Source: Bacillota bacterium (lineage in GTDB: Bacteria; Bacillota; Bacilli; Calditerricolales; Calditerricolaceae). From it: a stretch of 64,000 nt of DNA. The stretch covers positions 839-64,838 of the forward strand of contig PKQU02000001.1 of NCBI GenBank assembly GCA_017577925.2. Reading direction: 5' to 3'. This document shows positions 1 through 64,000 of this stretch, one piece after another (positions within the stretch are counted from its first letter, which is position 1; each line of letters begins with the position of its first letter). Below the pieces are notes generated by a model, which was not told where the DNA came from, searched no databases, and was given only the letters and a program-made list of their open reading frames with translations. The translations under genes and the position numbers were made by a program.

Positions 1-18
1 GATGTACAAGCTGGATTG

Positions 19-96
<78 letters not shown>

Positions 97-105
97 TTTG
101 TTTGT

Positions 106-192
106 GCCGGTGTGGCGGAATTGGCAGACGCGCGCGACTCAAAATCGCGTTCCCTTGCGGGAGTGGGGGTTCGAGTCCCTTCACCGGCACCA
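106..192 (+). tRNA. tRNA-Leu (anticodon CAA), long variable arm
   Basis: Acceptor GCCGGTG/CACCGGC. Anticodon stem CGCGA/TCGCG with loop CT-CAA-AA. Long extra arm. T-loop GTTCGAGTC. Encoded CCA. 87 nt. Confidence 0.9.
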
Positions 193-209
193 CGCTACAT
201 AGCCGAAAA

Positions 210-249
210 CCCTTAGGATCCATCGGGAAGCGGATCCTAAGGGTTTTTT
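210..249 (+). terminator. Intrinsic terminator after the tRNA pair (possibly bidirectional, also faces asnB)
   Basis: 12-bp stem CCCTTAGGATCC/GGATCCTAAGGG, 10-nt loop, then T6. An A4 run precedes the stem. Confidence 0.8.
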
Positions 250-316
250 GCTTTTGTCCACGAGGGTGCCGTTCGGCTATGCGCCTACCAGCGGACCAAC
301 GGCGTGCCGTCCCCGC

Positions 317-2161
317 TTATACGACCCGGACGTTGTACGTGCGCATCCAGTGGTCCACCTGCACGAGGTAGGCGAAAAATTGCGGCCGTCCCATGAGCTG
401 GCCGAACAAAGGCACCTCCGGTGCGGATGGATCTTGCTCGGCCCATTCCCGTATCGCCGTGGCGTTGACGAAGGGGCGCAGCGGCGACGTGGGATCCTCC
501 AGGATGGAAAGGACCAGTCGCTTCACGGTTTCCCAGTAGAGCGGGTGGTACGTTTTCGGATACGGGCTTTTCTTGCGCCACAACACGTTGGCGGGCAACA
601 CGCCCGCTAAGGCATGGCGGAGGAGTCCCTTTTCCCGCTGCTGATAGAACTTCATCGCCCAGGGGACGTTCCACAGGTACTCCACAATGCGGTGGTCGCA
701 GAAGGGCACGCGCAGCTCCAGCCCCGCCGCCATGCTCATGCGGTCTTTGCGGTCGAGGAGCGTAGGCATCCAGCGCGTGAGATTCAGGTAAAACAGTTCG
801 CGCACCTTGGCGTCCTGCGGCGGTTCACCGGGGAGACGCGGGACTTCGTCGAGGGCTTCCTGATAGCGGCGGTCCAGGTAGGTTTCCGGTTGGACCAGAT
901 CGACCAGTTCCCTGGAAAAGAGACGGATGCGTGCGGGGAGATTCCGCATCCACGGGAAGGTTTTGGCGCGTTGCGTCTCCTCGCGATAGAACCACGGGTA
1001 TCCGCCGAATACCTCGTCGGCGCATTCGCCGGAGAGCCCCACGGTGGCTTTCTCCTTGATTGCCCGGCTGAAAAGCAAGAGCGACGCGTCGACGTCGGCC
1101 ATTCCGGGCAGATCGCGGGCGACGACAGCATCCCGCAGGGCGGCAACAAGGTCGGGAGTATCGATGAAGACCGTGTGGTGAACCGTGCCCAGCGCATTGG
1201 ACACGCGCGTCACCCAGGGGGCGTCGGGATTGGGTTGGAACGCGGTGGGGCGGAAATAGCGGTCGTTGTCCACGTAGTCGATGGACCAGGTATGCAAAGG
1301 ACCGCGGCCATCCCGCGTGAGGGCCCCTGCGGCAAAGGCAGTGATGGTGCTGGAGTCGAGGCCGCCCGACAGCAGCGTGCAGATTGGCACGTCGGAGATC
1401 AGCTGACGCTCAACCGCGTCCTGCACCAGTTCCCGGACGCGCGCGACGGTGGTCGGGAAATCGTCCGGGTGCGGCGCGCTCTCCAATTGCCAATACGGGC
1501 GCTCAAGGACGCGGTGGCGCGAGACGATCATCTGCCAGCCGGGTTTCAATTCCCGCACGTGGCGAAATACACCGTGGCCGGGCGTCCGGGACGGCCCCAT
1601 GACAAAGATTTCGGCCAGTCCTTCGGCGTCAATTTCCGGTTCGACGGCGGGGTGGGCGAGCAGGCTTTTCAATTCGGAGGCAAAGAGGAACGCCGAACCG
1701 CGCTGGGCAAAGAAAAGGGGCTTAACCCCCAGCCGGTCGCGCGCCAGAAACAGTTCCTCCTTGGCAACATCCCAGATGGCGAAGGCGAACATGCCATTCA
1801 GCCGCTCCACGCACGCCGGTCCCCACTCCAGGTACGAGAGGAGCAACGCTTCGGTGTCCGAGCGGGTGAGAAACCGATGGCCGCGGGCGGTGAGTTCATG
1901 CTGCAGCTCGGCAGTGTTGTACAACTCGCCGTTATAGACGAGGACAAAGGCCTGTTTCCCTTTCGTGCGGACCATGGGTTGGACGCCGCCTTCCGGGTCG
2001 ATCACAATCAGGCGGCGGTGAACCAGCCCCGCCCGCGCCGACACCCAGGTACCTTCCGCGTCAGGCCCACGGTGCGCCAGCGCGTCGGCCATCGCGCGGA
2101 GCACCTGCTGCTGATGGCGCAGGTCGCGTTCCCAATCCACCCATCCGGCAATCCCGCACAT
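317..2161 (-). CDS. asnB: Asparagine synthetase (glutamine-hydrolysing)
   Basis: 614 aa. N-terminal MCGIAG (Ntn catalytic Cys2). SGGLDSS PP-loop motif. RBS GGAAGGAG upstream. Confidence 0.95.
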   Translation of the reverse strand: MCGIAGWVDWERDLRHQQQVLRAMADALAHRGPDAEGTWVSARAGLVHRRLIVIDPEGGVQPMVRTKGKQAFVLVYNGELYNTAELQHELTARGHRFLTRSDTEALLLSYLEWGPACVERLNGMFAFAIWDVAKEELFLARDRLGVKPLFFAQRGSAFLFASELKSLLAHPAVEPEIDAEGLAEIFVMGPSRTPGHGVFRHVRELKPGWQMIVSRHRVLERPYWQLESAPHPDDFPTTVARVRELVQDAVERQLISDVPICTLLSGGLDSSTITAFAAGALTRDGRGPLHTWSIDYVDNDRYFRPTAFQPNPDAPWVTRVSNALGTVHHTVFIDTPDLVAALRDAVVARDLPGMADVDASLLLFSRAIKEKATVGLSGECADEVFGGYPWFYREETQRAKTFPWMRNLPARIRLFSRELVDLVQPETYLDRRYQEALDEVPRLPGEPPQDAKVRELFYLNLTRWMPTLLDRKDRMSMAAGLELRVPFCDHRIVEYLWNVPWAMKFYQQREKGLLRHALAGVLPANVLWRKKSPYPKTYHPLYWETVKRLVLSILEDPTSPLRPFVNATAIREWAEQDPSAPEVPLFGQLMGRPQFFAYLVQVDHWMRTYNVRVV

Positions 2162-2316
2162 TGGCTTACAACTCCTTCCGAGTCAGAATGCCTTGCACCG
2201 GGCGTGAGCCCAATTCTGGGATACTCTATGCAGCCGAAGGGCGCGGGGTTCGCGGTCGGCACGACAAACGCCCCCGCCGCGACGGCGAGGGCGTTGCCTC
2301 GGGGATCGTATCGAAC

Positions 2317-2481
2317 TTATAAATCCATGAAGATCAGGGCGGCCGAGACGGCACCGACCAGCAGGCCGAGCACGGCCAACGAGTACTGGGGTTTCATGTT
2401 GTGCGTGGGGCGCGGCAGCACGCCGACAACGATCAGGATGAACGCCACTAAGGCCAGCAAGCAGCCCAGGGTAAAGAGCAT
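2317..2481 (-). CDS. Small membrane protein, 54 aa, two predicted TM segments
   Basis: Internal ATG of track ORF 2317..2718, preceded by AAGGAGGG with 6-nt spacing. The longer ORF would run through tRNA-Gly. Sequence MLFTLGCLLALVAFILIVVGV...LAVLGLLVGAVSAALIF is hydrophobic. Confidence 0.6.
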   Translation of the reverse strand: MLFTLGCLLALVAFILIVVGVLPRPTHNMKPQYSLAVLGLLVGAVSAALIFMDL

Positions 2482-2584
2482 GACGCTTCCCTCCTTATAT
2501 TGCACGATTACTTTCTTTATTCTACCATGGCCAACGGGTGGGGGCCAGAAAGCGAGCGTTGGCGAAAATCGGCGAAGATTGCCG

Positions 2585-2613
2585 TTGCATGTCCGGGGTG
2601 GACTCCGTATAAT
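2585..2613 (+). promoter_or_regulatory. Sigma-A type promoter for tRNA-Gly
   Basis: TTGCAT, exactly 17 nt, then TATAAT. Ends 14 nt before the mature tRNA 5' end. Confidence 0.6.
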
Positions 2614-2627
2614 AAGAAGCAGCATAA

Positions 2628-2701
2628 GCGGGTGTAGTTCAGTGGTAGAACACCGGCCTTCCAAGCCGGACGCGAGGGTTCGATTCCCTTCACCCGCTCC
2701 A
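2628..2701 (+). tRNA. tRNA-Gly (anticodon TCC)
   Basis: Acceptor GCGGGTG/CACCCGC. Anticodon stem CCGGC/GCCGG with loop CT-TCC-AA. T-loop GTTCGATTC. Encoded CCA. Confidence 0.9.
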
Positions 2702-2716
2702 TTGGTGCGCAGGCGC

Positions 2717-2760
2717 AACGCGGTCTTTCGCTCCGGAGGGACGAAGGACCGCGTTTTTTG
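2717..2760 (+). terminator. Intrinsic terminator after tRNA-Gly
   Basis: Long hairpin AACGCGGTC...GACCGCGTT followed by T6. Confidence 0.7.
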
Positions 2761-2799
2761 TTTTTGGCTGCGGCGAACATCTTCCTCGGAGGACGGGGG

Positions 2800-3186
2800 T
2801 TACGGGTTTTCCTCCTCAAACTGCAGAAAGCGCCAGTACCGCATTACCTGGCGCCGCTTCGCGGGGGGTGCCTGTAGAAACTCGTACAAAAAGGCGGCCT
2901 CTTCATTGGGCAGCGACTCGCGCATGATGCCCCACAAGGTTTCCGGGACCACCCGGCTGTCCGTTTCGGTCCGGCCGAAGAAAGCGGGGTGGTCGGTGCG
3001 GCCGAGAAGGTAATCGGTGGAGACGCCGTACAGATCGGCAAAGCGGACCAGCAGATCAAGCGGAGGGGACCGGTGACCGTTTTCGTAACCCGAAACGGTC
3101 GATTCCGCGATTCCCAAGCGCCGGCCGACTTCCTTTGCGGTCCAGCCGTGTTTTTTGCGCAGGCGGCGCAAGCGTTCCCCAATCAT
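2800..3186 (-). CDS. XRE-family HTH transcriptional regulator (cI/SinR-like) with about 60-aa C-terminal extension
   Basis: 128 aa. N-terminus LRRLRKKHGWTAKEVGRRLGIAESTVSGYENGHRSPPLDLLVRFADLYGVSTDYLLG is a canonical HTH_3 domain. RBS AAGGAGG upstream. Confidence 0.85.
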   Translation of the reverse strand: MIGERLRRLRKKHGWTAKEVGRRLGIAESTVSGYENGHRSPPLDLLVRFADLYGVSTDYLLGRTDHPAFFGRTETDSRVVPETLWGIMRESLPNEEAAFLYEFLQAPPAKRRQVMRYWRFLQFEEENP

Positions 3187-3209
3187 TTCCTCCCCTCCTT
3201 TCTGCCTTC

Positions 3210-3238
3210 ATCATAGTTTGCAGAATGCAAAGGGTCAA
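3210..3238 (-). promoter_or_regulatory. Sigma-A type promoter of the 128-aa XRE gene
   Basis: On the minus strand: TTGACC, 17 nt, TATGAT. The spacer contains the palindrome TGCATTCTGCA at positions 4-14. Confidence 0.6.
3219..3229. promoter_or_regulatory. Putative operator O1 (TGCA-N3-TGCA palindrome)
   Basis: TGCAGAATGCA lies inside the spacer of the leftward promoter. It has the same motif and position as the site at 3291-3301. Confidence 0.5.
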
Positions 3239-3281
3239 CCGGCCGACGCGCCGGTTGTTGATTGATTCTTTGCAAATTGAA

Positions 3282-3310
3282 TTGACACCATGCATAATGC
3301 AGGGTATGAT
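3282..3310 (+). promoter_or_regulatory. Sigma-A type promoter of the small XRE (Cro-like) gene
   Basis: TTGACA, 17 nt, TATGAT. The spacer contains TGCATAATGCA at positions 4-14. Confidence 0.6.
3291..3301. promoter_or_regulatory. Putative operator O2 (TGCA-N3-TGCA palindrome)
   Basis: TGCATAATGCA lies between the -35 and -10 of the rightward promoter. Confidence 0.5.
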
Positions 3311-3352
3311 GAGGGCAGAAATGAAGGGTGTTCCGGATTTGGAGGAGAGCGG

Positions 3353-3592
3353 ATGAAGAGCTTGCTTCGTCAGGCGCGTGAAGCGCGGGGCCTTACAGTG
3401 GAGGAGGTTGCGGCGAAGCTGGGCATTCCGCCGGGGTACTATTCGCAAATTGAACGGGGTGAGCGCAGCGTCAGCGCCGAGCGGGCCAAGCAGATCGCCA
3501 GCGCGCTGGGCGTTTCCGTAGAGGCCGTGTTTACGCCGCTGCGGTATGCGCGTCGGGTTGGGACGTGCTCCCGGTCTGACTCTTTGGCCTAA
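3353..3592 (+). CDS. Small XRE-family HTH protein (Cro-like), 79 aa
   Basis: ATG preceded by GGAGGAGAG. Sequence LRQAREARGLTVEEVAAKLGIPPGYYSQIERGERSVSAERAKQIASALGVSVEAVF is an HTH_3 domain. Confidence 0.8.
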   Translation: MKSLLRQAREARGLTVEEVAAKLGIPPGYYSQIERGERSVSAERAKQIASALGVSVEAVFTPLRYARRVGTCSRSDSLA

Positions 3593-3638
3593 TGCCCAAT
3601 GCCCGAGTTTCCGCTACAATGAGGAGCGGAAGGGAGGC

Positions 3639-4241
3639 ATGGGCATGCAACTTCGGCCGGTTGCAACCCTCGACGAACTGCGCGCCCAGGTCCTGGACTG
3701 TACGGCGTGCCGCCTTTGTCAGAACCGCACGCAGGTGGTATTTGGGGAAGGCAACCCGCGTTCCCCCCTCATGATCGTTGGGGAAGGACCGGGGGCAACC
3801 GAAGACGAGATGGGGCGTCCCTTTGTCGGCAAGGCCGGGCAGCTTTTGAACCGCATTCTCGAAGCAGCCGGGATCCGGCGCGAGGCCATCTACATTACGA
3901 ACATTGTCAAGTGCCGGCCGCCCGGCAACCGGACGCCTGAATACGACGAGATGATGACGTGCATCGCCATCTTGCGCGAGCAGTTCAAGCTGATCCGTCC
4001 TAAGATTCTGGTGCTCCTCGGCGCCGCGCCCACCCGCGCGATTTTGGACAAGAATGCGCGCATCACCCAGGTTCGTGGCCAGTGGTGGGAGCGCAAGGGC
4101 GTGCGCATCATGCCGACGTACCACCCAGCCTACCTGCTTCGGAATCCGGCCAAGAAACGCGAAGCGTGGGAAGACTGGCAAAAGGTGCGCGATGCGTACC
4201 TGGCCCTGCTGGCGCAACAAGGAGAACCGGTCGGCTTGTGA
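3639..4241 (+). CDS. Uracil-DNA glycosylase, family 4 (4Fe-4S type)
   Basis: Motifs CTACRLC, GEGPGATED and HPAYLLR. The start could be the ATG at 3645 (better spacing to AGGGAGG). Confidence 0.9.
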   Translation: MGMQLRPVATLDELRAQVLDCTACRLCQNRTQVVFGEGNPRSPLMIVGEGPGATEDEMGRPFVGKAGQLLNRILEAAGIRREAIYITNIVKCRPPGNRTPEYDEMMTCIAILREQFKLIRPKILVLLGAAPTRAILDKNARITQVRGQWWERKGVRIMPTYHPAYLLRNPAKKREAWEDWQKVRDAYLALLAQQGEPVGL

Positions 4242-4276
4242 CGGTGGGGCCAACACGGTGACGGGCGGATCATCGG

Positions 4277-4948
4277 TCATGCGATAAAGTCTTGACGGAC
4301 GGCGGCGGCTCCCGTCACCTTGGCAAACAGGTCGGCCGCCTCCTCGCGGGCGCGCGCGATGTCCGCTTCGGGAAAGCCGGGGGGAAGGTAGGCCACGTGG
4401 AGAAGATGGTGGGTGCCCTCCTGCACCTTGGTTCGCTCGGCATCCACGATGGGGCTGCCAAAGGGCCCGGCGGCATCGGCGAGGACGGGTTTGCCGGCGC
4501 AGCTGTTCTCGCGGCCATTGAGGCCGAGGTAGCGTTCCTCGGCGCGACCGAGGCGCAGGACCACGTCACCAACAATGGCGTCGCGGTTGTAGATGCCGCA
4601 CGGAAGGCCATACTGGATGGACAGGAAATTGTTCAGGTCGACGGCGGCGTTGATCCACCCGAGCGGCTTGCGCTGGAGGATGCGGCGCAACAGGGCTTCG
4701 GCCGACGGGCGGTAGCGAGCCGGGTCGATGCCCAGGGCCCGAAAGGCGTCGCGCCAAGCCCGCACGCCGGCATTGCGTTCCAGTCCGCCGGTGTTTTCAT
4801 AGGTGAGGCGCAGGTGCTCGTGGAACAGCTCGATGCGCCCGCGAAGCGCCGGCGGCGTGGGCGTGATGTGGGCCTCGTCCACCCAGGTGACAAGCAGGCG
4901 CAGACCGGGCAAGCGGTTCTTCAGTTCGGCATCGATGACCAGCTGCAA
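4277..4948 (-). CDS. B3/B4 tRNA-binding domain-containing protein
   Basis: 223 aa. The overall pattern (…RPSAEALLRRIL…IN..VD..N..S…G.YD…) resembles the PheT B3_4 domain family. TTG start with AAGGAGGGA RBS. Confidence 0.7.
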   Translation of the reverse strand: MQLVIDAELKNRLPGLRLLVTWVDEAHITPTPPALRGRIELFHEHLRLTYENTGGLERNAGVRAWRDAFRALGIDPARYRPSAEALLRRILQRKPLGWINAAVDLNNFLSIQYGLPCGIYNRDAIVGDVVLRLGRAEERYLGLNGRENSCAGKPVLADAAGPFGSPIVDAERTKVQEGTHHLLHVAYLPPGFPEADIARAREEAADLFAKVTGAAAVRQDFIA

Positions 4949-5062
4949 CGGGGTCCCTCCTTGTCCATCGTTTTTTTCTTTTTATACTTTTTTATACTAT
5001 AGATCGCGGCAAACCCCAAGCGTCGCGGCGCGAGGATGGGATACGGAGAGGGGAGGGTGGAT

Positions 5063-5545
5063 GTGATCGTTCTGGTAGCGGCCATGGGGAGAAACCGCGT
5101 CATTGGCAAAGCGGGCGGCCTGCCGTGGCATCTGCCGGCCGATCTCGCCCGTTTCCGCCGCCTGACGACGGGGAAGGTCGTGCTGATGGGGCGGAAAACC
5201 TTCGAGGCCATCGGGCGCCCCCTCCCCAACCGCGTGAACGTCGTCCTCACGCGTCGGCGCAGCTGGCGGCCCGAGGGGGTTCGAGTCGTCCACTCCGTAG
5301 ACGAGGCGCTGGCGCGGTTCGGTGGGGATGACCTGTATGTGATCGGGGGAGCGACGGTGTTTCGCCAGTTCCTGCCGCTGGCGGAACGGATGCACCTGAC
5401 CCACATCGAGATCGATGTGGACGGCGATGCCGTTTTTCCGCCCGTCGATGCGGCGGAGTGGGCGGTGGTCGCCAGGGAGAAGGGCCCGAAGGACGCGCAA
5501 AACCCCTACGATTACTGGTTCGTGGAGTACCGGCGGCGGCACTGA
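5063..5545 (+). CDS. folA: Dihydrofolate reductase
   Basis: VIVLVAAMGRNRVIGKAGGLPWHLPADLARFRRLTTGKVVLMGRKTFEAIGRPLPNRVNVVLTR is classic DHFR. GTG start chosen downstream of GGAGAGGGGAGGG (5057 is also possible). Confidence 0.92.
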   Translation: MIVLVAAMGRNRVIGKAGGLPWHLPADLARFRRLTTGKVVLMGRKTFEAIGRPLPNRVNVVLTRRRSWRPEGVRVVHSVDEALARFGGDDLYVIGGATVFRQFLPLAERMHLTHIEIDVDGDAVFPPVDAAEWAVVAREKGPKDAQNPYDYWFVEYRRRH

Positions 5546-5587
5546 GCCACACTAAAGGGGACACCACCGGGTAAGGAGGTGGGGCGC

Positions 5588-5902
5588 TTGAACGCCCTGG
5601 CGAAACTGGTGCTGTTCCCGCTCATTCTCCGCCTATGGGGGTTGCGCGGCCCGTTCCAGGTGGGCATGTTCCTCGCCCTCGTCGGCGTGGTGGCCGATCG
5701 CCTCATTGTCCGGCGCTACGGGAACGGCCGGGGATTGGCCATGGGTCTTCCGTTCATGTATGCGACCCTGCGCACGGCCGGACAGGGTTCCCCCCTGCGC
5801 GCGGGAGGTGCCACGTTGGTGATGGGACTGGTGGAAGGGCTGCTTCACGCCTGGTTGGTCACCGGGCGCCGCCCGTCTCGGAAGGGATCGCGGACGTGGT
5901 GA
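5588..5902 (+). CDS. Small hypothetical membrane protein
   Basis: Hydrophobic 104-aa product. TTG start 8 nt after AAGGAGG. The track's GTG at 5579 overlaps the RBS. Confidence 0.55.
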   Translation: MNALAKLVLFPLILRLWGLRGPFQVGMFLALVGVVADRLIVRRYGNGRGLAMGLPFMYATLRTAGQGSPLRAGGATLVMGLVEGLLHAWLVTGRRPSRKGSRTW

Positions 5903-5966
5903 AGCGGATTCGGTGCCGGCGCGCCGGTTGAGAGCCGGTGCCGGGAGGAGCGGAATGCCGTCACGG

Positions 5967-5995
5967 CCACGGGCGATGTGTCCGTGGTTTTTTTG
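5967..5995 (+). terminator. Intrinsic terminator
   Basis: Stem CCACGG/CCGTGG with 9-nt loop, followed by T8. Confidence 0.65.
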
Positions 5996-6084
5996 TTTCG
6001 TCGTGTCGGGCTTCGCGCCTTGATTTTGCGGGCGGCGGCATGGGAAAATAGCGGCATGGAACAAGAATCGAGAGCATCACACGC

Positions 6085-7833
6085 ATGGAGGCGAAGGCGG
6101 TGGAACGGCTCAGGGCGATCCTAAAACGCATCGACGGACGCGGCTACAAAGCGTACAAGGAGCTGCAAGGCACCTACCGTGGCGACGGGTTCACCCTGTC
6201 TGTCGACCACGTTCAGGGGGATCCCTTCGCCCCACCGTCGCGGATCCGCGTGCGCATTCCCCTGGCGCGCACGGGGATTGCCCGCGAGACCTTCGCCACG
6301 CCGTGGCGGAAGACGGCGCTGGAAGATTTCCTGGCGCGCAGTGTGCACCGGGCCATCGGTCGCCTCGCCCAGCGGCGGGGAACGGGAAAGAGCGGCCTCA
6401 TTGCCATCGATGCCCCGGGGCAGGAGGTGCTGCCGCGCACGGCGGTTGTGGTCACGGATGAGGCGGTGGAGTTGCGCCTCTCGGTGGGGCTGCCGGCCCG
6501 CGGGCGCACCGTGCTGGGGCGCGAGGCGCTGGAGATGTTTACCGAGGACATTCCGGCCCTCGTACGGCGGGGTATGCTGGAACGGGACGAGGAGGCGCTG
6601 CGTCGCCACCTGGAGCTTTCGGACCAGCAGGCAGCCATTCGCCGGTTTTTGCGCGAACACGGCTATGTGGCCTTTGTCGCCGACGGCGCCATCCTGCCGC
6701 GGGAAAGCGGCGTCAGCGACAAGCCGATGAAAGGATCGGGAGTGATCCCCTTTGTCTCGCCGCCGTCCCTCGCCGTGGAGATTCCCGTGCCCCATCGGGA
6801 CAGGCCCTTGCGCGGCATGGCCATCCCCCGCGGGGTGACGCTCATCGTCGGGGGCGGTTACCACGGGAAAAGCACCCTCTTGCAGGCGCTGGAGCGCGGG
6901 GTGTACAACCACATCCCCGGTGACGGGCGGGAGTACGTCATCACCGATGAGACGGCGGTGAAGATCCGGGCCGAGGACGGCCGGAGCGTGGTCGGCGTCG
7001 ACCTGTCGCCCTTCATTCACAATCTGCCCTTCGGCAAGGACACGACGAATTTCTGCACCGAGGACGCCTCGGGCAGCACTTCGCAGGCGGCGAACATCCT
7101 CGAGGCCCTAGAGGCGGGGGCGCGGGTGCTGCTCATCGACGAGGACACCAGCGCGACGAACTTCATGATCCGCGATGCGCGCATGCAGGCGCTGGTGGCC
7201 AAGGAGAAGGAGCCGATCACACCCTTTGTCGACACCGTTCGCCCGCTGTTCGACACCTGCGGGGTGTCGGCGATTTTGGTCGTCGGCGGGTCGGGCGACT
7301 ACTTCGACGTGGCGGACACGGTCATTCGGATGGACGAGTACACCGCCCACGACGCGACGGAGGAGGCCAAGCGTATTGCCCGGGAAATGCGTACCGCCCG
7401 CCGCCCGGAAGGCGGCGAGCGCTTCGGCCCGCTCACGCCGCGTGTCGTCCTGCCGACGTCCTTCGACGCCCATCGCGGGAAAAAGGAAAAGGTGGAGGCC
7501 AAGGGCCTACATACGATTCTCTACGGAACGACAACGATCGACCTGTCCGCTGTCGAGCAGCTGGTCGACGCGAGCCAGACCCGCGCCATCGCCTACATTC
7601 TGCGCTGGATGGACAAGGTCGGCGCCGACGGGAGGAAAACCCTGGCCGAGCTCCTCGACGAGGTGTTTGCCCTCATCGCCGACAAGGGACTGGACGCCAT
7701 CTCGCCATTCGTTGGCCAGCATCCTGGTGACCTCGCCCTGCCGCGGCGTTTCGAGGTGGCCGCCGCGGTGAATCGCTTGCGCACACTGAAGGTGAAGCAG
7801 GGGCGACCGGTGCCCTGTGGCGGAGGGCGATGA
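6085..7833 (+). CDS. ABC-ATPase domain-containing protein (uncharacterised P-loop ATPase family)
   Basis: 582 aa. Walker A GGGYHGKST and Walker B LLIDEDTSATNF. The N-terminal region matches my memory of the 'predicted ATPase of the ABC class' family. Confidence 0.8.
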   Translation: MEAKAVERLRAILKRIDGRGYKAYKELQGTYRGDGFTLSVDHVQGDPFAPPSRIRVRIPLARTGIARETFATPWRKTALEDFLARSVHRAIGRLAQRRGTGKSGLIAIDAPGQEVLPRTAVVVTDEAVELRLSVGLPARGRTVLGREALEMFTEDIPALVRRGMLERDEEALRRHLELSDQQAAIRRFLREHGYVAFVADGAILPRESGVSDKPMKGSGVIPFVSPPSLAVEIPVPHRDRPLRGMAIPRGVTLIVGGGYHGKSTLLQALERGVYNHIPGDGREYVITDETAVKIRAEDGRSVVGVDLSPFIHNLPFGKDTTNFCTEDASGSTSQAANILEALEAGARVLLIDEDTSATNFMIRDARMQALVAKEKEPITPFVDTVRPLFDTCGVSAILVVGGSGDYFDVADTVIRMDEYTAHDATEEAKRIAREMRTARRPEGGERFGPLTPRVVLPTSFDAHRGKKEKVEAKGLHTILYGTTTIDLSAVEQLVDASQTRAIAYILRWMDKVGADGRKTLAELLDEVFALIADKGLDAISPFVGQHPGDLALPRRFEVAAAVNRLRTLKVKQGRPVPCGGGR

Positions 7834-7906
7834 CGCGACGGCCGTGCGGCGAGGAGGCCCGGCTGGGCGTTGGCCAACCGGTCGCGGGAAAGGAGACGGA
7901 GAACCG

Positions 7907-8344
7907 GTGAAAGAGGTGACGATCTACACCGACGGGGCCTGCTCGGGCAACCCCGGCCCGGGGGGATGGGCGGCCATTCTGCTTTATAAGGGACGGCGGA
8001 AGGAGCTGTGGGGATCCAGCGAGCACACCACCAACCAGCGTATGGAGCTGACGGCGGCCATCGAGGCGTTGCGTGTGCTCAAGGAACCGTGCAAGGTGAC
8101 GCTGTACAGCGACAGCGCTTACCTGGTCAACTGCTTCCGGCAACGCTGGTTCGACCGCTGGCAGCAGAACGGGTGGAAGAACAGCAAGGGCGAGCCGGTG
8201 GAGAACCGGGACCTGTGGGAGGCCCTGCTGGCCCTTGCGCGCAAGCATGACGTCACCTTTGTCAAGGTGAAGGGCCACGCCGACGATCCGCTCAACAACC
8301 GCTGTGACGCGCTGGCTGTGGCGGCCATTCCGCGTAAGCGCTGA
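7907..8344 (+). CDS. rnhA: Ribonuclease HI
   Basis: IYTDGACSGNPGPGGWAAIL, TNQRMELTA, LYSDSAYL and VKGHADDPLNNRCD. GTG start 7 nt after AAAGGAGACGGAG. Confidence 0.92.
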   Translation: MKEVTIYTDGACSGNPGPGGWAAILLYKGRRKELWGSSEHTTNQRMELTAAIEALRVLKEPCKVTLYSDSAYLVNCFRQRWFDRWQQNGWKNSKGEPVENRDLWEALLALARKHDVTFVKVKGHADDPLNNRCDALAVAAIPRKR

Positions 8345-8421
8345 GGGGGTGATTTCGGCAGGCCCGCCGGCTCGCCGTCGTAACCGCGGCGGGACAAGCC
8401 CTGGCGAAAGGAGGGCGCACC

Positions 8422-9648
8422 ATGGACTGGCAGGCGCTCAAAGCGGACGTGATCGCGTACGCCAAATCCATCGGCATCGACAAGATCGGCTTCGCGACGG
8501 CGGATCCCTTTGTCGAACTGAAGGCGCGCCTGGTCGAGCATCGGCGCAAGGGGTATGAGTCGGGCTTCGAGGAGCCCGATCTCGACAAGCGCACCGACCC
8601 GTCGCGGTCACTGCCGGGTGCCCGCTCCCTCATCGCCGTGGCCATGGCCTACCCGTCGCGGATGGAAAATCCGCCGAAATCGGCGCCGGGGGCCTACCGG
8701 GGCATCCTGTGCCGGGCGGCGTGGGGGGAGGATTACCACGTCGTGCTGCGCGAGCGGCTCGACCGGTTGGCCGGCTACATTCGCGCTCGCGTCCCCGACG
8801 CACAGTGCGTGGCCATGGTAGATACCGGGCCCCTGGTCGACCGCGCCGTTGCCGAGCGGGCAGGCCTTGGCTGGGTGGGCAAGAATACGGCCCTCATCAC
8901 CCCGGAGTTCGGCTCGTGGGTGTACCTTGGCGAGTTGGTGACGAACCTGCCCTTCCCGCCTGATACGCCTGTCACCGAACAGTGCGGCGACTGCACTGCC
9001 TGTCTGGATGCCTGCCCGACCGGCGCGCTGGTGGGGCCCGGCCAGCTTAACAGCCAGGCATGCCTGGCGTATCTCACTCAGGTGAAGACGCCCATTTCCG
9101 AGGCCTTCCGCGACAAGCTGGGCAACCGCCTGTACGGCTGTGACACATGTCAGGTGGTATGCCCGCACAACCGCAAGAAACACGCCGACCACCATCCCGA
9201 ATTTCGCCCCGACCCGGAAGTGGCCAAACCGCTCTTGAAACCGCTTCTCTCCATGGGCAAGAAGGCGTTCCAGCAGCGCTTCGGTCGCAGTTCCGCGGCC
9301 TGGCGCGGGAAGAAGCCCATCCAGCGCAACGCCATTTTGGCCCTGGCCCATTTTCGCGATGCCTCAGCCATTCCCGAGCTGCTGGCCTTGGCGGAGCGGG
9401 ATGAGCGGCCAGTCATTCGTGGCGCGGCGGCATGGGCGTTGGGCAAGATCGGCGTGTCGGCCGGCGGGGCGACGCGGGATCGGTTGAAGGAAGCGCTGGC
9501 GGCGCTCGCAACGCGGGAGCGGGACGAGGAGGTGCGCCTCGAGCTGCGACGTGCCCTTGAGCGACTGGGGGGTGTCGACTCGGGGAGGGGGCGCGGCGCC
9601 ACCCGGGATGCCGCGGAAGATGGGGAACCGGGGGGAACCGCCCGGTGA
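8422..9648 (+). CDS. queG: tRNA epoxyqueuosine(34) reductase
   Basis: 408 aa. Two ferredoxin-type Cys clusters (CGDCTACLDACP, CDTCQVVCPHN). C-terminal HEAT-like repeat. N-terminus typical of QueG. Confidence 0.9.
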   Translation: MDWQALKADVIAYAKSIGIDKIGFATADPFVELKARLVEHRRKGYESGFEEPDLDKRTDPSRSLPGARSLIAVAMAYPSRMENPPKSAPGAYRGILCRAAWGEDYHVVLRERLDRLAGYIRARVPDAQCVAMVDTGPLVDRAVAERAGLGWVGKNTALITPEFGSWVYLGELVTNLPFPPDTPVTEQCGDCTACLDACPTGALVGPGQLNSQACLAYLTQVKTPISEAFRDKLGNRLYGCDTCQVVCPHNRKKHADHHPEFRPDPEVAKPLLKPLLSMGKKAFQQRFGRSSAAWRGKKPIQRNAILALAHFRDASAIPELLALAERDERPVIRGAAAWALGKIGVSAGGATRDRLKEALAALATRERDEEVRLELRRALERLGGVDSGRGRGATRDAAEDGEPGGTAR

Positions 9649-9674
9649 GAGGATCGAAAGGGGAGGAGAAACCG

Positions 9675-10208
9675 ATGAGCGTTCGGGTATCTGCGGTGCA
9701 GTGGGAAAGCCCGCTCGGTCCCCTTACCGTGCTGGCCACAGCCGAGGGGGTGTGCTGGGTCGACTTTGCCGATCTCGAAGCGGCAAAGGCGGCCTTTGTT
9801 CGCCATGCCAAACGGTGGATCGGCCAACCGGTGTGGACGGATGCGCCGTTTTATGCCGCGGCTATTGCTCAGTTGCGGGAATATTTTGATGGATTGAGGC
9901 GGACATTTGACGTACCCCTCGTCCTGTACGGGACCACCTTTCAGCAGCGGGTGTGGCGTGAGCTGATGCGCATTCCGTACGGCCATGTCGTATCCTATCG
10001 TGAGGTCGCCTGCCGCCTGGGTCACCCGCGGGCGGTGCGGGCGGTCGGCCAAGCGGTGGGCGCAAACCCGCTTACCATTTTCGTACCGTGCCACCGTGTG
10101 GTGGGGGCCGACGGGTCTCTGGTTGGCTATGCGTCGGGACTGGAGCGCAAGCAATGGCTCCTCGCGCGGGAAGGGGCATGGCCGCTTGACGTGGCGGCGC
10201 GGGCCTGA
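9675..10208 (+). CDS. ogt: Methylated-DNA--protein-cysteine methyltransferase
   Basis: Active-site VPCHRVV, and YREVA...G.P.A.RAVG..N helix. ATG after GGGGAGGAGA. Confidence 0.92.
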   Translation: MSVRVSAVQWESPLGPLTVLATAEGVCWVDFADLEAAKAAFVRHAKRWIGQPVWTDAPFYAAAIAQLREYFDGLRRTFDVPLVLYGTTFQQRVWRELMRIPYGHVVSYREVACRLGHPRAVRAVGQAVGANPLTIFVPCHRVVGADGSLVGYASGLERKQWLLAREGAWPLDVAARA

Positions 10209-10364
10209 GGAGGGACGCGCTGTCCGGTGTGGCCCTTGCCTGCCGCGTGATTTCCCTCCGGATGGGATCAAGGGTCTTCCGAAGGTGTATGGACGTGGGA
10301 CGCGGTGCGAAAACTAGACGTTGGCACCGGTTGCCCCAACATCACCATGCGGAGGGATCAAGCC

Positions 10365-10799
10365 ATGGCGTTGTTGCCGTACGAACCGTTTCGGCAGATT
10401 GATGATTGGCGGCGTGGACTGGTTCGCTTGTTTGACGAAGGGTTTTGGCGGGAAATGTTTACCTCCGTTGGGCCGCGCGTCGACGTTTACGAGACGGCGG
10501 ACGCGGTGGTGGTCCAGTGTGAACTCCCTGGCCTGGCGCAGCAGGACGATGTCTCCATCACGGTGGACAACAACCAGCTGACCATCGCCGGAGTGATCCG
10601 GCGCCACACCGAAACGGCCGAGGACCGCAACCTGTACCGCCAAGAGCGGTTTTACGGCCGGTTCAGCCGTACCCTCCCCTTGCCCGCGCCGGTGCAGGAG
10701 GAAAATATCCGCGCCACGTACAAGAACGGCATTTTGGAGATTCGCCTGCCCAAAGCCAAAACCGACCGCGGCCGGCGCATCCCGATTGAGTTCCAATAA
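10365..10799 (+). CDS. Hsp20/alpha-crystallin family small heat-shock protein
   Basis: VDVYETADAVVVQCELPGL...ERFYGRFSRTLPLP...ATYKNGILEIRLPK is an alpha-crystallin domain. ATG 8 nt after GGAGGG. Confidence 0.9.
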   Translation: MALLPYEPFRQIDDWRRGLVRLFDEGFWREMFTSVGPRVDVYETADAVVVQCELPGLAQQDDVSITVDNNQLTIAGVIRRHTETAEDRNLYRQERFYGRFSRTLPLPAPVQEENIRATYKNGILEIRLPKAKTDRGRRIPIEFQ

Positions 10800-10938
10800 C
10801 CGGTTGCGTCCGGCTTTCGAGAAACGCCCGCAGCGAACCGGGCGCTTCCGCTGCCACACGGTTCCGGCGCCTCTCCCCTCTGCATAGGCTGATCCCGAGG
10901 GTCGCTGAACAGAGCGCTTGGGAAAAGGGAGGGCCGTT

Positions 10939-11922
10939 ATGAGGCGGTGGGCAGAGGCGTGGAATGCCTATGTGCAGGCGCGCGCGGCGGCGTGGCAGAC
11001 GGGTTCGGGCGCCGCGCTTGAGCCGCTGTACGCGGATCCGATCGTGTGGCGGCGCGAGCAGGCGCGATGGGAGCGGATCGCCGCCCAGCGACGGGAGCGG
11101 GATTTGGCGCCGGTTGCCGGTGGGGAATGGCCGGTACAGGTGCGCGTGCACCCTGGAGCCGGGCAAACGGTGGCGGTGACGGCGCGCCTGCTTCGCCGGC
11201 TGGTGTGGCGGGCTGGGCGAGAGGAATGGGTCGAGGAGGGTGTGGAGGAACGAGCGGTACGCCTGGCCCGCCTGGGCAGGCGGTGGGTTGTGGTTCGCGA
11301 TGAGGCGGTGGACATCGAGGGACGCGGAAGGCCTACGATGCGGGCAGGAGCCCCTCCCGCGCCCGGTGCGGTGCATGCCGTGGACGACAGTGCCATGGCG
11401 GCACCTGTGGCGCTGGTGCGCCGTTCCGTGCCCACGTACGACCGCGCGGCGGCCGTGGCCTACGCCGAGCGGTGGTGGAACGGCTACAACCCGCGCTTTC
11501 GCCGTTTTGCCGACGATTGCACCAATTTCATCTCCCAGTGCCTTCTGGCCGGCGGCGCGCCGATGCACGACACGGGAAACCGCGCCACCGGCTGGTGGTA
11601 CCGCTGGACCGGCGCGCACCTGTGGAGTTACAGCTGGGCCGTGTCCCACAGCTTGCGCTGGTATTTGCCCATCGGCCACCGCGGCCTGCGCGGCATCGCC
11701 GTGGAGACGCCGCGGGAGCTTTTGCCCGGCGACGTCATCTGTTACGACTTCGAGGGCGACGGGCGCTGGAACCACACGACGATCGTCGTGGCCAAAGATA
11801 GGCAGGGGATGCCCCTCGTCAATGCCCACACGACGAACAGCCGCCGTCGCTACTGGGATTATCGCGATTCCTACGCCTGGACGCCCCAATGCCGATATGC
11901 CTTCTTTCGCATTTCCGTTTGA
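10939..11922 (+). CDS. Putative amidase-domain protein (NlpC/P60-like Cys amidase fold)
   Basis: C-terminal half YDRAAAVAYAERWWNGYNPRFRRFADDCTNFISQCLLAGG...GDVICYDFEGDGRWNHTTIV...NAHT matches the 'putative amidase domain' family. Confidence 0.75.
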   Translation: MRRWAEAWNAYVQARAAAWQTGSGAALEPLYADPIVWRREQARWERIAAQRRERDLAPVAGGEWPVQVRVHPGAGQTVAVTARLLRRLVWRAGREEWVEEGVEERAVRLARLGRRWVVVRDEAVDIEGRGRPTMRAGAPPAPGAVHAVDDSAMAAPVALVRRSVPTYDRAAAVAYAERWWNGYNPRFRRFADDCTNFISQCLLAGGAPMHDTGNRATGWWYRWTGAHLWSYSWAVSHSLRWYLPIGHRGLRGIAVETPRELLPGDVICYDFEGDGRWNHTTIVVAKDRQGMPLVNAHTTNSRRRYWDYRDSYAWTPQCRYAFFRISV

Positions 11923-11944
11923 CCCGTTGGGGTGACAACGGCGC

Positions 11945-11988
11945 GAGCCCCCGGAGCGGTCCATGCCGGCAGCCGGGGGCTCTTTTCG
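11945..11988 (+). terminator. Intrinsic terminator
   Basis: 10-bp stem GAGCCCCCGG/CCGGGGGCTC followed by TTTT. A second weaker hairpin plus T-run follows at about 11991-12030. Confidence 0.65.
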
Positions 11989-12033
11989 TGCCGGCGAGGG
12001 TTTCCCGCCTCACCGGCGATTTTTGGTTTCGTT

Positions 12034-12693
12034 CTAGGTGCCGAGGGGGGGATCCACTTCCACGTTCACCTGCTGGGGAACCACAACGGTCATGCGCAAA
12101 AAGGAAGCGCGATGGACAATTCCCTGTTTTTCCGGAGGCCTTCGGATGGTGACGTACATCGTGTCGCCAACGGTTCGGACGGAGACGATTTCCTCTGCAC
12201 GCACGGGGGCGGTCGCTTCCTCCGGCAACGTCTGCGTGGTGCAGGTTCCGAAGAGGTGCAGCTCGTTCGTTTTGCCTTTTTCCAGGCGGATGGCATTGTG
12301 TTCGGGATTGAGCAGGACGATCCGGGAAACGCCAGCGGGAATGTCTTTCTGTAAGGGTGTGACGTCTCGGCTGACCTCCACCAGGGTGACGGCTTGCCGG
12401 ATTTCCTCCAACAATCCCGTGGAGGCGAAAAGCAGCAGGATCGTGCCCGCGAAACCGATGATCCCCACCAGGAACAAGCTGAAGAGATCGTAGCGGATCA
12501 CGGGCTGCCCGTGTTTGGAAAGAAACAGATACCCCAGGATCTCCAGCCCGAGCAAGACGAAGATGAGGGGCCACCAGAGTTGGAAGACCCGCACGATATC
12601 CTTTTCCGCAACCTGCGCAAACAGGATGAGGATGCCCACGGCCACGAACGAAAGGCCCAGGGAAAGGGTGCCGACGCGCCATCGTTCCCTCAT
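12034..12693 (-). CDS. Membrane protein: three N-terminal TM segments plus about 110-aa C-terminal domain (LiaF-like architecture, inferred)
   Basis: 219 aa. Hydrophobic segments LSLGLSFVAVGILILFA, LWWPLIFVLLGLEILGYLF and LFLVGIIGFAGTILLLFA. Start overlaps the stop of the upstream gene (ATGA). Confidence 0.7.
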   Translation of the reverse strand: MRERWRVGTLSLGLSFVAVGILILFAQVAEKDIVRVFQLWWPLIFVLLGLEILGYLFLSKHGQPVIRYDLFSLFLVGIIGFAGTILLLFASTGLLEEIRQAVTLVEVSRDVTPLQKDIPAGVSRIVLLNPEHNAIRLEKGKTNELHLFGTCTTQTLPEEATAPVRAEEIVSVRTVGDTMYVTIRRPPEKQGIVHRASFLRMTVVVPQQVNVEVDPPLGT

Positions 12694-13754
12694 GATGGTT
12701 CCCCCTTTTTCTGGCGAGATCCAATGAGCAACCGGATGCCGCCTCCGATCAGGAGCAAGGCGACGACCGTGATTTGGAAATGGTGTTCAAACCAATACGT
12801 CAGGTGAAGATCGGGATACCACTGCTCCAGAACAGGCAAGGCCACGCGATCAAACAGGTAAAACAGGCCGAGGGCCAGCAGGGTGATGCCGACCCATTTC
12901 TGATGGTGGGCCAGAACGTTCACGACCGGTACATCGTCCAGCACTTGCCGGCGGTATTTGCTGATTTGCTGCAGTGCGTCGAAAAAGCTGAAGAACCAAA
13001 GCAAGGGAATGAGGAACAGAAAGAGCGAGATCCGCAACGTGTCCAACAGGTAGAGGGAGCCCAAAAACGCCGCCATCAGCTGCAATCCGCGCCGCTGCTG
13101 CCCCAGGTACATGTGTCCGGCACCGGGAAACACGGCCAATAACGTGGCCACCATCCCACTTTTCCGTCCCTCTTCGCGAAACGCTTCGAGTTCCTCGAAA
13201 ATGCTTTTGTCCGCCAGTGCCTCCCCGCGGCTTTTTTGGTCCAACAGCCGGACAGCGTCAAACAATCCGAACAGCCAGATCACCGTAAGCAAACACAGAA
13301 GCGCAAGAAAAACCGGATTTTTCGTCACGAGGACGAGGAAAACCACCATGGTGATCAGCCCGAAAAAACTGCCGAGCAAGGTCAGGCCGCGGTTCATCAG
13401 TCCCATCTGAAGATGGCCGAGACCGGGTATCAACGACAGGAGAAGGACGGTGCTCCGCTCTTCCGCGTCGAAAGAGCCAGGCCCTTGCTGTGCGTGTCCG
13501 TGCGCCGACGGCAGGCGGGTGAGGAGCGTGATGATCATGTCCAGCAGGTTGACGGCATACAGGACGAAAGCGGCGAGAACCCCCAGGAAGAAGAATTGGC
13601 CCATGTTGGTGGCCACGGCCAGCAAAAGGCCCGCTCCCAGCACCCCGAAAAACCCGATCCCATACAGCACGGCCCGTGCCTTCCGGTTCAGATACGCGTG
13701 GCCCACGCCGGGGATAAAGGCGAGCAAAAAGGCGATGAGACCGTTTTTCTTCAA
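12690..13754 (-). CDS. Polytopic membrane protein with three tandem TM2-like modules
   Basis: 354 aa. Motif P-G-x-G-H-x-(Y/Q)-x-G/N...R-(G/A) recurs at about aa 15, 110 and 210 (IPGVGHAYLNRKARA, IPGLGHLQMGLMNRGL, FPGAGHMYLGQQRRGL). Each copy is followed by hydrophobic hairpins ending in (L/F)D(M/A). Confidence 0.75.
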   Translation of the reverse strand: MKKNGLIAFLLAFIPGVGHAYLNRKARAVLYGIGFFGVLGAGLLLAVATNMGQFFFLGVLAAFVLYAVNLLDMIITLLTRLPSAHGHAQQGPGSFDAEERSTVLLLSLIPGLGHLQMGLMNRGLTLLGSFFGLITMVVFLVLVTKNPVFLALLCLLTVIWLFGLFDAVRLLDQKSRGEALADKSIFEELEAFREEGRKSGMVATLLAVFPGAGHMYLGQQRRGLQLMAAFLGSLYLLDTLRISLFLFLIPLLWFFSFFDALQQISKYRRQVLDDVPVVNVLAHHQKWVGITLLALGLFYLFDRVALPVLEQWYPDLHLTYWFEHHFQITVVALLLIGGGIRLLIGSRQKKGEPS

Positions 13755-13787
13755 ATCCGGTAACCTCCCTTTCCGTTCGTTGCGCCG

Positions 13788-14219
13788 TTAGTTCACGTCC
13801 TGCACGCGGGAGAATGTCTCGAGCAGCGAGACGATTTTCGCCATCAGGGTGTCGGTCAGGGAAACCCCCGTTTCCGTCGCCGTCCATTGGGCTAACTGGG
13901 CCGAACCGTCCAACAGGTCCTGAAACACGCCGGAAGCGAGCAAAAGGAGCGTGAGGGAAGCCGCAACGGTATACCGGATGAGAACGTGGTCCCAAAACCG
14001 CGATCGGCTCGGCGCAATCCGCTGCATCACGCGTTGTGTCAGTTGGTGGGGTGCAGGCAATCCGGGAAGTTCCGCTTCCCATTCTTCTACGCTGCGGATG
14101 AACTGCTCCAGACACTGTTCGCAACTATACAGGTGCCGTTCCATTTCGTCCCGCCTTGCGTCAGAAAGCTCGCCATGGACATATTCCCTCCATGCTGCAG
14201 CGGAGAAGTGCGTTACCAA
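13788..14219 (-). CDS. Anti-sigma factor, zinc-finger (ZAS, H-x3-C-x2-C) type with one TM segment
   Basis: HLYSCEQCLEQF motif. TM segment LIRYTVAASLTLLLLASGVF. TTG start 7 nt after AGGAGG, overlapping the sigma-factor stop (translational coupling). The track's GTG at 14252 is the alternative. Confidence 0.75.
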   Translation of the reverse strand: MVTHFSAAAWREYVHGELSDARRDEMERHLYSCEQCLEQFIRSVEEWEAELPGLPAPHQLTQRVMQRIAPSRSRFWDHVLIRYTVAASLTLLLLASGVFQDLLDGSAQLAQWTATETGVSLTDTLMAKIVSLLETFSRVQDVN

Positions 14220-14791
14220 AACTCTTCCTCCTTCCAATGCCGGCGTATCCACTGTTTCGCCCTGTACAAACGGGCTTCCACGCTCTTGACGGCCAGTCCC
14301 GTCTCCTCGGCGATTTCCTTGTAGGATTTCTCCTGGAAGTAGTACGCCTTGATCACATCCCGGTACGCCGCGGGGAGTTCCTCGACCCGTTTGCGGACCA
14401 GAGAGGCCTGTTCCCGCGTGGCCACGTTTTCCCCCACGGCATCCCGGACGGGCTCTCTCCCTTCCCCGAAACCGTCACGACCTTCCGCCGCGAGCTGCTC
14501 TTCCTTCCCTCGTGATCGTTTTCGCTTGTAATCCAGCGCTTTGTTTACGGCGATGCGAGCCATCCATGTTTTCAGCCCCCTGCCCTCGTAACGGGAAAGG
14601 GAGAGGAAAATTTGGACAAACGCTTCCTGCAGCACATCTTCCGCATCCTCGGGATGGCGGAGGATGGCATACACGAGTCGGTACAGTTCATCTCGGTACC
14701 GGTTGATCAACAGGGCGTACTTCTCCCGGTCGCCGTTGAGGATTGCTTGGATGAGCCGGTCCTCGCAAATGTTCTCCTCCCCCCTCTCCAC
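14213..14791 (-). CDS. RNA polymerase sigma factor, ECF (sigma-70 group 4) family
   Basis: Region 2 (YRLVYAILRHPEDAEDVLQEAFVQIF) and region 4 (YYFQEKSYKEIAEETGLAVKSVEARLYRAK). GTG start without a visible SD. Confidence 0.88.
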   Translation of the reverse strand: MERGEENICEDRLIQAILNGDREKYALLINRYRDELYRLVYAILRHPEDAEDVLQEAFVQIFLSLSRYEGRGLKTWMARIAVNKALDYKRKRSRGKEEQLAAEGRDGFGEGREPVRDAVGENVATREQASLVRKRVEELPAAYRDVIKAYYFQEKSYKEIAEETGLAVKSVEARLYRAKQWIRRHWKEEEFW

Positions 14792-15098
14792 TAACCATAG
14801 ACGATGGCGAATGCTGCCACCCCTGCACCGAGGCGGAAGGTTGACGCGAAATTTTTGGCCGTATCTGGGCGAAGGGATGGCTATTTATGGACGGGCTCGA
14901 ACCACAATGAGCAACGATATGGCTTGATCGAAAAAACGGTGAGCGTACGCGATGCAGCATTCCTTCGCCCCTCCGAACTGAGCATGGGGATGGGGCCGGG
15001 ATCCCCCCTCGTTGCCGATGCAACCGAGGGGGTTCTTTCTTGTGCACCGGTGGCCGGGACGCGCACGGGGGAGGGGAGCATTGCCCCCTGCGGTGCCG

Positions 15099-15107
15099 TG
15101 CTATAAT
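15099..15107 (+). promoter_or_regulatory. Extended -10 promoter element upstream of trmL
   Basis: TGcTATAAT lies about 48 nt upstream of the ATG. The -35 is weak (TTGCCC at 15-nt spacing). Confidence 0.35.
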
Positions 15108-15155
15108 GAGCAGAGGGACGTGCAACGACACTTGCATCCGGTGGAGCGAAGGACC

Positions 15156-15620
15156 ATGCCGTTTCACATCGTGCTTGTCGAACCGGAAATCCCGTACAAC
15201 ACCGGCAACATTGCGCGCACCTGTGCGGTGACCGGTGCCACGCTGCACCTCGTTAAGCCGCTCGGGTTCTCTCTCGACGACCGGTACCTCCGACGTGCGG
15301 GGCTGGATTACTGGTCGGAGGTGGACGTGCACGTGCACGAATCGTTTGCCGCCCTGCAGGCCCAGTACCCGGGCGGGCGTTATTTCTTTGCCACCACCCG
15401 CGCGCGTTGCTGGTACACCGATGTCCGGTACCAACCGGGCGATTTTCTTGTCTTCGGGAAGGAGACGGCTGGTTTGCCGCAGGAGCTGCTGGACGCGAAT
15501 CCCGAGTGGTGCATCCGCATTCCGATGCGTCCCTCCTTGCGTTCTCTCAACCTGTCCAATGCGGCGGCCATCGTCTTGTATGAGGCCCTGCGACAAACGG
15601 GGTTTTCCGGGCTGGTGTGA
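15156..15620 (+). CDS. trmL: tRNA (cytidine(34)-2'-O)-methyltransferase, SpoU/TrmH family
   Basis: MPFHIVLVEPEIPYNTGNIARTC...LVFGKETAGLP...IPM...RSLNLSNAAAIVLYEAL. Confidence 0.9.
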   Translation: MPFHIVLVEPEIPYNTGNIARTCAVTGATLHLVKPLGFSLDDRYLRRAGLDYWSEVDVHVHESFAALQAQYPGGRYFFATTRARCWYTDVRYQPGDFLVFGKETAGLPQELLDANPEWCIRIPMRPSLRSLNLSNAAAIVLYEALRQTGFSGLV

Positions 15621-15701
15621 CGCATGGCACCTTACCGATGCGGGCGCGTCGGGTTGGGGCGGTGAACCGCACACCGATCGGGGCGAAAGGAGGAAACGGT
15701 T

Positions 15702-16544
15702 ATGGCACAGACGATCCCGCAGGTCCGATTTGCCATTATCGGGGGTTCGAGCACCTTTTCCATCCGCTTTCCGGAGGATCTGGGACGGGCGGATGTGGAG
15801 GTGCTGGCGGACAATCTGGTGTTTGACACGCCCTACGGGGAAAGTCCGCCGTTCAAACACGTCCGCTACCGGGATAAGGAGTTTCTGACGTGCAAGATGC
15901 ACGGCTGGCGCCCGCCCCACGTGACACGCGCCGCCGCGTCCCAGCAGGTGTTTTGGGTCTTCCAGCAGGCGGGGGTGAAAAAGATCTTCGCCGAAGGCGG
16001 CGTCGGCTCGATCAACCATCTGCTGGAGCTGCGCGATTTGGTCATCCCTCACGACTACATCGACCAGTCCATGCGCAAGGACGTGGGCTTGGGCGGGCCC
16101 TACTTGCTCATCATGCGCCAGCCCATTTGCCCGACGCAGGCCGATGCCCTGTACGAGGCGGCCAAGGCGCGGGTGGCCCCGCTCGGCCGGCACGTGTTCA
16201 AGCGGGGCGTCTACGTCAACACCGACGGGCGCCATTTTGAAAGCCCCGCCGAGATTCAGGCCTTCCGCATGTGGGGGGCGGACATCGTCGGGCAAAGCAT
16301 CTGCCCGGAAGTGTACCTGGCGCGGGAGATCGGGGCGTGCTATGCGGGGCTGTACATGGTGGTCAATTACGCCGAGGGGATCATCAAGGACTGGGAACAC
16401 CGCGACCTAGCCGACATCTTCTACAACGAGGCCCACACCATCGGGCATATTCTGCTGGATGCCCTCGAGCGCATTGACGCCGAGCAGACGGGCTGTTCCT
16501 GTCCCGATCTGCGCAAGCCTACGTTGTTGGCGGAGGCCAAGTGA
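15702..16544 (+). CDS. MTAP-family purine nucleoside / methylthioadenosine phosphorylase
   Basis: 280 aa. FAIIGGSS..., GPHFESPAE-like (DGRHFESPAEIQAFRMWGADIVGQS), and PEVYLAREIGACYAGLYMVVNYAEG. Confidence 0.8.
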   Translation: MAQTIPQVRFAIIGGSSTFSIRFPEDLGRADVEVLADNLVFDTPYGESPPFKHVRYRDKEFLTCKMHGWRPPHVTRAAASQQVFWVFQQAGVKKIFAEGGVGSINHLLELRDLVIPHDYIDQSMRKDVGLGGPYLLIMRQPICPTQADALYEAAKARVAPLGRHVFKRGVYVNTDGRHFESPAEIQAFRMWGADIVGQSICPEVYLAREIGACYAGLYMVVNYAEGIIKDWEHRDLADIFYNEAHTIGHILLDALERIDAEQTGCSCPDLRKPTLLAEAK

Positions 16545-16554
16545 AGCGCCCAAC

Positions 16555-16600
16555 AAAAAAGCCTTGAACGGCTTGTCCGTTCAAGGCTTTCGTTTCTTTT
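16555..16600. terminator. Bidirectional intrinsic terminator (MTAP gene on +, dedA-peptide operon on -)
   Basis: 11-bp stem GCCTTGAACGG/CCGTTCAAGGC with 5-nt loop. Flanked by A6 upstream and TTTCGTTTCTTTT downstream. Confidence 0.8.
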
Positions 16601-16605
16601 GCGGG

Positions 16606-16698
16606 TTACAGCCCCCAGGTTTTGTCTTCGTTGTAGCCTGCCGTGAAAATGGCCCACAGGAAGAGCCCCAAGACGACGATCGGGATGAGCGTCTTCAT
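16606..16698 (-). CDS. Unannotated 30-aa hydrophobic peptide MKTLIPIVVLGLFLWAIFTAGYNEDKTWGL
   Basis: Below the ORF-track cutoff. ATG preceded by AAGGAGGA (spacing 7). Single TM-like segment. Lies between dedA and the terminator. Confidence 0.55.
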   Translation of the reverse strand: MKTLIPIVVLGLFLWAIFTAGYNEDKTWGL

Positions 16699-16770
16699 GC
16701 CGCTGTCCTCCTTTCCGCGTGAATGGCCCTGGCACCGTTTGTTCCGTTCCCATTATACCATCGGTCCGCC

Positions 16771-17364
16771 TCAGTCCGTACGCCGGAAGCGGAACACGGT
16801 CCAGACCAGCACTCCGACGGCCAAGAGGGCCGCGAGCACCCATGTCGTCGAGCGGTGAATCATCTCCAGCACCGCTTGCCAGTGATGGCCCAGCCAGCGT
16901 CCCAGCGTGACAAAAGTAAAGGCCCACAGAAAGGCTCCTGCATACGCGTAGAGGGCGAAGACACCGAACGGCAGGCGAGACAATCCGGCGGTGTACCCCA
17001 GTACCTGGCGGATACCGGGCAGGAAGTAGCCCAGGGGAAGCAGGAACTTGCCGAGCCGGTCAAACCAGCGTTCGGCATGGGCCAGCCGCTGCCGTGTCAG
17101 GCCGAGCTTGGCCCCAAAACGATCCAAGATGGCATATCCGGCGTAGCGGCCCAAGGTGTAGGTCAACGTCATGCCGGTGACGGTGCCCAAGAAGGCGGCA
17201 AAAACGGCCGGCCAATAGGCCAGATGGCCCTGGGAGACGAGAAATCCGGCAAAGGTGATCAGGGTTTCATCCGGCGCAGGCAGGGCAATCAGGCTGAGGG
17301 CGAGGACGAGAAACAGGGCAAGGTAACCGTAATGGCTGACCAATTCCAAGACGTTTTCCAGCAT
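16771..17364 (-). CDS. DedA-family membrane protein
   Basis: 197 aa. YGYLALFLVLALSLIALPAPDETLITFAGFL...GRYAG...LGYFLPGIRQVLGYTAG matches the SNARE-associated/DedA pattern. Confidence 0.88.
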   Translation of the reverse strand: MLENVLELVSHYGYLALFLVLALSLIALPAPDETLITFAGFLVSQGHLAYWPAVFAAFLGTVTGMTLTYTLGRYAGYAILDRFGAKLGLTRQRLAHAERWFDRLGKFLLPLGYFLPGIRQVLGYTAGLSRLPFGVFALYAYAGAFLWAFTFVTLGRWLGHHWQAVLEMIHRSTTWVLAALLAVGVLVWTVFRFRRTD

Positions 17365-17630
17365 GGCCGTGCCTCGCTGTTTTTAGAATGCAGAAAAAAG
17401 CCCAACGTCATCATAGCGAAAAGTTGGACAGAAGAAAAGCCGACGGCACGAAGGGGTTCTGCATGTGGAGGAATCGCTTTGTAGACAACCCGTACGCGCA
17501 CATCGGTGGTGCGGCGACGGTGTGCAGACCCTCGACGAGGATGGGGCGGACACGGACGGCGGACGCCGGCGGTGACGGGCACGTCACCACCGGAGGAGAA
17601 AAACCTATACGATTCCATATACGAATCTGG

Positions 17631-17659
17631 TTGACATCCTATATGAGGACGTATATGAT
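17631..17659 (+). promoter_or_regulatory. Sigma-A type promoter; predicted leaderless transcript for the GntR gene
   Basis: TTGACA, 17 nt, TATGAT. Only 6 nt separate the -10 from the ATG at 17666, and no SD is present. Confidence 0.6.
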
Positions 17660-17665
17660 AAAGAC

Positions 17666-18355
17666 ATGAACGCCCAACACCCTCACCCGCACGGAAAACG
17701 CAGCAAAACCGATGCCGTATACGAAGCGTTGCGCCAGCGCATTCTGGAGCGCTCCTACGCGCCCGGTGAGCGGCTCGTCATCGACAAGATCGCCAAGGAG
17801 TTCGGTGTGAGTCCGATTCCCGTGCGCGAGGCGATCCGCCAGCTGGAGGCGGACGGCCTGATCCAGTACACGCCGAACGTCGGCGCCGTCGTGACGACGA
17901 TCCGCCAGCGGGAGTACATCGAGGCCCTCACGTTGCTCGCTGTGCTGGAAGGGTATGCCACGGCTTGCGGCGTCGGGCGGTTTGCGCCGGAGGATTTTGC
18001 TCAAATGGAAGCGCTCAACGCGGCGATGGAAGAGGCGCTGGAGGCCCACGAGTATGTCCGGTTTAGCCAGCTCAACCGCCAGTTCCACGCCCTGCTGTGC
18101 CGGCACTGCGACAACGAGACCCTCCTCGACCGGATCGCGCGCGAACAGCGGCGCATCGACGCGTTCCGTCCCGTTGGATTGCCCTTTGTGGCCGGCCGCG
18201 GCTTGCGCTCGGTGGAGGAGCACCGGGCCATCGTCCGCGCCCTGGCGGAGGGACGCGACGCCGTGACGGTGGAGATGCTGGTCCGGCAGCACAAGTTGAA
18301 CACCATCGAGGCCTTTCGCCGGTTGATGGAGCAGGCGGCGTTGGAACTGCGGTGA
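17666..18355 (+). CDS. GntR-family transcriptional regulator (FadR/FCD subfamily)
   Basis: N-terminal winged HTH (VYEALRQRILERSYAPGERLVIDKIAKEFGVSPIPVREAIRQLEADGLI) plus a helical FCD-like C-terminal domain. Confidence 0.9.
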   Translation: MNAQHPHPHGKRSKTDAVYEALRQRILERSYAPGERLVIDKIAKEFGVSPIPVREAIRQLEADGLIQYTPNVGAVVTTIRQREYIEALTLLAVLEGYATACGVGRFAPEDFAQMEALNAAMEEALEAHEYVRFSQLNRQFHALLCRHCDNETLLDRIAREQRRIDAFRPVGLPFVAGRGLRSVEEHRAIVRALAEGRDAVTVEMLVRQHKLNTIEAFRRLMEQAALELR

Positions 18356-18438
18356 GGGCTTTTCCTTTCCGTTAAATCGTAAGAACATTTGGTCAAGAGA
18401 GAAAAATACTTCGATATAGGCAGAGGGAGGCATGGTCT

Positions 18439-19335
18439 ATGCGTGTTGATGTCGAGCGCCTGCGCGGCTCCATCGTGCCGCTGGTGACACCCTTTGATGA
18501 ACAGGGCAACATCGACGAGCCGACGTTGCGCGACCTGATCGAGTGGCAGATCGAAAGCGGAAGCCACGGCATCTCCGTTTCGGGGACGACCGGCGAGCCT
18601 GGATCGCTGTCGGTAGAGGAGCGCGAGTATCTGATTGAGGTGGCGGTGAAGGCGGCGCGCGGCCGCGTGCCGGTGGTCGTCGGGACGGGCTCCACCAACC
18701 ACCAGGAGACCCTGCGCCTGACCCGTTTCGCCGAGAAGGTGGGCGCCGACGCTGCCCTCGTCATCGTTCCGTACTACATGCGGCCGAACCAGGAGGGACT
18801 GTACCGCCACTTTCGCGCCGTGGCCGAGGCGGTGTCGATTCCGATCATCATCTACAACATTCCCGGCCGCACGGCGGTCAACCTGAGCGTGTCGACGATG
18901 GCCCGCCTGCGACGGGAGTGCCCGAACATCATCGGGGTAAAGGAGGCGAACAAGGACTTCGAGCACGTCAATCTCGTGCTGCGCCACTGCGGTCGCGACT
19001 TCCTGCTCTACTCGGGCATCGAGATGCTCTGCTTCCCGATGCTGGCCATCGGCGGAGCGGGGTACATCAGCGCCACGGCCAACGTGTTGCCCAGGGAGTG
19101 TGCCGAACTGTACAACCTCGTGGCCCGCGGCGAGTGGAAAAAGGCACAGGACTTGCACTTCTACCTGCTCGATTTGAACGAGGCGCTTTTCTGGGAGACC
19201 AACCCGGGGCCGGTGAAAGCGGCGCTGGCGATGATGGGCAAGATCAAGCCGGTGATGCGCCTGCCGATGGCCCTGCCGAGCGAGGAGACGCAGCAGAGGT
19301 TGCGCGGCGTTCTGGAGCGATACGGAATCGTGTGA
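18439..19335 (+). CDS. DapA/NAL-family class I (Schiff-base) aldolase
   Basis: GTTGE motif, IVPYY, and catalytic Lys context IIGVKEA. 298 aa. RBS GAGGGAGG. Confidence 0.85.
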   Translation: MRVDVERLRGSIVPLVTPFDEQGNIDEPTLRDLIEWQIESGSHGISVSGTTGEPGSLSVEEREYLIEVAVKAARGRVPVVVGTGSTNHQETLRLTRFAEKVGADAALVIVPYYMRPNQEGLYRHFRAVAEAVSIPIIIYNIPGRTAVNLSVSTMARLRRECPNIIGVKEANKDFEHVNLVLRHCGRDFLLYSGIEMLCFPMLAIGGAGYISATANVLPRECAELYNLVARGEWKKAQDLHFYLLDLNEALFWETNPGPVKAALAMMGKIKPVMRLPMALPSEETQQRLRGVLERYGIV

Positions 19336-19392
19336 GGCGGCTATGGGCAGAGCGGCGACAAACGCACCACGCGAACGAAAGGGGCGAACGCA

Positions 19393-20160
19393 TTGAAGCT
19401 GGCGCGCTTTTACAAGGACGGGCGCATCCATGTGGCCGAGGTGACGGCGGGGGGCTTGCGCGACGAAGCCGGCGCCCTCCACGCTGAAGAGACGATCGAC
19501 ACGTTCCTGCCGCCCGTTGTTCCGGGGAAGATCGTCGGCCTGGCCCTCAATTACGCCGATCATGCCGCGGAGCTGGGCCTGGCTTTTCCCCAGGAACCGG
19601 TCCTCTTCCTCAAGCCGGCAAGCAGCCTGATCGGCCACAAGGCGCCGGTGGTGTACCCCGACGGGGCCACCTACATGCACTACGAGAACGAGCTGGCTGT
19701 CGTGATTGGCCGCACCGGGCGGAAGATCCGGCGCGCCGAGGCCTTTGACTACGTTCTGGGCTACACCATCGCCAACGACGTGACGGTGCGCGACTTCGTC
19801 AACAACTTCTACCGTCCGCCGGTGCGGGCCAAGGGGCATGACACCTTCGGGCCCCTCGGGCCGTACCTCGTGACGAAGGACGAAATTGACGACCCCCACG
19901 CGCTCGCTGTGCGCACCTACGTCAACGGCGAGCTGCGGCAGGAAGGGAATACGCGGGATTTTCTGTTCAAAATAGACGAAATCATTGAATTTGTCAGTTC
20001 ATTCATGACCCTCGAGCCGTACGACGTCATCCTTACCGGGACGCCGAAGGGCATCTCGCCAGTGGGGCCGGGCGACATCATGCGCCTGGAGATCGAAGGC
20101 CTGGGCGTCCTGGAAAACCCCATTGTCGATGGGCGAACGCAAGGAGGTCCTGACCGATGA
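19393..20160 (+). CDS. Fumarylacetoacetate hydrolase (FAH) family enzyme, HpaG-type isomerase/decarboxylase or hydratase
   Basis: 255 aa. ENELAVVIGR...GYTIANDVTVRD...KGHDTFGPLGP...TGTPKG is typical FAH fold. TTG start after GAAAGGGG. Confidence 0.85.
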   Translation: MKLARFYKDGRIHVAEVTAGGLRDEAGALHAEETIDTFLPPVVPGKIVGLALNYADHAAELGLAFPQEPVLFLKPASSLIGHKAPVVYPDGATYMHYENELAVVIGRTGRKIRRAEAFDYVLGYTIANDVTVRDFVNNFYRPPVRAKGHDTFGPLGPYLVTKDEIDDPHALAVRTYVNGELRQEGNTRDFLFKIDEIIEFVSSFMTLEPYDVILTGTPKGISPVGPGDIMRLEIEGLGVLENPIVDGRTQGGPDR

Positions 20161-21653
20161 GCGCAAACGGACGGGTAGAAGCGAAACCGGCGCTGCACTA
20201 CATCGACGGCCGGTTTTGTGAAGGGGCGGAAGGGCGGCGTTTTGCCAACCTCAGCCCCTTTACCGGCGACGTGCTGAACGAGGTGGCCGAGGGAACGGCC
20301 GAGGACATCGACCGCGCGGTGCGGGCGGCGCGACGGGCCTTTGACGAGGGGCCATGGCGGACCTTCACGGTGGAGGAACGGCTCTCCTACGTCGAGCGGA
20401 TCGCCGACGGCATTGCCTCGCGCGCCGAGGAGCTGGCCCGCCTGGAGTCCCTCGACACCGGGCTGCCCATCAGCCAGACGAAAAAGCAGGCCGCCCGCGC
20501 GGCGGACAACTTTCGCTTCTTTGCCGAGATGGTGCGCACGTCTCTCACCGGTGAGGCGTATCCCTTCCAAAACCGGTTTCTCAATTACACCGTGCGTCGC
20601 CCTGTCGGCGTGGCTGGCCTCATCACGCCGTGGAACGCGCCGCTCATGCTGGCGACGTGGAAGATCGCCCCGGCCCTGGCCTGCGGCAACACCGTGGTGC
20701 TGAAGCCGGCGGAATGGTCGCCCCTGACGGCGGTGAAGCTGGCCGAGATCATCGACGAGGCCGGGCTGCCGCCCGGGGTGTTCAACCTCGTGCACGGTTT
20801 TGGCGAGACGGCCGGCGCGGCGCTCGTGGCCCACCCGGGTGTTCAGCTCATTTCCTTCACCGGCGAGACGACGACGGGCAAGACGATCATGCAGAACGGG
20901 GCGGCGACGCTGAAACGCGTGTCCATGGAACTCGGCGGCAAATCGCCGGTCCTGCTGTTTGCCGACGCTGACGTTGAGCGCGCCCTGGACGCCACAGTGT
21001 TCGGCATCTTCTCCTTCAACGGCGAGCGCTGCACGGCGGGGTCCCGGCTTCTTGTCGAAAAGCCTTTGTATGAGGAGGTGGTGGCGCGGCTGAAGGAGCG
21101 CGTGGGACGCATCCGTTTAGGCGATCCTCTCGATCCCCGCACCGAGGTCGGGCCGCTGATCCACCCGGATCATCGTAAGCGTGTGCTCGGGTACATCCGC
21201 CTGGCGAAGGAGGAGGGGGCCGAGGTTGTCTCTGGTGCCGTGCCCGACCACCTCTCCGGCGGAAATTTTGTGGCCCCGACGCTGCTGCTCCGCGTGACAC
21301 CCCACATGCGCGCATGGCAGGAGGAGATCTTTGGCCCCGTCTTGGCGGTGATGCCTTTTGCCGATGAGGAGGAGGCGATTCGCCTTGCCAACGGTGTGCG
21401 CTACGGGCTGGCCGCCTACGTGTGGACGAACGACCTGGCGCGAGCCCACCGCGTGTCGCAGGCCCTGGAAGCGGGGATGGTGTGGGTCAATTCCCATAAC
21501 GTGCGCGACCTGCGCATTCCCTTCGGCGGGATGAAGGAAAGCGGCATCGGACGCGAGGGTGGCCATTACAGTTTTGAGTTTTACACCGAGACCCAGGTCA
21601 TCCATGTTGCCTACGGGCACCATCCCATTCCCACGTTTGGGAAGAGCGAGTGA
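20157..21653 (+). CDS. hpaE: NAD-dependent aldehyde dehydrogenase, probably 5-carboxymethyl-2-hydroxymuconate semialdehyde dehydrogenase
   Basis: 498 aa ALDH (FTGETTTGK, ELGGKSP, catalytic FNGERCTAGSR). Context beside hpaB/hpaD. ATGA overlap with the upstream gene. Confidence 0.8.
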   Translation: MSANGRVEAKPALHYIDGRFCEGAEGRRFANLSPFTGDVLNEVAEGTAEDIDRAVRAARRAFDEGPWRTFTVEERLSYVERIADGIASRAEELARLESLDTGLPISQTKKQAARAADNFRFFAEMVRTSLTGEAYPFQNRFLNYTVRRPVGVAGLITPWNAPLMLATWKIAPALACGNTVVLKPAEWSPLTAVKLAEIIDEAGLPPGVFNLVHGFGETAGAALVAHPGVQLISFTGETTTGKTIMQNGAATLKRVSMELGGKSPVLLFADADVERALDATVFGIFSFNGERCTAGSRLLVEKPLYEEVVARLKERVGRIRLGDPLDPRTEVGPLIHPDHRKRVLGYIRLAKEEGAEVVSGAVPDHLSGGNFVAPTLLLRVTPHMRAWQEEIFGPVLAVMPFADEEEAIRLANGVRYGLAAYVWTNDLARAHRVSQALEAGMVWVNSHNVRDLRIPFGGMKESGIGREGGHYSFEFYTETQVIHVAYGHHPIPTFGKSE

Positions 21654-21667
21654 ACGGAGGGATGAGC

Positions 21668-23143
21668 ATGGCCATTCGCACGGGTGCGCAGTACATTGCG
21701 GCGATCGACCGGATGAAGGTGGACATCTGGGTCGAAGGGAAGCGGGTGGAGGGAAAGATCTCCGAACACCCGGCCTTCCGCAACGTCATCCGCACGCAGG
21801 CCAAGCTGTACGATATGCAGCATGACCCGGACAAACCGTACATGACATACCGGTCGCCGAAGAGCGGCGAACGCGTAAGCGCTTCCTTCCTGGCCCCGAA
21901 AACGAAAGAAGACCTCGAACAGCGGCGGCGCCTAACGTACGAGTGGGCCAAGTACACCTGCGGCATGATGGGGCGCACCCCCGACTACCTCAACGCCGCG
22001 CTGATGGCCTTTGCGTCGGCGGCCGACTACTTCGGCCAGAAGGAGCGCCGCTTTGCCGACAACGTCCGCACCTACTACGAGTACTGCCGCGAAAATGACC
22101 TCTGCCTGACCCACACCCTGATCCACCCGCAGGTGAATCGATCCAAAGGCGCCGCGCAGCAGGCCGATCCGTACATCGCCGCGCGCATCGTGAAGAAAAC
22201 CGCCGACGGCATCGTCATCCGCGGCGCGCGCCTCCTCGCCACCCAGGCGGGGATTACTGATGAGATTCTCGTCTTCCCCTCAACCCTCCTCAAGTCATCG
22301 GAAGAAGACCGGCCCTACGTCTTTGCCTTTGCCATTCCCAACGACACTCCCGGCCTGAAGTTCCTGTGCCGGGAGAGCCTCGATTACGGGAAGAGCCCCT
22401 TCGACCATCCCCTCGGCTCGCGGTTTGAAGAGATGGACGCCGTCGTCGTTTTTGAGGATGTTCTTGTGCCGTGGGAGCGCGTCTTCGCCCTCGAGGACAT
22501 TGAGGTGTGCAACCACGCCTACCGCGAGACGAATGCCGTGGTGCACATGACGCACCAGGTGGTCACCAAGAACGTGGCGAAGACGGAGTTTCTCCTCGGC
22601 GTGCTCACGCACATGGCGGAGACGATCGCCGTCGATCGGTATTCGCACGTTCGCGAGCGGATCGCCGAGGTGATCATCGCCCTTGAGACGCTGAAGGCCT
22701 TCCTCGTGGCCAGCGAGGCCGAGGCCAAGGTGGACCGCTGGGGGAACCTGACGCCCAACTTTGCCCCGCTGAACGCCGCGCGCAACTGGTACCCGCGTCT
22801 CTACGGGCGGCTGATGGAAACCTTCCACCAGCTTGGGGCCAGCGGGCTGATCGCCATTCCCACCGAGGCCGACTTCCGGAACCCGCAGGTACGGCCCCAC
22901 CTTGACAAGTACCTGCAGGGTGCCAACGCCGATGCCTACGAGCGCGTGCAGCTGTTCCGCCTGGCGTGGGACATCTGCATGAGCGGCTTCGGCATGCGCC
23001 AGGTGCTGTATGAGCGGTTCTTCTTCGGTGACCCCGTGCGCATGGCGGAAGCGCTCTACCTCGGCTACGACAAGCAGGTGTACGTTGACCGGGTGAAGGA
23101 GTTCCTGGCCCGCCTGCGCGAGGACGAGGAGGTGCGCGCCTGA
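21668..23143 (+). CDS. hpaB: 4-hydroxyphenylacetate 3-monooxygenase, oxygenase component
   Basis: 491 aa. Near-collinear with the Thermus HpaB sequence as I remember it (TGAQYI...MMGRTPDYLNA...HPQVNRSK...SPFDHPLGSRFEEMD...LYERFFFGDPVRM). Confidence 0.92.
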   Translation: MAIRTGAQYIAAIDRMKVDIWVEGKRVEGKISEHPAFRNVIRTQAKLYDMQHDPDKPYMTYRSPKSGERVSASFLAPKTKEDLEQRRRLTYEWAKYTCGMMGRTPDYLNAALMAFASAADYFGQKERRFADNVRTYYEYCRENDLCLTHTLIHPQVNRSKGAAQQADPYIAARIVKKTADGIVIRGARLLATQAGITDEILVFPSTLLKSSEEDRPYVFAFAIPNDTPGLKFLCRESLDYGKSPFDHPLGSRFEEMDAVVVFEDVLVPWERVFALEDIEVCNHAYRETNAVVHMTHQVVTKNVAKTEFLLGVLTHMAETIAVDRYSHVRERIAEVIIALETLKAFLVASEAEAKVDRWGNLTPNFAPLNAARNWYPRLYGRLMETFHQLGASGLIAIPTEADFRNPQVRPHLDKYLQGANADAYERVQLFRLAWDICMSGFGMRQVLYERFFFGDPVRMAEALYLGYDKQVYVDRVKEFLARLREDEEVRA

Positions 23144-23213
23144 ACGGCGGACGCGCGGCAAAAGTTTATGGAATAGAATGAAAAATTCATGTATTCAGGG
23201 GAGGGACCGGGCC

Positions 23214-24206
23214 ATGGTGAACATCGTCCGTCTGCATCACGTGGAGCTGTGCGTCACCGATCTGGAGCGGTCCAAGGCGTTCTACGTCGACCTGCTCGGG
23301 TTGTACGTGACGGAAGAAACGAAGAACCAGGTGTTCCTGCGGGCCATCGAAGACGCCAACCACCACTGTCTTGTGCTGACCCAGTCCGATACCCCCAGCG
23401 TGGGCCACATCGCGTACCGCGTGGCGCGGGAGGAGGACCTCGACGCGCTGGCCCAAACCTTTGCCGCACAGGGACTGCCCATGCGATGGGTGGCTTCCGG
23501 CGAGGAGCGCGGCCAGGGGCGGGCCCTGCGCGTGCAGGACCCGGTCGGCCTACCGGTGGAGTTTTTCTGCGCCATGGACAAAGCGGAGCGGATGCTGCAG
23601 AAATTCCATCTCCACCGTGGGGCGCGACTGCAGCGCATCGACCATATCCACTGCTTCGTGTCCGATTTGTCCAAGGCCTATGACTGGTACACCAAGACCC
23701 TCGGCTTCCGCTGTTCCGAGGCGACGGTGACACCGGACGATCCGCCGAAACTGTGGGCGGCGTGGCTGTTTCGCAAGCCCAACGTCCACGATGTGGCCCT
23801 GACGCACCGCGACGGGCCGCGTTTCCACCACGTTGCCTTCTGGGTGCCCGATCCCAAGGTGATCCTTGATTTTTGCGACATCCTTGGCGCCACCGGCCAC
23901 GCTTCGCGCATTGAACGGTACCCCGGCCGGCATGGCCTGTCCAATGCCTTTTTCCTGTACCTGCGGGATCCGGACGGCATCCGCGTCGAGCTGTACACCG
24001 GCGACTACTTCACCGGCGACCCCGACTGGGAGCCGGTGGTGTGGCGGAGCGATGACCCGCAGCGGGCCACGTTCTGGGGCGTCGCGTCGCCGCGGAGCTG
24101 GTTTGAGGAACTCGTGCCGGTCCGCCACGTGGTGACCGGCGAGCGGGTGGCCGTTCAGCCGAAACGGGAAGAAGGGGTGGCGCCATGGGCCGCTTACGCG
24201 CGCTGA
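23214..24206 (+). CDS. hpaD: Extradiol dioxygenase, homoprotocatechuate (3,4-dihydroxyphenylacetate) 2,3-dioxygenase type
   Basis: Two VOC modules. RIDHIHCFV, FHHVAFWV and ERYPGRHGLSNAFFLYLRDPDGIRVELY resemble HPCD/MndD. Confidence 0.85.
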   Translation: MVNIVRLHHVELCVTDLERSKAFYVDLLGLYVTEETKNQVFLRAIEDANHHCLVLTQSDTPSVGHIAYRVAREEDLDALAQTFAAQGLPMRWVASGEERGQGRALRVQDPVGLPVEFFCAMDKAERMLQKFHLHRGARLQRIDHIHCFVSDLSKAYDWYTKTLGFRCSEATVTPDDPPKLWAAWLFRKPNVHDVALTHRDGPRFHHVAFWVPDPKVILDFCDILGATGHASRIERYPGRHGLSNAFFLYLRDPDGIRVELYTGDYFTGDPDWEPVVWRSDDPQRATFWGVASPRSWFEELVPVRHVVTGERVAVQPKREEGVAPWAAYAR

Positions 24207-25420
24207 TGTCCATCGGTTTGTGGCCCCTCCTGCTCGCGGTTCTGGTTGCCGGGTGCGCGGCACCGGCGACGAACACGGGCGGCAGTTCCGGTGGGGAGAC
24301 GGGCGGCCCGGAGCCGGCGCAGGGTCCGCCGTCCGGTCCGGCGTCGGGGTCCATTCCCGTCGGCGTCATCGTGTCGGTGACGGGGGCAGCGTCAACGCTG
24401 GGCAAGCCGGAGCGGGACACGCTTCTCATGGTGGCCGAGGAGATCAACGCTGCCGGCGGCATCGGCGGAAAGAAGCTGGAGCTCTTCGTGTACGATGACG
24501 AGTCGGATCCGACCAAGGCGGTGCTGGCGCTCAAGAAACTGCTCAATGAACACAAGGTGGTCACCGTCATCGGCGGGACCACGAGCACCAGCAGCCTGGC
24601 GATGATTCCCGAGATCGAGCGGGCGCAAGTTCCCTTCCTTTCCCTCGCGTCGGATATGCGCATTGCCACGCCGGTGAAGAAGTGGGTTTTCAAGGTGGCG
24701 CAGGGGGACGACCTTGTCGTGCCCAAGCTGCTCGCGTACCTGCAAAAACGGGGGATCCGCAATGTGGCGTGGATGAACTCGGCCAACGATTATGGGGAGG
24801 GCGGAAAGCGCGAATTTGAGGCCCAGGCGAAGCGGTACGGGATCACGGCGGTGGGGTTTGCCACCTTCAAGGCCGACGACAAGAGCATGGTTCCGCAGCT
24901 GACCAACCTGCGGGCGAAAAGACCGGAAGCCCTCCTCGTGTACACCACTGTGCCTTCGGGGGCCATCGTGGCACAAAACGCGCGCCAGCTTGGCTATGAC
25001 ATCCCCATCCTCCAGTCCAACGGCATTGCCAACAAGGCCTTCATCGAGCAGGCCAAGGAGGCGGCGGAAGGGGTCATCTTCACTGCCGGCAAGCTCCTCG
25101 TCGCCGACCAGCTCCCCGACAGCGATCCGCAGAAGCCGATTCTCTTGGCCTACCGCCAGGCCTTTGAGGCCAAGTACAACGATCCCGCCAACACCTTTGG
25201 TGGTCACGCATGGGACGCCATCCAGATGCTCGTTGCCGCCCTCAAGGCCGGGGCGACGGAGCCGGCGGCGATCCGCGACTACCTTGAGCGGAATATTCAG
25301 CAGTTTGTCGGCGTGACCGGTGTGTTCACGTTCACGCCGGAGGACCACAACGGGCTGAAGGAAGACGCCCTGGTGCTCATCGAGGTCCGCAACGGTGCAT
25401 GGAAGTTGTTGGAACCCTAA
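24185..25420 (+). CDS. ABC transporter substrate-binding lipoprotein, Liv (branched-chain amino acid/aromatic acid) type
   Basis: Signal peptide with lipobox LVAGC. Periplasmic-binding type 6 pattern (VGVIVSVTGAAS...GKK.E....DD.SDP..A). Confidence 0.88.
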   Translation: MGRLRALMSIGLWPLLLAVLVAGCAAPATNTGGSSGGETGGPEPAQGPPSGPASGSIPVGVIVSVTGAASTLGKPERDTLLMVAEEINAAGGIGGKKLELFVYDDESDPTKAVLALKKLLNEHKVVTVIGGTTSTSSLAMIPEIERAQVPFLSLASDMRIATPVKKWVFKVAQGDDLVVPKLLAYLQKRGIRNVAWMNSANDYGEGGKREFEAQAKRYGITAVGFATFKADDKSMVPQLTNLRAKRPEALLVYTTVPSGAIVAQNARQLGYDIPILQSNGIANKAFIEQAKEAAEGVIFTAGKLLVADQLPDSDPQKPILLAYRQAFEAKYNDPANTFGGHAWDAIQMLVAALKAGATEPAAIRDYLERNIQQFVGVTGVFTFTPEDHNGLKEDALVLIEVRNGAWKLLEP

Positions 25421-25488
25421 GCAGGGCGGCGAGCCTCCTGTGTGGCTCGTCGGCGTTTCGGCATGATGCGCTGAAAGGGGGGAAGGCG

Positions 25489-26370
25489 GTGGATGCGGGC
25501 ACGATGGTGCTGCAGCTGATGTTATCCGGCTTGACCGTGGGAGCGATTTACGCGCTGGTTGCCGTCGGGTTTGTACTCATCTACAACGTAACCGGCGTCC
25601 TCAACTTCGCCCAAGGCGAGTTTGCCGCCGTGGGCGCCCTTACCGGGGCGTGGCTGTCGATGCGGGGACTGCCCCTGTGGGTGTGCGTGGTGCTGGCTGT
25701 GCTCGTGGCGGCCGCCGTGGCGGCGGGGGTGGAGCGGGCGGTGGTGCATCCCGCCCGCCAGAGCCGGCCGATGACGGTGATCATGCTGACGATCGGGGCG
25801 GGGATGGCGTTGCGTGGCGCGGCGCTGCTGGTCTTCGGCACCGATCCTCTCGCCATGCCTATGTTCACCGAAGGGGAGCCGATCTCCATCGGCGGGGCGA
25901 CGATCCTGTGGCAGACTGTATGGGCGCTGGTGCTCTGCTTGCTCTTTTTTGCTGCCCTGGTTTTCTTCTTCGAGAAGACCTACACGGGGAAGGCCGTGCG
26001 GGCCAACGTCATGAACCGTTTCGCCGCGCGCCTGTACGGCATCCGCCCGACCACGCTGTCCTTCTGGGTCTTTGTCGTCGGCGGGGCCGTCAGCGGTCTG
26101 GCCGGCGTGGTGGTCGCGCCGATCACCGGGGCCACCTATGACATGGGGTTGATGTTGAGCATGAAAGGATTTGTCGCCGCGGTGATCGGCGGGCTGAACA
26201 ACGCCGCGGCGGCCGTTGTTGGGGCCGTGTTGCTCGGCGTCGTTGAGTCACTGGCCACGGGGTTGTTGTCGTCCGGATACGGCGACGTGATCAGCTTTGC
26301 GCTTCTCCTTGCCATGCTGCTGGTACGGCCATCGGGCTTGTGGAGCCGGGCCGAGGGCAAGCGGGTGTGA
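25489..26370 (+). CDS. Liv-type ABC transporter permease (LivH-like)
   Basis: LSGLTVGAIYALVAVGFVLIYNVTGVLNFAQGEF is the canonical LivH N-terminus. GTG start 6 nt after AGGGGGG (ATG at 25504 is the alternative). Confidence 0.88.
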   Translation: MDAGTMVLQLMLSGLTVGAIYALVAVGFVLIYNVTGVLNFAQGEFAAVGALTGAWLSMRGLPLWVCVVLAVLVAAAVAAGVERAVVHPARQSRPMTVIMLTIGAGMALRGAALLVFGTDPLAMPMFTEGEPISIGGATILWQTVWALVLCLLFFAALVFFFEKTYTGKAVRANVMNRFAARLYGIRPTTLSFWVFVVGGAVSGLAGVVVAPITGATYDMGLMLSMKGFVAAVIGGLNNAAAAVVGAVLLGVVESLATGLLSSGYGDVISFALLLAMLLVRPSGLWSRAEGKRV

Positions 26371-26396
26371 GCCTCGATAGCGGAAAGGGGGCAACA

Positions 26397-27392
26397 ATGG
26401 CCGTGCGTGTGAAAACCCGCCGGTACATAGGGATGATCGCCGTTTCCGTCGCGGCTTTGGCGCTCCTGGCGTGGGGGGCAAGCCCCTACTGGCTCAGCGT
26501 GCTCAACGTGATCGGCCTGTACACCGTGGTGGCCGTCGGCTTGTCCCTTTTGATGGGGTACGCCGGCCAGGTGTCGCTGGGCCACGCCGGGTTTTACGGC
26601 ATGGGCGCCTATGTGGCGGCGGTGTTGTCAACCCGGTTGGGATGGAACGGGTGGCTGACGCTGCCGGCGGCCGTATTGCTGACGATGGCTGTGGCCTGGG
26701 TGGTGGGGCGGCCGGCAGTGCGTCTGCGCGAACACTACCTGGCCATGGCCACGCTGGGGCTGGGGATGGTGTTTCATATTGTCATGGTGGAATGGGAGGC
26801 GGTGACCGGCGGCTCGTCGGGGATTGTCGGCATTCCGGCGCTGGCCGTCGGTCCGTGGACCGTCGAGGGGGAACGGGCATGGCTGATCCTCACGTGGGGC
26901 GCGGCGGCGATGGCGCTGGCCATGGCTTACAGCCTGGTGACGTCCCCGATTGGCCGCGCGCTGCGGGCCATTGCCGGAAGCGAAGCGGCGGCGGAAGCGC
27001 TCGGCATTCCCGCGTCACGCTACAAGCTGGCCGTCTTTGTGCTCAGCGCCGGTTTCGCCGGGCTGGCCGGGGCGCTGTATGCCTTTTACGTCACGTTTGT
27101 TAGCCCGTCGTCCTTCGGCGTAATGATGTCGATCCAGTTCGTGATGATGGTCGTTGTCGGCGGGGGGCACCGCCTGTGGGGAGCGCCGGCCGGGGCGGCG
27201 ACCCTTGTGCTGCTCGGTGAAGGGGTGAAGGCGTACCTGCCGGCGCTGCTGCCCGGCGCGGGCGGGGAGGTGCAGCTTGTTTTCTACGGGCTTCTCCTGA
27301 TTGCAATCCTGCTGCTGAAACCCGACGGCGTCCTCACCGGGTGGGCAACGTGGCGGCGCAAAAGGAGCGGGGAGCATGCCCGGGCTGCTTGA
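26397..27392 (+). CDS. Liv-type ABC transporter permease (LivM-like)
   Basis: GLSLLMGYAGQVSLGHAGFYGMGAY motif. ATG 5 nt after AAAGGGGG. Confidence 0.88.
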   Translation: MAVRVKTRRYIGMIAVSVAALALLAWGASPYWLSVLNVIGLYTVVAVGLSLLMGYAGQVSLGHAGFYGMGAYVAAVLSTRLGWNGWLTLPAAVLLTMAVAWVVGRPAVRLREHYLAMATLGLGMVFHIVMVEWEAVTGGSSGIVGIPALAVGPWTVEGERAWLILTWGAAAMALAMAYSLVTSPIGRALRAIAGSEAAAEALGIPASRYKLAVFVLSAGFAGLAGALYAFYVTFVSPSSFGVMMSIQFVMMVVVGGGHRLWGAPAGAATLVLLGEGVKAYLPALLPGAGGEVQLVFYGLLLIAILLLKPDGVLTGWATWRRKRSGEHARAA

Positions 27393-28143
27393 GGTGCGCC
27401 GGCTGACAAAGCGGTTTGGCGGGGTGCAGGCCGTGGTCGATGTCTCGTTTTCGGTCCCGCCTGGCATTCTCTACGCCGTCATCGGACCAAACGGCGCCGG
27501 CAAAACGACACTGTTCAACCTCGTGTCCGGGTATTTGGCCGCCGATTCCGGTGAGGTGCGGTTCAACGGGCAGTCCATTCGGGGATGGCCGGCCCACCGC
27601 ATCGCCCGCGCCGGCCTTGCGCGCACGTTCCAGAACCTCGAACTGTTTCCCGGCATGACCGTCCTGGAGAACGTGATGGTCGGCTGCGACGCGCGTGTCC
27701 GCTGCGGGTGGCTGGACGCCTTGTTCGGTACCGGCCGCCGGCGCGCCGCCAATGCCACCTCGCGCGAAGAGGCGCGGCGGCTTCTTGCGCTTTTTTCCTT
27801 GGACGGCGTGGCCGACATTCCCGCGGGTTCGCTCGCATACGGGATGCAGCGGATGGTGGAGATCGTTCGCGCCTTCGCCCTGCGGCCGAAGCTGCTTCTC
27901 CTCGATGAACCGGCGGCGGGGCTGAACCCTGCCGAGCGGCAGCAGCTGGCGGCGGTGCTCCGGCAGGCGCGGGCCCAAGGCGTCACGGTGCTCCTCGTCG
28001 AACACGACGTCGATCTGGTGATGACCGTGGCGGATCGCATCCTCGTGCTTGACCAGGGCCGGGTTCTCGCCGAAGGAACCCCGGAGGAGATCCAGACCCA
28101 TCCCGCCGTGGTGGCGGCGTACCTGGGGGAAGAGGTGAGCTGA
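27376..28143 (+). CDS. Liv-type ABC transporter ATP-binding protein (LivG-like)
   Basis: Walker A GPNGAGKTT, Q-loop RTFQNLELF, Walker B LLLDEP. Confidence 0.9.
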   Translation: MPGLLEVRRLTKRFGGVQAVVDVSFSVPPGILYAVIGPNGAGKTTLFNLVSGYLAADSGEVRFNGQSIRGWPAHRIARAGLARTFQNLELFPGMTVLENVMVGCDARVRCGWLDALFGTGRRRAANATSREEARRLLALFSLDGVADIPAGSLAYGMQRMVEIVRAFALRPKLLLLDEPAAGLNPAERQQLAAVLRQARAQGVTVLLVEHDVDLVMTVADRILVLDQGRVLAEGTPEEIQTHPAVVAAYLGEEVS

Positions 28144-28144
28144 C

Positions 28145-28891
28145 ATGCTGGCGGCCATCGACTTGCGCGTGTATCGCGGTCCGGCACCGGTGCTGCACGG
28201 GGTTACCCTTCAGGTGGACGAAGGGGAAATCGTCGCCGTCGTCGGGCCCAATGGCGCGGGCAAGAGCACGCTGCTCGGCGCCTTGGCCGGTTGTTTTCCG
28301 CCCGCCGCCGGCCGCGTGATGTTCGCCGGTGAGGATGTGACGGGAACGGCTCCGGAGACGCTGGTGCGCCGCGGCCTGGTGCTGGTGCCGGAGCGACGGC
28401 AGGTGTTTCCCGGTCTTACCGTGCGGGACAACCTGTTGCTCGGCGCCTACCATTGGTATCGCCGGAACAAGGGTGAGGCCGCGGCGCTGTTGGACGCCGT
28501 GCTGGCCGATTTTCCGCGCCTGCGCGAGCGCATCGGCCAGCTCGCCGGCAGCCTGAGCGGCGGCGAGCAGCAGATGCTGGCCATCGGGCGGGGGATCATG
28601 GCCCGGCCCCGGGTTCTCCTCCTTGACGAACCGTCCCTCGGATTGGCTCCGAAGGTGGTGACGGACCTCTTTTCCCGTTTTCGCCAACTGTGCACCCGAT
28701 ACGGGACGGCCATGATTCTCGTGGAGCAAAATGTCCGCGCCGCCTTCCGTGTGGCCGACCGCGCCTACGTGCTCGAGCGCGGCCGGGTGGTGCGGGAAGG
28801 CCCGGTCGAGGCGCTGCGCGAGGATCCCCATGTGGTGGGGGCGTACCTTGGGAAGCGCCTGCCCGCCGCGTTGAGGGCAGATGCGCGGTAG
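28145..28891 (+). CDS. Liv-type ABC transporter ATP-binding protein (LivF-like)
   Basis: Walker A GPNGAGKST, signature LSGGEQQML, Walker B LLLDEPSLGLAP. Confidence 0.9.
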   Translation: MLAAIDLRVYRGPAPVLHGVTLQVDEGEIVAVVGPNGAGKSTLLGALAGCFPPAAGRVMFAGEDVTGTAPETLVRRGLVLVPERRQVFPGLTVRDNLLLGAYHWYRRNKGEAAALLDAVLADFPRLRERIGQLAGSLSGGEQQMLAIGRGIMARPRVLLLDEPSLGLAPKVVTDLFSRFRQLCTRYGTAMILVEQNVRAAFRVADRAYVLERGRVVREGPVEALREDPHVVGAYLGKRLPAALRADAR

Positions 28892-28896
28892 GCGGC

Positions 28897-28919
28897 AAAG
28901 CGGTGCGCCCGCTTTTTTT
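28897..28919 (+). terminator. Intrinsic terminator after the Liv-type operon
   Basis: Short stem AAAGCGG/CCGCTTT followed by a T7 run. Confidence 0.5.
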
Positions 28920-29076
28920 GTTTTCCGTGTCTTCCCGACGCTGCGTCTTCCCCGCTCCCGTGGGTTGTCGAGAGATTTTTCTTGGCCTTTGTGGCGCGGT
29001 GGGTTACGCTAGAGAGAAAGATATGGTCACGTTGCCCTTTCGGCGAGGCGCCAAACAGGCAAGAGGAGGAGTGGAT

Positions 29077-31011
29077 ATGGCCGACGGATGGCGGGGATGG
29101 GTGCTGGGCATGGCGCTGCTGCTGGTATGGGGGAGCTCGGGGATGGTTGGCGTGAAAGAGGTTGCGGCGTCGGCGCTGGCCGACCTGCGCGCCGAGGTAG
29201 GTATTTCCGGCTCGTACCGGGAGAGCGCATGGACGCCGGTGCGCGTCACGATGCATGGTTCGCCGGGTTGGCGCGGGGAGGTGGTTCTCGAAAGCCTGGG
29301 CCCCAGCTCCTTGGTTGGGCAGCCGCGCGCGCCGGTGACGGTGAACGGTGCGGGCGTGGGAACGGTGACGCTGTACATGCCGGGCTGGTTGCTGCAGGGC
29401 GGCGTGACGGCGGTGTTGGTGACGGAGACGGGTGCGGTTGAAGCCCGTGCACACGTGACGGGCCAACCGGTGGGCCGGGAAACGGCGGTGGTGGCGGTGG
29501 TGGGGTCTGAGGCCCAGGCCGCGTCGTTCCGCGGCCTGGGCACGGATTCGCGCCGGGTTGTCGTGGCGACCCTCGACGCGGCCGCCCTTCCCGACAAGGC
29601 CATCGGTCTCGACGGGATCGACGTGCTGGTGGTGGCCGAGTCGGCCTCCTGGGCTCCGGCCCAGGTGGAGGCCGTGCGCCAGTGGGTGCGCGACGGGGGA
29701 ACGCTGGTGCTCACCGGTCCGGCCCTCGCTTCCGGGACGGAGGGCCGGTTTACGGACATGTCGCCGCTGCGCGTAACCGGCGCGGCCGTCTTGACCGGCG
29801 CGCCGATGCTCGAGCGGGCCGGTGGCATTCCGCTGACCGCCAAGGGCCATATCGTCGTGGGGCGCGCCACCCTCGTTGCCGGGTCGGTACGCGTGGCGGA
29901 AGGTGAGCAGGTCCTGATTGCCGCGCGCGACTGGGGACGGGGCGAGGTGGTGGCGGTGGCCTTTGATCCTGGCGTGCCGCCCTTTGCCGGATGGGCGGGG
30001 CTGCCCCACCTGTGGCAGCGCGTGTTGGGGGCCGAGCTGCACCCGGTTGCGGACTTCGAGCAGGAAACGTTTGTGTTGTCCATGCTGCGGGAGGGGCTGA
30101 GCCGCGTGCCGGGCATGGTCCTTCCCGACGTCAAGACGCTGGCGGCGCTGTTTGCTCTGTACATTGTCGTGGTGGGACCGGTGCTTTACGGACTTACGGC
30201 GCGGCTGGACCGGCGCGAGTGGAATTGGCTTCTTGTCCCGGCCCTGAGCCTGGTGGTGGCGGTTGGCCTGTACGCGGTGGGCACGCGGGCATGGGGCGGA
30301 CAGGTGACGGCGCACGAGCTGGCCGTGATCTCGTTGCGCGGCGACGGCACGGGAGAGGTGGCCGGGGGCATCGGCCTTTTTACCCCCCACGGCGGGACGT
30401 ACCGGGTGGAACCCGCCGCGGCGGAGGCGGCTTGGCCCCTGGACGCACGCGACGGCGGTGTAGGCGGCGGGGGCGTTCCCCAAGTGCAGATGGGCGGCGA
30501 GAAGGTTTCCGTGACCTTTCCCGACGTGTCCTTTCGCGGGTTTCGCCCGTTATACGCCAGCGGTACGATGACCAACGTCGGGCGCATCTCGGCCGACCTC
30601 CGCGTCGCGGGCGCGCGACTGACGGGCACGGTGACGAACGGGACCCCGTTTGCGCTTCGTGAGGTCCGTCTCGTATACGGCCGCGCGGTGATCGCTCTCG
30701 GCGACCTGGAGCCGGGTGCGACCGCGGTGGTGACCGATTCTGTATCGGAAGCATCAGGCGCAGAAGACCTGACCCCCGACGCACTGGTGCCCGCGGAGGC
30801 CCAGACCGATCCCCGGCGGCGCGAGTGGTTTCTGGCGGAATCGGCGGTGGAATGGCGACGGATGGAGGGATCGGGAGGGCCCACGGTGTTCGCCTGGACT
30901 GATGCCGATGTGCTGGAGGTTGCCGTTAACGGCAAGCGTCCGCATACGCATCGCCTAGCCCTCGTGGTGCAGCCGCTCGATGAACGTGCCGGAAAGGGGG
31001 CACGGCCATGA
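29077..31011 (+). CDS. Large membrane-anchored protein: signal/anchor, about 400-aa extracytoplasmic domain, two TM segments, second soluble domain. Possible ABC-transporter auxiliary (GldG-like) component.
   Basis: ATG 5 nt after AGAGGAGGAG. The track ORF extends further 5' without an RBS. Segment DVLVVAESASWAPAQVEAVRQWVRDGGTLVLTGP resembles the amidotransferase-like fold of ABC auxiliary proteins. Stop overlaps the ATPase start. Confidence 0.7.
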   Translation: MADGWRGWVLGMALLLVWGSSGMVGVKEVAASALADLRAEVGISGSYRESAWTPVRVTMHGSPGWRGEVVLESLGPSSLVGQPRAPVTVNGAGVGTVTLYMPGWLLQGGVTAVLVTETGAVEARAHVTGQPVGRETAVVAVVGSEAQAASFRGLGTDSRRVVVATLDAAALPDKAIGLDGIDVLVVAESASWAPAQVEAVRQWVRDGGTLVLTGPALASGTEGRFTDMSPLRVTGAAVLTGAPMLERAGGIPLTAKGHIVVGRATLVAGSVRVAEGEQVLIAARDWGRGEVVAVAFDPGVPPFAGWAGLPHLWQRVLGAELHPVADFEQETFVLSMLREGLSRVPGMVLPDVKTLAALFALYIVVVGPVLYGLTARLDRREWNWLLVPALSLVVAVGLYAVGTRAWGGQVTAHELAVISLRGDGTGEVAGGIGLFTPHGGTYRVEPAAAEAAWPLDARDGGVGGGGVPQVQMGGEKVSVTFPDVSFRGFRPLYASGTMTNVGRISADLRVAGARLTGTVTNGTPFALREVRLVYGRAVIALGDLEPGATAVVTDSVSEASGAEDLTPDALVPAEAQTDPRRREWFLAESAVEWRRMEGSGGPTVFAWTDADVLEVAVNGKRPHTHRLALVVQPLDERAGKGARP

Positions 31012-31934
31012 TCCGAACGGAGAACCTCACCAAGCGTTTTGGGCCGACCGTGGCGGTCAAGGAGCTTCACCTTTCCGTCCGCGAGGGCACGATTTTTGGC
31101 CTGGTCGGGCCCAACGGCGCGGGCAAGACGACGACGCTGGCCATGTTGGCGACGCTTCTGCGTCCGAGCGCGGGCCGGGCCATCGTTGGCGGCTACGACG
31201 TGGCGACCCAGCCGGATCGGGTGCGACGCATCGTGGGCTACAGCCCCGATCATTTTGGCTTTGCCGACGACCTGAAGGTAACGGAATACTTGGACTTCTA
31301 CGGCGCGTGCTACGGGATGGGCCGCGCCGAGCGTGCTCGGCGCATTCCGGACGTGCTGGAGCGGGTCGGCCTGGCCGAGAAGGCGGATGCCTATGTGGAT
31401 CGTCTGTCGCGGGGCATGAAGCAGCGCCTCGGGTTGGCGCGCTGCCTCCTGCACGACCCGGCGGTGCTGATCCTGGATGAGCCGGCGTCCGGTCTCGATC
31501 CGGGTACCCGTGTCCAATTTCGCGCGCTGCTGAAGTCCTTGCGCGACGAGGGCAAGACCATCCTGATCAGCTCACACATCCTGCTCGAGCTGGCCGACCT
31601 GTGCGACGAAGTCGGCATCATGGCTGGAGGGACGCTGGTGGCGGCGGGGAGCATTGCCGAAATGCTGGCGCGCGCGTCGGGAGAGCAGCGCCTGCACATT
31701 GAGCTGTTGGAAGGGGTCACAGAGGCGGCGGCGTGGCTGGCCGCGCGCGACGGCGTGAAGCGGGTGGAGCGGGAAGGCCGAACGCTGACGGTCGCCTTTG
31801 ACGGCGACGAAGCCCATCAGGCTGCCCTGCTGCAGGCGATGGTGTCCGCCGGATTCCGCGTGCTGTGCTTTCAGCCGGCTGTGCGCACCCTGGAAGAGGT
31901 TTTTTTGTCCGTCACCGGGGAGGGAAAACGATGA
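31008..31934 (+). CDS. ABC-2-type transporter ATP-binding protein
   Basis: Walker A GPNGAGKTT, signature LSRGMKQRL, Walker B LILDEPASGLD. 308 aa with a C-terminal extension. Confidence 0.9.
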   Translation: MIRTENLTKRFGPTVAVKELHLSVREGTIFGLVGPNGAGKTTTLAMLATLLRPSAGRAIVGGYDVATQPDRVRRIVGYSPDHFGFADDLKVTEYLDFYGACYGMGRAERARRIPDVLERVGLAEKADAYVDRLSRGMKQRLGLARCLLHDPAVLILDEPASGLDPGTRVQFRALLKSLRDEGKTILISSHILLELADLCDEVGIMAGGTLVAAGSIAEMLARASGEQRLHIELLEGVTEAAAWLAARDGVKRVEREGRTLTVAFDGDEAHQAALLQAMVSAGFRVLCFQPAVRTLEEVFLSVTGEGKR

Positions 31935-32761
31935 CCAAGCTGCGGGCGCGTTTCTTGCGGGCGGTGCTGGCCGTGGAGCTGCGCCGGCGCGTGCGGTCGC
32001 GCCGTTCGGCGTGGCTCCTCAGCGGATATCTTGCTGTCATGGGTGCAGTCATGTTGGGGTATCTCTACGTGTCCACCGGGCCCAACGTGGTTTCCGCCAC
32101 CAGCCGCGAGCTCTTTTACTTGCTGTCGACGTTGCAGCTCGTGATGGTGCTCTTCCTCACGCCAGCGGTGGCGGCGGGCACGATCAGCGGCGAAAGGGAA
32201 CGGCAGACGCTGCACGTGCTTCTGACAACCAATCTGACGGCGGCGGAGATCGTCGTCGGCAAGCTGGTTTCCTCGTTAAGCTTTCTCGTGCTGCTCGTAG
32301 TGGCGTCCCTCCCCCTGTACGCCATCGTCTTTGTGTACGGCGGCGTGTCGCCGGCGTTGTTGACGGCCGCCTTTGCCTTTTTCCTGTTCACCATGGCCGT
32401 CGTCGGCAGCTTCAGCGTGCTCGCCTCGGCCCTTTGCCGTCGCACCAGCGCGGCTATGGTGACGTCCTATGCCGCCGTGGGGGCGATGGTGATCGGCACC
32501 GCGCTTTTGGCCCAGTTTGTCCGCTTGTGGTGGGAGCGCTTCCACCCGTCGGCACCGCCGGCCGGTGGGTTCTGGGGCGACGGGATCCTGGCATTCAACC
32601 CTGTCTGGTCGCTGTGGTCGATGTTTAGTTTTCGCGAGGAGCCGGTCGGCGGTTTGCCTCTCCCACCGGTGGCCTTGTACGTGCTTGGCTATGGGGTGTT
32701 GGCCCTCGCCGCGCTGGCGACGGCCTCTATAGCCGTCGGGCGGGCGCGTGTGGAGGGCTGA
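31931..32761 (+). CDS. ABC-2 family permease (NosY/GldF-like)
   Basis: ISGERERQTLHVLLTTNLTAAEIVVGKL motif and 6 hydrophobic segments. ATGA overlap with the ATPase gene. Confidence 0.85.
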   Translation: MTKLRARFLRAVLAVELRRRVRSRRSAWLLSGYLAVMGAVMLGYLYVSTGPNVVSATSRELFYLLSTLQLVMVLFLTPAVAAGTISGERERQTLHVLLTTNLTAAEIVVGKLVSSLSFLVLLVVASLPLYAIVFVYGGVSPALLTAAFAFFLFTMAVVGSFSVLASALCRRTSAAMVTSYAAVGAMVIGTALLAQFVRLWWERFHPSAPPAGGFWGDGILAFNPVWSLWSMFSFREEPVGGLPLPPVALYVLGYGVLALAALATASIAVGRARVEG

Positions 32762-32930
32762 CCGCACCCTTCCCCGTCGGTGGTTCATCGGGTGAGATAA
32801 AACTGTCAGCGGGTGGACATGCTAAGAATCCCTTCTGTTGTTGTGATCGACCATGGAAACGCGCTCGGAACCTCTTGTGCCCAACCGGTATAGACTGCAG
32901 CGAGCCGACCAACACCTTGAGGTGGTGCGC

Positions 32931-33602
32931 ATGAACCGGTCTGGAATGAGCATTCGCGGGCTGTGCGACAACTTCACGGCCCCTTACGCGCCCGGTCAGG
33001 TGCAGCGGCTTCTGGCCTTGTGCCGCCGGCATGCCGCGCTGAACGTGGAACGCCACCCTTCCGATGGGGACAGCAGCGTGATCGCCATCCACTCCAAATG
33101 CGGCGCGTTTACCCTTTTCGTGCCGGGGGAGGGTGGCCATCTGCGCGGCACCCTGTACGTTACCGCACCCACCGCGCGTGAGCTGGAGGGCGATCCGCTG
33201 TGGGACGTGTTCCACCGCTCGGTGCGGCTCTTGGCGTCAACCGGCACCTTGTGGCTGTATGAGGAAGGGGTCGCGCGGGTTTCCCGCTTCCGAAACGGCA
33301 AGATTGTGCCGACACCCTTGGAGGAAACGGTTTCGCGGGGCGACGCCGACGGATGGCGCCAGGGGCGTGCGGGCGTCGATGGCCCGCCTCTACCACCCCG
33401 TTCTCGCGACGGTTGTGTTGGGGAGACGATTTCCGGTGTGTCGATCACCGACGGAGAGCTGGAACGTTTCCTGTGGACCGTGCGCGTCAACCACCTTTTG
33501 GATTGCCTTGGTAAAGCGCTCAGGCGGGGCGATGCGGTGCAGAAGGAGGTGCTGCTGGGGGCGTTGCGCGACGCGTGGCGGGCGCGGTACGCGCAACGGT
33601 AA
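32931..33602 (+). CDS. Hypothetical protein (no family recognised)
   Basis: ATG 6 nt after GAGGTG. The track start at 32853 has no RBS. High third-position G+C consistent with coding. Confidence 0.55.
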   Translation: MNRSGMSIRGLCDNFTAPYAPGQVQRLLALCRRHAALNVERHPSDGDSSVIAIHSKCGAFTLFVPGEGGHLRGTLYVTAPTARELEGDPLWDVFHRSVRLLASTGTLWLYEEGVARVSRFRNGKIVPTPLEETVSRGDADGWRQGRAGVDGPPLPPRSRDGCVGETISGVSITDGELERFLWTVRVNHLLDCLGKALRRGDAVQKEVLLGALRDAWRARYAQR

Positions 33603-34057
33603 CCGAAAGGCGGTCGGGTGTTTCCGTTTACGTGGCCGCACAGTGGCGATATGCCGGTGCTTGCGACGGGGCGCAGGCGCGGGCGTTTTTTTTTTTGCAC
33701 GCGTGGCCTTGCTTGACGCCACGGGGCCATGCCAAACGGTGTTGCGGGTTGCGGTTCGGTACGCCGCTCCTGGAAAAAGGATCCGGTCAAACGAGGAGGA
33801 GCGGTGGGGCTTGTTCCGCGTACCTGAAACGGCCTTTGCCGACGCCTTTATGAACCCCGGGGGCATCCGTGCCGATCTCGACGCCGGTGAGGTGACGTGG
33901 GGTGAGCTGTACACACAAGACGTGCATGCTGCAGGTGTCCGGTCTGCGCTACACGTGGGATGCCACGCAGCTGTCGGGCTGTGCGAGGGCATCAACGGCG
34001 TGTATCGACCCGAGGACATCGACGCGTTGGTGGCGTACATCGAGCAGCTGCCCCACC

Positions 34058-34096
34058 CCTTCCAAAGAATAACCAACCCCCGGACGAGCCCGGGGG
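34058..34096 (-). terminator. Intrinsic terminator of rocD
   Basis: On the minus strand: stem CCCCCGG/CCGGGGG followed by TTGGTTATTCTTT. Confidence 0.6.
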
Positions 34097-34122
34097 TGAC
34101 GTTGCCGAAGGGTCGATCCAAC

Positions 34123-35319
34123 TTACCCCGCAAACACCGCGCGGATGCGCTCCAGCGCCCAGTCGAGCTCGTCCTTGGTGATGACGAGCGGCGGGGCGAA
34201 GCGGATCGTGTTTTCGTGGGTCTCCTTGCACAGGAGGCCCTTTTCTTTCAGTTTTTCGCAGTACGGGCGGGCCGGGGTATGCAGTTCCATGCCGACGAGC
34301 AGCCCCTTGCCGCGCACTTCCTTGATGTCGGGGTGCTGGATCTTTTTCAGCTCATCCATGAAGTACGCACCCAGTTCGCGTGCCCGGTCGGCCAGCCGCT
34401 CCTCCTCGATGACGTCCAGGGCGGCGATGGCCACGGCGCAGGCCAGCGGGTTACCGCCGAAGGTGGAGCCGTGGGAGCCGGGGTTGAACACGCCGAGGAT
34501 TTCCTCGTCGGCGACCACGGCCGAGACGGGGAAGACGCCGCCACCGAGCGCCTTGCCGAGGATGTAGACGTCGGGCTTGACGCCTTCCCAGTCGCAGGCA
34601 AAGAGCTGGCCGGTGCGGCCGAGGCCGGTCTGGATCTCGTCGGCGACGAACAGAACGTTGTGCCGCTTGCACAGCTCGTAAGCCTGGCGCAGGTACCCGT
34701 CAGGCGGCACGATGATGCCCGCTTCACCCTGGATCGGCTCAACGAGGAAGGCGACGGTGTTGGGGGTGATGGCCTCCTCCAGCGCGCGGATGTCGCCGTA
34801 GGGAATGATCTTGAAACCCGGTGTGAAGGGGCCGAACCCCTCGCGGTACGCCTCCTCCGACGAGAAGGAGATGACGGTGATCGTTCGCCCGTGGAAGTTG
34901 TTCTCGCAGACGATGATTTCCGCCTGGTTCTCGGGCACGCCCTTCTTCCAGTACCCCCACCGGCGCACGGCCTTGATGGCCGTTTCCACCGCTTCGGCGC
35001 CGGTGTTCATCGGCAATACCATGTCCTTGCCGGTCAGGCGGGAGAGCTTTTCGCAAAACGGGCCGAGCTGGTCGTTGTGGAAGGCCCGCGAGGTGAGGGT
35101 GACGCGGTCGGCCTGCTCCTTCAGCGCGCGGATGATTTTCGGATGGCGGTGCCCCTGGTTCACCGCCGAGTAGGCGCTGAGCATGTCCAGGTATCGGTTC
35201 CCCTCGACGTCTTCCACCCAGATGCCCTCGGCGCGGGCGATCACAACGGGGAGCGGATGGTAGTTGTGCGCCCCGTAGGTTTCCGTCTGGGTGATCAGTT
35301 GCTTGGTTTTGGTGGTCAT
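34123..35319 (-). CDS. rocD: Ornithine aminotransferase
   Basis: 398 aa. [12 protein letters not shown]...[16 protein letters not shown]...[11 protein letters not shown]...LGKALGGG is class III aminotransferase of OAT type. Second ATG chosen (6-7 nt after AAGGAGG). Confidence 0.92.
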
Positions 35320-35355
35320 GGCCATCCTCCTTCGCATGTCCACTCGTTTCTCACC

Positions 35356-35385
35356 ATTATACCGGGAGACGCGGCGCCTTTTGTA
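35356..35385 (-). promoter_or_regulatory. Possible sigma-A promoter of rocD
   Basis: Minus strand: TACAAA, 18 nt, TATAAT, about 37 nt upstream of the ATG. Confidence 0.35.
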
Positions 35386-35913
35386 CCCTCAATCCGTTCT
35401 TCCGCGCGACGGGGCCGGGAAGAACAGGCGTGCCGCCGCAAGGCTTCCGGTCCGTTCCGCATCGAGGCGATCATTCTTGCCAGCTTTGTGCTGCTTCTTT
35501 TCGTGCAAGAGCAGGCATTGCAACGCATGCACGGCGAGCCCAGTATCAACACGTAGGGGATAAAACGAGCGTGATTCGTTGCGCGCGGGAAATCTTGCAG
35601 AGCCGGCCTGAAGGGTTTCCCGTTTTTGATGCGGGTGTTTGGGACGGTGTGGGCAGAGCGGAGACGGCGCAAGGAGGTTGCGAGACCCGGGAGGCGGGTA
35701 AAAGCGCGTGCAAATGATGTCGTTTCCGCGAAGCATCGGACCGAATTTCATAAAATGCGCGGGAAAGAGTTCAACGAACAGAATACTGACAATTCAAATT
35801 TTATTGATGAAAAATAGTAGTAGTTTCCAAACGTGTATGATAAAATAAAAAACACAGGCAACAAAGGGTGGGGGCTCGCCTACCGCGGTGAACAACCACG
35901 GGAGGTGAGACGG

Positions 35914-36006
35914 ATGAAACGCGAAAACCCCCAGGATCTCGCGATCCTGTTGCTGATGCTGCTCTCCCTGGTTGTCGAGATCATTCGATTGGCCCTGCAT
36001 CAATAA
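35914..36006 (+). CDS. Unannotated 30-aa hydrophobic peptide MKRENPQDLAILLLMLLSLVVEIIRLALHQ
   Basis: Below the track cutoff. ATG 5 nt after GGGAGGTGA. Charged N-terminus plus one TM-length helix. Sits just downstream of a 30% G+C stretch. Confidence 0.5.
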   Translation: MKRENPQDLAILLLMLLSLVVEIIRLALHQ

Positions 36007-36146
36007 GAAACGGCGCGTTAGTGGCGGCTAACGTGCCTTGGCGACAGGCGAGCGCGCCCTTTGCTGCCTACATTATGTCATTTTACGCACGGTCCGTCAA
36101 TTCATTCGCGCAACCGTGGCAGCGGGGCCGGGTGCCGGAGCGTGCT

Positions 36147-36698
36147 TCATTGCAGAACCAGTTGGGCGATGTCTTGTTCAAAATCCAGCGGTTCTTCGTA
36201 GGGTTCATAGCGGCGGACGACTTGGCCTTGGCGGTCGATGAGGAATTTGGTGAAATTCCATTTGATCTGATTTCCCATATAATATTCCGGGTATTTGTCC
36301 ATGATCATTTGTTTCATTAGCTTCGCCACCGGGTTCTCTTCGTCAAATCCCCGGAAGGGCGCTTCGTTTTTCAAGTATTGAAAAAGCGGATGGGCGTTTT
36401 CCCCGTTCACGTCCACCTTGGCGAAGACCGGAAAGCGCACGCCGTAGTTCAGCCGGCAAAAACTGGCCACTTCTTCGTTGGTCCCCGGCGCCTGGTTGTC
36501 GAATTGGTTGCAGGGGAAACCGAGTATTTCAAAACCGTGGACATGGTATTTCTCATACAGTTTTTGCAGATCTTCCAGCTGAGGGGTAAAGCGGCACGCG
36601 CTGGCAATGTTGACAATCATCAATACTTTACCCTTGTATGTATCCAAAGGGACGATTTTTCCGTCAACTGTTTCCGCAGAGAAGGAATAGACCGTCAT
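36147..36698 (-). CDS. Glutathione peroxidase family protein (BsaA-like)
   Basis: VLMIVNIASACRFTPQ (peroxidatic Cys), GFPCNQF and WNFTKFLIDRQG. ATG 4 nt after GGAGGGGA. Confidence 0.9.
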   Translation of the reverse strand: MTVYSFSAETVDGKIVPLDTYKGKVLMIVNIASACRFTPQLEDLQKLYEKYHVHGFEILGFPCNQFDNQAPGTNEEVASFCRLNYGVRFPVFAKVDVNGENAHPLFQYLKNEAPFRGFDEENPVAKLMKQMIMDKYPEYYMGNQIKWNFTKFLIDRQGQVVRRYEPYEEPLDFEQDIAQLVLQ

Positions 36699-36732
36699 GA
36701 TGTCCCCTCCATGATGTAGTATTATTATCATC

Positions 36733-36747
36733 TGATAATGATTATAA
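36733..36747. promoter_or_regulatory. Fur-family (PerR/Fur) 7-1-7 box
   Basis: TGATAATGATTATAA (minus strand TTATAATcATTATCA). One mismatch to either the Fur (TGATAATnATTATCA) or PerR (TTATAATnATTATAA) consensus. Overlaps the gpx -10. Confidence 0.5.
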
Positions 36748-36769
36748 AAATCAACGTCATTTTTTTCAA
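36741..36769 (-). promoter_or_regulatory. Sigma-A promoter of the glutathione peroxidase gene
   Basis: Minus strand: TTGAAA, 17 nt, TATAAT, about 43 nt upstream of the ATG. Confidence 0.6.
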
Positions 36770-36790
36770 TCCAGTTCCATTCGAAGTCCG

Positions 36791-36828
36791 TGTGAAGAGG
36801 TTAGTAGGCTGTGAAGAGGTTAGTAGGC
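36791..36828. repeat. Perfect 19-bp tandem duplication TGTGAAGAGGTTAGTAGGC x2
   Basis: Read directly: 36791-36809 is identical to 36810-36828. Abuts the 3' end of the transposase remnant. Confidence 0.9.
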
Positions 36829-36835
36829 AAAGACC

Positions 36836-37530
36836 TCACACGAACCCTTTGCCACAGCCTCTGTTCATATAAACTTGTGTCTCCCCATCCCTCCGTGGCC
36901 ATTCCCCATTTCCTCTGGCCGCCAACACTCGCGCCAAATGATCCGCGCCTTTCTCGTTCCATCTGGCCCCATGCCGTTTCATCCAGCGCGCCAAGTGGTG
37001 AAACACTTGGCCTTCTATCGTAACCAGCCGCCACGCCTCCGGCAGCTGCACGATCCCTTTCCAGATGTTCCTTCCCTTCCCGGTTGTTTTTCAAGCACCT
37101 TACGGCGGGGTGGAAGGGGTAGGCCTGGACGTTGGATGTGCATTGCCGCGTTCTCCTCGCCGGTGAAGCTGCCCATCTGTTTGCCCCGTTCGGCGCGCGG
37201 GTTGAACTCGGGCGTTCCGGACGCCATTTTGGTCGTTCGGGCGATTCAGAAAGCGCTCCTCGCCAAAGACCGCGTCACGGCAAAGGAAACCATCCGTGCA
37301 GCGGCGGAGGAGAGAAGGATGGCAGCCCAACAGCGGGGTGGATTCAGATGGTCATGGTTTCCCAACAGCGGGATGAAAAACGGTACGGACCGAATGGGAA
37401 GAACGTGAGGGCGTTGCTCCAACGCCTTGTGCAGATCGAGTGGTTTTCCGCATTGGAAAGGCCGCAGGGACAGAGGGAATCGGAATGGTTTGGCGATCAC
37501 GTTTATGTAATTTAACGGTTTGGACGCCAC
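36836..37530 (-). pseudogene. Degenerate, frameshifted transposase remnant (C-terminal part resembles ISLre2/UPF0236-type transposases)
   Basis: Four short overlapping minus-strand ORFs in different frames. The last, AWRLVTIEGQVFHHLARWMKRHGARWNEKGADHLARVLAARGNGEW, resembles the conserved C-terminus R-MK-RGM-WS..GA of that family. No intact ORF. Confidence 0.45.
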
Positions 37531-37556
37531 ACAAAAAGAGGGGGGTTGCCCCCTCT
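37531..37556 (-). terminator. Intrinsic terminator of leuCD
   Basis: Minus strand: AGAGGGGG-CAAC-CCCCCTCT followed by TTTTTGTG, starting 1 nt after the leuD stop. Confidence 0.8.
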
Positions 37557-37557
37557 G

Positions 37558-38172
37558 TTATACATTTTCTGGGATGCGGTAATACTCCGGCATTCGTTCT
37601 TCATATGCCACAATCTTGTCCGCCTTTTGCAGCGTCAGGCCAATGTCATCGAGGCCAAGAAGGAGGCGCTCACGGCGGTACGGGTCGATGGCGAAGGCCG
37701 TCTCCCAACCGTCCTCGTCGCGAACGACGCATCGCTCCAGGTCGACCGTAAGCGTGTAACCCGGCGTGGCTTCGGTGCGGCGGAACAGCTCGTCGACGAC
37801 GTGTTCGTCCAGCTTCACCGGCAGGATGCCGTTTTGGAAGCAGTTATTGTAGAAGATGTCGGCGAAGGATGGGGCGATGACGACGCGAAAGCCGTAATCC
37901 AAGAGAGCCCAGGGAGCGTGCTCACGCGACGATCCGCAGCCGAAGTTGTGCCGTGCTAGGAGAATGCTTGCACCCTGGTAGCGTGGCTGGTTGAGGACAA
38001 AGTCGGGGTTGGGCGATCCGTCGTCCCGAAAGCGCCAGTCGTAAAAAAGGAACTGGCCGAAGCCCGTGCGTTCGATGCGCTTTAGAAACTGCTTGGGGAT
38101 GATGGCGTCGGTGTCGACGTTGACGCGGTCTAGCGGGGCAACAAGGCCGGTGTGGACACGAAACGGTTGCAT
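37558..38172 (-). CDS. leuD: 3-isopropylmalate dehydratase small subunit
   Basis: [39 protein letters not shown]...[15 protein letters not shown]. Confidence 0.93.
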
Positions 38173-38265
38173 GCGGGTCCCCTCCTCGTCGGCGGCATTG
38201 GACGTTTCGCGCAATTTGCTGTCGCGGGCGACAAAACGGTGCGCAGCGGTGTGCCTGGGGCGCGC

Positions 38266-39672
38266 TTAGCCGTCGAGGTCCCATTCGCGGACGTCAACGA
38301 AGTGGCCGGCGATGGCCGCCGCCGCGGCCATGACCGGGCTGACGAGATGGGTGCGGCCGCCGCGCCCCTGACGTCCCTCAAAGTTGCGGTTGGAAGTGGA
38401 GGCGCACCGCTCTCCGGGGGCGAGGATGTCCGGGTTCATTCCCAGACACATGCTGCAGCCCGGTTCGCGCCACTCGAAGCCCGCTTCGCGGAAGATGCGG
38501 TCGAGTCCCTCCGCTTCAGCCTGTCGCTTGACGTGCTGCGAGCCGGGGACGACCATTGCCCGCACACGGGGATGAACCTTTTTTCCGCGCACGACGCGGG
38601 CGGCGGCGCGCAGGTCCTCAATGCGGCTGTTCGTGCAGGAACCGATGAAGACGCGGTCGATGGGGATGTCGGTGATTGGCGTGCCCGGCTCCAGGCCCAT
38701 GTAGTCCAGTGCTCGCGCTGCCGCCTTGCGCTCCGTTTCGGTGGGGAAGTCGTCCGGATCGGGCACGCGGCCCGTCACCGGTACGCCCATGGCCGGGTTG
38801 GTCCCCCAGGTGACCATTGGGGCCAGTTCGGATGCGTTCAGGGTCACGCGGGCGTCGTACGTGGCGCCGGGATCGGTGGGGAGGGCCTGCCAGTCGGCCA
38901 AGGCCCGCTCCCAGGCCGCTCCCTTCGGTGTGTAGCGGCGACCTTCCAGGTAGGCGAAGGTGGTGTCGTCGGGGGCGATCATGCCCGCCCGCGCGCCGGC
39001 CTCGATCGACATGTTGCACACGGTCATGCGTTCTTCCATCGTCAGGGCGCGGATGGCCTCGCCGGTGTACTCGATCACGTGCCCGGTGGCAAAGTCGGTC
39101 CCGTAGGCCGCGATGAGGGCCAGGATCAGGTCCTTGGCCGTCACGCCGCGACTCAGGCGGCCGTCAACGCGCACTTCCATTGTTTTGGGCTTGTACTGCG
39201 GCAGGCATTGCGTGGCCAGCACGTGTTCCACTTCGCTCGTGCCGATGCCAAAGGCCAGGGCCCCGAAGGCGCCATGGGTCGAAGTGTGGCTGTCGCCGCA
39301 CACGATCGTCTTGCCGGGGAGAGTGAGGCCGAGCTCCGGCCCGATTACGTGGACGATGCCCTGGTCGGGGTGGCCCAATCCGGCGAGGCGAATGCCGAAC
39401 TCCCGGCAGTTTCGCTCCAGCGTCTCGATCTGCTGCTTGGCGATCGGGTCGGTGAGGGTGAACGGGTCGTCCGTGGGGACGTTGTGGTCCATGGTGGCGA
39501 AGGTAAGGTCGGGCCGGCGAACGCGGCGTCCGGCCAGGCGCAGTCCTTCAAAGGCCTGCGGAGACGTCACTTCGTGGACGAGGTGCAGGTCGATGTAGAG
39601 GAGGGCCGGTTTGCCCGGTTCTTCGTCGATTACGTGGGCGTCCCAGATCTTTTCGAACAGGGTCCGCGGCAT
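38266..39672 (-). CDS. leuC: 3-isopropylmalate dehydratase large subunit
   Basis: [14 protein letters not shown]...[13 protein letters not shown]...[23 protein letters not shown]...[11 protein letters not shown]...[10 protein letters not shown]. Confidence 0.95.
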
Positions 39673-39706
39673 CGCTGCTCTCCCTCCTGCGTGAGGATTT
39701 GGTTTC

Positions 39707-39735
39707 AACGTACCATCGCCCGAGTCATAGTTCAA
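39707..39735 (-). promoter_or_regulatory. Possible sigma-A promoter of leuCD with AT-rich UP-like region
   Basis: Minus strand: TTGAAC, 17 nt, TACGTT. An AT-rich stretch (39736-39775) lies immediately upstream. Confidence 0.4.
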
Positions 39736-39999
39736 ATATATGATGTTTATATTTATGATTTGTTTTACCTATGAGGAGCGTGTCCGGAACGAACGAGGGA
39801 ACCGTCGCGTCGCCTTTCCTCTCGTGATCGCGGGGGGATAGCCGGTACGGCTTGGCGGGCCACACGGTGAACCGGTAGAATGAAAAGGAAAGCGCATTGA
39901 CGTGTGGGCGGAAGGGCCCGGCGCAGGGCGCCGCGGGCCGCCCGGGAAAGTCGACGCCAAAGGACGGAAGACCGCCGATGGACGGGGGAGAGGAACGCA

Positions 40000-40947
40000 A
40001 TGCACACCGTGGTCACCCTGGGCGAGCTTCTCATCGACTTTGTGCCCGAGGAAAACGGCCTGCCGCTGGCTGCCGTCCCCGCCTTCCGCAAGGCGCCGGG
40101 GGGTGCCCCGGCCAATGTGGCCGCGGCGGTGGCCAAGCTGGGGGGGCGGGCGCGATTTGTGGGCAAGGTGGGCGACGACCCCTTCGGCTGGTTTCTGCGC
40201 GCCGTCCTCGAGGAGACGGGTGTCGACACCCGGTCGCTCCTCCTCGCCCCAGATGCGAAGACGACCTTGGCCTTCGTCTCGCTTCGCGCCGATGGGGAGC
40301 GCGACTTCCTCTTCTACCGCGATCCGGGCGCCGACACACTGCTTTCCCCGGAGGAGCTGGACGGTTCCTGGCTGGATGACGCGGCGGTCTTTCATTTCGG
40401 GTCGGTGTCGCTGTCGGCGGAGCCGGCGCGCAGCGCCACACGGGAGATGGCTGAACGGGCGCGGGAGCGGGGGCTCCTCGTCAGTTACGATCCCAACTTG
40501 CGTCCCGCTCTGTGGCCGTCGGATGCGGCAATGCGCGAGGAAGCGGCGTCGGCTGTGGCCCTGGCCGACGTGGTGAAGGTAAGCGAATCGGAACTGGACG
40601 CCCTGGCCGGCGACAAGGGACCCGCGTTCTTCTTCGACCGCGGCGTCTCGCTCCTGGTGATCACCAAGGGAGAAGCGGGGTGTGTGTACCACACCCCGCA
40701 CGCCTCGGGAACGGTTCCGGGATTTGCGGTGCGGGCCGTGGATACCACCGGGGCCGGCGACGGGTTTGTCGGCGGGCTGCTCGTCCAGCTGGCCCAGCGG
40801 GCGAAAGATCGCCCATGGGAGGATGAGGCGTGGCTTCGCCGGGCGCTGCGCTTTGCGAACGCCGTCGGGGCCCTCGTGACCACGAAGCGGGGAGCCATTC
40901 CCGCACTGCCGACACGCGAGGAGGTCTTGGCCTTCCTGGGTGCATGA
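40000..40947 (+). CDS. PfkB-family carbohydrate kinase (fructokinase-like)
   Basis: VTLGELLIDFVP...FRKAPGGAPANVAAAVAKLGG...TTGAGDGFVGGLL. ATG after GGGGGAGAGGAA. Confidence 0.85.
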   Translation: MHTVVTLGELLIDFVPEENGLPLAAVPAFRKAPGGAPANVAAAVAKLGGRARFVGKVGDDPFGWFLRAVLEETGVDTRSLLLAPDAKTTLAFVSLRADGERDFLFYRDPGADTLLSPEELDGSWLDDAAVFHFGSVSLSAEPARSATREMAERARERGLLVSYDPNLRPALWPSDAAMREEAASAVALADVVKVSESELDALAGDKGPAFFFDRGVSLLVITKGEAGCVYHTPHASGTVPGFAVRAVDTTGAGDGFVGGLLVQLAQRAKDRPWEDEAWLRRALRFANAVGALVTTKRGAIPALPTREEVLAFLGA

Positions 40948-40994
40948 CCATATCGGGGTGCCTTCGACGGGAAACGGGCAAAGGAGAGGGGCCC

Positions 40995-41930
40995 ATGGAA
41001 TTGCGGCAACTGCGGTACGTCGTCGCCGTGGCCGAAACGCGGCATATCTCTCGCGCGGCGGAGCAGCTGCACATCGCCCAACCTTCCTTGAGCCAACAGA
41101 TCGCCAAGCTGGAACGGGAGCTGGGGGTGCCGCTCTTTTCCCGCCGCTCCAGCGGCGTGGAGCTGACCGATGCGGGGGTGCGCTTCGTGGAGCGGGCCCG
41201 GCGCATCCTTGAACTGGTGGCCGATTTGCAGCGCGAAATGGCCGATGTGGCGGAGCTGAAGAAAGGGCGGCTGGTGATCGGCAGTCTGCCCGTGACGGGC
41301 GCCCATGTGCTGCCGCGCGTGCTGCCTGCTTTCCGCGCGCGCTACCCGGGGATCGAGGTGCAGCTGGTGGAGGAGACGACGGCCCAGCTGATCGAGCGCA
41401 CCGCGCGCGGCCACGTCGACCTGGCCTTGCTTACCCTGCCCCTTGACCCCGAGGTCCTGGCGTGGGAGGTGTTGGGCGAAGAAGAGATCCTTCTCGCCAT
41501 TCCGCCGGACCATCCGCTGCGCCGGCAGGGCGAGGTGCCGATCGGCTCCCTGGCCGACGAGGCGTTCATCTTCCTCAAGGAAGGCCAGGGCTTTCGCCAG
41601 ATTGCCCTCGAGTTGTGCCGCCGGGCGGGGTTTGAGCCGCGCATCGTCTTCGAGTCGAGCCACATCGAGACGGTGCAGTCCCTCGTTGCCGCCGGGATGG
41701 GCGTGGCCTTCGTGCCGCGCATGGTGGCGCGCAGCGGATGGGAAGCGTTTCCTCCGGCCTATGTGCACCTGGCCGAGCGCCCGCACCGCACCCTGGTGCT
41801 GGCGTGGCGCAAGGCGGGGTACCGCAGCCGGGCGGCTGAAGCCTTTGTCCGCCTGAGTCGAGCGTTGTGGGGGGGAGAGGGTCATGCGGCGGGGGAGCCC
41901 GGCAACGGAGCCGCAGGTGGCGGAACGTAA
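40995..41930 (+). CDS. LysR-family transcriptional regulator
   Basis: MELRQLRYVVAVAETRHISRAAEQLHIAQPSLSQQIAKLERELGVPLFSR (HTH) plus a LysR substrate-binding domain. RBS AAGGAGAGGGG. Confidence 0.92.
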   Translation: MELRQLRYVVAVAETRHISRAAEQLHIAQPSLSQQIAKLERELGVPLFSRRSSGVELTDAGVRFVERARRILELVADLQREMADVAELKKGRLVIGSLPVTGAHVLPRVLPAFRARYPGIEVQLVEETTAQLIERTARGHVDLALLTLPLDPEVLAWEVLGEEEILLAIPPDHPLRRQGEVPIGSLADEAFIFLKEGQGFRQIALELCRRAGFEPRIVFESSHIETVQSLVAAGMGVAFVPRMVARSGWEAFPPAYVHLAERPHRTLVLAWRKAGYRSRAAEAFVRLSRALWGGEGHAAGEPGNGAAGGGT

Positions 41931-43416
41931 ACGGCCGGGGCGGCGGACAACGAATCGGCGTCTGGTTTTCGCCGCCGTGCTGCTGGCCATGTTCATGGCC
42001 GCGGTCGAGGTGACCATCGTCGGAACGGCCATGCCGCGCATTGTCGCCGATTTGGGCGGTTTTGCCCTGCTCGGGTGGGTGTTTTCGGCCTATTTGCTCA
42101 CGCAGGCCGTCACCATGCCCCTGTGGGGGAAGCTGGCCGACCTCTACGGCCGCAAGCCGGCATTTGTGGTTGGTACCGGGCTCTTTTTGGTCGGTTCGCT
42201 CCTGTGCGGCATGGCCACCAGCATGCCGGCGCTGATCGCCTTCCGGGCGCTGCAGGGCCTGGGTGCCGGCGCCGTTCAGCCGATCGCCACGACGATCGTC
42301 GGCGATCTCTACACCCTGGAGGAGCGGGCCAAGGTTCAGGGCTACCTGTCCGGCGTGTGGGGCGTGTCGGCCATCATTGGGCCGGCGTTGGGGGCGCTGT
42401 TCGTCGAGGTCCTGCATTGGTCGTGGGTGTTCTGGGTAAACGTCCCGATCGGGCTGTTGGCCATCGCGGGGGTGGCCCTCTTCCTCCACGAGGACGTGGC
42501 GAAGAAATCCCCTGCACTCGATTGGCCCGGTGCGGCGCTCCTCCTCGTCTCCATCGCCGCGCTGATGTTGGCCCTCATCCAGGGGGGCGTGGCCTGGACG
42601 TGGATCTCGCTGCCGAGCCTCTCCCTGCTGGCCGTCTTTTTCCTGGGCGTCGTCGCATTCCTGCTGTGGGAACGGCGGGCCGCGGATCCGATTATGCCCC
42701 TTGCCGTATGGCGACACCGCGTCATTGCCTTGTCCAACGCGGCGTCGCTCACCACCGGGGCGCTGCTCATCGCCGTATCGTCATACCTGCCGACCTATGT
42801 GCAGGGCGTGCTCGAGCGGTCTGCGCTGGTGGCCGGGTTTACCCTCACGGCGATGTCTGTCGGTTGGCCGCTGGCGGCGACGCTGTCGGGCAAGGCCATG
42901 GTGCGCTTCGGCTTTCGCCCCGTGGCGGTGGTTGGCGGCGTCTTTCTGCTCGTCGGTGCGGCCTTCTTTGTCACGCTCATTCCGCAGCACGGTCCGGTAT
43001 GGGCCGCCCTGGGATCCTTTTTCACCGGTGTCGGCATGGGCTTTGCCACCACCACCTTCGTCGTGGCGGTACAGAGCAGTGTCGACTGGCACATGCGCGG
43101 CGTGGCCACGGCGGCCAATCTCTTCATGCGCGTGCTTGGGGGCACGTTGGGCGCGGCGCTGCTCGGGAGCGTCCTCAACACGCGGCTGCGCGTTCACCTC
43201 GAAGCGGCGGGCTTGGCCGGCGCGGACCCGCTTCGCGACGTCGACCGCTTGCTCGACCCGGTGCAGCGCCTGCATCTGGCCCCGGAGGCAGTGGCGCGCC
43301 TGCAGGAGGGGCTGGCGGCGTCCCTTAAAGCCGTTTACTGGGGGACGGCGGCACTGGCGGTGGTCAGCTTCGCCGTGATTCTCTTGCTACCGCGAAAAGG
43401 GAGGGAAAACGCATGA
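41884..43416 (+). CDS. MFS transporter, DHA2 (14-TMS drug:H+ antiporter) family
   Basis: 510 aa. FMAAVEVTIVGTAMPRI, GKLADLYGRKP and about 14 hydrophobic segments. Overlaps the LysR 3' end by 47 nt. Confidence 0.88.
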   Translation: MRRGSPATEPQVAERKRPGRRTTNRRLVFAAVLLAMFMAAVEVTIVGTAMPRIVADLGGFALLGWVFSAYLLTQAVTMPLWGKLADLYGRKPAFVVGTGLFLVGSLLCGMATSMPALIAFRALQGLGAGAVQPIATTIVGDLYTLEERAKVQGYLSGVWGVSAIIGPALGALFVEVLHWSWVFWVNVPIGLLAIAGVALFLHEDVAKKSPALDWPGAALLLVSIAALMLALIQGGVAWTWISLPSLSLLAVFFLGVVAFLLWERRAADPIMPLAVWRHRVIALSNAASLTTGALLIAVSSYLPTYVQGVLERSALVAGFTLTAMSVGWPLAATLSGKAMVRFGFRPVAVVGGVFLLVGAAFFVTLIPQHGPVWAALGSFFTGVGMGFATTTFVVAVQSSVDWHMRGVATAANLFMRVLGGTLGAALLGSVLNTRLRVHLEAAGLAGADPLRDVDRLLDPVQRLHLAPEAVARLQEGLAASLKAVYWGTAALAVVSFAVILLLPRKGRENA

Positions 43417-44330
43417 AGTATCGCCGGTTGGGACGGACAGGTCTGAAGGTGTCGGTCATCGGCCTGGGAACGTGGCAGTTCGGAGGTGAATGGGGGAAAA
43501 CCTTCACGCAGGAGGAAGTGAACGCCATCCTCGGGCGGGCGAAGGAGCTCGGCATCAACTTCATCGACACCGCCGAGTGCTACGGCGACCACCTATCGGA
43601 AGCCCTCATTGGCCAAGCAATCCGCGGCGAACGCGACCGGTGGGTCGTGGCCACCAAGTTCGGGCACAAGTTTCACGGCTTTCGCGACCGCACCGAGCAC
43701 TGGTCGGCCGCCGAAGTGCGCCAGCAGCTGGAAGAATCCTTGAAGGCGCTCCAGACGGACTACATCGACCTGTACCAGTTCCATTCCGGGACCGACGAGG
43801 TCTTTGACAACGACGAACTGTGGACGATGCTGGACAAAGAAAAACAGGCCGGCAAGATCCGCTTCCTGGGCATTTCCTTGAACAAGAAAAACAGCATGCA
43901 CCAGGTGGAAGCGGCCACGCGCGTGGGTGCCGACGTGATCCAGATCGTTTACAACCGCCTCGATCGCCGGCCGGAGGAGGACGTTTTCCCGTCCTGCCAG
44001 CGCCAGGATCTCGGCGTGTTGGCCCGCGTGCCGCTGGCAAGCGGCTACCTGAGCGGCAAATACCGCCCTGATGCCGTGTTCGGTGAGCGGGATGTGCGCC
44101 GCTATGACGAGGAACGGGAGAAAAAGCTGCGCCTGGTGGAGGAGATTCGCCGCACGGAGGTCCCGGAGGGCGTCGACATGGCCCAGTGGGCCCTCGCCTG
44201 GTGCCTGCAGCACCCGGCCGTTACCTGCGTCATCCCCGGCGTCAAGAACGTCGAGCAGGTGGAGGCCAACGCCAAGGCGGCGGAGCTCGACCTTGTGCGC
44301 GACGACCATCCCCAGGCATGGCGGGAGTAA
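43413..44330 (+). CDS. Aldo/keto reductase
   Basis: MKYRRLGRTGLKVSVIGLGTWQFGGEWG...INFIDTAECYG...DLYQFH...IPGVKN. Confidence 0.92.
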   Translation: MKYRRLGRTGLKVSVIGLGTWQFGGEWGKTFTQEEVNAILGRAKELGINFIDTAECYGDHLSEALIGQAIRGERDRWVVATKFGHKFHGFRDRTEHWSAAEVRQQLEESLKALQTDYIDLYQFHSGTDEVFDNDELWTMLDKEKQAGKIRFLGISLNKKNSMHQVEAATRVGADVIQIVYNRLDRRPEEDVFPSCQRQDLGVLARVPLASGYLSGKYRPDAVFGERDVRRYDEEREKKLRLVEEIRRTEVPEGVDMAQWALAWCLQHPAVTCVIPGVKNVEQVEANAKAAELDLVRDDHPQAWRE

Positions 44331-44341
44331 GTGAACAGGAT

Positions 44342-44377
44342 GGCTGCCGGTACAACCGACCGGCAGCCTTTGTTGTT
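44342..44377 (+). terminator. Intrinsic terminator of the aldo/keto reductase operon
   Basis: 9-bp stem GGCTGCCGG/CCGGCAGCC followed by TTTGTTGTTG. Confidence 0.75.
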
Positions 44378-44398
44378 GCACCATCGGGGCGAAGCCGC

Positions 44399-44430
44399 AC
44401 AAAAAGCCGCGTGCGATGGGCGCACGCGGC
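44399..44430 (-). terminator. Intrinsic terminator of pckA
   Basis: Minus strand: GCCGCGTGCG-CCCAT-CGCACGCGGC followed by TTTTTGTG. Confidence 0.8.
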
Positions 44431-44491
44431 GTGAGTAGCCTAAAGTATGGAAAGGGGTGATGGTGAAGGGCGACGTGTTTGTGAACCTGTT

Positions 44492-46072
<1,581 letters not shown>

Positions 46073-46310
46073 ACGATCGTTCCTTTCCCTGAAAATGTTC
46101 GCGTTGAAGCCGAAGAACCGGAAGTCCGTTTGAAACCCTGTCAAACTGCCATCACAACGTGACGAATCCGCTAAATAGTATAACACATTGTGCAGAATCG
46201 TCTATACTCGCTCTGGTGGCATCCGTCGGGTGTGCTGGGGGGCTCCATACCAAGGGAACAAAAAATGAAAAACGCCGCCGATTTCCAATCGTCCTCCTGT
46301 TCATCGGCAA

Positions 46311-47495
46311 TCACGTACGCAGCTTTTTAGAAGATCGTGACGGCAGATTTTTTGCTGCCGCATACCCCAGGTAGACCAGAAGGAAGACCACAAAACACAG
46401 CGCGGTGAGGCGATACATCACGGCAAAGCTGGTGAGGCCGGCGATGGGGCCCAGGAGCATCGCCCCGCTGCCAATGCCCAGGTCAAAAGCGGAAAAGAAC
46501 GTGGCGGTGGCCGATCCGCGCTTTTGCGGGGGCACGCGCTGGATGAGCCACGCCTGCAGGGTGGGTTGGATGGCGCCGAACGCGATCCCGTACAGCATGG
46601 CGGCCAGCACCAGGCCGCCGAGGGTGGAGGCGTAGGAGAGCACCAGCAGGCCCGCCATTCCGAACCACGCCCCCGGCATCAGCACCCAAAATGGGCCTTT
46701 CCGGTCAAACAGGATCCCGGCCACCGGCCGGACGACGAGCAAAAACAGGGCATTCACGGTGAAAAACCATCCGATGTTGGCGATCCCGATTTCGTTCCCG
46801 AACAGGGGAAGGAAGCTGACAAGGCCCCCATAGGTGAAGGTCACGAATATTACCAGGAAAGAGGGAAACAGCGCTTTTCTTTCGAACAGGCCCGCCCAAA
46901 AGGGTTTCGTGCCCACGGTTGCGCCGTTTTCCGGCAACGCGGGGATCCGCACCAGCTGCGTCAGGGCCAGCGAGAGGAGGGTGCTCGCGGCAGCAATCGG
47001 GAACAGGAGGCCAAAGCCGAACCGGTTGAGGATCCCGATGCCCATTAACGGCGCGACGGCCATCGCCAGCGTGGAGGAAAACCCGAAGTATCCCATCCCT
47101 TCCCCCCGCCGGGAGGGCGGAATGAGGTCGGACGCGATCGTCCCGTAGGCGGTGGTCGAAATCCCCCAGCCGACGCCGTGCAGGATTCGCGTCAACAAGA
47201 TGGAAAGGACGGAAGGGGCAATGCCATAGCTGACAATGGCACACAAGTTGAGGAGCAGGCCGACAACCAAGACCCGTTTGCGTCCGGTCCAATCCAGCGC
47301 AGCGCCGGTAAACGGGCGGATCAGCAGCGCAAAAATGGTGAAGATGCCGGTGATGAGGCCGACGTCAGTCTGGTTTCCGCCGTGTTGTGTGACATAAACC
47401 GGAAGAGTGGGCACGAGCATCTGAAATCCGAAAAATTGAAACAGATTGGCCAGGGAAAGCAACACAAAGTCTTTCGTCCACAGCTTTTCTTTCAA
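46311..47495 (-). CDS. MFS transporter (12-TMS)
   Basis: About 394 aa from a TTG 5 nt after AGAGGTG (GTG at 47501 is the alternative). ALDWTGRKRV loop motif. The in-frame extension to 47780 lacks an RBS and looks non-protein-like. Confidence 0.8.
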   Translation of the reverse strand: MKEKLWTKDFVLLSLANLFQFFGFQMLVPTLPVYVTQHGGNQTDVGLITGIFTIFALLIRPFTGAALDWTGRKRVLVVGLLLNLCAIVSYGIAPSVLSILLTRILHGVGWGISTTAYGTIASDLIPPSRRGEGMGYFGFSSTLAMAVAPLMGIGILNRFGFGLLFPIAAASTLLSLALTQLVRIPALPENGATVGTKPFWAGLFERKALFPSFLVIFVTFTYGGLVSFLPLFGNEIGIANIGWFFTVNALFLLVVRPVAGILFDRKGPFWVLMPGAWFGMAGLLVLSYASTLGGLVLAAMLYGIAFGAIQPTLQAWLIQRVPPQKRGSATATFFSAFDLGIGSGAMLLGPIAGLTSFAVMYRLTALCFVVFLLVYLGYAAAKNLPSRSSKKLRT

Positions 47496-47664
47496 TTTCA
47501 CACCTCTTTCTACAGAGGATTCACGTGCGCGGTCCGCGTGGGCGTGTTCTTGCCTATTGTATTCCCTTTTTCCCGGCTTCATCAACAAGATGTCCCGCAA
47601 CCACCACCCGTTGCGGTTCCTGAACGGGTTGACAACGAGGAAGTTGCGTCGCGCAAATGACCGA

Positions 47665-47702
47665 AGGCCACCTGCGCGGAAGGCAGGTGGCCTATTTGTT
47701 TT
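47665..47702 (+). terminator. Orphan terminator-like hairpin at the island border
   Basis: 11-bp stem AGGCCACCTGC/GCAGGTGGCCT with 7-nt loop, then ATTTGTTTT on the + strand. No + strand gene lies upstream. Confidence 0.4.
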
Positions 47703-47917
47703 CCCGATTCTCGGGAGGTGGTGACAATGATGGCCACGTCGATGACTCGGGCACAGCAGCCAACACCTAAATATGATCAACTCGTGTGCTAGACCATCGT
47801 CGGCAGGATGACTAACTGGTAAACATCTAATAGAGCTTTATATACCCTAACAAACATGGTAAATCAATATCAATAGCTTTGAACTTCTCCTTCTAGTAAG
47901 AATCCTACCAAAAATGC

Positions 47918-47946
47918 TTGACAGATCCAGTGGTCCAAACTACAAT
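47918..47946 (+). promoter_or_regulatory. Near-consensus sigma-A promoter at the head of the island
   Basis: TTGACA, exactly 17 nt, TACAAT, in a 27-33% G+C stretch 30-40 nt upstream of the first island ORF. Confidence 0.65.
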
Positions 47947-47975
47947 GATGGTGGAAAATATTCTATCAATTATGG

Positions 47976-48278
47976 ATGAGTTGTAAAATGAAGAAACGTT
48001 TACTTGCAACCTGCGCTGGCATTGCACTGGGGGCTGTGCTGGCTGGAAATGCGTTGGCCAGCGGTTATAGTGAATGGGCGCAATTGAAGAGTTCTGTCGT
48101 GGGTGGCAACTATGTAAGGTGTGAATTATACGATAATACCGCTGTTTCAGATTGGTATTTGATTGGCGACGGCATATTCCTAATACAAACCTATCAACGC
48201 CTATCCTGGTCAGTATGTGCATGTACGATTGATGTCCGCGCGGCAGGAAACCAGAGTCCTGATGCTCCTAACTATTAA
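47976..48278 (+). CDS. Small secreted protein with Sec signal peptide (cleavage predicted after ALA), about 71-aa mature part with 3 Cys, no family recognised
   Basis: MSCK-MKKRLLATCAGIALGAVLAGNALA|SGYSEW... The start may be the second ATG (47988). First gene after the island promoter. Confidence 0.65.
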   Translation: MSCKMKKRLLATCAGIALGAVLAGNALASGYSEWAQLKSSVVGGNYVRCELYDNTAVSDWYLIGDGIFLIQTYQRLSWSVCACTIDVRAAGNQSPDAPNY

Positions 48279-48297
48279 TGAAAATATCACTTTTTTT

Positions 48298-48321
48298 ACG
48301 GGGGCTTCCGACAGCCCCCGT
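48298..48321 (+). promoter_or_regulatory. Strong GC hairpin between the secreted-protein gene and the first ABC membrane gene (possible attenuator or mRNA stabiliser)
   Basis: 8-bp stem ACGGGGGC/GCCCCCGT with 8-nt loop. The T7 run lies 5' of the stem, not 3', so it is not a canonical terminator. Confidence 0.5.
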
Positions 48322-48343
48322 CTGTCGTGAGGAGGGACTGGTA

Positions 48344-49135
48344 ATGTGGAAAACCGAATTCCAACGAGCATTCCTGGGGATTCCGTTTTGGCTTGCTGTT
48401 GTAATCGGCACACTGTTATGCATGATCGGGCTTTCCAGTTATTTTGAAGGCCCGAACGTAATTCCCGGTGCACATCCGTTTTATCGAAATGCCTATGAAG
48501 CGTGGCTATTTGCGTATGCGGAAGGTCCCACAGCGCTGTTTGTTATCCTGGCACCTTTGCTGGCTGTTTTGCCGCACGCCGATGCATATGTCATGGATCG
48601 TACGACCGGCTACCTGCGGTTTGTTCTTCTTCGGGTGCCGCGTTGGCGCTATTTCCTGATGCGGTTGGCGGTTGTGGCCTTGTCTGGTGGAATTGCCACT
48701 GCATTACCGCTAATCATCACCTTCGGTATCACGAACCTGATGTTGCCCCGTGGGCTTCCGCCTAGGAGTCCGGGTGAACTTGAGCCGGTAAGCTTTTTGA
48801 ATGTAGTTTACTGGAGCAATCCAGATGTATTTGTGTTCATCGCCACGGGATTAGCCTTTTTGTTTGGCGCGGTTTACGCAACCTTTGGGTTTGCTGTATC
48901 CGCTTATGTGGACAAGCGCTACCTGGCGCTGGTCACTCCTTTTGTGTTCTATCATGTGACCAATTTTGTCCTGGCCGCACTGGGACTTGAGGAATGGACG
49001 CCACCGGGGATGTGGGTACCGTTTGGGATCACCACATCAACCGCTTTTTCCGTGTTCGCCCAACTTATGCTGATGTTGACCGCCACATTGCTTGCCTTTG
49101 CCCTACGGGAAACGAGGCGATCAGTGCATGCGTGA
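48344..49135 (+). CDS. ABC-2-like integral membrane protein, class alpha (P1)
   Basis: 263 aa, about 6 hydrophobic segments. Motif DRTTGYLRFVLLRVPRWRY. ATG 7 nt after GAGGAGGG. Paralogue of P4. Confidence 0.8.
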   Translation: MWKTEFQRAFLGIPFWLAVVIGTLLCMIGLSSYFEGPNVIPGAHPFYRNAYEAWLFAYAEGPTALFVILAPLLAVLPHADAYVMDRTTGYLRFVLLRVPRWRYFLMRLAVVALSGGIATALPLIITFGITNLMLPRGLPPRSPGELEPVSFLNVVYWSNPDVFVFIATGLAFLFGAVYATFGFAVSAYVDKRYLALVTPFVFYHVTNFVLAALGLEEWTPPGMWVPFGITTSTAFSVFAQLMLMLTATLLAFALRETRRSVHA

Positions 49136-49967
49136 ACGGAAAGGACAACCGCAACGTTTGGTCCATTTGGTAAGAGTCGAACTGATTCAACGACTGACAT
49201 CATGGCGCTGGACGGTATGTGCTTTTCTATTCATCCTTGTGGCATACCTGCAAGGGGGAAGAGTGCTGGTTAACGCCGCGAACCAAAACGAATATGTCAA
49301 CATATGGGACGCCCTGTTTTCGATTTTCGCCAATCGTCACATTTTGATGTTTGTGCTCATCCCTTTGTACTTGTATGGAATCAGCGATCTCGTGGTCGAT
49401 CGAGGTTGGGGAGAAACCTATGCGTTACGGTGCGGGTCGCGCAAGTGGTGGTGGTACGGAAAAGCCGCGGCATTAGCTGTGGTAACAGCGACCTATGTGG
49501 CGCTCGGAATAGCACTGGCGGGCGGGACCTCAACCTTCGCGTTTCGGGCGGAAGGGAACTGGAGCACATACGCACGGCAAACCCTGGCTGATTTGTATCT
49601 GTCCCCGATGTTGTTGGCCTTACCACCTGGATTAAGCTTGCTGATTTTAGGTGTTTGGCTGTTTCTCAGCCTATACGGGTTCGGGATGATAACGATCGCC
49701 CTTTCATTGCAGTTGAACGCACCGGTCTATGGATTTACCGGAGGTATGGCACTCTTGTTTTTCGGTTTTCTGCTAATCGATCTCCCTATATTCTCGTGGG
49801 TACACATGGTTTCACCGACCTATCACCTACTCATCCTGAGCGCAATGGATCGTTACTCCGTGCTGGCCCTGTCATTTGGCTATTGGCTGGTTTGGATCGT
49901 CCTGATTGGGTTTTGGGGGCTTCGACTCAGCCAAACACACCATTTTTTAACAAAAGGTCGCACGTGA
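49128..49967 (+). CDS. ABC-2-like integral membrane protein, class beta (P2)
   Basis: 279 aa. NIWDALFSIF...DRGWGETYALRCGSRKWWWYGK. ATG overlaps the P1 stop (ATGCGTGA). Paralogue of P5. Confidence 0.78.
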   Translation: MRERKGQPQRLVHLVRVELIQRLTSWRWTVCAFLFILVAYLQGGRVLVNAANQNEYVNIWDALFSIFANRHILMFVLIPLYLYGISDLVVDRGWGETYALRCGSRKWWWYGKAAALAVVTATYVALGIALAGGTSTFAFRAEGNWSTYARQTLADLYLSPMLLALPPGLSLLILGVWLFLSLYGFGMITIALSLQLNAPVYGFTGGMALLFFGFLLIDLPIFSWVHMVSPTYHLLILSAMDRYSVLALSFGYWLVWIVLIGFWGLRLSQTHHFLTKGRT

Positions 49968-49986
49968 ACGTGGGGAGGGACGAAGC

Positions 49987-50781
49987 GTGTCATTTCGCTT
50001 GTTTCATTGGATGTTCCTAACCACGTTTCGTGGCTGGCATCTAGGGGTCAGCGGGGTGGTGTTTGCATTTCTCGCGTGGCGCAGTGTTCAAAAGGCGGTA
50101 ATCGTATCCGGGGAATCAGCCACGATGCTCGATGCCGTTTTTTTCGCCTTTTGTGGTCCAACAAAAGAAAACCTCTATTTTCTCGATGGCCTTGCCTGGA
50201 TGTTACCGCTGTTTCTCCTGTTTTACTTTTTTGGGGACTCGACTCGCCGAGAGTTAGATATAAACGGTGTGTTCATCTTGCTTCGCGTGCAATCGCGCTT
50301 GCGTTGGTGGACAGCAAAGGCGATCGCACTACTAGTAGCCGTGTTGGCGGTGTATGCGTGGGCGGTTTTAATAGTGGGGTTGGTCGCTTGGGGGATGTTG
50401 GGAAGCGGAAAGAGCGGGCTCTCCTTGACGGTGGACAACACCACAATAAGAGTATCAGATTTGATCTGGACCTTTGGTCTTCATGCGTTGACCGGATTTG
50501 CCCTGGTGTTGGCCCAAAACGTGCTGGCACTGGTGATGCGCCCCGTCTTCGCTTTTTTCGTTGTGGTGACGGTGGTGGTAAGCTCCTGGATGAGCGGCGC
50601 ACTACCTGTCGAGGCGCTGCGCTGGATGCCGGGTAACCAGGGAATTGTAATGCGCCATACTTTGTTTGATCCGGAAGTCTTCGATTTTTCCTTAATCTGG
50701 TCCCTTGGGTATAACAGTTTGCTGATAGGCTTGCTTGCTTGGGTTGGCGCATGGCGCTTGCATCGGATGAACATTTCCTAG
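49987..50781 (+). CDS. ABC-2-like integral membrane protein, class gamma (P3)
   Basis: 264 aa. FILLRVQSRLRWWTAK. GTG 6 nt after GGGGAGGGA. Paralogue of P6. Confidence 0.78.
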   Translation: MSFRLFHWMFLTTFRGWHLGVSGVVFAFLAWRSVQKAVIVSGESATMLDAVFFAFCGPTKENLYFLDGLAWMLPLFLLFYFFGDSTRRELDINGVFILLRVQSRLRWWTAKAIALLVAVLAVYAWAVLIVGLVAWGMLGSGKSGLSLTVDNTTIRVSDLIWTFGLHALTGFALVLAQNVLALVMRPVFAFFVVVTVVVSSWMSGALPVEALRWMPGNQGIVMRHTLFDPEVFDFSLIWSLGYNSLLIGLLAWVGAWRLHRMNIS

Positions 50782-50804
50782 AACCGAAGAAGAGGGGGGA
50801 GACG

Positions 50805-51503
50805 ATGACTGCGGCAGGGCGAGTGAACGAAACGGTTGTGCACGTGAAAAACGTGACCGTACGCATGAAGAACCAAGTGGTGCTAGAGCGGATCAACTTG
50901 CAGTTGGATGAAGGGAAAATTTACGGCATCATTGGACGAAACGGTTCGGGGAAGACCATGTTGCTCCGCGTATTGTGCGGGCTGGTTCGGCCCAGCGAAG
51001 GGGAGGTGTGGGTGCTCGGGCGCGAAATCAGCCGGCCCGGAGCCTTTCCTGATGAGGTGGGAGCCGTCATCGAGACACCGGGTTTCTTACCGCAATACAG
51101 CGGTTTGAAAAACCTGAAATTGCTGGCTTCCCTTCGCAACCGCATCGATGAGGACGACATCAAAGAGGCTATTCGGCTGGTAGGGCTTGATCCGGAGAAC
51201 AAAAAACCGGTGCGCACCTATTCTCTCGGTATGCGCCAGCGTCTGGGCCTGGCACAGGCGATCATGGAAAAACCTCGGCTCCTGCTCTTGGATGAACCGT
51301 CTAACGGCTTGGATCAGGAGGGTGTGCGCGACCTACACATCCTGTTGCGCAACCTGCGTAGCAAAGGGGTCACGATTTTGCTGACCAGCCACAGCCGGGA
51401 GGAAATTGAGACACTTTGTGATGCCGTGTATTACATGGAACGGGGACGGCTCGAAGCCTTGCCAGAAGTCCAGGGATCACTTCCAATAGAAAAACATCTG
51501 TAG
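50805..51503 (+). CDS. ABC transporter ATP-binding protein, LanF-like (E-loop) type (A1)
   Basis: Walker A GRNGSGKT. E in the Q-loop position (VGAVIETPGF). Signature YSLGMRQRL. Walker B LLLLDEP. H-loop TSH. Confidence 0.88.
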   Translation: MTAAGRVNETVVHVKNVTVRMKNQVVLERINLQLDEGKIYGIIGRNGSGKTMLLRVLCGLVRPSEGEVWVLGREISRPGAFPDEVGAVIETPGFLPQYSGLKNLKLLASLRNRIDEDDIKEAIRLVGLDPENKKPVRTYSLGMRQRLGLAQAIMEKPRLLLLDEPSNGLDQEGVRDLHILLRNLRSKGVTILLTSHSREEIETLCDAVYYMERGRLEALPEVQGSLPIEKHL

Positions 51504-51542
51504 AGCTTTAAAGCCCTCTTTTTTTACATCGGAGGTGATCAC

Positions 51543-51656
51543 ATGAAAACCGTCATCAGCACCAAATCTTCCGAGCAGATCTTGGCCAGCCGCGCGGCTT
51601 GTTGTGAAGACGGGCGCTTTCGTCTGCAGGCCGTCAAGGACGGACCGCCGCGGTGA
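51543..51656 (+). CDS. Candidate 37-aa ORF MKTVISTKSSEQILASRAACCEDGRFRLQAVKDGPPR
   Basis: Below the track cutoff. ATG 5 nt after GGAGGTGA, directly downstream of A1. Composition changes part-way through the ORF, so it may be a gene fragment. Confidence 0.35.
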   Translation: MKTVISTKSSEQILASRAACCEDGRFRLQAVKDGPPR

Positions 51657-52208
51657 CCCTGTGACCAAGGGATTGCTGGCCAAGTGCGCCCGCCATCAGC
51701 AGCCCGCACAAGCGCGCACGCCGAAAAAGAAGATGGCCGGCGTAACCGCAGCCGTTGCCCTGGAACGGTCGGAATGGCCATGCCGGCCGCAGCATTGAAG
51801 GGACAGGAGCACACTGGAAAAGCGTGCCACTCGTAAACGTACGAACATGTCTAATGGTTTTCTTTTATTACAATTCATGGTTAATAGGTAACAACCAGAA
51901 TTTTCGTCGTATCTTCCCCTTCTTTTCGTCTGCGACCAGTTTTTCATGCTGCTGACCGGGGGAGATATCCCTGGTTCTGGGCAAACTGCCCGGGGATAGA
52001 TTTATAGATTGATACACAGCCAGGGAATGGAATACTGAAAGGGGGCTTCGAAAAAACATTAGACGGAAAAAGTTAACGAAATCCACAGACTGCCTCTGGT
52101 AATCGGCAATCTACTACAACAGCTAGGCATCAGAAGGACAGAAAATTACGTATTTCCTCAAACGGAACACATAGAATCATGACTCTGGCATAGAAAGGAT
52201 AATGCTGT

Positions 52209-53057
52209 ATGTTCAGTATTCTCTCTGCAGAAGCTCATCGTTTGCGACATCGTTGGCAAACCGCCTTGGCCTTCTTGCTAATCGTCGGGTTTATGGTTCA
52301 AGGTTACATTGCCTATCAGAATAACGGATATCTATCCAATCAGTTCAGTGCGTATATTGCATATCTCTACGCATTAGGGGCCGGCGGAAGTGCTTTTTGG
52401 ATCGGCATCTTGCCCTTGGCCGCTTGCCTCATCACAGGGGATAGTTTGGCTTGGGACCGGAAAACAGGAGCCGTTCGCTTCCTGCTCGTTCGCGTTCCGC
52501 GCCGGCGTTACATTGTCCAGAAAATCCTGGCCACCAGCCTCTTCACCGGGCTGTTGTTCTTTGCCGGGTTTCTTGTTTCGTTTCTCATTGCCATCGTGTG
52601 GTTTCCGATGACGCTGCCGCCGTGGCATGTGGTCAACGGTGTTCCTACACTGAGCCACATTGCTCCGAATGGGGAGGTCTATCCGTTTCCTACATTTTTC
52701 CACAATCTTTTTTTTGAGCATCCGTTCGTGCACGTGCTCTTGGTTACGCTGGTGGTGATCCTCTCGGCAGTCGCCTGGGCAAACCTGTCGCTGCTTCTTT
52801 CGCTCTGGACGACAAATATTTATCTGGTCTTGGGGATCCCCTGGCTCGCTTACATTGTGGTGATGTTCATTATGGCCATTCCAGTCGTTGGTCTGCCCCA
52901 CATCTCGCCGCTGGCCCTTTCCGGTCCGTTCATCGCCATGCGGTCGGGCTCTCTCGGATTGTGGATTCCGTTCATTTGGCTCGTGATTATTGTAGGCCTG
53001 GCAGCCGCTACCTACACGATCTTTGTTTTAAGGAAAGGGAGGGACATCCTTGAATAA
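52209..53057 (+). CDS. ABC-2-like integral membrane protein, class alpha (P4)
   Basis: 282 aa. DRKTGAVRFLLVRVPRRRY matches the P1 motif. RBS AGAAAGGA. Confidence 0.8.
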   Translation: MFSILSAEAHRLRHRWQTALAFLLIVGFMVQGYIAYQNNGYLSNQFSAYIAYLYALGAGGSAFWIGILPLAACLITGDSLAWDRKTGAVRFLLVRVPRRRYIVQKILATSLFTGLLFFAGFLVSFLIAIVWFPMTLPPWHVVNGVPTLSHIAPNGEVYPFPTFFHNLFFEHPFVHVLLVTLVVILSAVAWANLSLLLSLWTTNIYLVLGIPWLAYIVVMFIMAIPVVGLPHISPLALSGPFIAMRSGSLGLWIPFIWLVIIVGLAAATYTIFVLRKGRDILE

Positions 53058-53712
53058 CAATACTTCGATGGCCATCGAAGCACACAACGTCGAAAAACAC
53101 TTGGGCGGCGTGGCCATCCTCCGGGGTGTCAATCTTCGCGTGGAATATGGAGAAATCGTGGCCATTGTGGGCGCAAACGGGTCCGGGAAATCCTTGTTCC
53201 TTCGCACCCTTTGCGGCCTGGTCTATCCGGACAAGGGCCAGATTGTGATCGGAGGGCAGCTCCTCAAACCCGGAATGACAGGGGCGCTTGCCGACGTTGG
53301 CGTGCTGATCGAGACGCCGGGATTTCTGCCGTATCTGTCGGGAATGGACAACTTGCGGCTTTTGGCCATGCTGCGCCGCCGGATTACCGATGATGAAGTT
53401 GCAATGGCCATGCGCCAGGTCGGGCTCGATCCGGCCAACAAGCGTCCTGTCCGGACGTATTCGATGGGCATGCGGCAGCGCCTGGGCATCGCCCAGGCCT
53501 TGATGGAACGGCCACGTGTTCTGTTATTGGACGAGCCCACGAACGCGCTGGATCCGGAGTTCACGGAAACCTTCCTCCAGATGCTCAAAACGTTGCGTAC
53601 GCAAGGTGTCGCCATTGTCCTGACGTCCCACGAATTACACGAGGTTGCGGAGCTGGCGGACCGCATTCTCGTCATGCGGGACGGGATATTGTCGGATTAC
53701 CGTCCCGCTTAA
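53050..53712 (+). CDS. ABC transporter ATP-binding protein, LanF-like (E-loop) type (A2)
   Basis: Walker A GANGSGKS, VGVLIETPGF, YSMGMRQRL, LLLDEP. TTG 5 nt after AAGGGAGGGA. Clear paralogue of A1. Confidence 0.88.
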   Translation: MNNNTSMAIEAHNVEKHLGGVAILRGVNLRVEYGEIVAIVGANGSGKSLFLRTLCGLVYPDKGQIVIGGQLLKPGMTGALADVGVLIETPGFLPYLSGMDNLRLLAMLRRRITDDEVAMAMRQVGLDPANKRPVRTYSMGMRQRLGIAQALMERPRVLLLDEPTNALDPEFTETFLQMLKTLRTQGVAIVLTSHELHEVAELADRILVMRDGILSDYRPA

Positions 53713-53732
53713 AGGGAGGGAACCCCGATCCC

Positions 53733-54548
53733 GTGTCTTTCCGCATGGTCTGGTTTCATGCACTGGTTTTATTGAGCCGCACACGATGGAAGGTGGTTCC
53801 GCTCTTCGCCCTTGGGATCACAGTCCTTGCGGTGGCGGATCTCGCCAAGGGTTACGGGAAGCTCGGCGATGCGAACCAGTGGGACGTCTTGCTGAATGTG
53901 TTCAACGATCCGTTTAAGGTCGTTGTTCTTCTGCCGGCATTCTTTTTCATCCTGGTTGCGGATGTCGTGACGCAAGACCTCGAAGGATGGGGGTATCTAC
54001 ACTGGAACCGCGGTCCGTCTCGGGCTCTGTGGTGGTGGAGCAAGGTAGGCACCGTGGGAATTGCGGCCTTCCTGTACAGCAGCATGATGTGGCTAATTGC
54101 CGTGCTGGTCAGCGTCTTTACGGTGCAATGGCAGCTACCCTGGAGCCGGTTGGTGATGCTATCGCAGTGGAGTTACCCGGGCGGTCTTGGGCCGCAACAC
54201 CTCCATGTGCCACCACCCGTGATTTTGTTTCAAGCGTGGGGATTGATCACCTGGGGCCTTTTCGTCTGGGGCACGATCATTGCCCTCCTGGCCTTTGTGC
54301 TGCGCCATACCGGCATAGCCTGGATGACAGGTGCCGCAAGTTGTTTGATTTCGTACGGCATCTGGATAATTGCTACGGAAAAAGCTCCCTGGGCACCCAC
54401 CTTGCACTTGCTGTTGAAGGTACACGTAGAATTCGAGAGCCGGGTGCCTGCGTTCTTCACGATCGGATGGTCGTTCCTCGCAGAAACCCTTTTGCTCTTG
54501 GCCGCCGGCGTGGTGGGTCATCTTTTGTCGGTGAGGCGTGATCTTTGA
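53733..54548 (+). CDS. ABC-2-like integral membrane protein, class beta (P5)
   Basis: 271 aa. NQWDVLLNVF...EGWGYLHWNRGPSRALWWWSK parallels P2. GTG after AAGGGAGGG. Confidence 0.78.
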   Translation: MSFRMVWFHALVLLSRTRWKVVPLFALGITVLAVADLAKGYGKLGDANQWDVLLNVFNDPFKVVVLLPAFFFILVADVVTQDLEGWGYLHWNRGPSRALWWWSKVGTVGIAAFLYSSMMWLIAVLVSVFTVQWQLPWSRLVMLSQWSYPGGLGPQHLHVPPPVILFQAWGLITWGLFVWGTIIALLAFVLRHTGIAWMTGAASCLISYGIWIIATEKAPWAPTLHLLLKVHVEFESRVPAFFTIGWSFLAETLLLLAAGVVGHLLSVRRDL

Positions 54549-55375
54549 CCATGGAAAATGCAGGGCTGCATCAACATGGGCGACTTTGCAGCGTGGAGTT
54601 TCGCGTATTGGCAAGGCGACGAATATGGCTGATGCTCTTGCCGATTGTGGGGCTCTATGGGATCCTGAGCGCCCTGAATGTCAAGAATGGAATTTCCGAT
54701 CACCTTTTGAACCCTTGGCAAATTGGGGTTATGGTCCTGGGAGGACCGTCGTTCCAGGCGTCCGTGCTGAAAATCCTTGAGTGGCTGATCATCCCTGGCG
54801 CGTTCGTCCTTGGCGTGGGCGAGCCGTATTCCCTGTTGGCGACCTCCTGGAACCAACTCGTCCTCGTTCGCGTGCCGAGCCGCTGGCGCTTCTGGTGGGG
54901 ACGAACCGTCACCTGGTACGGGTGGGCCTTGCTGTACGGACTTGTGGTTTTGGGAATTGGCGTCGTAGCCGGGAAAATGGCGCATCCATCGGCTGCGTGG
55001 GGCATACCCCAAACGTTGAGCCTGGACAATTTGCAAATCGAAAACGGGTTCTTGCTGATCGCTTGGGTTGGCCTCTCTCTCGTGGCCACGCTTTGGGGCT
55101 ACACTACCCTGCTGCTCCTTTTTTCGCTGTTTTTCTCACGTCCTGGCGTGGCGACGATTTTCACATTGGTCGTGGGGTACGGGTTAACAGCTCTGGGCGT
55201 AAACGTCCCCAGCGTCATCTCCTACCTTCGCCCGTTGTTGGGAGCAAGACTGAATCTGTTTCCAGATACAAACCTGAACGGGAACGACTTCTTGTCACTT
55301 GGCATTAGCACAGGTGTTTGGGTATTCGTCGGTGTGTTAGCTGGATATTCACTTTTCCATCGCAGATCAATATGA
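54545..55375 (+). CDS. ABC-2-like integral membrane protein, class gamma (P6)
   Basis: 276 aa. LVLVRVPSRWRFWWGR parallels P3. TTG overlapping the P5 stop (ATG at 54551 is the alternative). Confidence 0.78.
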   Translation: MTMENAGLHQHGRLCSVEFRVLARRRIWLMLLPIVGLYGILSALNVKNGISDHLLNPWQIGVMVLGGPSFQASVLKILEWLIIPGAFVLGVGEPYSLLATSWNQLVLVRVPSRWRFWWGRTVTWYGWALLYGLVVLGIGVVAGKMAHPSAAWGIPQTLSLDNLQIENGFLLIAWVGLSLVATLWGYTTLLLLFSLFFSRPGVATIFTLVVGYGLTALGVNVPSVISYLRPLLGARLNLFPDTNLNGNDFLSLGISTGVWVFVGVLAGYSLFHRRSI

Positions 55376-55376
55376 T

Positions 55377-55412
55377 GTTAAAAAATAGGCCCGCAAAAAC
55401 GGGCCCTTTCTT
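55377..55412. terminator. Bidirectional intrinsic terminator at the right island border
   Basis: A6, stem GGCCCG/CGGGCC, 6-nt loop, then CTTTCTT. Confidence 0.7.
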
Positions 55413-55570
55413 GTGTGATCGATGATCACCGTGTTGCCATAGCCATTCATAAGCCAAACCTTGGCGAAATGCCATGGGCCGATGGTACCGGCCAAGCCAA
55501 TACGGTGGCACGGCGACCGGCAAAAAACGAGCGGGCTGCCGACAGGGGTTGGTCGACAGCCCTCTGTCTG

Positions 55571-56200
55571 TTACCGGTTGGCTTTGAGGGCGGCGGCGAT
55601 GCGGGCCACGCGCTCGCCGAGACGGGCAGCCATCGTCTTCTCCCGCTCGTCCGGCATGCGCGAACCGTCCGGACCGGCCACCGTCGAGGCGCCGTAGGGC
55701 GTACCGCCGATGCCTTCGGCGGTGAGCTGTTCTTGGTTTTCGCCGTACGGCAGGCCCACATAGATCATGCCGAAGTGGAGCATCGGGACGATGGAGGTGA
55801 GGAGCGTGGCTTCCTGCCCCCCGTGGATGGAGCCGGTGCTGGTGAACACGGAGGTTACCTTGCCTTCCAGCGCGCCGGACGCCCACAGGCCGCCGGCGGT
55901 GTCGATGAACTGCTTCATTTGCGCCGGCATCATCCCGAAGCGGGTGGGTACGCCCCAGATGATCCCATCGGCCCACTTCAGATCATCGTGGGTGGCCTCG
56001 GGGATGTCTTTCTGGGCCTCTTGCGCCTTCACATAGGCTTCTTGTGTCGACATGGCCTGACGTGCTGCCTCGAATTCCGGCACCTTGGCGATCTTTACGT
56101 TGGCGCCGGCGCGCTTGGCTCCCTCGGCGACAGCCTTGGCCATTTCAAAGGTGTGGCCGTAAGCGCTGTAGTAGACGACGAGGATGTTGGGACTGGTCAT
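55571..56200 (-). CDS. wrbA: NAD(P)H:quinone oxidoreductase, type IV (flavodoxin-like)
   Basis: ILVVYYSAYGHTFEMAKAVAEGA...GVPTRFGMMPAQMKQFIDT...FTSTGSIHGGQE. ATG 7 nt after AAAGGAGTGA. Confidence 0.9.
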   Translation of the reverse strand: MTSPNILVVYYSAYGHTFEMAKAVAEGAKRAGANVKIAKVPEFEAARQAMSTQEAYVKAQEAQKDIPEATHDDLKWADGIIWGVPTRFGMMPAQMKQFIDTAGGLWASGALEGKVTSVFTSTGSIHGGQEATLLTSIVPMLHFGMIYVGLPYGENQEQLTAEGIGGTPYGASTVAGPDGSRMPDEREKTMAARLGERVARIAAALKANR

Positions 56201-56291
56201 TTGTGCTTCACTCCTTTTGCCAAAGATTCGTTGCCACCAGCTGGGCATTGCGCGTTCCTCCTGGGGGTAGGTTCGGGAGGGAGCGATGCGC

Positions 56292-56317
56292 AAATATCTC
56301 GATGTTAAATATCTTGA
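56292..56317. promoter_or_regulatory. Direct repeat AAATATCT(C/T)GA x2 (15-bp period), candidate MarR operator
   Basis: 56292-56302 and 56307-56317 match at 10/11 positions. Lies just downstream of the predicted wrbA -10. Confidence 0.3.
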
Positions 56318-56327
56318 GTTCGAAATG

Positions 56328-56357
56328 ATTATATCCCCGACCGCATCGGTCCGTCAA
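56328..56357 (-). promoter_or_regulatory. Sigma-A promoter of wrbA
   Basis: Minus strand: TTGACG, 18 nt, TATAAT. Confidence 0.5.
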
Positions 56358-56373
56358 GGGCGCGGCTCGGCAT

Positions 56374-56402
56374 TTGACCGAACCCCTTCCATCGACTAGA
56401 AT
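56374..56402 (+). promoter_or_regulatory. Sigma-A promoter of the MarR gene
   Basis: TTGACC, 17 nt, TAGAAT. Back-to-back with the wrbA promoter (the two -35 boxes are 16 bp apart). Confidence 0.55.
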
Positions 56403-56505
56403 GTTCCCACAGCGAGGTTTTCTATACGGCGCAAGCTTGCCGCAAAGCGCACGCTTCGGAGGGAACGTGGTGTTCTTGCGAGGCGTGACGTAAGGAGTGG
56501 GCACG

Positions 56506-56979
56506 ATGACCCGGAGAACGGAAGAAACGGAGCGCGCGCTGCACTTGTTCCGTGTGCTGGTGCGCGCCCACCGCAGCGTGGTGGAGCATTCGGTTCGCGA
56601 CATCAAATCCCACGGGTTGCACCCGACGGAATTTGCCGTGCTGGAGCTCTTGTACCACAAAGGGCCGCAGCCGCTCCAGCGCATTGCCACCAGCATCTTG
56701 CTGGCCAGCGGTAGTGTTACCTATGTGGTGGATAAGTTGGAGAAAAACGGAATGCTGCGGCGGGAAGCCTGCCCGACGGACCGCCGCGTGGTGTACGCCG
56801 TGCTGACCGATCAAGGCCGGGCGCTCTTGGAGCGCATCTTTCCCGACCATGCCGAGACCATTCGCCGCGCGGTGGGCGGCCTTTCGGCACACGAACAGGA
56901 GACGCTGATCGCGCTGTTGAAACGCATGGGGCTGCACGCCCAGCGCCTGCTTGACGAGACGGGCGTGCGGAAAGGTTGA
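56506..56979 (+). CDS. MarR-family transcriptional regulator
   Basis: Winged HTH: LHPTEFAVLELLYHKGPQPLQRIATSILLASGSVTYVVDKLEKNGMLRREACPTDRRVVYAVLT. ATG 6 nt after TAAGGAGTG. Confidence 0.9.
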   Translation: MTRRTEETERALHLFRVLVRAHRSVVEHSVRDIKSHGLHPTEFAVLELLYHKGPQPLQRIATSILLASGSVTYVVDKLEKNGMLRREACPTDRRVVYAVLTDQGRALLERIFPDHAETIRRAVGGLSAHEQETLIALLKRMGLHAQRLLDETGVRKG

Positions 56980-56988
56980 GGTGCCGAT

Positions 56989-57924
56989 ATGGTGACGTAT
57001 GTCGTGAGCAAGGCGGAGAGCGGCAAAAAGCTGCACCGCTTGCTGCGCCACTTGTTGCCCAACATGCCTCTTGGTCGGCTGTACAAGATGATCGACCAGG
57101 GGCACGTCCGGGTGAACGGCAAGCGTAAAAAGAAGGAATACGCGGTGGCGGAAGGCGATGTGCTCTCCTTCCAGATGACGGAGGAGGAGTATCGCCAGGC
57201 GGCGGCCGGCCCGCGCAAGCGAAAATTCGCCGGCGTGCCGGCGGACCTTGACGTGGTGTACGAGGACGACGAGCTCCTCGTGGTCAACAAGCCTCCGGGT
57301 CTGCTGGTCCACCCGGACCGGACGGAGTACAAGAATACCCTGATCGCCCGCGTACACGCCTACTTGTACCGAAAGGGCGAGCTGGACAGCCGCTTCTTCT
57401 TGCCGGCGGCGGCGGGGCGCCTGGACCGCAACACGAGCGGGCTAGTCCTGGTCGGGAAGACGGCAGGGATGCTCCACCAGCTCAACCGGTGGCACCAGGA
57501 GCGGGCCATCGGCAAGTTCTACCTGACCGTGGTGGAGGGAACGCCGCCGGCGGAAGGAGAGATCCGCCGTGCCCTCATGCGCGACCCGTCGGCCAACCGG
57601 ACGCGCGTCGCATCCGGCGGCAAGGACGCGGTCACGCGCTACCGCGTGCTGGACGCGCAAGGCGGATATGCCCTGGTGGAGGTGGAGCTCGTCAGCGGGC
57701 GCACGCACCAGATCCGTGCCCACTTGCAGAGCATCGGCCATCCGCTGCTCGGGGACGTCAAGTATGGCGGGCGGCCGGCCTTTGGGGTGAACCACCAGCT
57801 GTTGCACGCCTGGCGCGTGGGCTTGCCCGACGGCCGCGTGTTTGTGGCCCCGCTTCCCGACGTGTTTGCCCGCGTGGTGAAGGCCATCGGCTTGCGCATG
57901 CCGGAGTGGAGGGAAAGCCAATGA
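56989..57924 (+). CDS. RluA-family pseudouridine synthase with N-terminal S4-like domain
   Basis: VVYEDDELLVVNKPPGLLVHP, GRLDRNTSGLVLV and GRTHQIRAHL motifs. Confidence 0.9.
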   Translation: MVTYVVSKAESGKKLHRLLRHLLPNMPLGRLYKMIDQGHVRVNGKRKKKEYAVAEGDVLSFQMTEEEYRQAAAGPRKRKFAGVPADLDVVYEDDELLVVNKPPGLLVHPDRTEYKNTLIARVHAYLYRKGELDSRFFLPAAAGRLDRNTSGLVLVGKTAGMLHQLNRWHQERAIGKFYLTVVEGTPPAEGEIRRALMRDPSANRTRVASGGKDAVTRYRVLDAQGGYALVEVELVSGRTHQIRAHLQSIGHPLLGDVKYGGRPAFGVNHQLLHAWRVGLPDGRVFVAPLPDVFARVVKAIGLRMPEWRESQ

Positions 57925-58346
57925 CGGACAGCATTGCCCTGGAAGGGATGGTCTTTTACGGGTACCACGGGGTGTACGAGGAAGAACGGCGCCTCGGCCA
58001 GCGCTTTGTCGTCGACCTGCGCCTGGACGTCGACTTGCGCGAGGCCGGGCGATCCGACCGCCTCGAGGCCAGCGTCGACTACGTCCAGGTGTACCGCGAC
58101 GTGCGCGCCGTGGTGGAGGGCGAGCCCCTGCGGCTCATCGAAGCGGTGGCCGAGCGGATTGCCCAGGTGGTTCTCGACCGTCACCCGCGGGTGACGCGGG
58201 TGACGGTGACGGTGAAGAAACCGGCGGTGCCCCTGCCCGGTGCACTGGCCCACGCGGCGGTGACCCTGTCGCGCGGCCGGGAAGACGTGCGGGGGGGAGA
58301 AGGCGCGGCGGACGGGGATAAACGGGGAACGGGGGTGATGGGATGA
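57921..58346 (+). CDS. folB: Dihydroneopterin aldolase
   Basis: IALEGMVFYGYHGVYEEERRLGQRFVVDL...VDYVQVY...LIEAVAERIA. ATGA overlap with the upstream gene. Confidence 0.88.
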   Translation: MTDSIALEGMVFYGYHGVYEEERRLGQRFVVDLRLDVDLREAGRSDRLEASVDYVQVYRDVRAVVEGEPLRLIEAVAERIAQVVLDRHPRVTRVTVTVKKPAVPLPGALAHAAVTLSRGREDVRGGEGAADGDKRGTGVMG

Positions 58347-59185
58347 GGGCAGAAAGCGGATGTCACGCAGCCGCGAGTACCCGTGACAATTGGTACGAAA
58401 CCAGTTTTCGCGAGGATTATCTCCTGGTCTACCGCCACCGCGATGAGGCGGCGGCGGAACGCGAGCTGGGGGCGCTGCTCGACTTCTTGGGCCTGCCGCC
58501 CGGATCGCGGGTGTTGGATGCCTGCTGCGGCACCGGACGGCACAGCGTGGTCCTCGCGCGGCGGGGCTACTGCGTGGTGGGGGTGGATCTATCGGAAGTG
58601 CTGCTGACGCGCGCGCAGGCGAAATCTTCGGGGCTGCCGGTGCGGTTTGTGCGACAGGACGTGCGCAAGTTGGACGTTGGCGGCGATTACGACGCCGTCT
58701 TCAACCTGTTTACCAGTTTCGGGTATTTTTCCGACGCCGACAACCAGCGGGCCCTCTGCCGCATGGCGCGGGCACTTCGCCCCGGGGGGATCTTCGTTCT
58801 CGATTACTTGAACCCCGCCTACGTACGGAATACCCTCGTCCCCCATTCCGTGCGCACGGTGGACGGCGCGCGCATTGAAGAGACGCGGACGATTGTTGAT
58901 ACGCCGATGCCGCGCGTGGAGAAAGCCATTGTCGTCACCGACTCCCGCGGCACGCGCACCTATCGGGAGTCGGTCCGCCTCTACACGCCGGAGGAGATGG
59001 CCCGGCTGTTCCAGAACGCCGGTTTGCGCATCCGGCACTGGTTTGGCGACTATACCCTCGCGCCTTACGAGGAGGCCGCCTCGCCGCGCATGATCGTGGT
59101 GGCGGAGCGGATGGGATCGGGTGCGCCGGCGGGCGGAAGCGGCGCCGGTAGGGACGAGGGCGACCGGGGAGGGAACGGCTCGTGA
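58343..59185 (+). CDS. Class I SAM-dependent methyltransferase
   Basis: Motif I VLDACCGTGRHS, post-I VVGVDLS, and motif II/III DAVFNLFTSFGYF...LRPGGIFVLD. Confidence 0.85.
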   Translation: MRAESGCHAAASTRDNWYETSFREDYLLVYRHRDEAAAERELGALLDFLGLPPGSRVLDACCGTGRHSVVLARRGYCVVGVDLSEVLLTRAQAKSSGLPVRFVRQDVRKLDVGGDYDAVFNLFTSFGYFSDADNQRALCRMARALRPGGIFVLDYLNPAYVRNTLVPHSVRTVDGARIEETRTIVDTPMPRVEKAIVVTDSRGTRTYRESVRLYTPEEMARLFQNAGLRIRHWFGDYTLAPYEEAASPRMIVVAERMGSGAPAGGSGAGRDEGDRGGNGS

Positions 59186-59856
59186 TCCCCGCGCTGCTGT
59201 GGACGATCAGCGCGCTCATCGGCGCCGCTTTTGCGGTGCGCGTCGGAATCCGGTTTTGGCGCACCCGCAGGCTGCACCACGCCGCCTGGTTCGTGGGATT
59301 CGCGCTCTACACCTTCACCGCGCTGGCCAGCGCGCTTGCCTACGCGGTGGGCTGGAACCCGTGGATGTACAAGTTGTGGTACGTGGCCGCGGCGGCCTTG
59401 GTGGCCTTCCTCGGGGCCGGGGAGCTGTACTTCGTGGCCCGGCCCCGCTGGGCACACGCCTTTTTGGGCGCGATGGTTCTTGTGGCGCTGGCCATGCTGG
59501 TAAAGGCGCTGACCGTTCCCGTTGACCTGGCGCGCCTCGGGGCGGGCGGTGAGATCGGCGGCGAGGCCCTTCCCGGAAGTGTGCGCCTCTTTTCCCCCCT
59601 TCTCACGATCCCGGGCAGCCTGGCGCTGATCGGGGGGGCGCTGTGGTCGGGCCTGCGCCGTCGGTCGGTAGCCGGTCTGTGGGTGGCTGCGGGTTCCCTT
59701 ATCATGGCCAGTGGCGGCACGTTGACGCGCTTCGGGATGGCCGAGCTGTTGCCGGTGGCCAATTCCGTCGGCGTTGTCCTGTTGTATGCCGGCTACGTCA
59801 TCGCGGGCGTCCGTCAGATGGAAAGCGGGATCGTATCGGAGAAGACGGCAGGATGA
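59182..59856 (+). CDS. Hypothetical polytopic membrane protein
   Basis: 224 aa, about 6 hydrophobic segments. GTG overlapping the upstream stop. Confidence 0.65.
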   Translation: MIPALLWTISALIGAAFAVRVGIRFWRTRRLHHAAWFVGFALYTFTALASALAYAVGWNPWMYKLWYVAAAALVAFLGAGELYFVARPRWAHAFLGAMVLVALAMLVKALTVPVDLARLGAGGEIGGEALPGSVRLFSPLLTIPGSLALIGGALWSGLRRRSVAGLWVAAGSLIMASGGTLTRFGMAELLPVANSVGVVLLYAGYVIAGVRQMESGIVSEKTAG

Positions 59857-59899
59857 CGCCCCGAGGGGTCGGAACGAAAACACGGTACCCGTAAATGGG

Positions 59900-59923
59900 C
59901 GGGGGCATGGCCCCCGTGTTTTT
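59900..59923 (+). terminator. Intrinsic terminator
   Basis: Stem CGGGGGC/GCCCCCG followed by TGTTTTTG. Confidence 0.65.
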
Positions 59924-59953
59924 GTCCCGGCAGACGACGATCGGAAGGAGGCG

Positions 59954-61993
59954 ATGGCGGTGTTCCTCGTTCTCGGCCCGGACGCGTTCGCCGACGTGGC
60001 GGAAGCGACGCGACGGGAGTGGCTGGAGACGAACGGTCTGGGCGGCTACGCCATGGGCACGGTGGGGCAGCTGCCGACGCGAAAGTACCACGGTTACCTG
60101 ACGGCGTCGCTTGCGCCGCCGACGGACCGGGTGAACCTCGTGCCGCATCTGGAGGAGACGTTGTGGGTGGACGGGGGGCCGTACCGGCTTTCTGGTGTCT
60201 ATGTCCCCGACGGGCTGGAAGTGCCGGAGCTGGCGGTCTTTCGCCAGTTCGTGCCGGATCCCTTTCCCACGTGGACCTTTGCCGTGGGCGATGTAACGTT
60301 GGTGAAGCGCGTGGCCATGGTGCACGGACAAAATGCCACGGTGGTGTCCTATCGCGTGATTGGCGGAGGGGAGCGCTCCGTGGACCTGACCGTCCGTCCG
60401 CATGTGGCCGGGCGCGACCACCACGCGACCCTCGGACCGGAGCACGGGGGGTTTTCCCTGCACCGGCACCCGGTAGGGGACGGGTTGGTGCTGCGTGTGG
60501 ACCTTGAGGCGTTGGGACGAGCGGTGATCCTTTTCGCCACCCGCGGAACCGTTGACGTGCATCCCGAGCGGCGCATGCTGCGTTATCCCGAGGAGGAGCG
60601 CCGCGGAGAGGGGGGCCATGTCGAGGCGTGCTGGGTCCCGGGAACGTGGCGTGTCCGCCTGCGCGATGGGGATGAGGTGTACCTGGTGCTGGCCCTTGGC
60701 GGGGAGGCGGCGGATCCGGTGCGCGCGGCGGTGGAGGCCTACGGCGATCCGGCGAAGCTGGTGGAAACGGAAGCGGAGCGGCGCGCGCGCTTGGCCGATG
60801 CGGCGGGCTTTTCCCATCCGTTGTGGCGTCGCCTGGCAGTGGCCGCCGACCAGTTCCTCGTGCACCGCGCCACGACCGGTACGACGAGTGTCATTGCCGG
60901 GTACCCCTGGTTCAACGATTGGGGGCGCGACGCCCTGATCGCCCTGCCCGGGCTGACGCTGGCCGTGGGGCGACCCGATGTGGCGCGGGAGATCCTCCTC
61001 ACCTACGCCCGGCACGTTCGCGACGGGCTCATCCCCAACATGTTCGCCGACCGCGGCGGGGAGCCGCTGTACAACGCCGTGGACGCCCCGCTGTGGTTCT
61101 TCGAGGCGGCGGCCAAGTACTGGCAGCATACCGGCGACGGCGCGTTTCTGCGTGAGCATTTGCTCGACGCGATGAGCCGGATCGTGCACGGCTATCTCGA
61201 GGGCACACGCCACGGGATTCGGGTTGACGCCGATGGGCTGGTACGGGCCGGGGAGCCGGGCGTGCAGCTGACGTGGATGGATGCGAAGGTGGGCGACTGG
61301 GTGGTGACACCGCGAAGCGGCAAGCCGGTGGAAGTGCAGGCCCTGTGGTACAACGCCCTGCGAATCATGGGGGCCGTCTCCCGCGCCTGCGGCCAGGAGG
61401 ATCCCTTCACGCCCCTGGCCGAAAAAACGAAGACCTCCTTTGTGGAGGCCTTCTGGAACGAGGAGAGAGGATATTTGTACGACGTCGTCGGTGACGACGG
61501 CGAGAAGGACCCCGCGCTGCGTCCCAACCAGATCTTTGCTGTCTCCCTGACCTACCCGATCTTGCCGTCCGACAAGCAGCGGCGCGTGGTCGATGCGGTG
61601 TGGCGCCACCTGCTCACGCCGTACGGGCTGCGTACCCTGGCCCCGCAAGATCCGCAGTACCGCGGGACGTACGGCGGTGACCGCTGGGCGCGCGACGCGG
61701 CGTATCACCAGGGAACGGTGTGGCCGTGGCTACTGGGGCCCTTCATCCGCGCCTTTCTGCGCGTCTACGGCGACGATCCGGCCAAGGTGGCGCTGGCCCG
61801 CTCCTGGCTGGAGGGCTTTGCCGCCCACCTTGCCGATGCCGGGGTGGGCACCGTCTCCGAGGTGTTTGACGGAGACGCCCCCCATCGCCCCGGCGGCTGC
61901 ATTGCCCAGGCGTGGAGCGTGGCCGAACTCTTGCGGGCGTGGGTGGAGGACGTCAGTCCGGCCAGCGCCACCCTTTCGGATAATGGTTTTTGA
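59954..61993 (+). CDS. Glycogen debranching enzyme (amylo-alpha-1,6-glucosidase, GDE_N + GDE_C architecture)
   Basis: 679 aa. REWLETNGLGGYAMGTV...TRKYHGYL N-terminus and (alpha/alpha)6 C-domain motifs GYPWFNDWGRDA, WMDA and GCIAQAWSVAE. ATG after GGAAGGAGG. Confidence 0.88.
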   Translation: MAVFLVLGPDAFADVAEATRREWLETNGLGGYAMGTVGQLPTRKYHGYLTASLAPPTDRVNLVPHLEETLWVDGGPYRLSGVYVPDGLEVPELAVFRQFVPDPFPTWTFAVGDVTLVKRVAMVHGQNATVVSYRVIGGGERSVDLTVRPHVAGRDHHATLGPEHGGFSLHRHPVGDGLVLRVDLEALGRAVILFATRGTVDVHPERRMLRYPEEERRGEGGHVEACWVPGTWRVRLRDGDEVYLVLALGGEAADPVRAAVEAYGDPAKLVETEAERRARLADAAGFSHPLWRRLAVAADQFLVHRATTGTTSVIAGYPWFNDWGRDALIALPGLTLAVGRPDVAREILLTYARHVRDGLIPNMFADRGGEPLYNAVDAPLWFFEAAAKYWQHTGDGAFLREHLLDAMSRIVHGYLEGTRHGIRVDADGLVRAGEPGVQLTWMDAKVGDWVVTPRSGKPVEVQALWYNALRIMGAVSRACGQEDPFTPLAEKTKTSFVEAFWNEERGYLYDVVGDDGEKDPALRPNQIFAVSLTYPILPSDKQRRVVDAVWRHLLTPYGLRTLAPQDPQYRGTYGGDRWARDAAYHQGTVWPWLLGPFIRAFLRVYGDDPAKVALARSWLEGFAAHLADAGVGTVSEVFDGDAPHRPGGCIAQAWSVAELLRAWVEDVSPASATLSDNGF

Positions 61994-63371
61994 GCTGGCC
62001 GCCGACCTGCTTGCCCCACCCCAGCGGATAACCGTCGACGGTGACCACCGTCCAGCCGGCTTCGCCGGCGCGGGGGAGCACCTCGCCGCGCAGGTAGGCC
62101 CGCACGGCCGGATCGTCGGCGGCAAAGTCGGCCCGCCGGCGGAAGGCGTCGCCTGGCAGGCCGAGGGCGAGCACGTGCCCCGGCTCGAAGCGGTCCTTCT
62201 TCACCGCGCCGAGGGGCCAGCCAAAACGGACGATGCGCAGGCCGCCGAGGTCGGGCAGGTCGCCGTGGCCGTCGGGCAGGCGGTACAGGAAGGCGCCCAC
62301 CAGGGCGAAGTCCCCCTCGACGGTCCGCGTCAGGGCCTCGCCTTCAAAGCGCCGGAACAGGGACACGGCTTCGGCCACTGCGCCGGCTGGGCGCATTCGC
62401 GTGCGGCGTTGGCCTTGTGCGGCGCGGGCAGCGGACGATTGCGCGTCCGCGTCGGCACGCTTTTCGAGCAGGGCGAGGAAATGCCCCTCGCCGCGCACGC
62501 GGTGGGGCCACAGGCGCACGGCGCGGGTGAGCGATTCCCGGCCGTCCGCCCATTCCGGGCGGCCCGGCGCGAAATGGGGCGCCGGGGGCGGGGCCACCAG
62601 ATCAAAGGACGGGTGTTCGTCGAGGAACCGGGCGATGACCCGCTCGTTCTCCTCGGGAGCGAAGGTGCAAGTGGAATAGACGAGCCGCCCCCCGGGGCGC
62701 AGCATGGCCGCTGCACTGCGCAGGATGGCCAGCTGCCGCCGGGCATGGGGCTCCAGCTGCCCTTCGTCCCATTCCCTGATCGTGTCCGGGTCTTTGCGGA
62801 ACATGCCTTCCCCCGAGCAGGGGGCGTCGACGAGGATGCGGTCGAAATAGCCGGCGAACCGCGCGGCGAGTCGGTCGGGCGATTCGTTCAGCACGAGGGC
62901 GTTTTTCACCCCGAACCGTTCCAGGTTGACCACCAGGGCCTTGACGCGCGCCGGATGGATTTCATTCGCCACCAGGAGACCCCGGTCGCCCATGCGCTGG
63001 GCCAAGTGCGTCGTCTTGCCGCCGGGGGCGGCGCACAAGTCGAGCACGCGCTCCCCCGGCTGCGGGTCGAGGAGGGTCGCCGCGGCCATGGCGCTGGGCT
63101 CCTGCAGGTAATAGAGCCCGGCGGCGTGGTAGGGATGCTTGCCCGGCTGGGCGGTCTCGTCGCAGTAGAAGCCTTCCGGACACCATGGCACCGGGTCCGG
63201 CGCCAGGCCGAGGCGGCGCGTCAGCTCCATGGGGGTGATCTTCAGCGTGTTGACCCGGAGGCCGTGGGTGCGCCCTTCGCGGTAGCTGGCCACAAAGGCG
63301 GCGAATTCCGCCGGGCCCAAGAGCGTGCGCATGCGGCGAAGAAAGGCTTCGGGCAACTTCGTGTTCACCAA
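61953..63371 (-). CDS. NOL1/NOP2/Sun-family RNA m5C methyltransferase (RsmF-like) with C-terminal PUA-like extension
   Basis: LYYLQEPSAM, DLCAAPGGKT and DAPCSGEGMFRKDP. GTG 7 nt after AAAGGAG. 3' end overlaps the debranching-enzyme gene by 41 nt. Confidence 0.88.
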   Translation of the reverse strand: MVNTKLPEAFLRRMRTLLGPAEFAAFVASYREGRTHGLRVNTLKITPMELTRRLGLAPDPVPWCPEGFYCDETAQPGKHPYHAAGLYYLQEPSAMAAATLLDPQPGERVLDLCAAPGGKTTHLAQRMGDRGLLVANEIHPARVKALVVNLERFGVKNALVLNESPDRLAARFAGYFDRILVDAPCSGEGMFRKDPDTIREWDEGQLEPHARRQLAILRSAAAMLRPGGRLVYSTCTFAPEENERVIARFLDEHPSFDLVAPPPAPHFAPGRPEWADGRESLTRAVRLWPHRVRGEGHFLALLEKRADADAQSSAARAAQGQRRTRMRPAGAVAEAVSLFRRFEGEALTRTVEGDFALVGAFLYRLPDGHGDLPDLGGLRIVRFGWPLGAVKKDRFEPGHVLALGLPGDAFRRRADFAADDPAVRAYLRGEVLPRAGEAGWTVVTVDGYPLGWGKQVGGQLKNHYPKGWRWPD

Positions 63372-63467
63372 TACCGCTCCTTTCGCGTCGGAAGGGGAAA
63401 GGGAAGGCGCAAAGCAACGCGTCGGGCGTCCGCGCGGCGGGAGAGCCTGCCGGCGGAGAACGGGTTT

Positions 63468-63476
63468 TGGTATACT
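63468..63476 (+). promoter_or_regulatory. Extended -10 promoter element upstream of the Rdx gene
   Basis: TGgTATACT, 57 nt upstream of the ATG. Confidence 0.4.
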
Positions 63477-63532
63477 AGTTTGTACTCCGCGCAGACGCGG
63501 GAGGCGACGACGGGAGAAGGAGGGGTTGTCCC

Positions 63533-63793
63533 ATGACCAAACATCGGATTACGCTGGAGTACTGCACCCTGTGAAGCTACGAGCCCCACGCCGTCCGGGT
63601 GACGGCGGAGCTGCTTACCGGGCTGAAGGGGCGTCTGGAGACGGTGACGCTCGTTCCCTCATCGGGCGGACGCTTTGAGGTGACCGTCGACGGCCAGCTT
63701 GTCTATTCCAAGCTGGAGACGGGGCGCTTCCCCGAAGACGGGGAGGTGCTGCGCCGGATCCGCGCGCATCTCGGTGAACCGGACGCGTCCTGA
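63533..63793 (+). CDS. Rdx (SelW/SelT/SelH-like) family thioredoxin-fold protein, predicted selenoprotein with in-frame TGA (Sec) at 63572-63574
   Basis: ATG 7 nt after GAGAAGGAGGGG. Translation MTKHRITLEYCTL-U-SYEPHAVRVTAELL...GGRFEVTVDGQLVYSKLETGRFPEDGEVLRRI matches the Rdx pattern IEYC-x-x-C/U with the TGA at the second redox position. The track shows only the 64-aa part after the TGA. Confidence 0.7.
63575..63612 (+). promoter_or_regulatory. Candidate bacterial SECIS hairpin
   Basis: 7-bp stem CGCCGTC/GACGGCG (63589-63607) with loop CGGGT, starting 15 nt after the TGA. A 4-bp lower stem AGCT/AGCT closes it. Confidence 0.45.
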
Positions 63794-63927
63794 CCCATTG
63801 TACCATAGCTTCGGAAGGGCGAAACGAAGCGCTGCGTGCATAACGGTGCCGGACGTGGGACAGACTAGCGGCGACACGCCTTCCCAAACCACGCCGGCGC
63901 CTTTTTGTGCGCCAGAGGAGGAAGACC

Positions 63928-64000
63928 ATGGTGGAACTGGAATGGGCCCTGGCCGGACGCAGCGGGGAATACGGGGCGATTCGCGCCGTGCTTGAGGGCG
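63928..64000 (+). CDS. 5' end of an unidentified ORF truncated by the window edge
   Basis: ATG after GAGGAGGAAGACC. MVELEWALAGRSGEYGAIRAVLEG... continues to the window end. Confidence 0.4.
   Translation, partial: MVELEWALAGRSGEYGAIRAVLEG

Follow-up and report, generated by a model that had tools for sequence, protein, structure and literature searches.

A low-GC island with a decayed secreted-protein gene and two long-diverged copies of a widespread DUF2712-ABC transporter module

We identified, in a 64,000-nucleotide stretch of a Bacillota genome (hereafter, the window), an island that consists of two anciently diverged copies of a known, widespread, and mobile Gram-positive module, of which it is a degraded example. 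The module is a conserved operon of Bacillota and Bifidobacterium that encodes three membrane subunits (M1, M2, and M3) and an ATPase with glutamate in place of the Q-loop glutamine (E-loop), and a small Sec-secreted DUF2712 protein is usually encoded upstream. Pfam labels the secreted protein DUF2712 and M3 DUF2705. An earlier sequence-only reading held that a set of three membrane proteins for each ATPase, and likewise the protein at the head of the island, matched no nameable system; this view is not supported, as dozens of genomes and plasmids from Bacillota and Bifidobacterium carry exactly this module. That the products do not amount to one well-characterized operon type holds, since the module has no assigned function.

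The island block is compositionally foreign. Its GC content is 0.53, compared with 0.644 for the remainder of the window; sliding-window values are 0.43–0.59 over 47.5–55.5 kb and 0.60–0.70 in the flanks, and GC3 is 0.42–0.72 in the island genes against 0.77–0.88 in the PEPCK, MFS, wrbA, marR, and rluD genes. Sliding GC and GC3 thus bear out the shift previously claimed from hand counts of G + C, which are themselves exact (16/60 at 47821–47880, 30/60 at 48361–48420, and 44/60 at 46501–46560). A sigma-70-like promoter at the island head (TTGACA-17-TACAAT, 11/12 matches; 47918–47946, forward strand) and a bidirectional intrinsic terminator common to the island and the convergent wrbA (55387–55406, predicted on both strands) were both found as described earlier, and the promoter sequence is the same in seven strain assemblies except for one spacer base. 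The island also has the nine ORFs on one strand counted before, and the tenth candidate is a putative 37-aa sORF (51543–51656, forward strand; RBS GGAGGTGA) in a patch of host-like GC (approximately 51550–51830), for which no family match and no RNA match were found. An AG-rich RBS or a stop/start overlap precedes most ORFs; contrary to the strong signals reported for all of them, those of the small ORF, M2a, and M1b are weak. Searches with Pfam, NCBIfam, and PADLOC detected no regulator, protease, integrase, or transposase in the island, in agreement with the sequence-only reading. The GC of the cassette is lower than that of the flanks in eight other loci as well.

The gene order is M1-M2-M3-A in cassette a and M1-A-M2-M3 in cassette b, and a 706-bp non-coding spacer sets the two apart. 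All eight transporter genes are on the forward strand. In cassette a, M1a (48344–49135) is a type-V (ABC-2) membrane subunit with approximately six TM helices, as judged from its homologues and AF2 model; M2a (49128–49967; positional profile, 312 bits) is a paralogue of M3; M3a (49987–50781; positional profile, 289 bits) matches DUF2705 (PF10920) at 37.3 bits, above the cut-off of 22.4 bits; and the ATPase A_a (50805–51503; PF00005 and TIGR03740) carries the E-loop VIETPGF. Cassette b comprises M1b (52209–53057; M1 profile, 253 bits), the ATPase A_b (53050–53712; E-loop LIETPGF) between M1b and M2b, M2b (53733–54548; M2 profile, 257 bits), and M3b (54545–55375; M3 profile, 265 bits). In both cassettes, the membrane subunits score 253–317 bits with the profile of their own position and below 55 bits with those of the other positions, the profiles having been built with the window sequences included; independent support comes from the homologues of M1a (1406 cluster representatives at E ≤ 1e-3 and 390 library matches at E ≤ 1e-10).

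Sequence comparison indicates that cassettes a and b are old paralogues. M1a and M1b are 28% identical (E 3e-15), M2a and M2b 25% (E 5e-8), and the two ATPases 51%, while the similarity of M3a and M3b is detectable by profile alone. A_a is 58–59% identical to the ATPases of loci L012 and L023 and is thus nearer to them than to A_b. The earlier claim of a duplicated, permuted cassette is therefore correct as to two cassettes of differing order, and a recent duplication is not supported, because cassette a is closer to the cassettes of other organisms than to cassette b. The order found in cassette b occurs in 0 of about 55 other loci. In an alignment with ABCA3, the glutamate that had been noticed in both ATPases takes the place of the Q-loop glutamine, and an E-loop is present in 51/52 ATPases of the module family, both window ATPases among them.

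Each ATPase is accompanied by three ABC-2 subunits of approximately 270 aa. The AF2 model of M1a (pLDDT 94.9) has a fold most similar to NosY (TM 0.57–0.64) and next to PmtCD chain A (6xjh_A), and ABCG was also matched. The best PDB matches of the ATPases are ABCA3, NosF, PmtCD chain C (6xjh_C), and Rv1218c. The features of a type-V (ABC-2) exporter are present, namely a six-helix TMD fold in the M1a model and an ABCA/DrrA-like nucleotide-binding domain. M2 and M3 align in hhalign with 98.7% probability; these paralogues are probably the paired subunits of a heterodimeric channel, with M1 as the distant one.

The gene at the head of the island (47988–48278, forward strand) is a relic of a DUF2712-family secreted-protein gene, recognized by profile search, alleles, and its split between frames. 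The longest ORF at this site begins at 47976, and its product has just three matches, all near-identical, among 5.8 billion proteins searched; the family assignment came from the profile search. The relic retains an intact Sec signal peptide (MKKRLLATCAGIALGAVLAGNALA), and its mature portion is truncated and frameshifted. Three indel alleles exist within the species, each in independent assemblies, and the homologous N-terminal and C-terminal segments lie in different frames; therefore, the gene is a frameshifted relic. The sequence-only reading had placed a secreted Cys protein here. An open frame does exist, but an intact cysteine-rich secreted protein was rejected because the cysteines are encoded by out-of-frame sequence and the homologous parts fall in separate frames. 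For annotation, the lesson is that a "hypothetical secreted Cys protein" at this site is a pseudogene artefact. Cassette a thus has only a relic, and cassette b has no DUF2712 gene at all.

Elsewhere, a complete module comprises one to four DUF2712 genes followed by M1, M2, M3, and, last, an ATPase of approximately 215–230 aa, often with one more single-pass membrane protein. This frequent sixth gene, which encodes a membrane-anchored beta protein, is absent from the island. The gene order is repeated in unrelated hosts, namely in metagenomic genomes, C. tetani pE88, a B. thuringiensis megaplasmid, and mobilisable plasmids of 8.5–10 kb in L. plantarum, B. cereus, and L. lactis; small plasmids are a frequent location of the module. 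Apart from the module and a mobilisation gene, the B. cereus plasmid has just two genes, one of the GrpB family and the other hypothetical. Among 43 species loci collected via the motif AxGVWSPDS[VI], M1 adjoins the DUF2712 gene in 42 and a family ATPase is present in 41, the exceptions being contig-end cuts. Tandem DUF2712 copies were found in loci L044 (three) and L049 (four). The dependence is one-way, because cassettes exist without DUF2712 (L010 and both pE88 copies) or with remnants of it (L. plantarum, C. botulinum, and the window), whereas DUF2712 almost never occurs without the cassette, which argues for a specific functional tie. Since other module loci also lack DUF2712, its lack here marks an orphan variant and still allows membership.

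DUF2712 proteins have a Sec signal and a C-terminal G-x-W-S-P-D motif. One UniRef label on a DUF2712 protein reads "Lactococcin 972 family bacteriocin," an assignment that was not reproduced. An intact relative gave a confident model (pLDDT 89) of an all-beta jelly-roll β-sandwich with 8 strands in approximately 105 residues. The best 50 Foldseek matches of this model in the PDB include PirA, Ena2A, YPM, GOLD, and CBM jelly rolls, and the Lcn972 structure is absent among these 50. Neither the window ORF nor any of eight intact members of the DUF2712 family matched the Lactococcin_972 models of Pfam and NCBIfam (E ≤ 10). A relationship of DUF2712 to lactococcin 972 in sequence or fold was rejected because the sequence models did not match and the Lcn972 structure was not among the 50 best fold matches.

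By analogy with known systems, the mobile module may pair a secreted, toxin-like DUF2712 protein with an ABC immunity pump and may here be reduced to orphan immunity, a reading that we regard as evenly poised between right and wrong. The DUF2712 protein would be an envelope-active, bacteriocin-like toxin, and the ABC complex would clear it from the membrane surface and so shield the producer, much as LanFEG is thought to clear lantibiotics and orf2/orf3 to act for lactococcin 972. With the secreted-protein gene lost, the locus would act as orphan immunity or resistance against the DUF2712-type proteins of neighbours; we suggest the orphan state because a relic precedes cassette a, none is present at cassette b, and the eight transporter genes and the promoter are intact. 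The export or immunity role proposed from the sequence remains the best reading in view of the foreign composition and the LanF-nearest ATPases, which score below the family cut-off; its secreted Cys protein does not survive. More tentatively, and on balance rather doubtfully, DUF2712 proteins could form a new class of Sec-secreted, unmodified, ~12 kDa jelly-roll bacteriocins, with a type-V ABC immunity pump of three subunits dedicated to protecting the producer. Small plasmids and islands would then have spread the module through Bacillota and Bifidobacterium, with C. tetani pE88 among its carriers and, if the link to it holds, the B. subtilis yybN operon among its members; the window would represent an orphan-immunity end state.

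The transporters might instead be generic pumps for resistance to antimicrobial peptides or lantibiotics (LanFEG- or CprABC-like) that expel exogenous membrane-active peptides, with DUF2712 as an accessory or an unrelated neighbour. This alternative, which we consider unlikely, is consistent with TIGR03740 being the best family of the ATPases, with their E-loop, with the cassettes that exist without DUF2712, and with the presence of response regulators near 11/43 loci and of genes for kinases at L012 and L023. However, it does not account for the near-absence of DUF2712 genes away from the cassette, the ATPase scores are far under the TIGR03740 cut-off, the LanE/LanG models are unmatched, and RiPP genes are missing within 10 kb on either side. 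It is less probable still that the ABC complex handles a non-toxic jelly-roll protein after Sec export and helps in its release, folding, or anchoring; such a protein might, for instance, be a signal, an adhesin, a lectin of the cell surface, or a subunit of a fibre. The resemblance to PirA, to the spore-fibre subunit Ena2A, and to carbohydrate-binding modules, the strictly conserved polar residues of the jelly-roll protein, the beta protein often encoded by a sixth gene, and the action of NosDFY-like type-V ABC systems for extracytoplasmic partners would suit such handling machinery. Under this explanation, though, the retention of eight intact pump genes after DUF2712 loss in the window, and likewise the pE88 and L010 cassettes, would be unexpected, and near-sole cargo on small mobilisable plasmids suits a selfish toxin/immunity trait better.

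Least probable, and in our view improbable, is that the entire island is what remains of a horizontally acquired element that no longer functions and is now decaying. The three alleles of the head pseudogene, the missing accessory sixth gene, and the non-coding spacer between the cassettes point in this direction, as do the strain differences in cassette a (amino-acid-altering in 6/8 cases in M1a and 6/8 in A_a), which look near-neutral; cassette a itself may be losing function. Against this, none of the eight transporter ORFs is truncated in any assembly examined, the ATPase motifs and RBSs are intact, the promoter is conserved, and the changes in cassette b are mostly synonymous (A_b, 4 nt/0 aa; M1b, 7 nt/2 aa).

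DUF2712, the three ABC-2 subunits, and the E-loop ATPase, frequently joined by a sixth protein of the membrane, form a tightly linked set without an assigned function, found in Gram-positives of food, gut, soil, and pathogen-associated settings and nearly the sole cargo of several small plasmids. If the proposed toxin/immunity pair is true, it would represent a new class of protein bacteriocins and a new immunity-pump architecture; if the yybN link also holds, it would supply a testable function for a B. subtilis operon listed as "unknown" for two decades.

The B. subtilis yybN operon is the presumed archetype of the DUF2712-M1-M2-M3-A module, with yybN-yybM-yybL-yybK-yybJ presumably running from a small first gene through three membrane-protein genes to the ABC ATPase. 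Such a layout would correspond to that of the module, with M2/M3 as the paired subunits; the window differs in that it has a second cassette of permuted order and a decayed first gene. The yybN operon lies in a low-GC region that is considered horizontally acquired and is silenced by Rok (PMC2978689, PMC11841835), and YybJ2KL has been modelled as a type-V exporter (PMC11466899). The solved structures of NosDFY and PmtCD resemble M1a and the ATPases at the fold level only (12–21% identity), and their partners and biology are unrelated to those of the island module.

LanFEG transporters (NisFEG, EpiFEG, NukFEG, and others) are similar in that the ATPase is nearest to LanF with an E-for-Q loop and the ABC-2 transporter has several subunits, two of them paralogous. 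TIGR03740 (lantibiotic protection, LanF-type) is the best-scoring family of the ATPases, although A_a (187.1 bits) and A_b (169.9 bits) both fall below its cut-off of 309.75 bits. The six island membrane proteins have no NCBIfam match to the LanE/LanG (MutE/MutG) models at E ≤ 1, and the Pfam labels of called genes within 10 kb on either side include no lantibiotic biosynthesis, LanRK, or RiPP genes. LanFEG has two membrane subunits, whereas there are three per ATPase here, and its partner is a RiPP, unlike the folded ~12 kDa protein of the module. Lactococcin 972 is a secreted bacteriocin borne on the L. lactis plasmid pBL1, which it stabilises, and an ABC pair is implicated in immunity (PMC4055356). 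It resembles the module as a Sec-type secreted, unmodified, beta-rich protein followed by an ABC transporter on a small plasmid; its system has one large membrane protein and an ATPase (orf2/orf3), in contrast to the three ABC-2 subunits here. We infer that the module is analogous to the lactococcin 972 or LanFEG systems and a member of neither family.

The low-GC block of about 47.5-55.5 kb is real, foreign-looking and correctly described by the sequence-only reading. GC content drops from 0.60-0.70 in the flanks to 0.43-0.59 across the block, the hand-counted GC figures were exact on recount, and GC3 is 0.42-0.72 in the island genes against 0.77-0.88 in PEPCK, MFS, wrbA, marR, and rluD. The host is an uncultured member of Bacillota with a high-GC genome, and the composition of the island argues for a foreign origin. 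The promoter-like site (47918-47946) and the two-way terminator (55387-55406) are present. As had also been claimed, searches with Pfam, NCBIfam, and PADLOC found no regulator, protease, integrase, or transposase in the island, and the PADLOC defence models gave generic ATPase matches only. No riboswitch or other RNA family was found within it, and no insertion site is marked at its borders by a tRNA, an integrase, or direct repeats. The same locus recurs in the NCBI MAG GCA_054654135.1 and in several assemblies from Logan and JGI. Next to the island, the "core" MFS gene (46311-47501, minus strand) has a GC3 of 0.77, lower than its neighbours. A metagenome scan with its protein gave best homologues that were only 49% identical, from organisms of about 35% GC, with zero neighbours in common; this gene may have been acquired too.

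The island begins with a small ORF (47976/47988-48278), a DUF2712-family relic, followed by two ABC cassettes of three membrane subunits (M1, M2, and M3) and an ATPase each. Cassette a comprises M1a (48344-49135), M2a (49128-49967), M3a (49987-50781), and the ATPase A_a (50805-51503), and cassette b comprises M1b (52209-53057), the ATPase A_b (53050-53712), M2b (53733-54548), and M3b (54545-55375). Within the AT-rich 706-bp spacer between A_a and M1b lies a patch of about 280 bp (51543-51830) with a host-like GC of 0.63-0.66. A 37-aa sORF (MKTVISTKSSEQILASRAACCEDGRFRLQAVKDGPPR) in this patch has a strong RBS and is predicted by several gene callers; neither the sORF nor the patch matched any family, RNA, or repeat. 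The patch may be native DNA caught between two separate insertions.

The secreted small Cys protein proposed for the head of the island proved to be a relic, two of its three cysteines coming from out-of-frame sequence. The small ORF, which is not called in the NCBI annotation, has three alleles among seven assemblies of the species: a 1-bp insertion in the window, a 7-bp deletion in assemblies L002 and L003, and neither change in assemblies L019-L022. In the L019 allele, the family-homologous part (…WYSIGDGTSLYKPINAYPGQYVHVRL) is in one frame and the C-terminal motif (IDVRATGNWSPDAPNY) in another. The extra base of the window allele puts the N-terminal part and the motif back in one frame, the 17 residues between them (IFLIQTYQRLSWSVCAC) being the out-of-frame sequence that contains the two cysteines, and the motif tryptophan is changed to glutamine. 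The relic is also without about 25 residues from the start of the mature domain. No other stretch of the locus varies as much, with 92-95% identity between strains and indels; the other genes that can be aligned end to end are 97.7-100% identical, except M3b (96.9%). The most plausible reading of the small ORF is a pseudogene, its promoter being retained because the transporter genes depend on it. A second DUF2712 relic was found neither in the spacer (51.5-52.2 kb), nor ahead of cassette b, nor elsewhere in the island.

The family was first exposed through an exhaustive HMMER search with M1a, which returned 1406 cluster representatives at E<=1e-3. The only names carried by cluster members were 'hypothetical' and 'DUF2712 domain-containing'. 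Homologue searches that started from the small ORF or from M3a gave near-identical sequences only, and a search of a phage collection gave just three gut contigs, all without annotation. In every readable context, M1 is followed by two further membrane proteins (about 250-290 aa) and an ATPase (about 215-230 aa). Such operons occur in a 3.7-Mb metagenomic genome (L010), in two Logan contigs (L012 and L023), and on a B. thuringiensis megaplasmid. C. tetani pE88, the tetanus-toxin plasmid (L013, 7992-15308), has two cassettes, neither of them with a DUF2712 gene. An IS200/IS605 element, ISClte2, interrupts one, and the intact one directly adjoins the collagenase gene colT. On mobilisable plasmids of 8.5-10 kb from L. 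plantarum, B. cereus, and L. lactis, the module, a cassette usually headed by a DUF2712 gene, is the main or nearly sole cargo besides replication and mobilisation genes. Intact DUF2712 genes are available from the B. cereus NJ-W plasmid NZ_CP012484, from L. lactis pLlaUC109V, and in the L012/L023 type. Cassette GC is lower than flank GC by 1 to 11 points in all eight loci checked (L010, L012, L013, L014, L016, L023, L024, and L044), so the low-GC signature moves with the module in any host. The locus is no one-off: it represents a degraded copy of a widespread module that is named but uncharacterised, and its interest lies in the family exposed through it.

Immediately 5' of M1 in L012 and on the B. 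thuringiensis and B. cereus plasmids is a gene for a Sec-signal protein, which is present as a fragment in C. botulinum pCLG1. All four upstream proteins have a terminal G-x-W-S-P-D-S, and the window ORF terminates in AAGNQSPDAPNY. A profile made from four such proteins retrieved 132 proteins, nearly all pre-labelled Pfam PF10916 (DUF2712), a label that a Pfam rerun reproduced for some of them; the named members are 'hypothetical'. One UniRef cluster calls the Bacillus DUF2712 protein P0275 (L025/L026, 7001-7432) a 'Lactococcin 972 family bacteriocin', a name reproduced by neither Pfam nor NCBIfam; the locus concerned carries a pair of DUF2712 genes, with a 192-aa gene upstream. Scanning one genome per species with the motif AxGVWSPDS[VI], starting from a seven-sequence alignment, gave 43 loci in Listeria, Enterococcus, Pediococcus, several Lactobacillaceae, Bacillaceae, Clostridium, Lachnospiraceae, and Bifidobacterium. 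M1 adjoins the DUF2712 gene in 42 of these, and 41 include the family ATPase; contig ends cut off the loci that are exceptions. A response regulator is nearby in 11. Tandem DUF2712 copies precede a single cassette in B. spizizenii TU-B-10 (three; L044, 6963-8438) and Clostridium sp. UBA1056 (four; L049, 5759-9568). The B. spizizenii module adjoins yvyE/LCP-family genes. After the ATPase, a sixth gene encodes a single-pass membrane-anchored beta protein of 160-200 aa in 26 of 40 loci among L027-L069, and also at L014 (11122-11673) and on the L. plantarum plasmid L015 (4856-5320). Its product is beta-rich with weak DUF4352/DUF5067-like matches, and the window's island, including the 51.5-52.2 kb spacer, has no trace of it. 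The DUF2712 homologue of L015 (1442-1872, minus strand) runs opposite to the cassette, is broken across two frames, and reads as a further decayed head gene next to an intact pump.

P0179, the intact family member closest to the window ORF, is confidently modelled as a jelly-roll β-sandwich of eight strands (pLDDT 89). Its best structural neighbours, PirA, Ena2A, the YPM superantigen, GOLD domains, and CBM36, all match weakly, with a TM of about 0.5. The top 50 matches do not include lactococcin 972, and Foldseek against viral models gave unnamed jelly rolls only. Position-wise profiles separate three membrane families, in which M2 and M3 are paralogues (hhalign 98.7%) and M1 is farther from both (91-92%). 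For the M1a model (pLDDT 94.9), NosY gives the best superposition, followed by PmtCD chain A (6xjh_A) and the transmembrane domains of ABCG, which, judged by the model, makes M1 a true type-V/ABC-2 subunit. The closest PDB matches of the ATPases are ABCA3, NosF, PmtCD chain C (6xjh_C), and Rv1218c. The reported E-for-Q substitution is confirmed, as the glutamate of VIETPGF and LIETPGF stands opposite the Q-loop glutamine of ABCA3 in the alignment, and 51 of 52 family ATPases carry this E-loop. The LanF-type assignment holds in part: the closest NCBIfam model is indeed the lantibiotic-protection TIGR03740, but the score is well under its cut-off.

Of the claim that the cassette is duplicated, permuted, and unlike any known system, the two position-matched cassettes stand, but the cassette itself is a conserved operon type. 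M1a and M1b are 28% identical, M2a and M2b 25%, and the ATPases 51%; the relation of M3a to M3b is detectable by profile only. Cassette a shares 58-59% (ATPase) and 37-41% (M1) identity with the L012 and L023 cassettes, and the DUF2712 genes of these two contigs are the nearest relatives of the relic. Because cassette a and the relic are thus nearer to L012/L023 than cassette a is to b, the pair must stem from a duplication long ago or from two acquisitions made separately; the host-like patch in the spacer would fit two insertions without proving them. Among the loci read, no other cassette shares the M1-A-M2-M3 order of cassette b.

From the linkage, the Sec signal, the plasmid cargo, the tandem copies, the E-loop ATPase, and the ABC-2 fold, we infer that the module follows the logic of a secreted toxin with dedicated immunity. 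The DUF2712 protein would be the toxin and the three-subunit pump its immunity, of which only an orphan would remain here. The linkage is asymmetric: DUF2712 is virtually never found without the pump, and pumps are found without DUF2712 or beside its remnants. Such solitary pumps could also belong to a generic peptide-resistance system, a less likely reading, against which the near-constant pairing of DUF2712 with the pump counts. A further, less likely reading is handling machinery for a non-toxic surface protein, against which the solitary pumps and the small-plasmid cargo count.

The least likely reading is that the whole island is a decaying remnant. Besides the pseudogene, changes between strains in cassette a are mostly amino-acid-altering (M1a 6/8, A_a 6/8), and those in cassette b are mostly silent (altering in A_b 0/4, M1b 2/7). 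The pattern may point to weaker constraint on cassette a, on sites too few to decide; the differences between strains are likewise too few for dN/dS to settle the matter.

The B. subtilis yybN-M-L-K-J operon would match the module in architecture, a candidate link that serves as a lead. The Rfam yybP-ykoY riboswitch was not detected around the B. spizizenii and Bacillus loci, which rules them out as the yyb locus itself. The literature searched contained no mention of DUF2712 or DUF2705. The yybN operon is described as low in GC, horizontally acquired, Rok-repressed, and of unknown function (PMC2978689, PMC11841835), YybJ2KL has been modelled as a type-V exporter whose function is likewise unknown (PMC11466899), and YybN was still listed with unknown function in a 2026 study (PMC13599486). 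The nearest worked examples for the module are LanFEG and lactococcin 972. The latter is a bacteriocin that is secreted and whose gene precedes ABC immunity genes on a small plasmid, which the system stabilises (PMC4055356). Since membership fails on defining features for both, our claim is that the module works like these systems, not that it is a member of either.

Follow-up and report, generated by a model that had tools for sequence, protein, structure and literature searches.

The forward-strand positions 63533-63793 of the analysed stretch of DNA, a window of 64,000 nucleotides from a Calditerricola genome, very probably encode an 86-residue SelW-like selenoprotein of the Rdx (SelT-SelW-SelH) family, as judged from comparative sequence analysis. 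Calditerricola, a genus of the Bacillota (Bacilli), lives in hot composts as an extreme thermophile, and the presence of a SelW-like gene implies the use of selenocysteine (Sec) by this organism. The structure of the gene, its family membership, the conservation of an in-frame TGA codon, a covarying hairpin that fits the bacterial SECIS consensus and purifying selection on the frame are each demonstrated, and by analogy Sec would be inserted at the TGA and the product would have a redox function. The true product is thus predicted to be an 86-aa CxxU selenoprotein, while the public records for the locus and for nearly all of its roughly 150 homologs are without the active site.

The predicted gene (63533-63793, + strand) comprises 86 codons and a stop, with Sec at codon 14. 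A Shine-Dalgarno region, GGGAGAAGGAGGGG, is read directly from the sequence at 63512-63525 (+) with an AGGAGG core at 63518-63523, and 7 nt separate the end of its G-run from the ATG at 63533. From this ATG the frame reads MTKHRITLEYCTL up to the TGA at 63572-63574 (+) and continues behind it for 72 sense codons until a stop at 63791-63793, which gives a translation of 86 residues if the TGA is decoded. All of the elements named in the original prediction, a strong ribosome binding site (RBS) 7 nt before the ATG, a frame that leads to the TGA and its uninterrupted continuation into an ORF of 64 aa, are present in the sequence. The codons TGC ACC CTG TGA (63563-63574, +) form the redox motif C-T-L-U, as identified by alignment with the CxxC of solved Rdx proteins, and the last of them, the predicted Sec codon, is kept as TGA at the homologous position of related genes. 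TGA is also the commonest stop among the coding-like ORFs of the window, most of which end in it; as TGA is otherwise an ordinary stop in this DNA, its recoding must be local and involves no genome-wide change of the code. A scan of both strands of the whole window for coding-like frames that pass through a single TGA followed by a SECIS-like hairpin returns the 63533 gene as its one locus and no second selenoprotein candidate. A consensus scan for promoters and terminators over 63300-64000 finds no sites.

In public annotation the gene is represented by its downstream part only. The gene calls of NCBI, JGI and Logan at the locus are all the same 64-aa ORF (P0001; 63599-63793, +), which starts at an internal GTG and is also the sole ORF returned there by a mechanical ORF finder, so the expectation that automated annotation would truncate the gene has proved accurate. 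The GTG at 63599 has no purine-rich RBS upstream of it and falls within the loop and 3′ arm of the hairpin described below. The 64-aa product scores 58 bits on the Pfam Rdx profile, covering positions 20-73 of 74 only, and it therefore misses strand β1 and the redox motif (positions 1-19); the part behind the TGA alone has neither RBS nor active site, as had been anticipated. The same truncation extends to the databases at large. A protein search yields 148 homologs, nearly all of them gene calls of 55-65 aa that cover the C-terminal 50-74% of the query, and in 19 of the 20 homologs inspected the called start lies just after the motif position, which indicates that gene callers cut the homologs at the TGA too. 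The internal start positions differ among the homologs and show no conservation.

The assignment of the gene to the Rdx/SelW-like family, part of the original prediction, is upheld by profile searches in which the 86-aa product was scored with Cys in place of the TGA. It reaches 83 bits on PF10262 (Rdx; curated cut-off 22.6) and 71.5 bits on TIGR02174 ("CXXU_selWTH"; curated cut-off 34.2), in both cases over profile positions 1-73 of 74, and the 13 codons before the TGA contribute about 25 bits to the Rdx score. For the equivalog NF041051 (SelTWH_Campy) the score of 89.4 bits is borderline against a cut-off of 88 and was likewise obtained with Cys substituted for Sec, and the gene is not filed under this equivalog. 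A phmmer search of the PDB matches six bacterial Rdx proteins, with E-values of 3e-13 to 4e-9 across some 78 residues, and human MIEN1; the best matches are 2FA8 (Atu0228; E = 3e-13) and 3DEX (E = 4e-12). In the alignments with both 2FA8 and 3DEX the TGA of the window stands opposite the second Cys of C-T-Q-C, and the segment E-Y-C-T-L-U, which directly follows the first β-strand, aligns with R-Y-C-T-Q-C of 2FA8 and E-Y-C-T-Q-C of 3DEX; the proposal that the TGA occupies the second redox position of CxxC agrees with its place in the 'YCTQCNW' segment of Atu0228. The position of the motif is kept across the best 80 genomic homologs. From its similarity to the six solved bacterial Rdx structures, the 86-aa product would be expected to adopt a thioredoxin-like α/β fold.

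Conservation of the TGA was surveyed by scanning one genome per GTDB species and keeping the best 80 loci, which come from Chloroflexota, Acidobacteriota, Latescibacterota, Planctomycetota, a Bacillaceae MAG and other groups. The codon that is exactly homologous to 63572-63574 is TGA in 79 of these 80 loci and TGT in one (L046), the lone Cys form among them, which encodes CVPC. Upstream of the TGA the 79 loci share a conserved [IV]-x-[IV]-x-Y-C-x-x segment with a start codon of its own, preceded in many of them by a recognisable RBS, and in the alignment of 72 distinct homologous sequences the TG of the Cys codon and the whole TGA are invariant columns. The original prediction had left it to the orthologues to decide between Cys and TGA at this codon and had allowed that relatives might carry a decayed upstream frame; the codon is TGA almost throughout, and the I-E-Y-C-x-x frame upstream of it is intact and conserved in the surveyed genomes. 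One database homolog (P0008) carries Trp at the TGA position, in the segment IEYCVVW. The closest homologs outside Calditerricola belong to other phyla and are those of Thermomicrobium and Anaerolineae.

The predicted SECIS hairpin (63589-63607, +) is formed by CGCCGUC (63589-63595) and GACGGCG (63601-63607) around the loop CGGGU (63596-63600). Its stem is a perfect helix of 7 bp, six of them G-C, whose first base is the 15th nucleotide behind the TGA, just where a 7-bp hairpin had been predicted, and the isolated stem-loop has an energy of -11.2 kcal/mol. Published constraints on bacterial SECIS elements (PMC13188914, Fig. 2A) comprise a loop of 3-9 nt, an upper stem of 4-16 bp, a G in the first two loop positions, a distance of 16-37 nt from UGA to loop and a minimum free energy (MFE) of -7.5 kcal/mol or lower. 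The hairpin of the window has an apical loop of 5 nt in which positions 2 and 3 are both G, an upper stem of 7 bp, a distance of 21 nt and an MFE of -11.2 kcal/mol. In a window with 64% GC such a fit is not rare, as 7.9% of its 1386 TGA trinucleotides have a hairpin that fits loose SECIS constraints and 2.2% precede one as strong as that at 63589-63607. Single-sequence folding against dinucleotide shuffles gives z = -0.4 and +0.2, neither of which is significant, and it is therefore rejected as evidence on its own. The hairpin in the window sequence taken alone is weak evidence.

Comparison of the 72 distinct sequences, which align without gaps over a stretch that begins with the Cys codon and ends 45 nt beyond the TGA, gives strong support for the hairpin. 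RNAalifold places a helix at columns 29-34 with 38-43, in register with the stem of the window, and the loop G at column 35, which corresponds to G63597, is invariant. Pair 30-42 occurs as CG in 42 sequences, UA in 14 and GC in 11, pair 32-40 as UA (45), UG (14) and CG (13), and pair 31-41 as GC (56) and AU (7). When the 7-pair structure of the window is imposed on the alignment, six of the seven stem pairs vary on both sides and 84% of the cells are paired. The covariation score is 0.41 as against 0.18 for shuffles, none of 500 shuffles reaches the observed value, and sliding the partners by 1-3 columns as a control lowers the score to 0.03-0.18. Columns 30 and 42 both fall on third positions of codons, so that the covariation acts at the RNA level at largely synonymous sites. 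The Cys form L046 has no hairpin at the homologous position and serves as a natural control for the SECIS. The comparative evidence for the TGA and the hairpin together goes far beyond what chance would produce.

Proteins encoded next to the SelW-like gene fall into 90%-identity clusters with entries under the names Calditerricola yamamurae and C. satsumensis. Within Calditerricola the SelW-like gene also occurs in GCA_054654135.1, on a contig of 1.2 Mb, and in many contigs from compost metagenomes, and the gene order on these contigs is constant, with a divergent rsmF followed by the SelW-like gene, yugN and bioY. The TGA is present in 12 of 12 independent Calditerricola assemblies, which include an NCBI isolate assembly and contigs assembled independently from at least 10 sequencing runs. 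One lineage (L011-L013) shares 89% protein identity with the window product and differs from it at about 9% of the CDS nucleotides; its leader has diverged upstream of the RBS, and it retains an intact RBS core, ATG, frame and TGA. Over codons 15-86 the dN/dS ratio relative to L011 is about 0.16, and there are no frameshifts or stops downstream of the TGA. Furthermore, the lineages are identical over the 38 nt that span the TGA and the hairpin and differ by 21 changes in the 181 nt that follow (Fisher p = 0.03).

Genes for Sec decoding are not found close to the SelW-like gene. Rfam and ARAGORN identify three ordinary tRNAs and no tRNA-Sec in the 64-kb window, Pfam finds no SelA, SelB or SelD among 30 window ORFs, and these three proteins are likewise absent from the precomputed Pfam domains within 10 kb on either side of the gene. 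A motif and ARAGORN scan of 93 loci reveals no sel genes or tRNA-Sec beside their SelW-like genes. As the genome has a few megabases, their absence from 64 kb is unsurprising, and since evolution has maintained the TGA together with the SECIS and the frame downstream of it, we infer that selA, selB, selC and selD lie elsewhere in the Calditerricola genome. The genes that surround the locus belong to ordinary metabolism and include those for an asparagine synthase, QueG, a catabolic cluster of the 4-hydroxyphenylacetate type and ABC transporters, together with aconitase, PEPCK, a glycogen debranching enzyme and RsmF. Synteny around SelW-like genes is limited to individual lineages, and the neighbourhood accordingly gives no clue to function. 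By eye, the neighbours of the SelW-like gene in Anaerolineae resemble trpS and dtd. A DsrE-like gene that lies 2.3 kb downstream of the SelW-like gene in the window is a plain Cys form.

Several other explanations of the locus deserve consideration. If Calditerricola were without Sec machinery, translation would end after 13 residues and the gene would be a non-functional relic, and the lack of Sec machinery in the DNA inspected (the window and 10 kb beyond) as well as the location of the closest outside homologs in other phyla, which would fit the horizontal transfer of just this gene, point in this direction. The relic is nevertheless unlikely, given a TGA, upstream frame, RBS and hairpin that stay intact in 12 assemblies and in two lineages about 9% apart in their CDS nucleotides, and given the low dN/dS and unbroken frame behind the TGA, which are not expected of a dead gene. 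Quite unlikely as well is a Calditerricola that lacks the canonical selA, selB and selC and yet keeps the gene for non-canonical decoding or use, where SelB-independent recoding or a hairpin-dependent regulated stop might be involved; were the organism found to be without all canonical Sec genes, the locus would become far more interesting. The Trp in homolog P0008 lends some colour to a readthrough of the TGA that does not involve Sec, by near-cognate Trp or Cys insertion or under a variant code, with the hairpin stimulating readthrough rather than recruiting SelB. This is very improbable, as the predominance of TGA among the stops of the window leaves no room for a change of the code, the hairpin geometry and the loop G match the SECIS consensus of the SelB type, the position is that of the catalytic residue of the CxxC/U motif, where Trp would be inactive, and SelW-like proteins are an established Sec family.

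That the public annotation is right and a 64-aa protein is made from the GTG at 63599, with the open frame upstream of it a coincidence, is hardly credible. The unanimous gene calls and the Rdx score of 58 bits for the shorter product speak for it, but its start codon is without an RBS and buried in a stable hairpin, its sequence omits strand β1 and the entire redox motif, the internal starts vary from homolog to homolog, and the I-E-Y-C-x-x-TGA frame is retained in 79 of the best 80 loci across phyla. A sequencing or assembly error over a true TGC or TGT, a possibility that the original prediction had referred to resequencing, has in its favour that the codons are one base apart and nothing more; with TGA read independently in the NCBI isolate assembly, in contigs from at least 10 runs and in 79 other species, it is effectively refuted. 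The SelW-like selenoprotein gene is the reading that the evidence at each of these points favours.

A mechanism for this selenoprotein gene can be proposed from the established bacterial Sec pathway. Translation would start at the ATG at 63533 behind the strong RBS, and as the ribosome arrives at the UGA (63572-63574) the mRNA hairpin at 63589-63607 would act as a bacterial SECIS, with its loop 21 nt after the UGA. The apical loop with its conserved G would bind the SelB-GTP-Sec-tRNA(Sec) complex, so that selenocysteine is incorporated at residue 14 in place of termination. In the resulting product the Cys11-x-x-Sec14 motif would lie at the end of strand β1 of a thioredoxin-like fold and may alternate between the selenolate/thiol and selenenylsulfide states, as in a small thiol-dependent oxidoreductase.

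The gene is an ordinary new member of the bacterial SelW-like family, which was described, with its motif and type of SECIS, some 20 years ago (PMC1088965, PMC1794560). SelW-like proteins ranked first in abundance among the selenoprotein families of the Sargasso Sea data (PMC1088965). Members are recorded in Symbiobacterium thermophilum and Desulfotomaculum reducens, two thermophilic organisms of a Firmicutes-like kind, as well as in Alkaliphilus metalliredigenes and Geobacter sulfurreducens, with Cys homologs described as 'very few or even lack' (PMC1794560). The window product shares with the bacterial CxxU proteins of this family (PMC1088965, PMC1794560; TIGR02174) a length of about 80-90 aa, the Rdx match and a C-x-x-U motif directly after strand β1, encoded by an in-frame UGA that is followed by a small intra-coding hairpin with G in its apical loop; a scarcity of Cys forms (one of the best 80 loci here) and routine truncation by gene callers are further common traits. 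The host Calditerricola is new, whereas the protein shows no structural difference.

The solved Rdx structures with Cys, Atu0228 (2FA8), SAV_2001 (3DEX), 2OBK, 2OJL, 2P0G and 2OKA, can be aligned with the window product over residues 2-80 (E = 3e-13 to 4e-9) and share with it the YC-x-x-C/U position and the motifs G-G-x-F-E-[VI] and G-x-F-P, but they contain CxxC instead of Sec, need no SECIS and have a C-terminus that is about 20 aa longer. The eukaryotic Rdx proteins selenoprotein W, SelT, SelH, Rdx12 and MIEN1/C17orf37 (2LJK; E = 1.5e-8) belong to the same Pfam family, have the CxxU or CxxC at the same position and are presumed to be thiol oxidoreductases. Eukaryotic members rely on a SECIS in the 3′-UTR with a kink-turn quartet and on SBP2/eEFSec, whereas the predicted SECIS of the window is located inside the coding region, directly after the UGA, in the bacterial style. 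The paradigm of the SelB-binding hairpin that delivers Sec-tRNA to the A site is the E. coli fdhF SECIS. Like it, the window hairpin is a stem-loop that lies inside the ORF directly behind the UGA and has G and U/G in its apical loop at a fixed distance. The two have no sequence similarity, no bulged U is evident in the window, and the loop G, counted from the U of the UGA, is at +26 in the window as compared with about +23 in fdhF.

Calditerricola and selenocysteine are not found together in any of the papers searched, the supplementary listings of the 2016 selenium survey in ISME J do not include the genus, and the compost multi-omics papers examined make no mention of selenium. The Sec trait is reported to favour thermophiles and to occur in aerobes and anaerobes alike (PMC5029168), and Calditerricola is for this reason not a surprising host. 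Within the family the SECIS of the window is a minor variant that departs from the usual form, a 6-bp stem with a GU(U/C) triloop, in that the A-U pair closing the triloop has been lost, which leaves a loop of 5 nt, and two extra G-C pairs have been gained at the base of the stem. The locus may be a case in which an aerobic representative of the Bacilli inserts Sec at about 75-80 °C by means of a SECIS reinforced against heat. At 75 °C the window hairpin is the 7th most stable of the 72, with -4.6 as compared with a median of -2.3 kcal/mol, a ranking that is confounded by GC content. Within that same limit, its greater stability is compatible with growth optima of about 75 °C, as predicted for MAGs of the host (PMC12625702).

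The start assigned in public gene calls to a 64-aa 'Rdx family protein' is a GTG at 63599-63601 that falls within the apical loop and 3′ arm of the predicted SECIS hairpin of the SelW-like gene, and this annotated ORF start is thus a by-product of the hairpin sequence. Among the 80 loci kept as best matches from a scan of one genome per GTDB species, the only Cys form is found at L046 (3001-3258), where the motif reads CVPC with TGT at the Sec position. The hairpin is absent from the homologous position of this locus, and as a Cys form lacking the hairpin L046 provides a natural control for the association between SECIS and TGA. A further variant is seen in the database homolog P0008 (JGI, 79 aa), which reads IEYCVVW, with Trp at the position of the Sec or Cys found in other homologs. 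TGG and TGA differ by a single base, and from its sequence the Trp in this protein could represent either a genuine Sec-to-Trp replacement or a base-call error.

In approximately 25 Chloroflexota genomes (Anaerolineae and related loci, within L016-L091), the ORFs in synteny with the SelW-like gene resemble, as judged by eye, a tryptophanyl-tRNA synthetase gene and a D-Tyr-tRNA deacylase gene. No neighbor conserved across phyla was found when the L016-L091 loci were compared. In the fetched Calditerricola locus L001, a DsrE-like gene (12518-12856, minus strand) lies about 2.3 kb past the window's end and is a plain Cys form, with no in-frame TGA found upstream of it; selenoproteins are also known within the DsrE-like family. 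The tRNA genes of the window include tRNA-Arg(ACG) and tRNA-Leu(CAA) in tandem at its start (20-192) and tRNA-Gly(UCC) at 2628-2701, and tRNA-Sec was not found within the 64 kb.

Elsewhere in the window, the segment 48000-56000 has a GC content of 0.54 versus 0.61-0.67 in the remainder, contains ABC-transporter ATPases together with some ORFs that have no Pfam match (e.g., 52209-53057), and may have been acquired horizontally. A 632-aa ORF at 18001-19899 (minus strand) has no Pfam match and shows an atypical codon-position GC with GC1 > GC3; it is a spurious antisense frame that lies opposite three gene-like ORFs on the plus strand (17666-18355, 18439-19335 and 19393-20160), and it illustrates that ORF length is no evidence of a gene in this GC-rich genome. 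A gene cluster for the catabolism of aromatic acids, which appears to be of the 4-hydroxyphenylacetate type, occupies 17666-24206. Its Pfam matches are to aldehyde dehydrogenase, to an HpaB-type hydroxylase and to a dioxygenase with a glyoxalase fold (extradiol type), and inspection of translations by eye adds a regulator similar to GntR and enzymes similar to DapA and FAH. The cluster is followed by a branched-chain amino-acid-type ABC transporter at 24185-28891.
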